This document shows positions 1 through 25,848 of a stretch of 25,848 nt of DNA, in pieces. The DNA lies in assembly GCA_955651875.1 (NCBI GenBank), contig CATPAP010000285.1:1-25848 (forward strand). The letters run 5' to 3'. This DNA is from Candidatus Dormiibacterota bacterium (GTDB lineage: Bacteria > Chloroflexota > Dormibacteria > Aeolococcales > Aeolococcaceae). Position numbers and translations under genes: made by a program. The notes under the pieces are model-generated. The model had not been told where the DNA came from. It saw only the letters and a list, made by a program, of their open reading frames with translations, and did no database searches. Positions within the stretch are counted from its first letter, which is position 1. Every line of letters starts with the position of its first letter.

Positions 1-1
1 G

Positions 2-3000
2 GCCTCCACCATCGCCGGTTTGCGCGCCGCCGAGGCGAAGACGCTCGCCGCGATGCGCGACGGCGTCGACGTCGTCTACCAGGCCAGCTTCTTCGACGGT
101 CGCTGGCGCGGCCACGCCGATTTCCTGCGCCGCGTGGGCACGCCCAGCGGGCTCGGCGACTGGAGCTACGAGGCCCACGACACCAAGCTGGCTCGCCGCA
201 CCAAGGCGGGCACACTCCTGCAGCTCGGCGACTACTCGAGGCAGCTGGCGCGCCTGCAGCGACTGGCGCCGCGGTCGCTGCACGTCGTGCTCGGCGATGA
301 CACCGTCGACTCATTTCTCTACGCCGACGTGTCGTCGTACCTCGAGGCGGTGCGCCCGCGGTTCGAGGCAGCCGTTGAGGCGGGCCTGGTCGCCACCTCG
401 CCCGACCCGGTCGAGATGTGCGACTACTGCGTCTGGAAGGACCGCTGCAGCGGCGAGTGGCGGCGAGCCGACCATCTCTCCCTGGTCGCCGGCATCCGCC
501 GTGACCAGCGCAGCAGCCTTGTCGCCGCGGGAGTCTGCACGCGGACGGCGCTCGCTGCGATCCCGGCCGGCACGGAGGTTCCGCAGGTCCGCGATGCCGC
601 GCTGTCGGGGCTCCGCAAGCAGGCCGCCCTCCAGCTGCAGACCGTTCGGGGCGGTGCCATCGCTTGGGCTCTCGTCGACCCCGAGCCCGATGCTCCCCAC
701 CGTGGCCTCGCCGCGCTTCCCGCGCCGTCGCCGGGCGACATCTTCTTCGACATGGAGGGCGACCAGTTCGTCGGGACCGCGGGCCGCGAGTACCTCTTCG
801 GCTGGGTCGAGGGGGAAGGGGTCGGAGCGCCATTCCGGACCCTGTGGGCGCACGACCCCGCCGCCGAGAGGGCAGCATTCGAGGCATTCATCGACACGGT
901 GATCGACAGGCAGACAAGCGACCCGGGCATGCACGTGTACCACTACGCGGCGTATGAACCCGCGGCGATGAAAAAGCTGATGGGCCGCTACGCCACACGC
1001 GAAGACGAGGTTGACGCCCTGCTCCGTGCGGGCGTCTTCGTCGATCTCTACCGCGCCGTCAAGCAGGGCGTCCGCATCGGCGTGGAGTCGTACTCGATCA
1101 AGAAGCTCGAGCCGCTCTACATGGCGTCGCGGGCTTCGGAGATCACCGACGCAGGCACCAGCATCGTGCAATACGAGCTATGGCTCGACGAGAGGCGCGA
1201 CGCCATCCTCGAGCCGATCCGCCGCTACAACGAGGACGACTGTCGCTCTCTTGTCGGGCTGCGCGGGTGGCTGGAGACGCGGCGCGCGGAGCTCGAGCAG
1301 CGGATTGGGCCGCTGTCGCGACCTCCGCTGGTCGATGGTGCCGCGCCGGACGCGGTGGCGGCAGGGACTGCGGAGGCGGACCGACTCGCTGCCGAGCTCA
1401 CCGCGGGCATCCCCATCGATCCGCAGCGGCAGACTGCTGAGCAGCACGCCCTCTCATTGCTCGCCGCTCTCCTTGACTGGCACAGGCGCGACGCCAAACC
1501 GGGATGGTGGGAGTATTTCGCGCGCAGGGACGCGTCCGATGAGGAACTCATCGAGGACGGCTCGTCCATCGGCGGCTTGGTTTTCCAGGGCGATGGCGGC
1601 ATCCACAAGAAGTCACGGTTGTACCGGTTCAGCTTCCCTGTGCAGGAGACCAAGATCAAGGTAGGGGACAACGTCGAAGATCCGCGGACACACGATGACG
1701 CCACGGGCGGCTGGGCCACCCGAAGGGCCGGTTCCATCCACGACATCGACACGACACGGGGCATCCTCGTGCTCAAGTGCACGGAGCTGCTCGAGCCGAT
1801 GCCGACGGCGGTGATCGCGCGCGGCCAGCCCGACGCCGCCGTCCTTCGCGCTGCGCTTCTGCGCGTCGGAGAGTGGGTTCGCGACCACGGTATCGATTCA
1901 CCCGGCAGCTTCCGCGCAATCCGCGACCTCCTGTTACGCCACCGGCCTCGCATCGCAGGAGTCCGCGACGGTGAGGCGCTGCGACGTGATGGTGAGGATG
2001 TGGTCAGCGCCGCCCGACGGTCGATCCGTGACGCCGACAGCACGTGCATCCCCGTGCAGGGGCCGCCGGGCTCCGGCAAGACCTACACCGGCGCCGCTGC
2101 CATCCTCGATCTTGTCACCGCGACGCCCCCCAGACCGGTCGCGGTCACCGCTCTGTCCCACCGCGCGATCACGCACCTGCTCAGTCGGGTGTGCGACGAG
2201 GCGCGCAACCGGGGCGTCAGCATCCGTGTGCTGCAGAAGAGCGACGACGAGCGCGGCTGCGACGACCCGCAGGTGCGATGCGTCGGCTCGAGCGCTCCGA
2301 TCGTCGCTGCGCGCGAGGAGGGAACGGTCGACGTGGTGGCCGGCACGGCGTGGTTGCTGGCACGCTTGGACATGGCGAGCAGGTTCGACACACTGTTCGT
2401 CGACGAGGCCGGGCAGCTGTCGCTCGCCTACGTCATGGCCATCGGGGGCTGCGCGCGCAACGTCGTTCTGCTCGGCGATCCCCAGCAGCTCGCGCAGCCG
2501 TCGGCTGGCTCACACCCACCCGGAGCGGAGGCGTCAGGGTTGGGACACGTTCTCGAGGATGCTGAGACGATCGCGCCGGATCGCGGCCTGTTCCTCGACC
2601 TCACCTGGCGGATGCATCCCGATGTCTGCTCCTACATCTCGGACATCTTCTATGACTCGCGGTTGCTGCCCGCATCCGACAACCTGCGCCAGCGTGTGCA
2701 CGGGGAGGACGAGCTGTCCGGTGCCGGCCTGCGCTGGTCACCGGTCGTACACACGGGCAACCGCTCCGCCTCGGAGCAGGAGGCCGCGGAGGTCGCGAGC
2801 CTCGTCTCGCGGCTGATCGGCCGCGACTGGACGGACCGCCGCGGCGACCAGCGGATGCTGACCGCCGCCGACATCGTCGTGGTCGCGCCCTACAAGGCTC
2901 ACGTGGCCGCCCTGCGCCGGCAACTTCCTGAGGCGGTGGCGGTTGGCACGGTGGACCGCTTCCAGGGACAGGAGGCTGTGGTGGTCATCTACTCGATGGC

Positions 3001-3259
3001 GACGTCCTTCGCTGAGGACGTACCACGGGGCATGGATTTCCTCTACTCGCGCAACCGGATGAACGTCGCCATCTCGCGTGCCCTCTGCCTGGCGATCCTG
3101 GTCTGCTCGCCGGAACTGCTGCGCGTCTTCTGCACGCGCGCCTCCACCGTCCCCCTCGTCAACGCTCTGAGCGCCTACGTGCAGCGCGCAACCCTGATCG
3201 GCGAGGGGCGACCGGAGTTCACGCAGGGTGCGTTGGAAGCCGCGCCCGCCAATGGCTGA
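2..3259 (+). CDS. TM0106-family RecB/PD-(D/E)XK-like nuclease fused to an RNase H-like domain and a DNA2/UPF1-like SF1 helicase; 5'-partial (frame is open to the left edge)
   Basis: The frame of ORF 20..3259 has no stop back to position 2. Nuclease-like ADFLRR/DTKLA, Cys cluster CDYCVWKDRC, acidic FFDMEGD and YNEDDC motifs, Walker A GPPGSGKT, DEAGQ, GDPQQL, TVDRFQGQE, RMNVAISRA. Confidence 0.9.
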   Translation, partial: ASTIAGLRAAEAKTLAAMRDGVDVVYQASFFDGRWRGHADFLRRVGTPSGLGDWSYEAHDTKLARRTKAGTLLQLGDYSRQLARLQRLAPRSLHVVLGDDTVDSFLYADVSSYLEAVRPRFEAAVEAGLVATSPDPVEMCDYCVWKDRCSGEWRRADHLSLVAGIRRDQRSSLVAAGVCTRTALAAIPAGTEVPQVRDAALSGLRKQAALQLQTVRGGAIAWALVDPEPDAPHRGLAALPAPSPGDIFFDMEGDQFVGTAGREYLFGWVEGEGVGAPFRTLWAHDPAAERAAFEAFIDTVIDRQTSDPGMHVYHYAAYEPAAMKKLMGRYATREDEVDALLRAGVFVDLYRAVKQGVRIGVESYSIKKLEPLYMASRASEITDAGTSIVQYELWLDERRDAILEPIRRYNEDDCRSLVGLRGWLETRRAELEQRIGPLSRPPLVDGAAPDAVAAGTAEADRLAAELTAGIPIDPQRQTAEQHALSLLAALLDWHRRDAKPGWWEYFARRDASDEELIEDGSSIGGLVFQGDGGIHKKSRLYRFSFPVQETKIKVGDNVEDPRTHDDATGGWATRRAGSIHDIDTTRGILVLKCTELLEPMPTAVIARGQPDAAVLRAALLRVGEWVRDHGIDSPGSFRAIRDLLLRHRPRIAGVRDGEALRRDGEDVVSAARRSIRDADSTCIPVQGPPGSGKTYTGAAAILDLVTATPPRPVAVTALSHRAITHLLSRVCDEARNRGVSIRVLQKSDDERGCDDPQVRCVGSSAPIVAAREEGTVDVVAGTAWLLARLDMASRFDTLFVDEAGQLSLAYVMAIGGCARNVVLLGDPQQLAQPSAGSHPPGAEASGLGHVLEDAETIAPDRGLFLDLTWRMHPDVCSYISDIFYDSRLLPASDNLRQRVHGEDELSGAGLRWSPVVHTGNRSASEQEAAEVASLVSRLIGRDWTDRRGDQRMLTAADIVVVAPYKAHVAALRRQLPEAVAVGTVDRFQGQEAVVVIYSMATSFAEDVPRGMDFLYSRNRMNVAISRALCLAILVCSPELLRVFCTRASTVPLVNALSAYVQRATLIGEGRPEFTQGALEAAPANG

Positions 3260-3269
3260 GGTCCGATTC

Positions 3270-4106
3270 TCACGCGCTCTCCGCCAAGAATTCCCGCATC
3301 ACCCCAAGCTGGCGGTGTACGGCGGCGCTGTTCCAGCCATGGCCCTGTTCGCTGTCCACGAACATGCGGATGTTGGAGCGACCGGCGATCAGCCGCCGGA
3401 GCCGCTGCACGTCGACCATGTGATCCTGCTCGGCGACGATCACCAGCGTCTGTCCGTCGCGCTCGAGCAGCGCGCGCAACCCGTCGTAGCGCGATCCGTC
3501 CCGCAACCACTCGCGCGCGGCGGGCGGATAAGCACGGCGCTGGTTATCGAAATTGGCCTGTGATGTTTGCCGGTCGACGTCGCCCTCCGCGATGACGTAG
3601 CGCTTGTACAGGTCGCTCACCGGCCGGTTGCGGCTGAGCGCAACGACGACCTGCCACAGCGGCGGCAGTGTCAGCACGCGCACCTGCTCGCGGTAGAAGC
3701 GGCGGATCAGAGCGGGAGCAAGCAGCGGTGTGTGCAGGACCAGGCGGTCCACGCGCTCGCCGCAGCGCTCCACCAGGGCGCACGCGACCGACGCGCCCAG
3801 GCACAGGCCGGCAACGTCGAGCTCTTCGATCTCGAGACGGTTGAGCAGCGATTCGAGCGCCGTCGCCATGGCCTCCACGGTGTGCCGGCCGGACAGCGGA
3901 GCGGACTCCCCGTTGCCAGGCAGGTCGGGAATGATCAGCCGGCGGAACGTGGCCAATTCGCTGAACCGGCCGCCGAACTCCTCCGCCGAGCTCAGAAACC
4001 CGTGGCACAGGAGCAGCGGCCGGCCCTGCCCGATCGTCAGGCACCGAATCGACGTAGCGCCATCACTGATGTGGAGCTCGTTCATGGAGAGTGCCGTCGC
4101 GGTCAT
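3270..4106 (-). CDS. Alpha/beta-fold hydrolase with a Cys at the nucleophile elbow
   Basis: LCHGFLSS oxyanion region, PDLPGNGES, elbow GLCLG, late EQD and GHG. Alternative start at the MNELH ATG. Confidence 0.85.
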   Translation of the reverse strand: MTATALSMNELHISDGATSIRCLTIGQGRPLLLCHGFLSSAEEFGGRFSELATFRRLIIPDLPGNGESAPLSGRHTVEAMATALESLLNRLEIEELDVAGLCLGASVACALVERCGERVDRLVLHTPLLAPALIRRFYREQVRVLTLPPLWQVVVALSRNRPVSDLYKRYVIAEGDVDRQTSQANFDNQRRAYPPAAREWLRDGSRYDGLRALLERDGQTLVIVAEQDHMVDVQRLRRLIAGRSNIRMFVDSEQGHGWNSAAVHRQLGVMREFLAESA

Positions 4107-4812
4107 GATCGCCCGCCAGTGTACGGATGACCAGCCCCGGGAAGGGGTCGGTCAGGTCAGCGAGGACGTAATCCGCGCCGGCCTGCTTGAGTTCGTCGAC
4201 CTTGTACTTCCCCGTCGCGACGCCGATACCGACCGCGTCCGCTGCGTGTGCCGCGGCGATATCCATCGGCGTGTCGCCGACGACACAGATCCGCAACGGA
4301 TCGAGCGGCGATCCATGCACGACACTGGCGCGGCGAATGGCGATGCGCGTGAGCTCGCCGCGGTCGCGGGAGTCCGAGCCGAATCCCCCAAATGAAAAAT
4401 ACTGATTGAGGCCGGCACGGGCGAGCTTGATGTGGGTCGCCGCTTCAACCGCTCCCGACGTGATGCCGACCAAGACGCCTGTTTCGATCAGCCGCAGCAG
4501 CAGGTTGTCGACCCCTGGGAGCACGTGATACCCGGGTGAGCTGGCGACCTCCTGCGGCAAGAACTCGAGGTACTCGCTCATCAGCAGGGCCAGCTCCTCG
4601 GGCGACGGCTCGCGCCCCATGACGCCGCGGAACGTGATTCGCCCCACCTCGGGATCGGTCATCCCGCCCTTGGTGAACTTGCTGATGTCTGCGGCAACTC
4701 CCCACAGCTTGTCGAAGCCACGCCCCCAAGACCTCGCGCCGGCGCCGCCAGTGCTCACGAGGGTCTCATCGACATCAAAGGCGATCGCCAGCGGGGCCGA
4801 GTCTTGCTTCAT
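4063..4812 (-). CDS. HAD-family hydrolase (phosphoglycolate phosphatase-like)
   Basis: Motif I FDVDETL, ITSG, motif IV VGDTPMD. Start set at the MKQDS ATG (4812) with a GAGGA RBS. Overlaps the start of the downstream hydrolase. Confidence 0.88.
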   Translation of the reverse strand: MKQDSAPLAIAFDVDETLVSTGGAGARSWGRGFDKLWGVAADISKFTKGGMTDPEVGRITFRGVMGREPSPEELALLMSEYLEFLPQEVASSPGYHVLPGVDNLLLRLIETGVLVGITSGAVEAATHIKLARAGLNQYFSFGGFGSDSRDRGELTRIAIRRASVVHGSPLDPLRICVVGDTPMDIAAAHAADAVGIGVATGKYKVDELKQAGADYVLADLTDPFPGLVIRTLAGDHDRDGTLHERAPHQ

Positions 4813-4930
4813 CGCGCCATCCTCGTCACCCGAGTGGACTCCAAAAGGGAGGACACCTGGACGATCGATCAGGCCTCCAATCGGACGAGGCTCCTGGGCT
4901 GCTTGCAAGGGTTGCAGAATACGATGTGGC

Positions 4931-4988
4931 GGTGCCGGGGGAGGGAGTCGAACCCTCACGGGGTTGGCCCCGGCGGTTGTTGAGGCCG
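4931..4988 (-). pseudogene. 3' half of a tRNA-Leu-like sequence (tRNA remnant / possible att site)
   Basis: Minus strand reads CGGC-CTCAACA-ACCG (degenerate anticodon arm, CAA), GGGG-CCAA-CCCC (long variable arm), GAGGG-TTCGACT-CCCTC (perfect T arm), CCCCGGC-A-CC (acceptor 3' strand plus discriminator). No matching GCCGGGG 5' strand or normal D arm upstream. Confidence 0.75.
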
Positions 4989-5151
4989 AGCTTCCGGCGT
5001 TCGCCTGGGCCCGCGCACGGCCGTTCTGTATTCGAATTCAGACGATCGCACATGGCTAGCGCCCGCTGCTGACCGCCGGAAATCGCCCCGTAAGGTGTCA
5101 AGTAGGGTGTCACGATGACGGCGGCAGGCTAGCGAAGCGATAGCCAGTGCA

Positions 5152-5388
5152 TCACCGCGCCCGAAAGTCCAATGGGGTGCCTCGGCCGTGCCTCAGCCTT
5201 CCGGCTGCGGGATTAGCGCGGTCATGCGGCTGACGCGGAAGTGCCGCGGGGGGAAGCGCTCTCCGTCGACGGAAGCCACCCATTGATAGGCCGGCAAGCC
5301 AGATGAGTGCAGCAACGGCACCTGCGGCGGCGGGGAGGATCACGATCATCCCAAGCGTCACGAAGGCGTGAGCGAGATTGCCCCACAT
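5152..5388 (-). CDS. Possible small single-pass membrane protein (MWGNLAHAF...)
   Basis: Hydrophobic stretch FVTLGMIVILPAAAGAVAALIWLAGLSMGG followed by FRRRR. Could start further upstream at 5634. Confidence 0.3.
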   Translation of the reverse strand: MWGNLAHAFVTLGMIVILPAAAGAVAALIWLAGLSMGGFRRRRALPPAALPRQPHDRANPAAGRLRHGRGTPLDFRAR

Positions 5389-6359
5389 GAAATGGCAAAC
5401 TCCAGGTGAAGGTCCGCACGGGCCGTCCGAGCCAGTATGCGCCGTCTGGCGCAAGCGCACGGCGCTGTTGCGGGAGCTGGGCGGTTCGTGCCGAGTCAGT
5501 TCATGAACAACTCGTGGACACGACATGAACACGCAATTCGAACAGCGGCCCGTGTAGGTCCGGTCAAAAGGCGACACCGGAGTTCCGGTACACCCTTGAC
5601 ACCTTGCGGCGCGGTTCCGGCGGTTTCTTGACATGGCGGGTGGCCTGAACCGCGGTACCGAGTGTGGTGCGCCCGTCGTTCAATACATACACGCACCTGT
5701 CTGGTGGAACTGTGTGTGATGGGTCAGGCGCGAGCCAGGAGGGAATGGACAGGGCCTGCGGCGCGGGCGGGCCAGTGCCCGCGACGCGCACCGGGACCAG
5801 GGCGCATGCAGAGGCGGGAGGACTGCGCGACGCCAGGCCGGTGTGTCGCGCAGCAGCCTAAGCCAACGTGGCCATGACGCCGCGGGGTTGGGTCAGACCG
5901 CGAGCTGTCCGCGGGCGGCGGCGGAGGAAGAACGCTCCGGCGACGTCACCCGCGCTAGGACACGCGGTGGAGCGACCTTCCGTCGACAGCACGAAGGTGC
6001 CGGCGACGCTCGCCGGCCCCCTCGCGATGAACCCGGTTGCCTACGCGGCGCGGCGCCACCGACGCGACACTGCCGCGGCACCACCGGCGGTACGAGGCGC
6101 ACCGCGACGAAGGCGCGCCCTTCCGGAGCTCGACTGACGCGGCGAGCCTGTTCATGTGAGCCACGGTCATTGACCGGGCCCTTCCGGTCCGCTCGCCTGA
6201 GCGGGCAGTTGCTGGCGGTGATCCGCGCGGCGGAAGCGGCGCACGGCTCCTCGGCCGGCGATCGTCGCCGGTTGAGGGTCGAACTGGAGCACGTGCAGTC
6301 GGAGGAACCCGCTCACCTCGCTGTGATGAGGGATTACAGGCTGAGGCTGAAGGGTGACC

Positions 6360-6650
6360 ATGGCTCTCCCGCGTAACATCAGGTTCAGCGGGTTGGACTC
6401 GAGCCCTCGCGACCTCTTCGCACAACGCGCTGCCGAGATCGCGGCGGTGGACGAGGAGGCGTTTCCGGACCTCATCGCCGCCGCTGAGGCGACGCTCCTC
6501 AACGACGACGAGAGCGACCTCGCCAGGGTGGGCGCTGGGCTGCTCCGCATTGCCCTGCGGAGTCGTCAGCTCGGAGCCAGCCCCACTGAGGTGCATAGCC
6601 TCCTTCGGCGCTGGGCCGACCTCTTGACGGGCGAGGGTGCGTCCTCGTGA
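6360..6650 (+). CDS. Hypothetical helical protein
   Basis: Acidic, amphipathic, protein-like composition (AAEIAAVDEEAFPDLIAAAEATLL), unlike the Arg/Pro-rich shadow ORFs. No family recognised. Confidence 0.5.
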   Translation: MALPRNIRFSGLDSSPRDLFAQRAAEIAAVDEEAFPDLIAAAEATLLNDDESDLARVGAGLLRIALRSRQLGASPTEVHSLLRRWADLLTGEGASS

Positions 6651-6696
6651 TCCACGTCCGTCAACCCCGACGGGCGAGCGGCACAGCGGTGCGCTC

Positions 6697-6930
6697 GTGA
6701 CCTCCGACCCGAAACGGCATCATTACGTTCCTCGCTTTCTGCTCAGACGCTTTGCCGAGAAGCCAGAGGACAAGAATCCGGCGATCTGGCGCTTGAACAA
6801 AGCCACCGGCGCCAGCGCCCGCCGCAGCGTCGATAACGAGGGTGTGATCGGTCACTACTACCGCCCCTCCAATGCGACTGGCCTGCCGCCTGGGTTTCCG
6901 GAGAAGGTGCTCTCCGACGTCGAAGGCTCA
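6697..6930 (+). pseudogene. DUF4238-domain protein, N-terminal fragment only
   Basis: GTG start then HHYVPRFLLRRF, the typical DUF4238 N-terminal motif. Plausible sequence ends near LSDVEGS, where antisense HsdS sequence begins. Confidence 0.7.
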
Positions 6931-7275
6931 GCTAGCGGCGGTAGTGGCAGCAGCGCGGGGGCCATCCGCGTAAGGTCACGCGGGGGAGTGCTGCGCCCTT
7001 CATGAACCCGCGCATCTGGTCGTACAAGAATGGGGATCGGAGAAAGGCGACAAGGAGGCGGTTGTATAGACCTGCGGGCACTTTGAGTAGGGCGACGCTC
7101 GACAACATACTGAACGGCTCGTCGAGATCGTTCACGGTAACGACCCCAGTCGTCGCGCCATCCTTGATGTAGAGAACGTCGCCCTTGGCTGGGTTGCAAC
7201 GAGCAAAAATCTCGTCATGCACTGGCGCCGATACGTAGGTGACGTTCTTCAGCGATACATTCGGCTTGAAGACAG
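6926..7275 (-). pseudogene. hsdS: Type I restriction-modification specificity subunit (HsdS) internal fragment, frameshifted
   Basis: VSLKNVTYVS...GDVLYIKDGATTGVV...LSSVALLK...FLRSP...GAALPRVTL, continuing in another frame as RMAPALLPLPPLAE (the HsdS conserved-region LPPLxEQ motif). One base appears to be missing near 6969. No start, and no hsdM or hsdR nearby. Confidence 0.8.
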
Positions 7276-7349
7276 CGGTCGTCCCATCGGTGAATCTGAC
7301 CACCGTGCAGACAGGGTCGTTGAAGAGTCGAGAGGGCAGGAGACACGAT

Positions 7350-7559
7350 ATGTCCACCAACGGGACAATCAAGAAGGTCCAGTCGGACCGCGGATTCGGC
7401 TTTATCGCCGCCGAGGATGGAGAGGAGTACTTCTTCCATCGCAGCGGCCTCGACCCATCCCTGAACTTCGACAGCCTCGCCGGTGGCGAGGCCGTGACCT
7501 TCGAGGTCGAGAAGAGCGACAAGGGTCCACGAGCCAACCGCGTGCGCGCGGCCGGCTGA
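7350..7559 (+). CDS. Cold-shock domain protein (Csp), 69 aa
   Basis: GTIKKVQSDRGFGFI (RNP1), YFFHRS (RNP2), VTFEVEKSDKGPRA. AGGAG RBS at 7338-7342. Confidence 0.95.
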   Translation: MSTNGTIKKVQSDRGFGFIAAEDGEEYFFHRSGLDPSLNFDSLAGGEAVTFEVEKSDKGPRANRVRAAG

Positions 7560-7570
7560 CCCAGCCGGAC

Positions 7571-7598
7571 GGGGATCGGCGGCGTGCCGCCGGTCCCC
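7571..7598 (+). terminator. GC-rich hairpin after csp
   Basis: GGGGATCGGCGGC / GCCGCCGGTCCCC inverted repeat 12 bp after the stop; no U-tract. Confidence 0.45.
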
Positions 7599-7826
7599 AA
7601 CCCCGTCCAGGACACTCCGTGGCCCCGTCCCAGAGGCGGCCCAACGGCGGCACGGGGGATTGTCGGCCAGCTGGGACTGAGCGAACGTGCCGCAGCGGTC
7701 GATCCCCTTACATCACATCAAACGTCGAAAACCGCAAGGTAGCCAGACTGTTGACCATCTGTTACAGTGTGACCCAGTAGAAGCGTTTGGGGCATTCACC
7801 CCGCTTAGGGCCAACGGAGGTCGGAC

Positions 7827-9149
7827 ATGGAGACCAGAGGGAGGCAGCCCAGATCGGGCAGCCGCGGGGACAACATCGGGCGCCGGTTGCGCATCGGGGC
7901 CGTCGGCACGATCGCTGTCGGCGGAGCCATTTTCGTGGGCGGGGCCGCCTCTTTGGTGACCGCCTTCGCGAACACCGGAACCGTGACGGCATCGGAGACC
8001 TGCACGACCTGGTCGGCCGCGGTCTCGCTCAACAACAACGTGACCATTGACAAGATCGTCGACGTCGTGGTCACTCCAAGCAGCCTGACCGCCGGGCTCA
8101 CTGGCCTGAGCATCGACACCACCAAGAACCCCGGCCCCGTTCAGATCTGGAGCGCGAGCGGCGCCGCACCGGCGACCGGTACCTTCACGCTGCACATCTA
8201 CAACTCGGTCGACAACGCTGGGAAGGTACGGGTGTTGCCGGCCGTGTTCACCACCAGCGCGGACATCGAGCCCGCGAGCGACTGCACCACCACACCCGCC
8301 ATCGCCACGACCCCAGTCGGCACTCCGGGCCTAGTGGGCACGTCGATCAGCGATGTCGCCACCGTCACCGGCAGCGGATCCAGCCCAACTGGAACGGTGA
8401 TCTTCAAGCTGTTCGCGCCGAGCAACCCGAATTGCAACAGCGACGGAACGGCTCCAGTCTTCACGTCCTCGCCGGTGACCCTGGTGGCCACGGCGCCCCA
8501 TGTCAGCACCGCGACGGGTCCCAGCTACACCACGACCGCGACGGGGACCTACCACTGGGTCGCCGCCTACAGCGGTGACGGCGGTGAGACGTACAACCCC
8601 GTCAGAAGCAACTGTGCCGACGAAGGGGTTGTGATCTCCAATGCCGCTCCCACGATCGCGACGTCGCAGTCCGCGGGCGGCAACCTCGGCGTCGCCCTCA
8701 GCGACACCGCAACCGTCTCCGGCGGCTTCAGCCCGACCGGCACGGTGACCTTCACCCTGTTCCCGCCGAGCAGTCCCACCTGCAGCGGTAGTCCCGTGTA
8801 CACCTCGCCGGCTGAGACGCTGAGTGGCGGCAAGGCGAACAGTGGCTCGTACACGACGGGCGCGGCGGGCGGATCCGGCACGTACCGGTGGATCGCCACC
8901 TACAGCGGTGACGCCGACAACAGCAGCGTGGCCAGCGGCTGCACCGCTGAGGCGGTCATCGTCACCGGCGGTGAGGGCGTCCAGGGCATCACCACCACCC
9001 CGGGGGGCGTCCTGGGCATCGGCGCCGCCACTCCGAGCACCGGTGCCGCCTCGATTCTCAACAGCATGACCATTGGCGTCTTCCTGCTCCTCGGTGGCCT
9101 GGGCAGCCTGCTCGTCAGCCTGATGCTTCCCCGCCGCCGCAGAATCTAG
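7827..9149 (+). CDS. Secreted, probably surface-anchored protein with two Ig-like repeats and a C-terminal xPxTG-TM-basic tail
   Basis: N-terminal signal ending AFA. Two ~110-aa Thr/Ser/Gly-rich repeats (SDxATVxG..PTGTVxFxLF.P..PxC ... GTYxWxAxYSGD ... SxC). C-terminus TPSTG, hydrophobic helix, PRRRRI. Confidence 0.85.
   Translation: METRGRQPRSGSRGDNIGRRLRIGAVGTIAVGGAIFVGGAASLVTAFANTGTVTASETCTTWSAAVSLNNNVTIDKIVDVVVTPSSLTAGLTGLSIDTTKNPGPVQIWSASGAAPATGTFTLHIYNSVDNAGKVRVLPAVFTTSADIEPASDCTTTPAIATTPVGTPGLVGTSISDVATVTGSGSSPTGTVIFKLFAPSNPNCNSDGTAPVFTSSPVTLVATAPHVSTATGPSYTTTATGTYHWVAAYSGDGGETYNPVRSNCADEGVVISNAAPTIATSQSAGGNLGVALSDTATVSGGFSPTGTVTFTLFPPSSPTCSGSPVYTSPAETLSGGKANSGSYTTGAAGGSGTYRWIATYSGDADNSSVASGCTAEAVIVTGGEGVQGITTTPGGVLGIGAATPSTGAASILNSMTIGVFLLLGGLGSLLVSLMLPRRRRI
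8292..8966 (+). repeat. Tandem intragenic domain repeat (~8292-8639 and ~8646-8966)
   Basis: Aligned protein motifs including two conserved Cys per copy. Confidence 0.85.
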
Positions 9150-9172
9150 CCAGTTCGTTCACAGAACTCAGG

Positions 9173-9208
9173 AAGGGGTCGGTGCACGGGCACCGGCCCC
9201 TTTCGTAT
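9173..9208 (+). terminator. Intrinsic terminator after the surface-protein gene
   Basis: 13-bp stem AAGGGGTCGGTGC / GCACCGGCCCCTT with a 4-nt loop; the stem ends in TT and is followed by TCGTAT. Confidence 0.65.
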
Positions 9209-9251
9209 ACGGTGAGGCACCGCTCGCGCGCCTCGATACACTCGCGCCGCC

Positions 9252-10004
9252 ATGTGTCGTCGCGGGCCCCTGCGCCACCGCTACGCGCCGGATGCCGCGC
9301 GGGTCTTCGATCGCGAGGAGCGCCGGCGCTTCCTGGACAGCCGCGGTGAGCCTCGCGACGCGGAGGCGCTGCCCTGGGAGCTCCTCTACCGGCTCGAGCC
9401 CGAGCTGTACGCGCGCCTGGTCGCCGGCGAGCGGCTCCACGAGGGGATCCTCGACTGGCTGCCGCGGCGATGCGGCGACGTCCTCGAGGTCGGGGCCGGC
9501 ACGGGCCGGCTGACGCTCGACCTCTCCGCCCGCGCCGCCCACGTCACCGCGGTCGAACCTGCCCTGCCGCTACAGAGGATCCTCCGCGAGCGGCTGGCCG
9601 CCGCCGGTGCAGGCAACGTCGAGGTGGTGCGAGGCTTCTTCGACGAACTCCCCGCCACACCCGCACACCACATGGTGATCAGCTGCTCGGCCTTCATCGC
9701 GCGGGCGGTGCCCGACCCCGACCACAGCCTGGGCGTGATGGAGGACGCATGTGCCCCGGGCGGCCTCGTCGTGTTGGTGTGGCCGACAGACGTGGGCTGG
9801 CTCGGGGAGCACGGCTATGAGCATGTCGTCTTCGAGGGCCCGATGCTGGTTGAGTACCCGTCCGCCGCCGACGCCGTTGCGCTGGCACACATCTTCTACC
9901 CGGACGCCGTGGGCGCTGTCAAGCAGATGGGGTCGCGCTTCATGGACTTCGCCACCCTGGGGCTGAACGCGCCGCGTGACCTCTGCTGGAAGCGCGTCGC
10001 GTGA
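9252..10004 (+). CDS. Class I SAM-dependent methyltransferase
   Basis: Motif I VLEVGAGTG, VTAVEP, VRGFFDEL. Confidence 0.85.
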   Translation: MCRRGPLRHRYAPDAARVFDREERRRFLDSRGEPRDAEALPWELLYRLEPELYARLVAGERLHEGILDWLPRRCGDVLEVGAGTGRLTLDLSARAAHVTAVEPALPLQRILRERLAAAGAGNVEVVRGFFDELPATPAHHMVISCSAFIARAVPDPDHSLGVMEDACAPGGLVVLVWPTDVGWLGEHGYEHVVFEGPMLVEYPSAADAVALAHIFYPDAVGAVKQMGSRFMDFATLGLNAPRDLCWKRVA

Positions 10005-10035
10005 ATACCGCGCCGTGCGGACCCCGGGAGCCGGC

Positions 10036-11100
10036 GTGCGCATCGCGCTGATCGCCCCGCTCGTTAGCCCGATACGCGAACCCAACCTCGGAGGCGCTCA
10101 GGCGGTCGTCTCCGACCTCGCCGGTGAGCTGACCCGACGCGGCCACGATGTCGTGGTCTATGCCGCCCGGGGCTCGGCCATCGACGGCGTCGCCATTGCA
10201 ATCGTCGATGTCGACAGTGACGCACTCGCCGGCGACGTTGTACGTCCGGGCGCAGAGAGGGCGGCGTCGGCGGCGATGGTGGCGACGTACCAAGCCGTGT
10301 ACGACGACGTGGCGGGCAGGCGGTACGACACCGTCCACAACCACGGGTTCGATGCGCCCGCGATCACCGTGGCGTCGGCCAGGGCCATCCGGGTCCTGCA
10401 CACGCTGCATCTGCCCCCGAGCCCAGTCCTCGCCGCCGCGCTCGACGAGGCGCGGCGATCTGGGACGGTGTGGTGTGCGGCGGTCTCGCAGGCGCAGGCA
10501 GCCGCGTGGCGTCCGCTCACCACCATCGATGCCGTGCTGCGCAACGGCGTCCCCATCGAGGACATCCCGTTTGCTCCACAACCGCGCACGTCAGCCATCA
10601 TCGCGGCGCGGTTCAGCGCGGAGAAGGGCATCGACGAGGGCATCGCGGCAGCGCGCGCGGCCGCGATCTCCGTCGACGTGTACGGCACGCCGTACGACGC
10701 CGGCTATGAGTGGGGCGTGCGCGATCGCTGGCGCGACGACGCGCAGGTGCGCTTCCGCCCGCCCCTGGTCCGCGCCGCGCTGTGGAAGGCCCTCGGTGAG
10801 GCCGCTGTCGCCGTCTGCCTGTCGCAATGGGACGAGCCGTTCGGGATGGTTGCCGCCGAGGCTCAGGCGGCCGGCACGCCCGTCGTTGCCTCCGCACGCG
10901 GAGGCCTTCTCGAGGTGGTGCGCGACGGGGTCACCGGTCATCTCGTCGACCCGCAGGACACGCGCGCAGGCGCCGAGGCGATTGGCCCCGTATCCAGGCT
11001 CGATCGCCGTGCCTGCAGGCGTCATGCCGAGGCTTCCCTGAGCCTCGCCGCCGCCGTCAGCGCGCACGAGGAGCTGTACACGCGCATCTCGCGGCGATGA
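10036..11100 (+). CDS. Glycosyltransferase family 4 (GT-B)
   Basis: VRIALIAP, GHDVVVYA, RFSAEKG, EPFGMVAAEAQAAGTPVVAS. GTG start assumed at 10036. Confidence 0.9.
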   Translation: MRIALIAPLVSPIREPNLGGAQAVVSDLAGELTRRGHDVVVYAARGSAIDGVAIAIVDVDSDALAGDVVRPGAERAASAAMVATYQAVYDDVAGRRYDTVHNHGFDAPAITVASARAIRVLHTLHLPPSPVLAAALDEARRSGTVWCAAVSQAQAAAWRPLTTIDAVLRNGVPIEDIPFAPQPRTSAIIAARFSAEKGIDEGIAAARAAAISVDVYGTPYDAGYEWGVRDRWRDDAQVRFRPPLVRAALWKALGEAAVAVCLSQWDEPFGMVAAEAQAAGTPVVASARGGLLEVVRDGVTGHLVDPQDTRAGAEAIGPVSRLDRRACRRHAEASLSLAAAVSAHEELYTRISRR

Positions 11101-11118
11101 CCGCACGTTGGTACCGCG

Positions 11119-12024
11119 CTAGTCGCGGTGCCTGAACGAACGCATCGCGATGCCGAGCATCACCGCGCCGAAGGCGAGCAGGATGACGATGTCGAGCCAG
11201 ATCGGCACCACGTAGTTGCCGATGGTCACGGAGCTGAAGTGGTCGACGAGTCCCTGAGGAAGGCCGGCGGCGCCGAGGACGGCCGAGCGGATGGGTGCGA
11301 TGCCGTACGCGACCGGGTCGAAGCGGGTGAGCACCGTCATCCAGGCCGGAAGCCCGGAGAGCGGGAAGAGCGCGCCGGACAGGAAGAACATCGGCATCAT
11401 CAGGAAGTTCATCACCACCTGGAATCCCTGCATGGTGCGCATCCGCGCCGAGAGCGCCACCCCGAAGCAGGTGAGCGAGAAGGCGAGGACGAACAGCAGG
11501 CCGACCAGTTCGAGAACGGCGAGCACCGTCAGATGCACGCCGACGAACGGTGCGAACACGAGCATGATCATGCCCTGGAACGTTGCCTGGGTGGCGCCGC
11601 CAAGCGCCTTGCCCAGCGCCACCGCTGAGCGGCTGATCGGGGCCACGAGGATCTCGCGCAGGAAGCCGAACTCGCGATCCCACACCACCGACATGGCACT
11701 GAAGATCGCTGTGAAGAGCACGGCCATGCCGAGGATGCCGGGATACACGAATTGCGTGTAGTTGAAAGATTTGGGCACGCCGCTGCCGCCGAAGGAGCCC
11801 TTGGCGAGGGACGAGCTGAGCCCGACGCCGAAGATGATCAAGTAGAGCAGCGGCTGGGCGAGCGACGCGAACAGGCGCGTGCGGTCGCGCCAGAAACGCA
11901 GCACGTCGCGGTACCAGATGATGTACACCGCCTGCGCCATCGACACGCGCACGTGCACCGGAGCAGCAGGCGCCAACCTCACCTCCGACCTCTCGGTGAC
12001 ACGCTCCGGCGTCTCGATGGCCAT
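11119..12024 (-). CDS. ABC-2 type exporter permease (DrrB-like)
   Basis: Six hydrophobic segments; WDREFGFLREILVAPISR; MFFLSGALFP. Confidence 0.92.
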   Translation of the reverse strand: MAIETPERVTERSEVRLAPAAPVHVRVSMAQAVYIIWYRDVLRFWRDRTRLFASLAQPLLYLIIFGVGLSSSLAKGSFGGSGVPKSFNYTQFVYPGILGMAVLFTAIFSAMSVVWDREFGFLREILVAPISRSAVALGKALGGATQATFQGMIMLVFAPFVGVHLTVLAVLELVGLLFVLAFSLTCFGVALSARMRTMQGFQVVMNFLMMPMFFLSGALFPLSGLPAWMTVLTRFDPVAYGIAPIRSAVLGAAGLPQGLVDHFSSVTIGNYVVPIWLDIVILLAFGAVMLGIAMRSFRHRD

Positions 12025-12029
12025 CGTGT

Positions 12030-13067
12030 CTAACGCCTGCGGGCCGCGAAGGCACGCATGACGGCCTGGCGAGCGTCGGCGTCACCCTCACGGATGGCCC
12101 GGCCGGTCAGCTTGAGGAACACGTCGTCGAGGGAGGGACGTCGCACCGCCACGTTCCCCACCCCGACGGACAGCGTGGTGATGAGCCGCGGGATGAACGC
12201 GGCGCCGTTGGGAACCTCGATGCGCAGCGAGTCGCCGTCGGTGACCGCTGTGGCGCCGAGAAGGTCGGCGATCTCACCCGCCGCGCGCGCGTTGTCGTCC
12301 GTCTGCACCACCACGACGTCCCCACCGACCTGCGACTTCAGTTCCTCGGGCGTGCCGAGGGCGACGATGGTGCCCTGGTCGATGATGGCGATGCGGTCGC
12401 ACCACTCGGCCTCTTCCATGTAGTGCGTGGTCATGAAGATGGTGAGCCCGGTATTGGCCCGGATGTCCCTGAGGTGATCCCACAGCCGCGCGCGGGTCTG
12501 CGGGTCCAGCCCCTGCGTGGGCTCGTCGAGGAAGAGCACCTCGGGGGCGTGCAGGATGCCGCGCGCCACCTCGAGGCGGCGCTTCATGCCGCCCGAGAAG
12601 GTCATGACCGGAGCGTCGGCGCGGTCGCTGAGGTCGACCATGGCGAGCGCCGCATTGATGCGCTCGCGCCGCCGGTTGCGCGCCACGCCGTACACCATCG
12701 CGTGGAACGTCAGGTTCTCGCGGGCGGTGAGCTGGTTGTCGAGCGACGGGTCCTGGAAGACGAGCCCGATGCGCGAGCGCACCTCGTCGGGATGGCGGGT
12801 CACGTCGATCCCCGCGACGGTCGCCCGTCCCTCGGTCGCCTTGACGAGCGTGCAGAGGATCGCGATGGTCGTCGATTTGCCGGCGCCGTTGGGCCCGAGG
12901 AACCCGAAGATCTCGCCGCGCGCGACATCGAGGTCAATGCCGGCGACGGCGGTCACTGCGCCGTAGCGTTTCACCAGTCCGCTGACGGTGATCGCGCTCG
13001 CGCTGGCCGTTTGGGCAGCCGGCATTGCGGCGGAGGCAGCCTGGGTCACGATGAGATCATGGCGCAT
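12030..13067 (-). CDS. ABC exporter ATP-binding subunit (DrrA-like)
   Basis: GPNGAGKST, FSGGM signature, LFLDEPT, TTHY, C-terminal RRPSLDDVFL. Start uncertain (13067 ATG or 13049 GTG). Confidence 0.92.
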   Translation of the reverse strand: MRHDLIVTQAASAAMPAAQTASASAITVSGLVKRYGAVTAVAGIDLDVARGEIFGFLGPNGAGKSTTIAILCTLVKATEGRATVAGIDVTRHPDEVRSRIGLVFQDPSLDNQLTARENLTFHAMVYGVARNRRRERINAALAMVDLSDRADAPVMTFSGGMKRRLEVARGILHAPEVLFLDEPTQGLDPQTRARLWDHLRDIRANTGLTIFMTTHYMEEAEWCDRIAIIDQGTIVALGTPEELKSQVGGDVVVVQTDDNARAAGEIADLLGATAVTDGDSLRIEVPNGAAFIPRLITTLSVGVGNVAVRRPSLDDVFLKLTGRAIREGDADARQAVMRAFAARRR

Positions 13068-13171
13068 CCGCGGCGGATCGCCCCTGTGGCATGGCCGGGG
13101 CGGTGACGTCGGATCTACACTCGCAAGGGCCAACCTCGGCCGTTTCGACCGCCCATAACCGGAGGACGCCT

Positions 13172-13498
13172 ATGGCCACTCCCAGCGAGATCTTCTCCGA
13201 GATCAACAGCCGTCTCGAGTCGAACCCATCAAAGACTGCGGGCATGAACGCGGCGTTCGCGTTCGACCTCAGCGGCGATGGCGGCGGCGCGCATCACATC
13301 GTCATCAAGGACGGCAAGGGCGAAGCCGGCCCGGGCGCGCCGGACAATCCGGGTGTCACCATCTCGATGAGCGACAGTGACTTTGTCGACCTCGCCACCG
13401 GCAAGCTCGACGGCACCGCCGCCTTCATGAGCGGCAAGTTGAAGATCCAGGGCGACATGGGCCTGGCGATGAAGCTCCAGGGCATCCTGCGCGGTTAG
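13172..13498 (+). CDS. SCP2 sterol/lipid-binding domain protein
   Basis: FAFDLSG, VTISMSDSDFVDLATGKLDGTAAFMSGKLKIQGDMGLAMKL. GGAGG RBS at 13161-13165. Confidence 0.92.
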   Translation: MATPSEIFSEINSRLESNPSKTAGMNAAFAFDLSGDGGGAHHIVIKDGKGEAGPGAPDNPGVTISMSDSDFVDLATGKLDGTAAFMSGKLKIQGDMGLAMKLQGILRG

Positions 13499-13513
13499 CC
13501 GACAGCTCCAGGT

Positions 13514-14194
13514 TCAGCCGGTGATCCACTCCGCGAAGCCCTCGATGAGGCGGCGCGAGGTCGGCGCGTCGGGCATCTCCTCCGGGTGCCACTGCACCGC
13601 CATCACCAGCAGCTCGGGAGCCTCAACCGCCTCGACGTGACCATCGGTGCTGACCGCGGCGTGTCGCAGCGGCGGCGCCAGCCTGTCCACCGCCTGGTGG
13701 TGCCCGCTGTTGACCGCGGTGACGTCGACCCCGAGTGTGCGATGCAGGTACGTGCCCGCGATGATCTGCACGTCGTGAATCGTCACTGACGGGTTGTCAC
13801 CCCATTGCGGGTGGACGATGTGCTGGTGCAGCGTGCCGCCGAGTGCCACGTTGATCAGCTGTTGCCCTCTGCAGATGCCGAGGATCGGGAGGTTGCGGGC
13901 TCGTGCCGCGGTGACGACGTCGAGCTCGAGCGTGTCGAGCTCGTCGTCCACGGTTTCGAGCTCCGGCGCTGGCTCTTGGCCGTACAGCGACGGCGAGATG
14001 TCTGTACCACCTGGCAGGAGCACTCCGTCGAGGCGGGCGAGCAGGGCGGTGCTTGTCCCCGGCACGATGAGGGCGGGGACGATCCCGGCCCGGCTCAACA
14101 GGCTCAGGTATCGCAGGGCGTTCTCGCCGGGGTTGGCGGCCCGCCCGACGACATCCGTCGTCCAGGTGAGGCCCACCGTCGGACTGGCTCTCAC
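13514..14194 (-). CDS. Peptidase C26 / gamma-glutamyl-GABA hydrolase-like class I glutamine amidotransferase
   Basis: LPGGTD, GICRG nucleophile, VNSGHHQAV, QWHPE. GTG start at 14194 with purine-rich RBS. Confidence 0.9.
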   Translation of the reverse strand: MRASPTVGLTWTTDVVGRAANPGENALRYLSLLSRAGIVPALIVPGTSTALLARLDGVLLPGGTDISPSLYGQEPAPELETVDDELDTLELDVVTAARARNLPILGICRGQQLINVALGGTLHQHIVHPQWGDNPSVTIHDVQIIAGTYLHRTLGVDVTAVNSGHHQAVDRLAPPLRHAAVSTDGHVEAVEAPELLVMAVQWHPEEMPDAPTSRRLIEGFAEWITG

Positions 14195-14207
14195 CGCTTC
14201 CCCTTTG

Positions 14208-14801
14208 CTAATTCGTTGCCTCTCGAGCCCGCTTGAGCGCGGTCGCCCACCAGGCCAGGTCATCGAGCATGGCACCGGCCGCGGCGAGGTAGCGCTCGGG
14301 CTCGTTCAGCCGGCCGTCGTCGAAGAGACGTCGCGCGAACTGCAGAACGACTCCGCTCCGGACCGGTGCCATCTGCAGCTCCACGGCCACCTGGCGCAGC
14401 TGTTCCACCGCGCGCGTGCCGCCCGACCACCCTCCGTAGCTCACAAACGCGACGGGCTTGCGGTTCCACTCGTGGTAGACGCAGTCGAGGGCACTTTTCA
14501 GGGGGGCGGGATACCCGTGGTTGTACTCGGGCGACACGATCACGAACCCGTCACTGCGCCCCACCGTCGACGTCCACGGCTGGGGCTGCTGTTCGGGCGT
14601 GAGCATCGAGGCGGGCACCGGCTGGTTGTAGTAGGGGAGGTCGAAGTCGCGCAGGTCGGCGAGCTCGAAGGTCAGGTCAGCTCGTTGTTCGAGGACAGCA
14701 CCGATCCAGCGAGCCACCGTCTCGCCGAACCGGCCCTCGCGGGTGCTCGCCAGCACCAGCAGGATGTGTGGATTGGCGGCCACGGCGGATTCGGCAGTCA
14801 T
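14208..14801 (-). CDS. NAD(P)H-dependent FMN reductase
   Basis: STREGRFG FMN-binding loop; PEYNHGYPAPLKSALD; VSYGGWSGG. Confidence 0.92.
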   Translation of the reverse strand: MTAESAVAANPHILLVLASTREGRFGETVARWIGAVLEQRADLTFELADLRDFDLPYYNQPVPASMLTPEQQPQPWTSTVGRSDGFVIVSPEYNHGYPAPLKSALDCVYHEWNRKPVAFVSYGGWSGGTRAVEQLRQVAVELQMAPVRSGVVLQFARRLFDDGRLNEPERYLAAAGAMLDDLAWWATALKRAREATN

Positions 14802-14874
14802 CTCGCCCGGTTATAACGAATCGAAGAGCCCGCCCTGGGGTGACGGCGCTGGGCAATGCGAGAATCCACCGGAC

Positions 14875-15660
14875 ATGAGGCTCGCCACCTGGAACGTCAA
14901 CTCGCTGACCGCACGGCTTCCGCGCGTCGTCGACTGGCTGGCGGCAACGCGTCCCGACATCGTCTGCCTGCAGGAGACCAAGGTCGCGGACGAGGCGTTC
15001 CCGCATGCCGAACTCGAAGTCCTCGGCTACACCGCCGCCACACACGGGACCGGACAGTGGAATGGCGTCGCCATCGTCTCCTGCGTCGGACTCTCGGACG
15101 TGTGCCGCGGCTTCCCCGGGGAACCCGGCTTTCCGCACGCCGAAGCCCGTGCCCTTGGTGCCAGCTGCGGCGGCCTGAGGGTGTGGTCGCTGTACGTCCC
15201 CAACGGGCGCACCATCGACAGCCCCCACTTCGCCTACAAGCTCGCCTGGCTCGCCGCGCTGCGCCAAGTGCTTGCCGCCGAGGCGTCCGCGACGGCGTCG
15301 CTGGTGGTGTGCGGAGACTTCAACGTCGCCCCTGCCGATGAGGATGTCTGGGATCCTGATGAGTTCATCGGGTCGACGCATGTCACGCCGGCGGAGAGGG
15401 CCGCGGTTGCCGCGCTGCTCGAGCTCGGCCTCGTCGATGTGCCGGCACGGGCGCTGAAGGGCGACCGGCCGTTCACGTACTGGGACTACAGGGCGGGAAA
15501 CTTCCACCGCGGACTGGGGATGCGGATCGACCTCGTCCTGCTCGGCAGCGAGCTCGCCGCGCGCCTCGTCGACGCGTACGTCGACCGCGAGGCGCGCAAG
15601 GGCAAGGCGCCGAGCGACCACGCCCCGGTGGTCGTCGATGTCGATCTCGCCACCGCGTGA
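14875..15660 (+). CDS. xth: Exodeoxyribonuclease III / AP endonuclease
   Basis: MRLATWNVNS, LQETK, YVPNG, GDFNVAP, FTYWDYR, RIDLVL, SDHAPV. Confidence 0.95.
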   Translation: MRLATWNVNSLTARLPRVVDWLAATRPDIVCLQETKVADEAFPHAELEVLGYTAATHGTGQWNGVAIVSCVGLSDVCRGFPGEPGFPHAEARALGASCGGLRVWSLYVPNGRTIDSPHFAYKLAWLAALRQVLAAEASATASLVVCGDFNVAPADEDVWDPDEFIGSTHVTPAERAAVAALLELGLVDVPARALKGDRPFTYWDYRAGNFHRGLGMRIDLVLLGSELAARLVDAYVDREARKGKAPSDHAPVVVDVDLATA

Positions 15661-15682
15661 CGCGGGCTGACCGCACAGCGAG

Positions 15683-15988
15683 TCATCGGGGCGCACCGAG
15701 GGACGCCGGACGGTGGAATCCCACGACGCGGCCGCGCTGCACGGGGACGCCCTCGCGGCGGAGTCTCCGCGCCTGCTCGGCCTCTTGTCCGGGAACCAAC
15801 CGGCCGCGCGCGGTCACCACCCGCCACCAGGGGAGCCCTTCGGACCCGGCGAGCACCATGCCGACGGCGCGTGGCGCCTCTGGCCGTCCTGCCAGCGCGG
15901 CGATCTCGCCGTAGCTGGCAACGTCCCCCTCGGCCAGCGCCGCGATCACCTCGCGCATGCGCGCGACGAAGCCGCTCGCCAAGGTCAC
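15683..15988 (-). CDS. Alkyltransferase-like (ATL, MGMT-family) protein
   Basis: VASYGEIAALAGRP, PRAVG, PWWRVV (Trp in place of the PCHRV catalytic Cys). Confidence 0.88.
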   Translation of the reverse strand: MTLASGFVARMREVIAALAEGDVASYGEIAALAGRPEAPRAVGMVLAGSEGLPWWRVVTARGRLVPGQEAEQARRLRREGVPVQRGRVVGFHRPASLGAPR

Positions 15989-15996
15989 TCGGGGAC

Positions 15997-16464
15997 TCAG
16001 GTCACCTGGCCCACATCCTCGGGCCCTGCGCGCTTGCGGCCGCCCGCCGCCACCAGTCCTGAGCCCCGTGACGACAGCGCGTCAGCATCGGCAAGCCGGT
16101 CGCCGGTGTGAGGTGTTAGGTGAGCGACGACCATCCAGGGACCGCCGGGGGAACCCAGCACCGGGGCGTCGCCGTCGTCGCCCGGTGGTCCATCGCCCGG
16201 TGGGTTGTCGGTGGCCGGGCTCATGCAAGCCACTGACAGCCCGGCCATGACCAGCGCGATCACGACGCCATTCGGCAGCGACACCGTCAGCGGCGCCGTG
16301 GTGATCTGGCCGATCACGAGGAAGCCACCCACAGTGCCAAGCAGGACAAGCGCTGGAATCGCCCAGAACCACTCGCTGCGTCCGGCGTGGTCGATGCCGA
16401 GCACGCCATCCAGCCGGCGCAGTCGCCGACTGACCGCCCTTCCCAGCGGCCGCAATCCTGTCAT
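15997..16464 (-). CDS. Hypothetical membrane protein, two TM segments plus an acidic Gly/Pro tail
   Basis: Hydrophobic WFWAIPALVLLGTVGGFLVIG and GVVIALVMAGLSVACM; NPPGDGPPGDDGDAP. Confidence 0.6.
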   Translation of the reverse strand: MTGLRPLGRAVSRRLRRLDGVLGIDHAGRSEWFWAIPALVLLGTVGGFLVIGQITTAPLTVSLPNGVVIALVMAGLSVACMSPATDNPPGDGPPGDDGDAPVLGSPGGPWMVVAHLTPHTGDRLADADALSSRGSGLVAAGGRKRAGPEDVGQVT

Positions 16465-16666
16465 GACGGTGCTCTCCTGGATCTGCGGTGGTGCTCGATG
16501 CGGCACCGTCGCAGAACGCAGACGACAGTGTATGGCGCGCCGTCGCCGGAGCCAAGCCTGGTGACGAGCGTGATCATCGCCAGAGCAGCGGACGCAGCCG
16601 GTGACGGCTGAGCGCCCTGTCCAGCAGACGGAGAAGAGGCATGGCAGGCGCCACCGCGATCAGCGC

Positions 16667-17599
16667 TCATGACGGTGAACCAAGTGGAGTGATCCCCCAT
16701 CTGCTTGAGGTGCTCTCGCCTGGTGCGAGGGTGATCAAGCCGTCTCCGGAGGCGAACGCGTTGGGGGCGCACGTCATCGGCTCGACGGCAACCGATCGGC
16801 GCCGGCGCTTCGCGTCGGGTAGCGAGTCGCCTGTGAAGAGCATGTAGTAGGGATAGCCCTCGTCCAACCACAGACCCACGCCCTGCTCCTCGCGACCACG
16901 CCAGAGCCGGATCCAGGCACGTCCGTCGGCCTCCCGCCTCAGGTCCGTGAAGGCGGTGTCGAGCTCGGTGTCAAGGATGCGGCGGCTGGTGCGGAAATCG
17001 TACTGGGTGTCGGCGACATCCTCGATGCCCACCGGGATACCACGTTCGTCCCCGATGAGCCGCCGGTTGCCCGGCGCCTCGAGCCAGCACTGCTCAACGG
17101 TGTCCGCGTCAGCGCGTAGATAGGGGTGCGCTCCCATTCCGTACGGACAGCGCCGGTCACCGACATTGGTCGCGGTCACCGTCGAGCTGAGGCCGTCTGT
17201 GCCGACGCGGTATTCCACCGACATGCGCACCGCGAAGGGATAGCCGGCACGCGGATGAAGCGTGTGCTCCATGAGCAGGCGATCGTCGGATCGTTCAGCG
17301 ACCCGCCAACTCTCCCAGCGGAGGAAGCCGTGGATGGCGTTCGACTTGTCGGGTTCGCTGAGCGGCACCTGGAACATGTCACCGTCGAATTCATAGCGCC
17401 CGTCGCACAGGCGGTTCGGCCATGGCACGAGAAGCTGTCCACGGGCGCCGTCGCACATCTCGTCCGCCCCGTAACCGTCGAGCAATCGCCGCCCTTCGAC
17501 CTCGTACGAGCGCACCCCGCCAGACACCTCGACGATCACCGCATGGTGACCATCGCGACGCAGGTCGAGCTGCTCACCCGATGGCAAGATGCTTACCAC
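16667..17599 (-). CDS. Aldose 1-epimerase family protein
   Basis: LVPWPNR, NAIHG, GAHPY, LDTAF, AVEPMT. The GTG start overlaps the stop of the upstream kinase. Confidence 0.9.
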   Translation of the reverse strand: MVSILPSGEQLDLRRDGHHAVIVEVSGGVRSYEVEGRRLLDGYGADEMCDGARGQLLVPWPNRLCDGRYEFDGDMFQVPLSEPDKSNAIHGFLRWESWRVAERSDDRLLMEHTLHPRAGYPFAVRMSVEYRVGTDGLSSTVTATNVGDRRCPYGMGAHPYLRADADTVEQCWLEAPGNRRLIGDERGIPVGIEDVADTQYDFRTSRRILDTELDTAFTDLRREADGRAWIRLWRGREEQGVGLWLDEGYPYYMLFTGDSLPDAKRRRRSVAVEPMTCAPNAFASGDGLITLAPGESTSSRWGITPLGSPS

Positions 17600-18390
17600 G
17601 TCTCGGGCAGCTCCCACAGCTTGATTCCACCCAGGAGGCCGGCAGAGTTGTCCACGAGGGACGACTTCGGCCCGAGGTCGATGCTCACGTGCTTTGAGTT
17701 GCCCCCACCGATGTAGACTTGGTCGAAGAAGACAAGACGATCCAGGGTCTCGACGCCAATCATCACGCGCCGGTTCCACTTCTTCTTCGACAGTTTCTTG
17801 CGGGCCGCGTTACCCAATTGCTCGTTGTACGTCTGGCCCTTGCGGAAGGGGTGATGAGCGAACTCGAGATGCGGGGCCAGGCGACCGTCCCGGAACAGAG
17901 CGGTCCCGACCCCGGTGCCGAGTGTGATGACCAGCTCGACACCCTTCCCGCTCACAACGGCTGCTCCCTGCAAGTCGGCGTCGTTCGCGACCCTGGTCGG
18001 CCGGTGGACCGCTCGGCGGATGGCTGCGGCGAGGTCGTGATCCTGCCACGCGGCAACGAGCGTCTTGTCGACCGCCGTGCCCGGGCCTGCCACGCTGACG
18101 AACTCCGGTGCCGACAGCACGCGGCCGTCGCGCACCACTCCGGGAAAGCCGACCGAGACTCGATCAAAGGCCGCCAGTGGGGGGACCATGGTCCCGAGCG
18201 TCGCGACCAGGATCTCGGGCGTCAATGGATAAGGCGTCGGCACTCGCACGCGTTCCGATGTCATCGCGCCCGACGGATCGAGCACGACTGCCTTGAGACC
18301 GGTACCACCGACGTCGATGGCGAGGGTTCGTGGACTCGCGATCGACGGACTCGCTTTCCCACTCGCCCGTCCGGTTGACCTGAGGCTCAT
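17593..18390 (-). CDS. ppgK: ROK-family sugar kinase, polyphosphate glucokinase-like
   Basis: IDVGGTGLK, VGFPGVV, NDAD, TLGTGVG, HLEFAH, YIGGGN, NSAGLLGG. GGAGGA RBS. The symbol is by resemblance only. Confidence 0.8.
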   Translation of the reverse strand: MSLRSTGRASGKASPSIASPRTLAIDVGGTGLKAVVLDPSGAMTSERVRVPTPYPLTPEILVATLGTMVPPLAAFDRVSVGFPGVVRDGRVLSAPEFVSVAGPGTAVDKTLVAAWQDHDLAAAIRRAVHRPTRVANDADLQGAAVVSGKGVELVITLGTGVGTALFRDGRLAPHLEFAHHPFRKGQTYNEQLGNAARKKLSKKKWNRRVMIGVETLDRLVFFDQVYIGGGNSKHVSIDLGPKSSLVDNSAGLLGGIKLWELPETW

Positions 18391-18504
18391 CGTTTTTCCT
18401 CCCGACCGGTTGCTCGCAGTGTGCAGTGTCCTGGTGGCCCTGTGCGGCAACGGTTTCGCCGCGGGTGCGGTCGCCGGCGCCCGTTGCCTGACCCGCGCGC
18501 TCGG

Positions 18505-19302
18505 TCAGCTGCCGCACAGGAAGTCCCCGATCCAGGACAGGGCGCGTCGACACGGCTGAGTCGTGGGGTCGATCGGCTCGAAGTGGCCCACACCCTCGAG
18601 CAGCAGCAGGTCGCCGCAGTCCCCCGCGAGCTGGGCACATTCATGCAAGTGGGCACTGAGGTCCCAGGGCACCGAATCGTCGGAGAGCCCGTGCAGCAGC
18701 AGGTATGGGATGCCGAGTGGCAGGAGCTGCGGCGGCGACACCTCTGCGTACAGCAGCGGCCACCGGTCGGGCTCGCCGCCGACGAACTCCACCGCAGCGC
18801 CGTTGCTCAGTCCGGCGCGCGCTGCCTGCTCGAGGTCGCACACTCCGCCGAGCGAGATGACCGCGGCCGGGGGTGCCGACGGTGTGCCACTGCGGCGGTG
18901 ACGCGCGGCCGCGCACAGCGCGAGGTGGCCGCCGGCCGAGTGCCCCATCAACAAGAGTGGGACACCGCCCCAGCCACGCTCGTGCAGCAAGCGCGCGACG
19001 AAGTCCACGGCGGTGGCGACGTCGTCGACCGTCTCGGGAACACCGCCGCCACACCCCACCCGCCGGTACTCGACGTTCCACGTGGCAACGCCCTCACCAG
19101 CCAGGAACATCGCCAGCGGTTCCATCAGATCGCGCCGATGGCGCTCACGCCAGTACCCGCCGTGGAGGAGAACCACGCAGGCCGACGGAACGCCCTCGGG
19201 CAGCCGCAGGTCGGCGACGCATTCGGGACTCGCTCCATAAAGGTGCGTGGCGGTGGCGGGGCTCACAGCGGAGGCTGTCGCTGGACCGGGCTCACTCGAC
19301 AA
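18505..19302 (-). CDS. Alpha/beta hydrolase (esterase-like)
   Basis: LLHGGYW, NVEYRR, GHSAGG, HGLSDDSV, GHFEPID. Confidence 0.9.
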   Translation of the reverse strand: MSSEPGPATASAVSPATATHLYGASPECVADLRLPEGVPSACVVLLHGGYWRERHRRDLMEPLAMFLAGEGVATWNVEYRRVGCGGGVPETVDDVATAVDFVARLLHERGWGGVPLLLMGHSAGGHLALCAAARHRRSGTPSAPPAAVISLGGVCDLEQAARAGLSNGAAVEFVGGEPDRWPLLYAEVSPPQLLPLGIPYLLLHGLSDDSVPWDLSAHLHECAQLAGDCGDLLLLEGVGHFEPIDPTTQPCRRALSWIGDFLCGS

Positions 19303-19560
19303 AGGGTACCTGCGATCGGCTTGGGCACACAGAGTTGACCGAAACCCTGGCCGCCCCGAGCCCGCGCCGCCATGTCATACATCGCCGTCATGATCTGACC
19401 TCCGCGTCACAAGTCGGTGCGCGATGGATGAAACCGTACTGTTGCGTACTGACCGTTAAGGGGACGGCACACATCGTCGCAGCCTGCCCCGGTCGAGCAG
19501 GCGCCGACCGCGACCAGGGGTCAATGCGGCCGGCCGGCGCGACCTTAGGCAATTTCACCA

Positions 19561-21300
19561 ATGGGCACCAGGCCGGAGACAGATCTCAGCGACCGCGAGG
19601 CGAGCGGTGGCGACGATGTCGTGCTCACAGCGCGAGCCCAGCCCGCGCTGGACGAGGCATCGAATGCTGTGGCAGTCACCGATGCCGACGACATCCTCAG
19701 ATACGCATCGACCTCATGCCTGGCGCGCTTGGGGTACACGGCCGCGGAGTTGATCGGCAAGCCTCTCGCCACGTTGATCCATCCGGAGGATCGGGCGCGT
19801 GCTGCGGCCACGCGGCAGAGCAACGCAACCGCGGTCGAAGGGCGCACCGTCAGCGTGCGCTACCGGTGCAAGGACGGCTCGTATGCCTTGATCGAGAGCA
19901 AGAGCGAAACGGTCATGGACCAGCTCATCGGTGTGATGCTCGAGACCCAGGCGCTGCTCCGTGACGTGGGTCAGCGGAGAGAAGCGCAGGCGACGATCGA
20001 ACGCCAGGCGCTGACCGACTCGCTGACCGGGCTCGCCAACCGCAGCCTGCTCGCGGACCGGTTGAGTCAGGGTCTCAGGCACCTCGAGCGGAATCCGGGA
20101 TTCCTCGGCGTGCTCATGCTCGACCTCGACCACTTCAAGGTGATCAACGACACCCTCGGCCATCAAGTCGGCGACGGCGTGCTGCTCGAGGCTGCGCGGC
20201 GGCTCCAGCGCCTGGCACGCCCAGACGATACCGTGGCACGCTTCGGCGGTGACGAGTTCGTCGTGTTGGTGCAGGGCCTGGGCGACCCCGCCGACCTCAC
20301 GGCCTTTGCTGATCGCGTCGTCGCGGGACTGCGCGCGCCCTACCGGATCGGCAACGAAGAGGTCGTGGCGACGGTCAGTATCGGCATCGCGGTGGCGTCT
20401 CAGAGTGACAGCCTGCCGGCTGATTTGCTCCGTGAGGCAGACATGGCGATGTATCGCGCCAAGGACCGTGGACGCAATCGTCACGAGGTCTATGGTGCGG
20501 CACTTCAAGTGCGGGCCAGGGAACGTCTGGAGACTGAACGCCTGGTGCGGCGTGCCCTCGCCGAGGAACGCTTGGTCGTGGAGTACCAGCCCATCGTGGA
20601 CCTGGCCACCGGCATGACCGTCGAAGCCGAGGCGCTGCTCCGCATCCATGATGTGGAACGCGGCAAGTTCTCGCCCCAGCACTTTCTCGTGGTCGCCGAG
20701 GAGACAGGGCTGCTGCCGGCGATGGATGAGCGAGTACGGGCCACCGCGCTGGCCCAACTGGCGCGGTGGCGCGCAAATCCGTCTTTCAGCGGCGTCAAGC
20801 GCCTCGCCGTCAATCTCACCGCACGCGAGCTGGCCAACCCAGAGTTCGCATCCCGGCTTGCCAGTCGCCTCCACGCCGCGGGCCTGGAAGGGACCGACCT
20901 GAGCATCGAGGTGACCGAACACGTGCTGATGCAGACCTCGCACTCCGCAGTCGCCTCGCTCGCTGAACTCAGAGGCCTCGGTATGCACATCGGGCTCGAC
21001 GACTTCGGCACCGGCTTCTCGGCCCTCTCCTACCTCCAGAGCTTCCCGCTCGACTTCCTCAAGATCGATCGGTCCTTCGTCGAACGCATCTCGATCGACC
21101 ACCGAAGCTCATCAATCGTCGGCGCCATGATTGATCTCGCCCATGCTCTGGGCCTCTCCGTTGTCGCAGAGGGCATCGAGAATGCAGAGCAGCTGGCGGG
21201 CCTCCGCCAGTTTGGCTGCGACCGCGCACAGGGTTTCCTATTCTCGCCGCCGGTGTCCTCTGACGACTTCGCGAAACTACTCGCCGCCGAGTGCGCCTAA
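19561..21300 (+). CDS. PAS-GGDEF-EAL diguanylate cyclase/phosphodiesterase
   Basis: PAS (LGYTAAELIGK..IHPED..KDGS); DLDHFK, RPDD I-site five residues before GGDEF; EAL, EVTE, DDFGTGFS, KIDRSF, EGIE, QGF. Confidence 0.95.
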   Translation: MGTRPETDLSDREASGGDDVVLTARAQPALDEASNAVAVTDADDILRYASTSCLARLGYTAAELIGKPLATLIHPEDRARAAATRQSNATAVEGRTVSVRYRCKDGSYALIESKSETVMDQLIGVMLETQALLRDVGQRREAQATIERQALTDSLTGLANRSLLADRLSQGLRHLERNPGFLGVLMLDLDHFKVINDTLGHQVGDGVLLEAARRLQRLARPDDTVARFGGDEFVVLVQGLGDPADLTAFADRVVAGLRAPYRIGNEEVVATVSIGIAVASQSDSLPADLLREADMAMYRAKDRGRNRHEVYGAALQVRARERLETERLVRRALAEERLVVEYQPIVDLATGMTVEAEALLRIHDVERGKFSPQHFLVVAEETGLLPAMDERVRATALAQLARWRANPSFSGVKRLAVNLTARELANPEFASRLASRLHAAGLEGTDLSIEVTEHVLMQTSHSAVASLAELRGLGMHIGLDDFGTGFSALSYLQSFPLDFLKIDRSFVERISIDHRSSSIVGAMIDLAHALGLSVVAEGIENAEQLAGLRQFGCDRAQGFLFSPPVSSDDFAKLLAAECA

Positions 21301-21506
21301 CCGCACTCAAGGTCCCCCGCTCTGACCGAAACGCCATCGGATGCTCTGATTGGTCCGCGGCGGAATGGGTGCAGGACAGAGGTGCTGTGACGACTCTGCC
21401 ACAGATCGCCGGCGCGACCTTCGCGTCGTAGGCGGCTTCGTACGATCCCCGCCGGTGGCTCACGCTGGCCAGTGACCAGCCAGCCGTCAGGGAATGGAGG
21501 TCAGCT

Positions 21507-21914
21507 GTGAAGCGGTTGCTGGCGGCGCTGGGGGGCGGTGTCGCCGTGTTTGCGTTGATATTTGCCCTGGCGGCCAGCCTCAACCTCACCTCTGACAGCC
21601 TGGGTGCGGGCACTGCGGTCGTCGCGTCCTGCCAGGCCGGCGTCATGAATGCCACGTATACGTCGACGTATTCATCGAGCCTGCCCGGGTACTACGTCGG
21701 GTCTGTCGTCCTCACCGGTCTCACCGCTCCGTGCTACAACCTCCCCTATAAGGTCACGCTGTCCGGCGCGGCCAACGCGTCCCTCGGTGAGGTGACCGGA
21801 ACGACGCCTGGGAGTGGCGCGACCATCACCGTAACGTTCCCGGTCCCACCGGCTGCGGGCAACGCTTCGAGCGCCCTGGTCACGGGAGTGAGCGTGGTCA
21901 TCTCGACACATTGA
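21507..21914 (+). CDS. Small secreted beta-rich protein A1 (putative fibre subunit), 135 aa
   Basis: GGAGG RBS, GTG start, Sec signal, ASLNLTSDSLGAG, Cys42 and Cys76, Thr/Ser/Gly/Val-rich. Confidence 0.85.
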   Translation: MKRLLAALGGGVAVFALIFALAASLNLTSDSLGAGTAVVASCQAGVMNATYTSTYSSSLPGYYVGSVVLTGLTAPCYNLPYKVTLSGAANASLGEVTGTTPGSGATITVTFPVPPAAGNASSALVTGVSVVISTH

Positions 21915-22080
21915 CCGGGTCCGATCCGGAGCGCTGTAGCGCGGACGACCGCCGATGTGACGACCTTGGCACATAACAACTGCCCCAAAACCGCGCCACC
22001 ATATGGGCTACATACGATCTCCGCGGATCGGCCGACGTGAGCCCCAATGCCACGCGGTCCGAGACCATGGAGGATCACCT

Positions 22081-22470
22081 GTGAAACGGTTGCTAGGAGC
22101 CTTGGCCGGCGGTGTTGCCGTCTTCGGCTTGATATTCGCCCTGGCGGCGAGCCTGAACTTCACGTCCGACAGCCTGGGCGCGGGGAACGCAGTCGTCGCT
22201 GCCTGTCAAGCCGGGGTCATGAACGCCCAGTACGCGCACACGTACACCGCGGCGACTCCCGGGTACACCACTGGTATCGTCACGATCACCGGTCTGACCG
22301 CGCCGTGCTACAGCCTCCCGTTCAAGGTCACCCTGTACGGCGCAGCCGGCGCGTCCCTTGGCGAGGTGACCGGGACGACCCCGGCAGCCGGCACCACTTT
22401 CACGGCAACGTTCGCGACCGTTTCCGAGGCGTCGATCACCGGTATTGCGGCAGTCCTCTCAACCCACTGA
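22081..22470 (+). CDS. Small secreted beta-rich protein A2 (close paralogue of A1), 129 aa
   Basis: GGAGG RBS, GTG start; 84 of the first 111 residues identical to A1 by my manual alignment. Confidence 0.88.
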   Translation: MKRLLGALAGGVAVFGLIFALAASLNFTSDSLGAGNAVVAACQAGVMNAQYAHTYTAATPGYTTGIVTITGLTAPCYSLPFKVTLYGAAGASLGEVTGTTPAAGTTFTATFATVSEASITGIAAVLSTH

Positions 22471-22481
22471 GAGCCGGCGAG

Positions 22482-22871
22482 TTGAATCGGGCGGCTCTGC
22501 GTCGACGGCTGCGGCGACTGGCTCCGATCGCCTTCGCCCCGGTCGTCTTCACGAGCGCGATGGCTGCCTCCATCAGTCTCACCACGGATGGACTCGGTGC
22601 CGGCAGGGCTGCGATTCCCCGCTGCAATGCGGGGGGCTTGGAGGTGATCCAGAACCTCACCGGCGCGAACGTGACCAGCGTCACGGTGAAGGCGGTCCCA
22701 GCCGGGTGTCAAGGCCAGACGCTGTCGTTGACGCTCAACAATAACGCCGGGGCCAACAGCGGTGGCAGCAGCGCCGTTCCCGGGGCTGGTTGCCCGTGCG
22801 CTGTGACCGTGACGCTCGGGGCCGCCACTGCCGCCACGCCAAACGAGCAGATCGACTGGCTGATCGCATGA
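22482..22871 (+). CDS. Small secreted protein B (distant paralogue of A1/A2), 129 aa
   Basis: TTG start 11 bp after the A2 stop. Arg-rich n-region, ASISLTTDGLGAG...C, then PAGCQGQTLSLTL matching TAPCYNLPYKVTL. Confidence 0.75.
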   Translation: MNRAALRRRLRRLAPIAFAPVVFTSAMAASISLTTDGLGAGRAAIPRCNAGGLEVIQNLTGANVTSVTVKAVPAGCQGQTLSLTLNNNAGANSGGSSAVPGAGCPCAVTVTLGAATAATPNEQIDWLIA

Positions 22872-23587
22872 GGGCCTGGCGATCGGCGCTTCATCTTCCT
22901 CTTCTCCTTGGCGTGGGGATCGGACTCACGTTGATTCCGGCCGCGGCAGCGAGCATCCCGCTGACGTCAAACAATTACACCCCGTATCGGACCTGCGTCA
23001 TTACGGGGAATCCCGCAAGCACGAGCGACGTCATCGATTCCTACGTGGAGCAGGCAAACCCGGGTACCAATAACGGCGCGCTCGCCACCCTGAGAGTGCA
23101 GTCTGGTCCCGGAGCCCCCCCGGTCAACCAGCGCACCTACGTCAAATTTCTTCTCAGCACGTGCGTGCCGGCGATTCCCGCGTCTGCAACCGCGATCACC
23201 GGCAACCTGCGCCTCTGGGCCTCAACGCTGCCGGGCGGCGCCTGCCGGACGGTCAACGTCCAAAAGGCGACCGCGACCTGGACCGAGCTCGGGATCACCT
23301 GGACAAACCAACCCACCTTCTCCGCTGCCGTGGCCAGCTCGTTCACCATTGGCCCTGTCGGCGGTGGGTGCACGTACCAGGCGGCCGGCTACGTCGATGT
23401 CACCAGCGCGACGATCGATACCAACGTGGCCTCCTGGATCACCACGCCTGCCAACAATTTCGGCTGGGTTCTCAAGGACAAGACGGAGGGGAATGCCGCG
23501 ACCGTCACCACGATCTTCAGTGCCAAGGACCTCGGTACGCTCGCTCAAGCACCGCAGCTCACCGTCACCTACAAGGCCGTGCCATGA
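22868..23587 (+). CDS. Secreted protein C with a DNRLRE/CBM96-like domain, 239 aa
   Basis: ATGA overlap with B. Signal then ASIPLTS. DSYVEQANPGTNNG, RTYVKFLLS, GNLRLW, WTELGITWTNQP fit the DNRLRE/DUF7594 pattern as I recall it. Confidence 0.78.
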   Translation: MRAWRSALHLPLLLGVGIGLTLIPAAAASIPLTSNNYTPYRTCVITGNPASTSDVIDSYVEQANPGTNNGALATLRVQSGPGAPPVNQRTYVKFLLSTCVPAIPASATAITGNLRLWASTLPGGACRTVNVQKATATWTELGITWTNQPTFSAAVASSFTIGPVGGGCTYQAAGYVDVTSATIDTNVASWITTPANNFGWVLKDKTEGNAATVTTIFSAKDLGTLAQAPQLTVTYKAVP

Positions 23588-24114
23588 GCACCGGTCGGCT
23601 CCGCAAGGTGCTCAGTGTCGTCGCGGTGGTGTGCGCCCTGCTCGGGCTGGCATCGCTCTTTCATCCGCTTGGTTTTCCCGGCCCACTGACCGTGACCATC
23701 ATCAAGGGCACCTCCATGCAGCCCGCGTATCGTACCGGGGCCCTTCTGGTGCTGAGAGCGGAGTCAAACTACGCCGTCGGCACCGCGGCCGCCTACCGCG
23801 TTCCCGCAGGCGACCTCGGCGCCGGGAAGATCGTGATCCATCGCATCATCGGCGGCAACGGGACGACCGGCTTTGTCATGAAGGGCGACAACAACAATGC
23901 ACCTGACCCCTGGGTGCCCAAGCAGGCCGACATGGTCGGCGCGGCGTGGATCTACCTTCCATCACTGGGCCAAGGCCTGGTCTACCTCCATCAGCCCGTG
24001 ATCGAGGCCGGACTGGCCTCCTCGATCATGGTCGCGTACTTGCTGGCCCGCAAACCCAAGCAAGAGCGAGCTGACGCCCTCGACAACAGCAGCCCCAACG
24101 TGGAAGCCGCGTAA
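23584..24114 (+). CDS. sipW: Signal peptidase I, Ser-His (SipW/ER/archaeal-type, S26B)
   Basis: ATGA overlap with C. N-terminal TM, GTSMQP (Ser), VIHRI (His rather than Lys), KGDNN..PDP, C-terminal hydrophobic segment. Confidence 0.88.
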   Translation: MSTGRLRKVLSVVAVVCALLGLASLFHPLGFPGPLTVTIIKGTSMQPAYRTGALLVLRAESNYAVGTAAAYRVPAGDLGAGKIVIHRIIGGNGTTGFVMKGDNNNAPDPWVPKQADMVGAAWIYLPSLGQGLVYLHQPVIEAGLASSIMVAYLLARKPKQERADALDNSSPNVEAA

Positions 24115-24275
24115 GGCCGTCCGCGCGACCAGCGCCGCCAGCGTGTGCGCCCGGCTTCGGCTTCTGGCTGTGCCCGAGGCCGCTGCTTCGCCACCCCTGC
24201 CACGGCCCGGTTACCGCGCCGCAACAGGCGTCCGATCCCCTCCAGCCGGGGTCCGAGAACGGAGCAATCTTTCCT

Positions 24276-25848
24276 TTGGCTTCGCCCCGGCCCATCGCAC
24301 GGCCAACGCGGTCAGGGGCACCGCTGAGGACTGCGACCATCTCGGACTCGACCGAGCAACCTGACCGCGACGCCACCCCGGCAAGCCACCAATGGCAGCG
24401 GCGACCTGTGCTGAGCATGCTCGTCCGCGTCGGTGTCGTCGCCGCCCCGGCGACGGCAGGACTGGCCACCGCCGCAACCCTGAGCCGCCTCTTGCCGCGC
24501 GCGTCCGGTGCGCCCCAAACGCTGCTGTTCTTCGCCGCGATCAGCGTGGCGATGCTGCTGGTGATCCTCGCGGTGGAGCGCGCGGCTCGCCGCCTGCTGC
24601 CCCTGGCGGCCCTCCTCAACCTCTCGCTGCTGTTCCCTGACAAGGCGCCGAAGCGTTTTGCAGTGGCCCGGCGTGTCGGCCGGCCACGCGACCTGCAACG
24701 CCAGTTGCAGGAGGCGCGGGACAACGGCGTCGAGGGCGGGGAAGTCGCCTACATGCAGACGGTGCTCGAGCTCGTGGCAGCGCTCAGCGTTCACGATCGG
24801 CAGACCCGCGGCCACTCGGAGCGAGTGCGAGTCTTCGCGGACCTCATCGCCGTCGAGATGAAGCTGCCACCCGCTGATCGGGCGCGCCTGCGCTGGGCAT
24901 CGCTGCTCCACGACATCGGCAAGCTCCTCGTTCCCAGCGAGATCCTCTGCAAGCCGGCGGCGCTGAACGCGACGGAATGGGAGAAGGTCCAGCGGCATCC
25001 CGAGGAGGGCGCGCGCCTTATCGGCCCGCTCCGGGCGTGGCTGGGCCAATGGGCGGCGGCTGTGGAGCACCACCACGAGCGGTGGGATGGCAAGGGATAT
25101 CCCCAGGCTCTGGCCGGGGAGAACATCTCTCTCAGTGGTCGGATCGTGGGGGTGGCGGACTCATACGAGGTCATGACGGCCGTGCGTCCATACCGCCGAC
25201 CGATTGGAGTGGTCGCTGCCCGCGAGGAGCTGGTGCGATGCTCGGGCAAGCAGTTCGATCCCGCGGTGGTGAGGGCCTTCCTCAACATCTCGGTGGGACG
25301 GCTGTGGCGAGTGGTCGGCGTCGGATCCTGGATAGCGCAGCTGCCCCTGCTCGCCTGGGTAAATGGCCTGGGATTGCAGTGGGGCAGTGCGATCGTGTCG
25401 GGGTCGACCGCATTGGGACTGGCCGCGCCGGGGATACTGCCGAGCCCCGACGCGGTCCCTCAGCCGCACACGACGCCTGCCATCGCCAACACCAACGCGT
25501 CTGGCGGTGCCGCACGAGGTGCCGGAGGCCCGGGGTCCACATCGCCGAGTTCGCCGGCGCATGGTGGCCTGCCCGCCGCAGGAGCGCCACCACCCGCTGC
25601 TGGACCAATCTCCCTGCCGGCACCGTCGACCTCACCGCAGCCCCCGCCGAGGCCAACCTCCCCGCAACCAACGCCAGTACCGAGCTCCGTCACCCAACCG
25701 GTGCTGTCGATGCCGGCGCCGGCAGTTGTCTTTGAGTCGACCTATACCGCGAGCGGCTGGTTCGCGGACTCGGGCGGCAGTGGCTGGACTGCAACCGTTG
25801 ATTACGGCGATGGATCGGGGGCTCATGCACTGCCCCTGAGTGGAGACA
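24276..25848 (+). CDS. Membrane-anchored HD-GYP phosphodiesterase with a Pro-rich stalk and probable PKD-like C-terminal domain; 3'-partial, start uncertain
   Basis: My translation of frame 3 (absent from the ORF track because it has no stop in the window): two hydrophobic segments, LPLAALLNLSLLFPD, HDRQTRGHSERV, LLHDIGK, HHHERWDGKGYP, ADSYEVMT.VRPY, FDP, a hydrophobic segment, a Pro/Ser/Thr-rich linker, WTATVDYGDGS. Confidence 0.88.
   Translation, partial: MASPRPIARPTRSGAPLRTATISDSTEQPDRDATPASHQWQRRPVLSMLVRVGVVAAPATAGLATAATLSRLLPRASGAPQTLLFFAAISVAMLLVILAVERAARRLLPLAALLNLSLLFPDKAPKRFAVARRVGRPRDLQRQLQEARDNGVEGGEVAYMQTVLELVAALSVHDRQTRGHSERVRVFADLIAVEMKLPPADRARLRWASLLHDIGKLLVPSEILCKPAALNATEWEKVQRHPEEGARLIGPLRAWLGQWAAAVEHHHERWDGKGYPQALAGENISLSGRIVGVADSYEVMTAVRPYRRPIGVVAAREELVRCSGKQFDPAVVRAFLNISVGRLWRVVGVGSWIAQLPLLAWVNGLGLQWGSAIVSGSTALGLAAPGILPSPDAVPQPHTTPAIANTNASGGAARGAGGPGSTSPSSPAHGGLPAAGAPPPAAGPISLPAPSTSPQPPPRPTSPQPTPVPSSVTQPVLSMPAPAVVFESTYTASGWFADSGGSGWTATVDYGDGSGAHALPLSGD

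Follow-up and report, generated by a model that had tools for sequence, protein, structure and literature searches.

A Five-Gene Locus for Tagged Secreted Proteins and a SipW-Type Signal Peptidase: A Candidate Extracellular Fibre or Matrix Module

Organization of the Locus

The window, that is, the whole stretch of 25,848 nucleotides analysed here, which comes from a soil Chloroflexota genome, contains between positions 21507 and 24114 five genes read in one direction; an open reading frame (ORF) check identified them as A1, A2, B, C and a SipW/Sec11-type signal peptidase. The earlier note on this DNA had described four consecutive genes for secreted proteins (135, 129, 129 and 239 amino acids) followed by a peptidase, and the ORFs and coordinates are as it gave them. 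The features of the locus and of its surroundings are the following:

19561..21300, + strand: upstream neighbour, a PAS-GGDEF-EAL protein by its Pfam matches; context, outside the conserved cassette
21507..21914, + strand: A1, ORF with ribosome-binding site; precursor of 135 amino acids, mature protein of ~10.9 kDa
21564..21611, + strand: tag of A1, which covers the signal-peptide end, the predicted site of AxA cleavage and the conserved stretch after it
22081..22470, + strand: A2, ORF with GGAGG upstream; 129 amino acids, paralogue of A1
22482..22871, + strand: B, defined by alignment and family HMM; 129 amino acids, divergent paralogue in single copy
22868..23587, + strand: C, 239 amino acids; signal peptide, common tag and CBM96/DNRLRE jelly-roll module
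23584..24114, + strand: signal peptidase, TIGR02228 match; 176 amino acids, SipW/Sec11-type (S26B), with an N-terminal membrane helix
24276..25847, + strand: downstream neighbour, an HD-GYP-type (HD_5) protein (Pfam HD_5, 125 bits) that extends past the end of the window

Regarding the gene starts, both A1 and A2 begin with GTG, and in A1 the GGAGG sequence lies 5-9 nt upstream; A1 is the candidate major subunit, copy 1, of an unnamed two-Cys Ig-like family, and the 129 residues of A2 are the length typical of that family. The sole usable start of B, the candidate minor subunit, is a TTG located 11 nt past the stop of A2, with no overlap between the two genes. ATGA overlaps occur instead between B and C (22868-22871) and between C and the peptidase gene (23584-23587), in agreement with the proposed coupling of the last three genes. 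No Rfam element or riboswitch was found within or upstream of the operon, and the search for a sigma-70-like promoter gave no match.

The flanks of the cassette differ among its relatives, and the HD_5 gene is not conserved beside it there. Control by c-di-GMP was considered as a feature of the family and discarded, because the GGDEF/EAL and HD-GYP neighbours are not kept beside the cassette elsewhere.

The Signal Peptidase

The product of the last gene scored 64.4 bits against TIGR02228 (sigpep_I_arch), above the cut-off of 51.85, and a whole-genome search agreed. Ser44 in the SM box, His86 in the HR motif, and Asp102 and Asp108 in the GDNN..DP motif all fall in columns that are invariant among 14 homologues; with the TIGR02228 match, the positions of Ser44 and His86 uphold the assignment of the protein as a Ser-His signal peptidase. 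The roles of Ser44, His86 (which replaces the Lys of LepB-type enzymes) and Asp102 are assigned after published mutagenesis of SipW. The assembled genome has only one gene of the SipW type, and a LepB-type peptidase, the housekeeping enzyme, is encoded elsewhere, on contig C164.

The A/B Family

A1, A2 and B are paralogues of a single family: by alignment, A1 shares 71% identity with A2 and 32% with B, and the family HMM matches A1 with an E value of 4e-43 and B with 1.6e-12. None of the three has a sequence match in Pfam, NCBIfam or the PDB; a profile search of PDB sequences returned chance matches only, none with an E value below 0.1, to V domains of antibodies and a single outer-membrane protein. 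The family comprises 588 representative clusters, in which every named member is annotated as hypothetical, and the closest relatives of A2 are proteins of 129 amino acids encoded in Limnocylindria MAGs. As for the paired cysteines reported for these subunits, Cys42 is invariant and Cys76 is 99% conserved across 118 family members.

With neither Pfam, NCBIfam nor PDB sequence matches and no relationship to TasA or CalY, the small subunits do form a distinct family, as had been suggested, and the term undescribed holds within the sequence libraries and literature searched. Some apparent relatives were discarded: P0154 (1887 amino acids, seven matching stretches) belongs to the eukaryotic Ig-repeat proteins, its match being spurious, and the seemingly natural tandem A-A fusions P0150, P0121 and P0254 are frameshifted A+B reads.

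The AF2 model of A1 (pLDDT 84.6) has a signal helix at residues 2-23, a low-confidence stretch at 24-34, and seven beta strands. According to this model, A, unlike TasA, is a small Ig-like sandwich of seven strands, and the N-terminal extension that remains in front of it after cleavage is disordered; a groove left by a missing strand is not evident in it, the seven strands making up a complete Ig-like sandwich. Fold searches with the A model (Foldseek against the PDB, and VIA-align) gave generic Ig/FN3-like matches only, the best with a Z of 6.3, within the background range. In neither PDB fold search, one of which covered 48,161 PDB representatives, did TasA, archaeal bundling-pilus subunits or thread subunits come among the top 50 matches, and the AlphaFold DB clusters searched with the same model returned uncharacterised proteins only. 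Look-alikes of the A fold sit in larger actinobacterial proteins with Laminin_G_3, PA14, collagen or RCC1 domains.

These results bear on the idea that the A subunits belong to the TasA/camelysin superfamily, or to DUF1102/TafA, as highly diverged members, and that the locus is an ordinary TasA-type operon. Its logic is indeed the same, with a SipW-type peptidase, a common N-terminal segment and an accessory protein, and the T-S-D core of the tag may loosely recall the F-S/N-D motif of TasA-type signals. Nevertheless, this explanation is improbable. The absence of resemblance to TasA or CalY claimed in the earlier note was borne out by HMM searches, in which PF12389, TIGR04088 and TIGR04089, as well as PF06510, gave no match to A1, A2, B or C at E values up to 1; the same four models were also missing from the 25 most-hit families among 118 relatives, at E up to 0.1. 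At the genome level, PF12389 was not found, although the search detected it in the B. subtilis control, and TIGR04089 (cut-off 60 bits) matched neither the proteins nor the genome, the control genomes holding no member of this family either. Finally, mature A is ~11 kDa against ~26 kDa for TasA, and no TasA-like chain occurs in the 50 best matches among the 48,161 PDB representatives.

The Shared N-Terminal Segment

A1, A2, B and C are all Sec-type precursors with signals of the classical n-h-c type, and they have in common a tag that starts in the last part of the signal peptide and continues through the first 12-20 residues of the mature protein. In A1 it reads A-L-A-A-S-L-N-L-T-S-D-S-L-G-A-G. 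The tag is common to A and B and to the non-homologous C, and in the 1.84 Mb of assembled sequence (58% of the genome) the pattern AAS-L/I-x-L-T-S/T is confined to these four proteins. Within the A family, the most conserved 12-residue windows all start at positions 14-32 (spanning 14-43), with A22 at 99%, A23 at 96%, L25 at 91% and L32-G-A-G at 69-86%; in the A1 monomer model the segment is disordered. Such a conserved tag could serve recognition by the peptidase alone.

Regarding other routes to the cell surface, the earlier statement that the subunits have no class III signal, LPxTG tail or lipobox stands for the first two: no class III (prepilin) signal was found in the subunits and no LPxTG sorting signal in the operon proteins, and the operon includes no genes for sortase, chaperone-usher or type IV pilin machinery. 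For the lipobox it needs a qualification, as the V-A-S-C sequence before Cys42 formally fits the pattern. This sequence, together with a long hydrophobic core of ~18-20 residues, would suit proteins A, B and C that stay tethered to the membrane, either by retaining the N-terminal hydrophobic segment or by lipidation at Cys42, the peptidase homologue having some other role; such an arrangement is nonetheless highly improbable. Lipoboxes abut the hydrophobic core, but Cys42 is placed ~19 residues beyond it, and its near-invariant partner Cys76 points to a disulfide; for these reasons lipidation at Cys42 is unlikely. Against retention of the segment, cleavage is expected at an A-x-A motif whose conservation is 96-99%, and the peptidase retains all its catalytic residues.

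Protein C

Protein C carries a carbohydrate-binding module (CBM) according to both HMM and fold searches: it matches NF033679 with 77.6 bits (cut-off 34) and PF24517 with 72.7 bits (cut-off 26). In its AF2 model (pLDDT 80.5), residues 23-39 have no regular structure and a beta jelly-roll begins at residue 40; among PDB folds the best match is to 8wab, a CBM that binds chondroitin sulfate, with an E value of 1.4e-7 and a TM by target of 0.74-0.75. By sequence match and model, the globular part of C is a CBM96/DNRLRE member. The protein has no A-like domain and consists only of this module and the N-terminal tag, A-A-S-I-P-L-T-S..Y-R-T-C, which is conserved among C orthologues. As for its role, a TapA-like nucleator, an anchor or a linker to exopolysaccharide (EPS) is at least as likely as a tip adhesin because under strand donation C could act as a donor and not as an acceptor.

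Distribution, Linkage and Gene Order

The A family was found in ~2.5% of the sampled Chloroflexota genomes and in 3.5% of those from Actinomycetota, among them the cultured Nocardioides hankookensis, in which an A gene is accompanied by a gene for a peptidase fusion (WP_379159023.1 locus). A SipW-type peptidase adjoins it in 10 of 10 Chloroflexota genomes and in 11 of 14 Actinomycetota genomes, with one further case in which the linkage is plausibly broken by a contig end, and the association is maintained on metagenome contigs with unrelated flanks; this tight linkage in two phyla agrees with the proposal that the subunits go with a dedicated SipW. In one actinobacterial genome (G499), the A gene is solitary and a SipW-type peptidase was undetectable. 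Conversely, SipW-type peptidases score above the cut-off in 92 of 401 Chloroflexota genomes, mostly without the A family.

Across the relatives the order is fixed as A(n)-B-C-peptidase, and the B-type orthologues keep their place between the last A gene and C. The A gene is tandemly amplified, a single cluster having as many as four copies and, in addition, a B-type gene. In most relatives, a strong GC-rich hairpin directly follows the last A gene, which fits high expression of A and low expression of B, C and the peptidase; the hairpin is absent from the operon in the window. The arrangement of the operon is not a matter of chance, since the cassette is found again between unrelated neighbours and only these four proteins in the assembled genome bear the tag.

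Comparison with Known Systems

Two characterized biofilm-fibre systems offer a framework for the locus. TasA donates its N-terminal strand, and TapA, which has the same N-terminal sequence, supplies the first strand (PMC9674648). In the Tat-fimbriae (Tafi), TafA is the major subunit and TafE the minor one, TafC is the tip protein with a lectin domain, and TafD is the dedicated signal peptidase (PMC11821415).

Tafi of Haloarcula hispanica and the Sec-dependent taf-like clusters of Thermococcales/Archaeoglobus (PMC11821415) likewise combine a small major subunit, a minor one of similar size, a lectin or CBM protein and a dedicated signal peptidase I. Further likenesses are the conserved N-terminal region common to all secreted components and the fusion of the peptidase to large extra domains, which is found in TafD and in two relatives of the cassette (L040 and L042). 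Assembly by donor-strand exchange, with no chaperone, usher or sortase, has been proposed for Tafi and is proposed here for the cassette as well. The differences are several: A and B have no sequence match to TafA/DUF1102 (neither PF06510 nor any other Pfam family at E up to 1), the subunits are ~11 kDa instead of the 17-19 kDa of Tafi, the A signals are of the Sec type (K-R) and not Tat, and C lacks the pilin-like domain that is present in TafC. In addition, the TafB regulator is absent from the window, no match to a TafF-like terminator/anchor or to TafG/DUF5305 was obtained for the five operon proteins and the two neighbouring genes, and the hosts of the cassette are bacterial (Chloroflexota and Actinomycetota).

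The tapA-sipW-tasA operon of Bacillus subtilis (PMC9674648, PMC10151520) also encodes a SipW-type peptidase with its substrates, and its fibre subunit and accessory protein share an N-terminal segment that is the donor strand in TasA; TapA supplies the first strand and the link to the cell wall, and by analogy C could parallel it. On the other hand, A is modelled as a small Ig-like sandwich and not as the TasA jelly-roll, and TasA is more than twice as large; in the window, the accessory protein has a CBM96-type module and the peptidase gene comes last.

A third comparison is with the NCBIfam families labelled as exported by SipW (TIGR04088, the cognate signal, and TIGR04089). There, too, a distinctive signal region and a neighbouring SipW-type peptidase mark out the family, and Actinomycetota are among the hosts. 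None of these models is matched by A, B or C, and the family described here is a separate one that still lacks a model. As for CBM96/DNRLRE, the family to which the globular part of C belongs by HMM and fold, alginate is the ligand of its founding member (PMC9971899). Known members occur as parts of polysaccharide lyases, whereas in C the module is on its own, preceded by a fibre-type N-terminal tag and encoded in an operon with a peptidase.

Proposed Assembly and Its Alternative

The best reading of the locus is a chaperone-free fibre or matrix module of the Tafi/TasA kind, to which a probability of about 0.5 is given; polymerisation is the part that we infer. The operon would then be a self-contained export-and-assembly module, in which the dedicated peptidase would cut at the conserved A-x-A/A-S site and free an N-terminal segment, S-L-x-L/V-T-S-x-x-L-G-A-G, that is predicted to be unstructured in the monomer. 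The freed segment would act as the donor or edge strand joining the ~11-kDa Ig-like A subunits head to tail, so that an extracellular fibre or matrix polymer would form with no chaperone, in the manner of TasA and Tafi. A1 and A2 would be the bulk subunits and B a low-copy one; C, which combines the tag with a CBM of the acidic-polysaccharide type and has no acceptor domain, would cap or nucleate one end of the polymer and tie it to a glycan, be it a cell-wall polymer, the EPS of the cell itself or an external surface. Counting against a fibre are the seven-strand A model, the generic fold matches, the hairpin missing here and the solitary A gene of G499, as well as the absence from the window of any anchor (TafF-like, sortase or LPxTG) and of a DUF5305/TafG-like gene.

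The same peptidase could also process cognate substrates that do not polymerise. A, B and C would in this case be soluble or wall-associated monomeric proteins of the surface or matrix, such as small Ig-like binders and a lectin, and the tag would be a recognition element only, for timing, membrane release or quality control. This alternative has a real chance of being correct, even if it is less likely than the fibre or matrix reading: the predicted cleavage site falls within the tag, the seven strands of A already make up a complete sandwich whose matches are generic Ig-like domains, several families exported by SipW that are not known as fibre-forming do exist (TIGR04089, exp_by_SipW_III), and SipW-type peptidases are common in Chloroflexota (92/401), mostly with no A family. 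However, the conservation reaches ~20 residues into the mature protein, L32-G-A-G and V39 included, which is to our knowledge more than signal peptidases read, and the same tag is borne by the non-homologous C. In addition, A genes in tandem, a constant A(n)-B-C order and a hairpin behind the last A gene are features that typically go with control of subunit stoichiometry.

Returning to the fibre or matrix module, a more specific proposal can be put forward tentatively: the A family may be a new class of extracellular donor-strand fibre, with ~11-kDa Ig-like subunits whose assembly would need only a private ER-type signal peptidase to unmask the strand and with a cap or nucleator, made of tag and CBM, directed to an acidic polysaccharide, the whole kit being horizontally shared between soil Chloroflexota (Limnocylindria) and Actinomycetota. 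If this were true, the A-family subunits would be smaller than those of TasA, Tafi and the archaeal threads, and chaperone, usher and sortase would be unneeded; they would represent a very small self-assembling protein building block. For fibres that depend on a dedicated signal peptidase for unmasking, theirs would be the third subunit fold, with no sequence relationship to TasA or Tafi/DUF1102. Limnocylindria and Gaiellales-type Actinomycetota are abundant soil bacteria with almost no cultured representatives and uncharacterised cell surfaces; if five compact and conserved genes suffice for a surface fibre or matrix, they would offer a handle on the attachment and aggregation of these bacteria. 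If polymerisation does not occur, the module would be instead a new class of cognate substrates for SipW-type peptidases, marked by a private tag. The hypothesis is directly testable because the family occurs in a cultured Nocardioides species, N. hankookensis.

Operon Organization and Its Signal Peptidase

The operon, in a window with a G+C content of 65−70%, contains five genes; its description in the earlier note as a five-gene unit spanning 21507−24114 is correct, ATGA overlaps included.

Genes of the operon
21507−21914, + strand: A1, two-Cys Ig-like small secreted protein, 135 aa; GTG start, GGAGG box upstream
22081−22470, + strand: A2, second member of the same family, 129 aa; GTG start, GGAGG box upstream
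22482−22871, + strand: B, divergent member of the family, 129 aa; TTG start
22868−23587, + strand: C, protein with a CBM96 module, 239 aa
23584−24114, + strand: SipW-type signal peptidase, 176 aa

The overlaps lie at the B/C and C/peptidase junctions, and 11 nt separate the A2 stop from the B start. Neither a riboswitch nor a promoter consensus was found for the operon. As for its flanks, the PAS-GGDEF-EAL and HD-GYP genes are both real; because they are not kept beside the cassette in relatives, control by c-di-GMP is at most a local feature.

Regarding the peptidase, it matches TIGR02228, the archaeal/ER-type signal peptidase I model, with 64.4 bits (cut-off 51.85), and the Bacillus SipW equivalog model only weakly. 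It has Ser44 (SM box), His86 (HR) and Asp102 (GDN), and across 14 homologues from two phyla these columns do not vary. Since it is the sole SipW-type gene in the genome assembly (1.84 Mb, 58% complete), and a LepB-type normal signal peptidase is encoded on another contig, we take it to be an additional, dedicated signal peptidase. Of 401 Chloroflexota genomes, 92 have a SipW-type peptidase above the TIGR02228 cut-off, one of them (G026) as many as eight, so this enzyme class serves other substrate families too; with the A family in 10 genomes only, most Chloroflexota members must do so, and those families are probably unannotated.

The A Family and Its Linkage to the Peptidase

A1 and A2 share 71% identity; their paralogue B is 32% identical. 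None of the three had a match among the Pfam and NCBIfam models (E up to 1), TasA/Peptidase_M73, TIGR04088, TIGR04089 and DUF1102 included; of the models singled out for searching in the earlier note, only TIGR02228 gave a match, that of the peptidase, and the lack of sequence resemblance to TasA claimed there is borne out. The TasA and exp_by_SipW_III models found nothing in the whole assembled genome, and the idea that the A family is a divergent TasA is unlikely. Each of 118 aligned members lacked a meaningful match in Pfam, NCBIfam and PDB sequences, neither Pfam nor NCBIfam has a model for the family, and no paper was found on it or on a SipW-linked fibre in Chloroflexota or Actinomycetota.

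Homologues number 492 proteins in a 90%-clustered collection (E up to 0.01) and 588 representative clusters in a 50%-clustered library (E up to 0.001), and all source names seen read "hypothetical protein". The closest come from "Candidatus Limnocylindria" and other Chloroflexota metagenome-assembled genomes (MAGs); members also occur in the cultured Nocardioides hankookensis and in a Nocardioidaceae MAG. Evenly drawn samples of 401 genomes contained the family in 10 genomes of Chloroflexota (6 of 217 genera) and 14 of Actinomycetota, where two to five copies usually stand in tandem; its distribution is patchy, that of an accessory module rather than of a lineage core gene.

To assess linkage, the family HMM, the peptidase of the window and C were searched against the six-frame open reading frames of every fetched locus. 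A SipW-type gene directly adjoins the A genes in all 10 Chloroflexota and in 11 of the 14 Actinomycetota genomes, which answers the question of sipW linkage raised in the earlier note; the same adjacency recurs on independent metagenome contigs with different flanks (L001−L006, L011, L040, L042). The A family almost never occurs without an adjoining SipW-type peptidase. In genome G507, the A array lies where its contig ends, and another contig opens with a SipW-type gene; G604 has a marginal match on a 3.4-kb contig. The actinobacterial G499 (L081) is the one clear and real exception: its A gene is solitary and high-scoring, and no SipW-type peptidase was detected, either within 6 kb of it or assembly-wide. 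The full A(n)-B-C-peptidase cassette, CBM96 protein included, is present in Limnocylindria-type genomes and in five sampled actinobacterial genomes. On one metagenome contig, a 449-aa RTX (HemolysinCabind) repeat protein (L013:983−2332) takes the place of B and C after the A gene, and the contig ends before a peptidase could appear.

Predicted Folds and the Shared N-Terminal Tag

The AF2 model of A1 (118-sequence alignment, pLDDT 84.6) has a signal helix (residues 2−23), a low-confidence segment (24−34) and a seven-strand beta sandwich. Cys42 and Cys76, the sole cysteines of A1 and A2, are essentially invariant in the family, and we infer a disulfide between them. Foldseek searches of this model against the PDB gave nothing below E 0.03; an exhaustive VIA-align comparison with 48,161 PDB representatives returned only generic Ig/FN3-like domains (best Z 6.3, background by the tool's rating), and no TasA, bundling-pilus, thread or cannula subunit was among the 50 best matches listed. 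In the ESM Atlas, look-alike clusters of the family are unnamed and mostly actinobacterial. Structural look-alikes of the A fold there (model m1a2cfe04bcdd, TM 0.60−0.64) form part of larger actinobacterial proteins, together with Laminin_G_3, PA14, collagen, EPTP or RCC1 domains. By structural similarity, such combinations are what a pilin-like module bearing adhesin domains would show, and these larger proteins may be tip adhesins belonging to this system.

C is predicted (pLDDT 80.5) to lack regular structure at residues 23−39 and then to form a jelly-roll, whose best match among solved structures is 8wab, a CBM that binds chondroitin sulfate (E 1.4e-7); it scores above the cut-offs of PF24517 (CBM96) and NF033679 (DNRLRE). 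The founding CBM96 member is an alginate binder (PMC9971899).

Despite being unrelated, C has in common with A1, A2 and B the tag A-A-S-(L/I)-x-(L/F)-T-(S/T) at the signal-peptide end, which its orthologues retain, followed by T-P-Y-R-T-C. In the 118 family members, the highest-information windows fall at positions 14−43 (A22 99%, A23 96%, L25 91%, L32-G-A-G 69−86%, V39 87%, C42 100%), so that conservation starts at the predicted A-x-A cleavage site and covers roughly the first 20 residues of the mature protein. A regex and tag-HMM scan of the 20,564 open reading frames of the assembled genome found the tag in A1, A2, B and C only. Predicted mature masses are 10.9 (A1), 10.5 (A2), 9.5 (B) and 22 kDa (C), with the cleavage site uncertain by one or two residues; that A, B and C are lipoproteins or signal-anchored is unlikely.

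Some minor features were also observed. The tag region, S-L-x-L-x-S-D-S-L-G-A-G-x-A-V-V-A-x-C, matches Ig V-set domains (E-F strand motif L..L...D.A.Y.C); the matches, among them the 1887-aa eukaryotic Ig-repeat protein P0154 and PDB Fab heavy chains, were taken as chance resemblance. N-x-S/T sequons number four in A1 (21582−21590, 21648−21656, 21774−21782, 21861−21869) and one in A2; one of those in A1 (N-L-T) is within the tag and is not family-wide, position 26 being mostly Gly or Asn. B (window 22482−22530) and its orthologues have Arg-Arg before the hydrophobic core (RRL, RRI, RRM, RRA), and A has Lys-Arg; the pair may hint at a different, Tat-like export route for the minor subunit.

Proposed Mechanism

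Dedicated signal peptidases acting with tagged fibre or matrix proteins are already known as a kind of system. In Bacillus subtilis, both TasA and TapA are cut by SipW; TasA thereby gains a free N-terminal strand, with which it completes the following subunit, and TapA, with an N-terminal sequence as in TasA, is proposed to provide the initial donor strand (PMC9674648). The Tafi of Haloarcula have TafA as major subunit, TafE as minor subunit and TafC, which has a lectin domain, at the tip, and require the cluster's own signal peptidase, TafD; Thermococcales have Sec-dependent taf-like clusters (PMC11821415). These two published systems share the logic of the operon.

By this analogy, the operon would most likely work in the same way, with the peptidase freeing an N-terminal segment for subunit association. 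A1, A2, B and C would be exported via Sec and their signal peptides cut off by the private peptidase; the A subunits would then associate head-to-tail through the conserved segment, with B as a rare subunit. C, being tagged but devoid of an A-like domain, would only donate and so would take a terminal position, binding a polysaccharide and serving as nucleator, cap or anchor.

Head-to-tail polymerization is a proposal drawn from these precedents, and there is about one chance in three that A, B and C are cognate substrates of the peptidase that do not polymerize. This alternative stays serious because the A sandwich already has seven strands, so that a missing-strand groove is not obvious, because an anchor, a sortase signal and a DUF5305 partner are all absent, and because the tag might serve for recognition only. 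The polymerization proposal is directly testable in cultured Nocardioides. Other lineages have the peptidase joined to large additional regions, and another protein, or none, in place of C. The peptidase forms the N-terminal part of a 645-aa protein in Nocardioides hankookensis (L040:7447−9384) and of a 430-aa protein at L042:7466−8758. Pfam gave no confident domain in these extensions, with a weak CBM_2 match only; such fusions recall the two-domain TafD of Tafi.

A Hairpin between A and B

In most relatives, a strong GC-rich hairpin (stem of 10−15 bp, shuffle z-scores of about −2.5 to −4.3) lies ahead of B, directly 3′ of the last high-scoring A gene.

Hairpins in fetched loci of relatives
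L002:6388−6462
L004:611−677
A-to-B gaps of L075, L077, L079, L031, L032, L033, L038, L020, L084 and L028

It is found in both phyla, its sequences being unrelated to one another, and is absent in the window because the A2−B gap is so short. The hairpin may be an intra-operon attenuator or an mRNA-stabilizing 3′ end that sets the ratio of A to B and C, which supports the stoichiometry part of the proposal, that B is rare.

Follow-up and report, generated by a model that had tools for sequence, protein, structure and literature searches.

Four neighbouring genes of Candidatus Dormiibacterota bacterium encode secreted proteins with a common sequence at the predicted junction of signal peptide and mature chain, and our analysis suggests that these proteins may link into an undescribed surface fibre. 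Under the explanation that we consider the best one (probability about 0.45), the junction would be cut by a signal peptidase encoded in the same operon, and the conserved N-terminus freed in this way would connect the subunits as a β-strand. In this view, the motif sits where a cognate signal peptide meets a conserved N-terminal extension, and it does so in three kinds of peptidase substrate, denoted A, B and C. The window, that is, the whole stretch of DNA analysed, is contig CATPAP010000285.1 (25,848 nt) of assembly GCA_955651875.1, which spans 1.84 Mb and is 58% complete.

All genes of the cassette lie on the forward strand. The first, A1 (21507..21914), is an open reading frame for a secreted small Ig-like subunit (135 aa precursor, ~113 aa mature), with a predicted cut at A22|A23; the junction consists of A-L-A at positions −3 to −1 and then ASLNLTSDSLGA, mature residues 1-12 (21564..21608), and the first cysteine is C42 (codon 21630..21632). 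A2 (22081..22470), a paralogue of A1 with 71% identity and a GTG start, has its junction and motif at 22138-22182, again with a predicted cut at A22|A23 and a first cysteine at C42. B (22482..22871), for which we infer a TTG start that is uncertain, reads A-M-A and then ASISLTTDGLGA at its junction (22557-22601; predicted cut A28|A29, first cysteine C48). C (22868..23587) has A-A-A and then ASIPLTSNNY (22940-22978; predicted cut A27|A28), its first cysteine being Cys43 (22994-22996), and a 25-residue N-terminal extension precedes its CBM96/DNRLRE domain (residues 53-234, 23024-23569). The last gene (23584..24114) encodes an archaeal/ER-type (SipW-like) signal peptidase I with two hydrophobic segments. 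The ATG of C overlaps the stop codon of B (ATGA, 22868-22871), and the ATG of the peptidase gene overlaps the stop codon of C in the same manner (ATGA, 23584-23587).

In each of the four proteins, a hydrophobic signal peptide ends in [AG]-x-A and is followed by A-S-[LI]-x-[LF]-T-[ST]; from the motif Ala to the first Cys there are 19 residues in A1, A2 and B, and 15 in C. An earlier sequence-only reading of the segment from 21570 (the A22 codon of A1) to 22996 (the end of the C43 codon of C, 22994-22996) had pointed to this motif, and both its four motif strings and its 19-residue spacing proved correct. The same reading held that the bodies of B and C differ, which is true of C, the body of which is unrelated, but not of B, a diverged paralogue of A (in BLASTP against A1, 91 residues align at 35% identity with E 2e-9, and each of the two Cys has its counterpart). 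Because A1, A2 and B are paralogous, part of their similarity is due to descent.

Within this genome, the motif was found in its proper context only in the cassette. When the 1.84-Mb assembly was read in all six frames, a regular expression for the motif matched ten times, and only the four matches in the operon follow a signal-peptide-like hydrophobic stretch; the others, on contigs C2, C26, C67, C111 and C164, were judged to be chance occurrences in Ala/Ser/Arg-rich frames that lack signal-peptide context. A profile of signal peptide plus motif, built from orthologues with the window's own sequences left out, was compared with 20,564 genome ORFs, a check that the sequence-only reading had proposed, and recovered only cassette genes: A2 (E 1.8e-8), A1 (E 1.3e-7) and C (E 0.004), the next-best ORF having an E of 1.3. 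B reached only 9 bits at the domain level, a low score that stems from the composition penalty on its long stop-to-stop frame. As the assembly is 58% complete, further motif-bearing genes may lie elsewhere in the source genome. In four near-complete relatives searched with the motif profile, the matches were likewise confined to the cassette: in G009, G097 and G232 all matches below E 1e-5 fall within ~1-1.4 kb, and in G058 the single match below this value is in its A gene, the next matches in all four having E > 0.1.

The cassette itself is widely conserved. Of the 80 loci tallied, which were found with a closer alignment of the A family and two of which (WIN and L007) correspond to the window itself, 69 have the complete arrangement A(1-3 copies)-B-C-peptidase with gene order and strand preserved; most of the incomplete loci are on short contigs or at contig ends. 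The hosts are metagenome-assembled genomes (MAGs) of Chloroflexota (Limnocylindria), Dormibacterota and Actinomycetota, that is, three phyla. No conserved gene was found downstream of the cassette in the related loci inspected, and a conserved link to c-di-GMP genes was rejected, given that the flanking genes vary among these loci. Across ~70 related loci, the orthologues keep the motif, as seen in 90 distinct A, 60 distinct B and 56 distinct C sequences; the B orthologues retain A|AS[LVA]x[LFV][STA]Sx[TS]LGA...PRC, and those of C retain A|ASLSLTSQx[LF]TPYRTC. The only stretch that C has in common with A and B is this conserved N-terminal segment.

The A family, in which the bodies have diverged to 30-40% identity, shows where this conservation is concentrated. 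When variability was measured as positionwise entropy over 125 representatives of 50%-identity clusters, the junction turned out to hold the least variable positions apart from the two invariant cysteines: entropy was 0.07 at the −1 Ala, 0.41 at the +1 Ala, 0.53 at L25, 0.64 at V39 and 0.83 at L32, compared to 2-3.6 at most positions of the body. Position −1 is Ala in 125 of 126 sequences, position −3 is only Ala or Gly, and position −2 is variable, a classic −3/−1 pattern that fits predicted cleavage at A|A. The conservation extends to about +10 (L25, [VLI]27, L32) and on through L32-G-A and V39. Cys42 and Cys76 are invariant both in the 126 sequences and in a 115-row alignment.

The adjoining peptidase gene provides a plausible reader of this junction. 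Its product matches TIGR02228 with 64.4 bits (cut-off 51.85; E 1e-17) and is the single protein of this type in the 58%-complete assembly; an ordinary LepB-type peptidase is also encoded in the genome, on contig C164. The motifs GTSMQP (Ser44), IHRI (His86) and GDNN (Asp102) are present here and in the orthologues of loci L002, L003 and L005; we take these three residues to be catalytic (Ser/His rather than Ser-Lys, with an Asp box) on the basis of SipW mutagenesis. Against the Bacillus SipW equivalog NF046067 the score is 20.4 bits, below the 190-bit cut-off; as judged by these profiles, the enzyme belongs to the same type as Bacillus SipW without being its orthologue. The motif is probably a cognate cleavage signal for the peptidase of the operon. 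This proposal of the sequence-only reading is well supported, given the −3/−1 pattern, the archaeal/ER-type signal peptidase gene next to C, the separate LepB and the confinement of the motif to the cassette. The NCBIfam families of alternate-signal exported proteins (TIGR04088-TIGR04090), with signal peptides of the 'SipW-cognate class', are similar in concept: a special signal peptide, with a region conserved past the cleavage site, in proteins encoded beside a SipW-type peptidase. The four proteins had no match in NCBIfam at E up to 1 except for NF033679 in C, and no family is common to the 115 relatives, so the motif class is not catalogued.

As to the mature proteins, A and B belong together as paralogues, each a small Ig-like sandwich. 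A1, A2 and B had no match in Pfam (E up to 10) or in NCBIfam (E up to 1), and the 115 relatives, compared with Pfam at E up to 0.1, gave 25 listed families, none of them common to more than two members and none of them Peptidase_M73; nor did these relatives have a common NCBIfam family. PF12389 (Peptidase_M73) had no match anywhere in the 58%-complete assembly, an hhalign comparison of the A family with TasA-like proteins of Chloroflexota gave an alignment confined to 18 signal-peptide columns (probability 20%), and a profile sequence search of the PDB returned a single chance match (E 1.5). In the AlphaFold model of A1 (pLDDT 85), a β-sandwich begins at about residue 40; in both models, residues 25-34 are coil with pLDDT 45-66, and the body from residue 41 exceeds 90. 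Structural alignments to known domains start at residue 35 or later, mostly at 38-46. Fold searches of both models against the PDB (Foldseek, VIA second look and VIA wide), AFDB clusters, Swiss-Prot models and the Atlas yielded generic Ig/FN3 domains as the best matches, with Z at most 6.4-7.0 (all below 8), and the few pilins or fibre subunits listed, namely Caf1, Ena2A, CanA and an archaeal type IV pilin, matched weakly and had low TM-scores. Neither TasA, with its jelly roll (PDB 5OF1 or the TasA fibre), nor Tafi or TafE was listed, an absence that does not show that the folds differ. Overall, no link of the A/B family to TasA or to DUF1102 pilins was detectable by sequence, profile or fold.

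The body of C is of a different kind. It matches NF033679 (DNRLRE) with 77.6 bits (E 1.1e-21, cut-off 34) and PF24517 (CBM96) with 72.7 bits (E 4.1e-20, cut-off 26), and the founding member of CBM96 binds alginate (PMC9971899). By its CBM96 domain, C is a putative sugar-binding protein.

These observations can be arranged into a simple model. From the sequence patterns and gene linkage, the precursors would be exported, probably by Sec, and the archaeal/ER-type peptidase would cut after [AG]-x-A, so that A-S-L-x-[LV]-T-S-x-x-L would become the free N-terminal sequence in A, B and C alike. By analogy to TasA/TapA/SipW and to the archaeal Tafi, this segment, which precedes the Ig-like body in A and B and the CBM96 body in C, may then pair as a β-strand with a neighbouring A or B sandwich. 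Many A subunits would form a fibre, with B as an adaptor or a minor component, and the same N-terminal strand might also attach C, the putative sugar-binding protein. That the mature N-terminus acts as such an inter-subunit strand we propose tentatively, at somewhat below even odds. In favour of it are the conservation up to about +10, beyond the known need of signal peptidases, and the fact that the segment alone is common to C and A/B, residues 25-34 being low-confidence coil outside the fold. Against it, the sandwich is complete-looking: the models align to complete FN3/Ig domains, so they have no obvious missing strand or open groove. The monomer models, which the sequence-only reading had named as a check, leave the motif segment outside the folded domain, as expected of a donated strand, so that the refuting outcome named there, a strand folded into its own domain, did not arise; nor do they display an evident vacant groove to receive it, and the alternation which that reading saw in S-[LI]-x-[LF]-T is only partial, with the hydrophobic L residues at +3, +5 and +10.

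The motif could instead serve sorting only, as an extended recognition site of the peptidase or a signal for release or folding after cleavage, with A, B and C being separate secreted or wall-associated proteins (for example, a matrix-binding lectin C and small Ig-like partners) that exchange no strand. We regard this as a serious alternative, albeit a rather doubtful one. Such a role would account for the confinement of the motif to cassette proteins beside the peptidase and for the fact that conservation is strongest at −3, −1 and +1, and it is compatible with the complete-looking modelled sandwich. Conservation goes on, however, through L32-G-A and V39, and type I signal peptidases are not known to read as far as +10. 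Moreover, the presence of one to three copies of the gene for a tiny subunit, first in the operon, fits a polymer, and in the two characterised systems, TasA/TapA and Tafi, where a dedicated peptidase is combined with a shared mature N-terminus, that N-terminus is the donor strand (PMC9674648, PMC12337348).

Two further explanations deny the motif a part in the mature proteins or any present function at all. Because the cleavage sites are predictions, and because the experimental N-terminus of TafA differs from the SignalP site (PMC11821415), the true cut might lie downstream, for instance after L-G-A in A and B, where the small residues G-A-[GA] at +11 to +13 are conserved; the conserved stretch would then be a long c-region or a pro-peptide absent from the mature proteins. 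This is quite improbable: C has T-P-Y-R-T-C in place of L-G-A, of the sites that A, B and C share, [AG]-x-A|A alone satisfies the −3/−1 rule, its position −2 is variable as for a true site, and the alternative site would have an unfavourable L at its −3. Still harder to credit is shared ancestry or gene conversion, by which the motif would be the remnant of a duplicated ancestral 5' gene end. The paralogy of A1, A2 and B agrees with such an origin, but the motif is kept in 56 distinct orthologues of C, with its unrelated CBM96 body, in three phyla, and the junction is the least variable part of proteins whose bodies have diverged to the extent noted above.

One of the closest known parallels to the proposed strand-linked fibre is the TasA/TapA/SipW system of B. 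subtilis (CalY/SipW in B. cereus), which likewise combines an operon-encoded ER/archaeal-type signal peptidase with few cognate substrates, has a conserved mature N-terminus common to a major subunit and an accessory protein of different body, and has an accessory gene whose stop overlaps the peptidase start codon. The TasA donor strand consists of mature residues 28-38, and the N-terminus of TapA, which resembles that of TasA, has been modelled in the TasA groove (PMC9674648; PMC10151520). The systems differ, however, in gene order, in the CBM96 domain of the accessory protein here, in size and fold (Ig/FN3-like sandwiches of ~113 residues as opposed to the 234-residue jelly roll of TasA) and in the motif itself (A|ASLxLTSxxLGAG versus the TasA-type GT[FW]A|YFSD...N.F.AGT[IL]DL).

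The archaeal Tafi (Haloarcula hispanica and Natrinema, with Sec-dependent taf-like clusters in Thermococcales and Archaeoglobales) resemble the cassette in other respects: the clusters have their own signal peptidase I (TafD), two β-sandwich paralogues (TafA and TafE) and TafC, a tip protein that joins a pilin-like domain at its N-terminus to a lectin-type domain, and the conserved N-terminal region of TafA also occurs on otherwise unrelated haloarchaeal proteins. TafA, TafE and TafC are predicted Tat substrates with β-sandwich domains, and TafC carries a lectin-like domain; only the N-terminal ~40 residues of TafA are common to the other haloarchaeal proteins; loss of the TafD peptidase abolishes both TafA processing and the formation of fimbriae; and strand donation in TafE has been seen by cryo-EM (PMC11821415; PMC12337348). 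The true cut was found five residues away from the predicted one (PMC11821415). Unlike the bacterial cassette, Tafi have been described only in archaea; their pilins have ~190-215 residues and fold as a jelly-roll variant or as DUF1102, those of haloarchaea being exported by Tat, and their clusters further include TafG (DUF5305), TafB and TafF, none of which is among the four gene types here, where the candidate tip protein is the CBM96 protein C. The Tafi families gave no sequence match for A/B (Pfam, E up to 10; for the 115 relatives, E up to 0.1).

Chaperone-usher pilins (type 1 and P) of Gram-negative bacteria are also small Ig-like subunits with a short N-terminal extension ahead of the fold, and their tip adhesin joins by the same mechanism as the subunits. 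The assembly of these pilins, which are devoid of the seventh strand, depends, however, on a chaperone in the periplasm and an usher in the outer membrane, genes for which are absent here, whereas the present sandwich is complete-looking, the hosts are described as monoderm and processing would be by a dedicated SipW-type peptidase. We consider it possible, though on the whole doubtful, that the cassette encodes a bacterial strand-donation pilus of a new class, independent of TasA, Tafi and chaperone-usher pili: one that has ~11 kDa pilins, smaller than those of TasA and Tafi, Sec export, a private SipW-type peptidase, no chaperone or usher and a CBM96 lectin joined by the same N-terminal strand, and that is found so far only in uncultured soil lineages (Limnocylindria, Dormibacterota and Actinomycetota).

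Two fibre systems, the TasA system of Bacillus and the archaeal Tafi, are known to use a dedicated signal peptidase with a handful of cognate substrates, and the same logic is found here with unrelated, much smaller subunits of an A family for which there is no Pfam or NCBIfam model and whose hosts belong to abundant but uncultured soil phyla. If the N-terminal segment does act as a donor strand, strand donation without chaperone or usher would be recurrent in bacteria described as single-membraned, the ~113-residue subunit would offer a minimal model pilin for the study of self-assembly, and the cassette would give a hint as to how its hosts attach to polysaccharide matrices. The motif also provides a practical search key for additional substrates and for annotation of the family.

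Several minor observations concern the A family. Covariation between the motif positions of A and C of one locus was confounded by phylogeny and gave no useful signal. A search for longer, fused A1 homologues found none, which is weak evidence, and three long matches (P0126, P0133 and P0252) read as frameshifted gene calls. An N-glycosylation sequon was rejected as the main cause of the conservation: although close relatives often have N26-x-T28, most of the diverged members have Gly at position 26. The homologues of A1 number 479, all named hypothetical, in Limnocylindria-type MAGs, and the A family comprises at least 1,176 clusters at 50% identity.

The junction motif proposed for A1, A2, B and C, the four secreted proteins of the window, was borne out by the sequence: all four strings quoted in the sequence-only reading were found at positions that agree, and the spacing from the motif Ala to the first Cys is 19 residues in A1, A2 and B (15 in C). 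Together with the peptidase gene, the respective genes form a unidirectional operon spanning positions 21507-24114 of the window (G+C content ~67%), with A1 at 21507-21914 (+, 135 aa), A2 at 22081-22470 (+, 129 aa, GTG start), B at 22482-22871 (+, inferred TTG start), C at 22868-23587 (+, 239 aa) and the peptidase at 23584-24114 (+, 176 aa). At two gene boundaries, B/C (22868-22871) and C/peptidase (23584-23587), stop and start codons overlap in an ATGA. Each secreted protein has a basic n-region, an uncharged h-region and [A]-x-A followed by A-S-[LI]-x-[LF]-T-[ST]. The further claim that the bodies of both B and C differ from A held only for C, which has an unrelated body with a DNRLRE/CBM96 domain at residues 53-234 (profile match); B proved to be a paralogue that has diverged from A (35% identity at E 2e-9, with alignment of both Cys), so that C alone carries the motif on an unrelated body. 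The ligand of the founding CBM96 is alginate (PMC9971899). A1, A2 and B gave no Pfam or NCBIfam matches, even at lax thresholds.

A chance resemblance among the four junctions can be excluded on three combined grounds. Although the motif regular expression matched 10 times when the assembly was translated in all six frames, a signal-peptide-like stretch precedes only the four matches in the operon. An orthologue profile built without the window's own sequences recovered A2, A1 and C among 20,564 genome ORFs, with the next ORF at E 1.3; B scored weakly on the motif profile owing to the composition bias of its long frame. Finally, the motif recurs in orthologues elsewhere. With a slash marking the predicted cut, the patterns are A/ASL[NSG][LV]T[ST][DN]SLGA[GA]xxxVAAC for A (90 distinct sequences), A/AS[LVA]x[LFV][STA]Sx[TS]LGA[AG]xxx[TV]PRC for B (60) and A/ASLSLTSQx[LF]TPYRTC for C (56), which yields the common core [AG]-x-A/A-S-L-x-[LV]-[TS]-S-x-x-[LF]. 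When cassettes were tallied with home-made A, B, C and peptidase profiles, 69 of the 80 loci, of which WIN and L007 both correspond to the window itself, contained all four types on a single strand, arranged as A(1-3 copies)-B-C-peptidase; most of the incomplete loci are at the end of a contig or on a short one. The motif is confirmed in about 70 loci from three phyla and is confined to the operon.

Two non-exclusive roles had been proposed for this segment, and the evidence bears on them unequally. For a role as the cognate signal of the peptidase encoded in the operon, the support is good, and we put its probability at about 0.8. Among 125 full-length A-family members, each representing a cluster at 50% identity, only the two invariant Cys vary less than the junction. 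Position −3 is A (80) or G (46) and nothing else, position −2 varies (F, S, L, A, M), and the Ala residues at −1 and +1 have entropies of 0.07 and 0.41 bits, followed by L25 (0.53), V39 (0.64) and L32 (0.83; A1 precursor numbering), compared to 2-3.6 bits at most body positions. Judged by sequence, this profile is the −3/−1 pattern that marks cleavage by a type I signal peptidase, and A, B and C have no other such site in common. The motif also appears to be private to the cassette, as the genome-wide profile search bears out: no further ORF matched in the window's own genome (58% complete), and in three near-complete relatives (G009, G097 and G232) every match below E 1e-5 falls within ~1-1.4 kb, whereas a fourth (G058) has a single such match, its A gene; nothing else in these four scored better than E 0.1. 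The cut position itself is a prediction; in the archaeal Tat-fimbriae (Tafi), the experimental N-terminus of TafA lies 5 residues away from the SignalP site (PMC11821415).

The enzyme matches the archaeal-type signal peptidase I family TIGR02228 with 64.4 bits (cut-off 51.85) but reaches only 20 bits against the Bacillus SipW equivalog. It contains GTSMQP, IHRI and GDNN motifs, which, by comparison with SipW and Sec11, supply the catalytic Ser, the catalytic His and a conserved Asp. Because a normal LepB-type peptidase is encoded on another contig and the archaeal type occurs in the assembly only in this operon, the operon peptidase is an extra, dedicated enzyme. In a related locus, the peptidase (L003:7567-8586) is 339 aa long, with an extra N-terminal region of ~150 residues.

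The other proposed role, that of a donor strand completing the neighbouring subunit, is plausible by analogy with known systems, at odds somewhat short of even. In its favour, conservation extends to about +10 and further, and signal peptidases are not known to read that far; moreover, this stretch is the sole feature that C shares with A and B. AlphaFold models of A1 reached a mean pLDDT of 69 with 39 close sequences and 85 with 115 diverse ones (residues 41-135 mostly >90). In both, the signal peptide is helical and residues 25-34 form a low-confidence coil (45-66), with residues 35-40 a strand in the weaker model only. No structural alignment to known domains starts before residue 35, and most start at 38-46; the matches are generic Ig/FN3-like sandwiches (GH2 Ig domains, ester-bond adhesin repeats, FN3) at Z up to 6.4-7.0; a Foldseek search of the PDB gave no matches at E ≤0.001. 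In these models, the conserved segment extends N-terminally beyond the fold, as expected of a donor strand, but the sandwich looks complete.

Precedent also favours strand donation. In TasA, residues 28-38 are the joining strand, and the TapA N-terminus mimics them (PMC9674648, PMC10151520). In Tafi, Tat export is predicted for TafA, TafE and TafC (the last with a lectin-like domain), other haloarchaeal proteins share only the N-terminal ~40 residues of TafA, loss of the TafD peptidase stops TafA processing and fimbriae formation, and strand donation in TafE was seen by cryo-EM (PMC11821415, PMC12337348). In both known systems of such design, the shared mature N-terminus is the joining strand. 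The cassette follows the design of TasA/TapA/SipW and Tafi, with its own peptidase, subunits that are paralogues of one another and a cargo or tip protein that shares their N-terminus, but is built of different and much smaller parts, and TafG, TafB and TafF genes are absent.

No membership of the A family in TasA/camelysin could be detected: there was no Pfam match, and hhalign against TasA-like proteins from Chloroflexota genomes aligned the signal peptide only. The latter proteins have another junction, GT[FW]AYFSD...N.F.AGT[IL]DL, and occur in 24 of the 301 sampled genomes of the phylum, with no overlap with the six (G000 included) that encode the A family.

A word-index search with A1 gave 479 homologues, none of them named, in Limnocylindria-type Chloroflexota MAGs. 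The A-family profile retrieved 1,176 clusters at E ≤0.001 (416 at E ≤1e-10) from 1.84 billion representatives, and 115 diverse members share no Pfam or NCBIfam family. A scan of GTDB species genomes found 73 loci in Chloroflexota, Dormibacterota and Actinomycetota MAGs. Among the 301 sampled genomes of the phylum, only six (G000 included) have the cassette, and none was found in G119 and G173, two >90% complete genomes of the window's genus. This patchy spread suggests horizontal transfer.

Several minor features deserve mention. The number of A copies ranges from 1 to 3 depending on the locus, with a third copy downstream of the peptidase at L003:8742-9131, and some extra copies in Dormibacterota have the variant junction LAAGLGTTSQSLGSG. 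Relatives of 295-323 aa (P0211, P0258) combine an A-like domain with an additional C-terminal region and have LA before the predicted cut and DSLNLTSDNLGAG after it, with Asp at +1; Atlas shape matches suggest that the same small domain begins proteins of Actinomycetota that also have Laminin_G_3, collagen or RCC1 parts. Both groups are possible candidates for additional cargo or tip proteins. In A1, N-x-S/T sequons hold four of the five Asn (N26, N48, N90, N119), of which A2 retains just the first; in a protein rich in Ser and Thr, these could have arisen by chance, or they could hint at glycosylation, which occurs on archaeal donor-strand pilins. The inferred n-region of the B signal peptide (22482-22560) contains unusually many Arg residues (RRRLRR), and an M-W-R-R start is shared by many B orthologues (one has W-R-P), a poor fit to the consensus of Tat, the Tafi route. 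The operon is preceded by a protein with GGDEF and EAL motifs (19561-21300; RFGGDEF, EAEALLR) and followed by an HD-GYP protein (24276-25848; HDIGK, HHERWDGKGYP). Other genes flank the cassette in those related loci that were inspected: some have acyl-CoA dehydrogenase, aldehyde dehydrogenase and PPK2, another has RNase Y, SpoVS and MutS, so that the link to c-di-GMP is local and unconserved.
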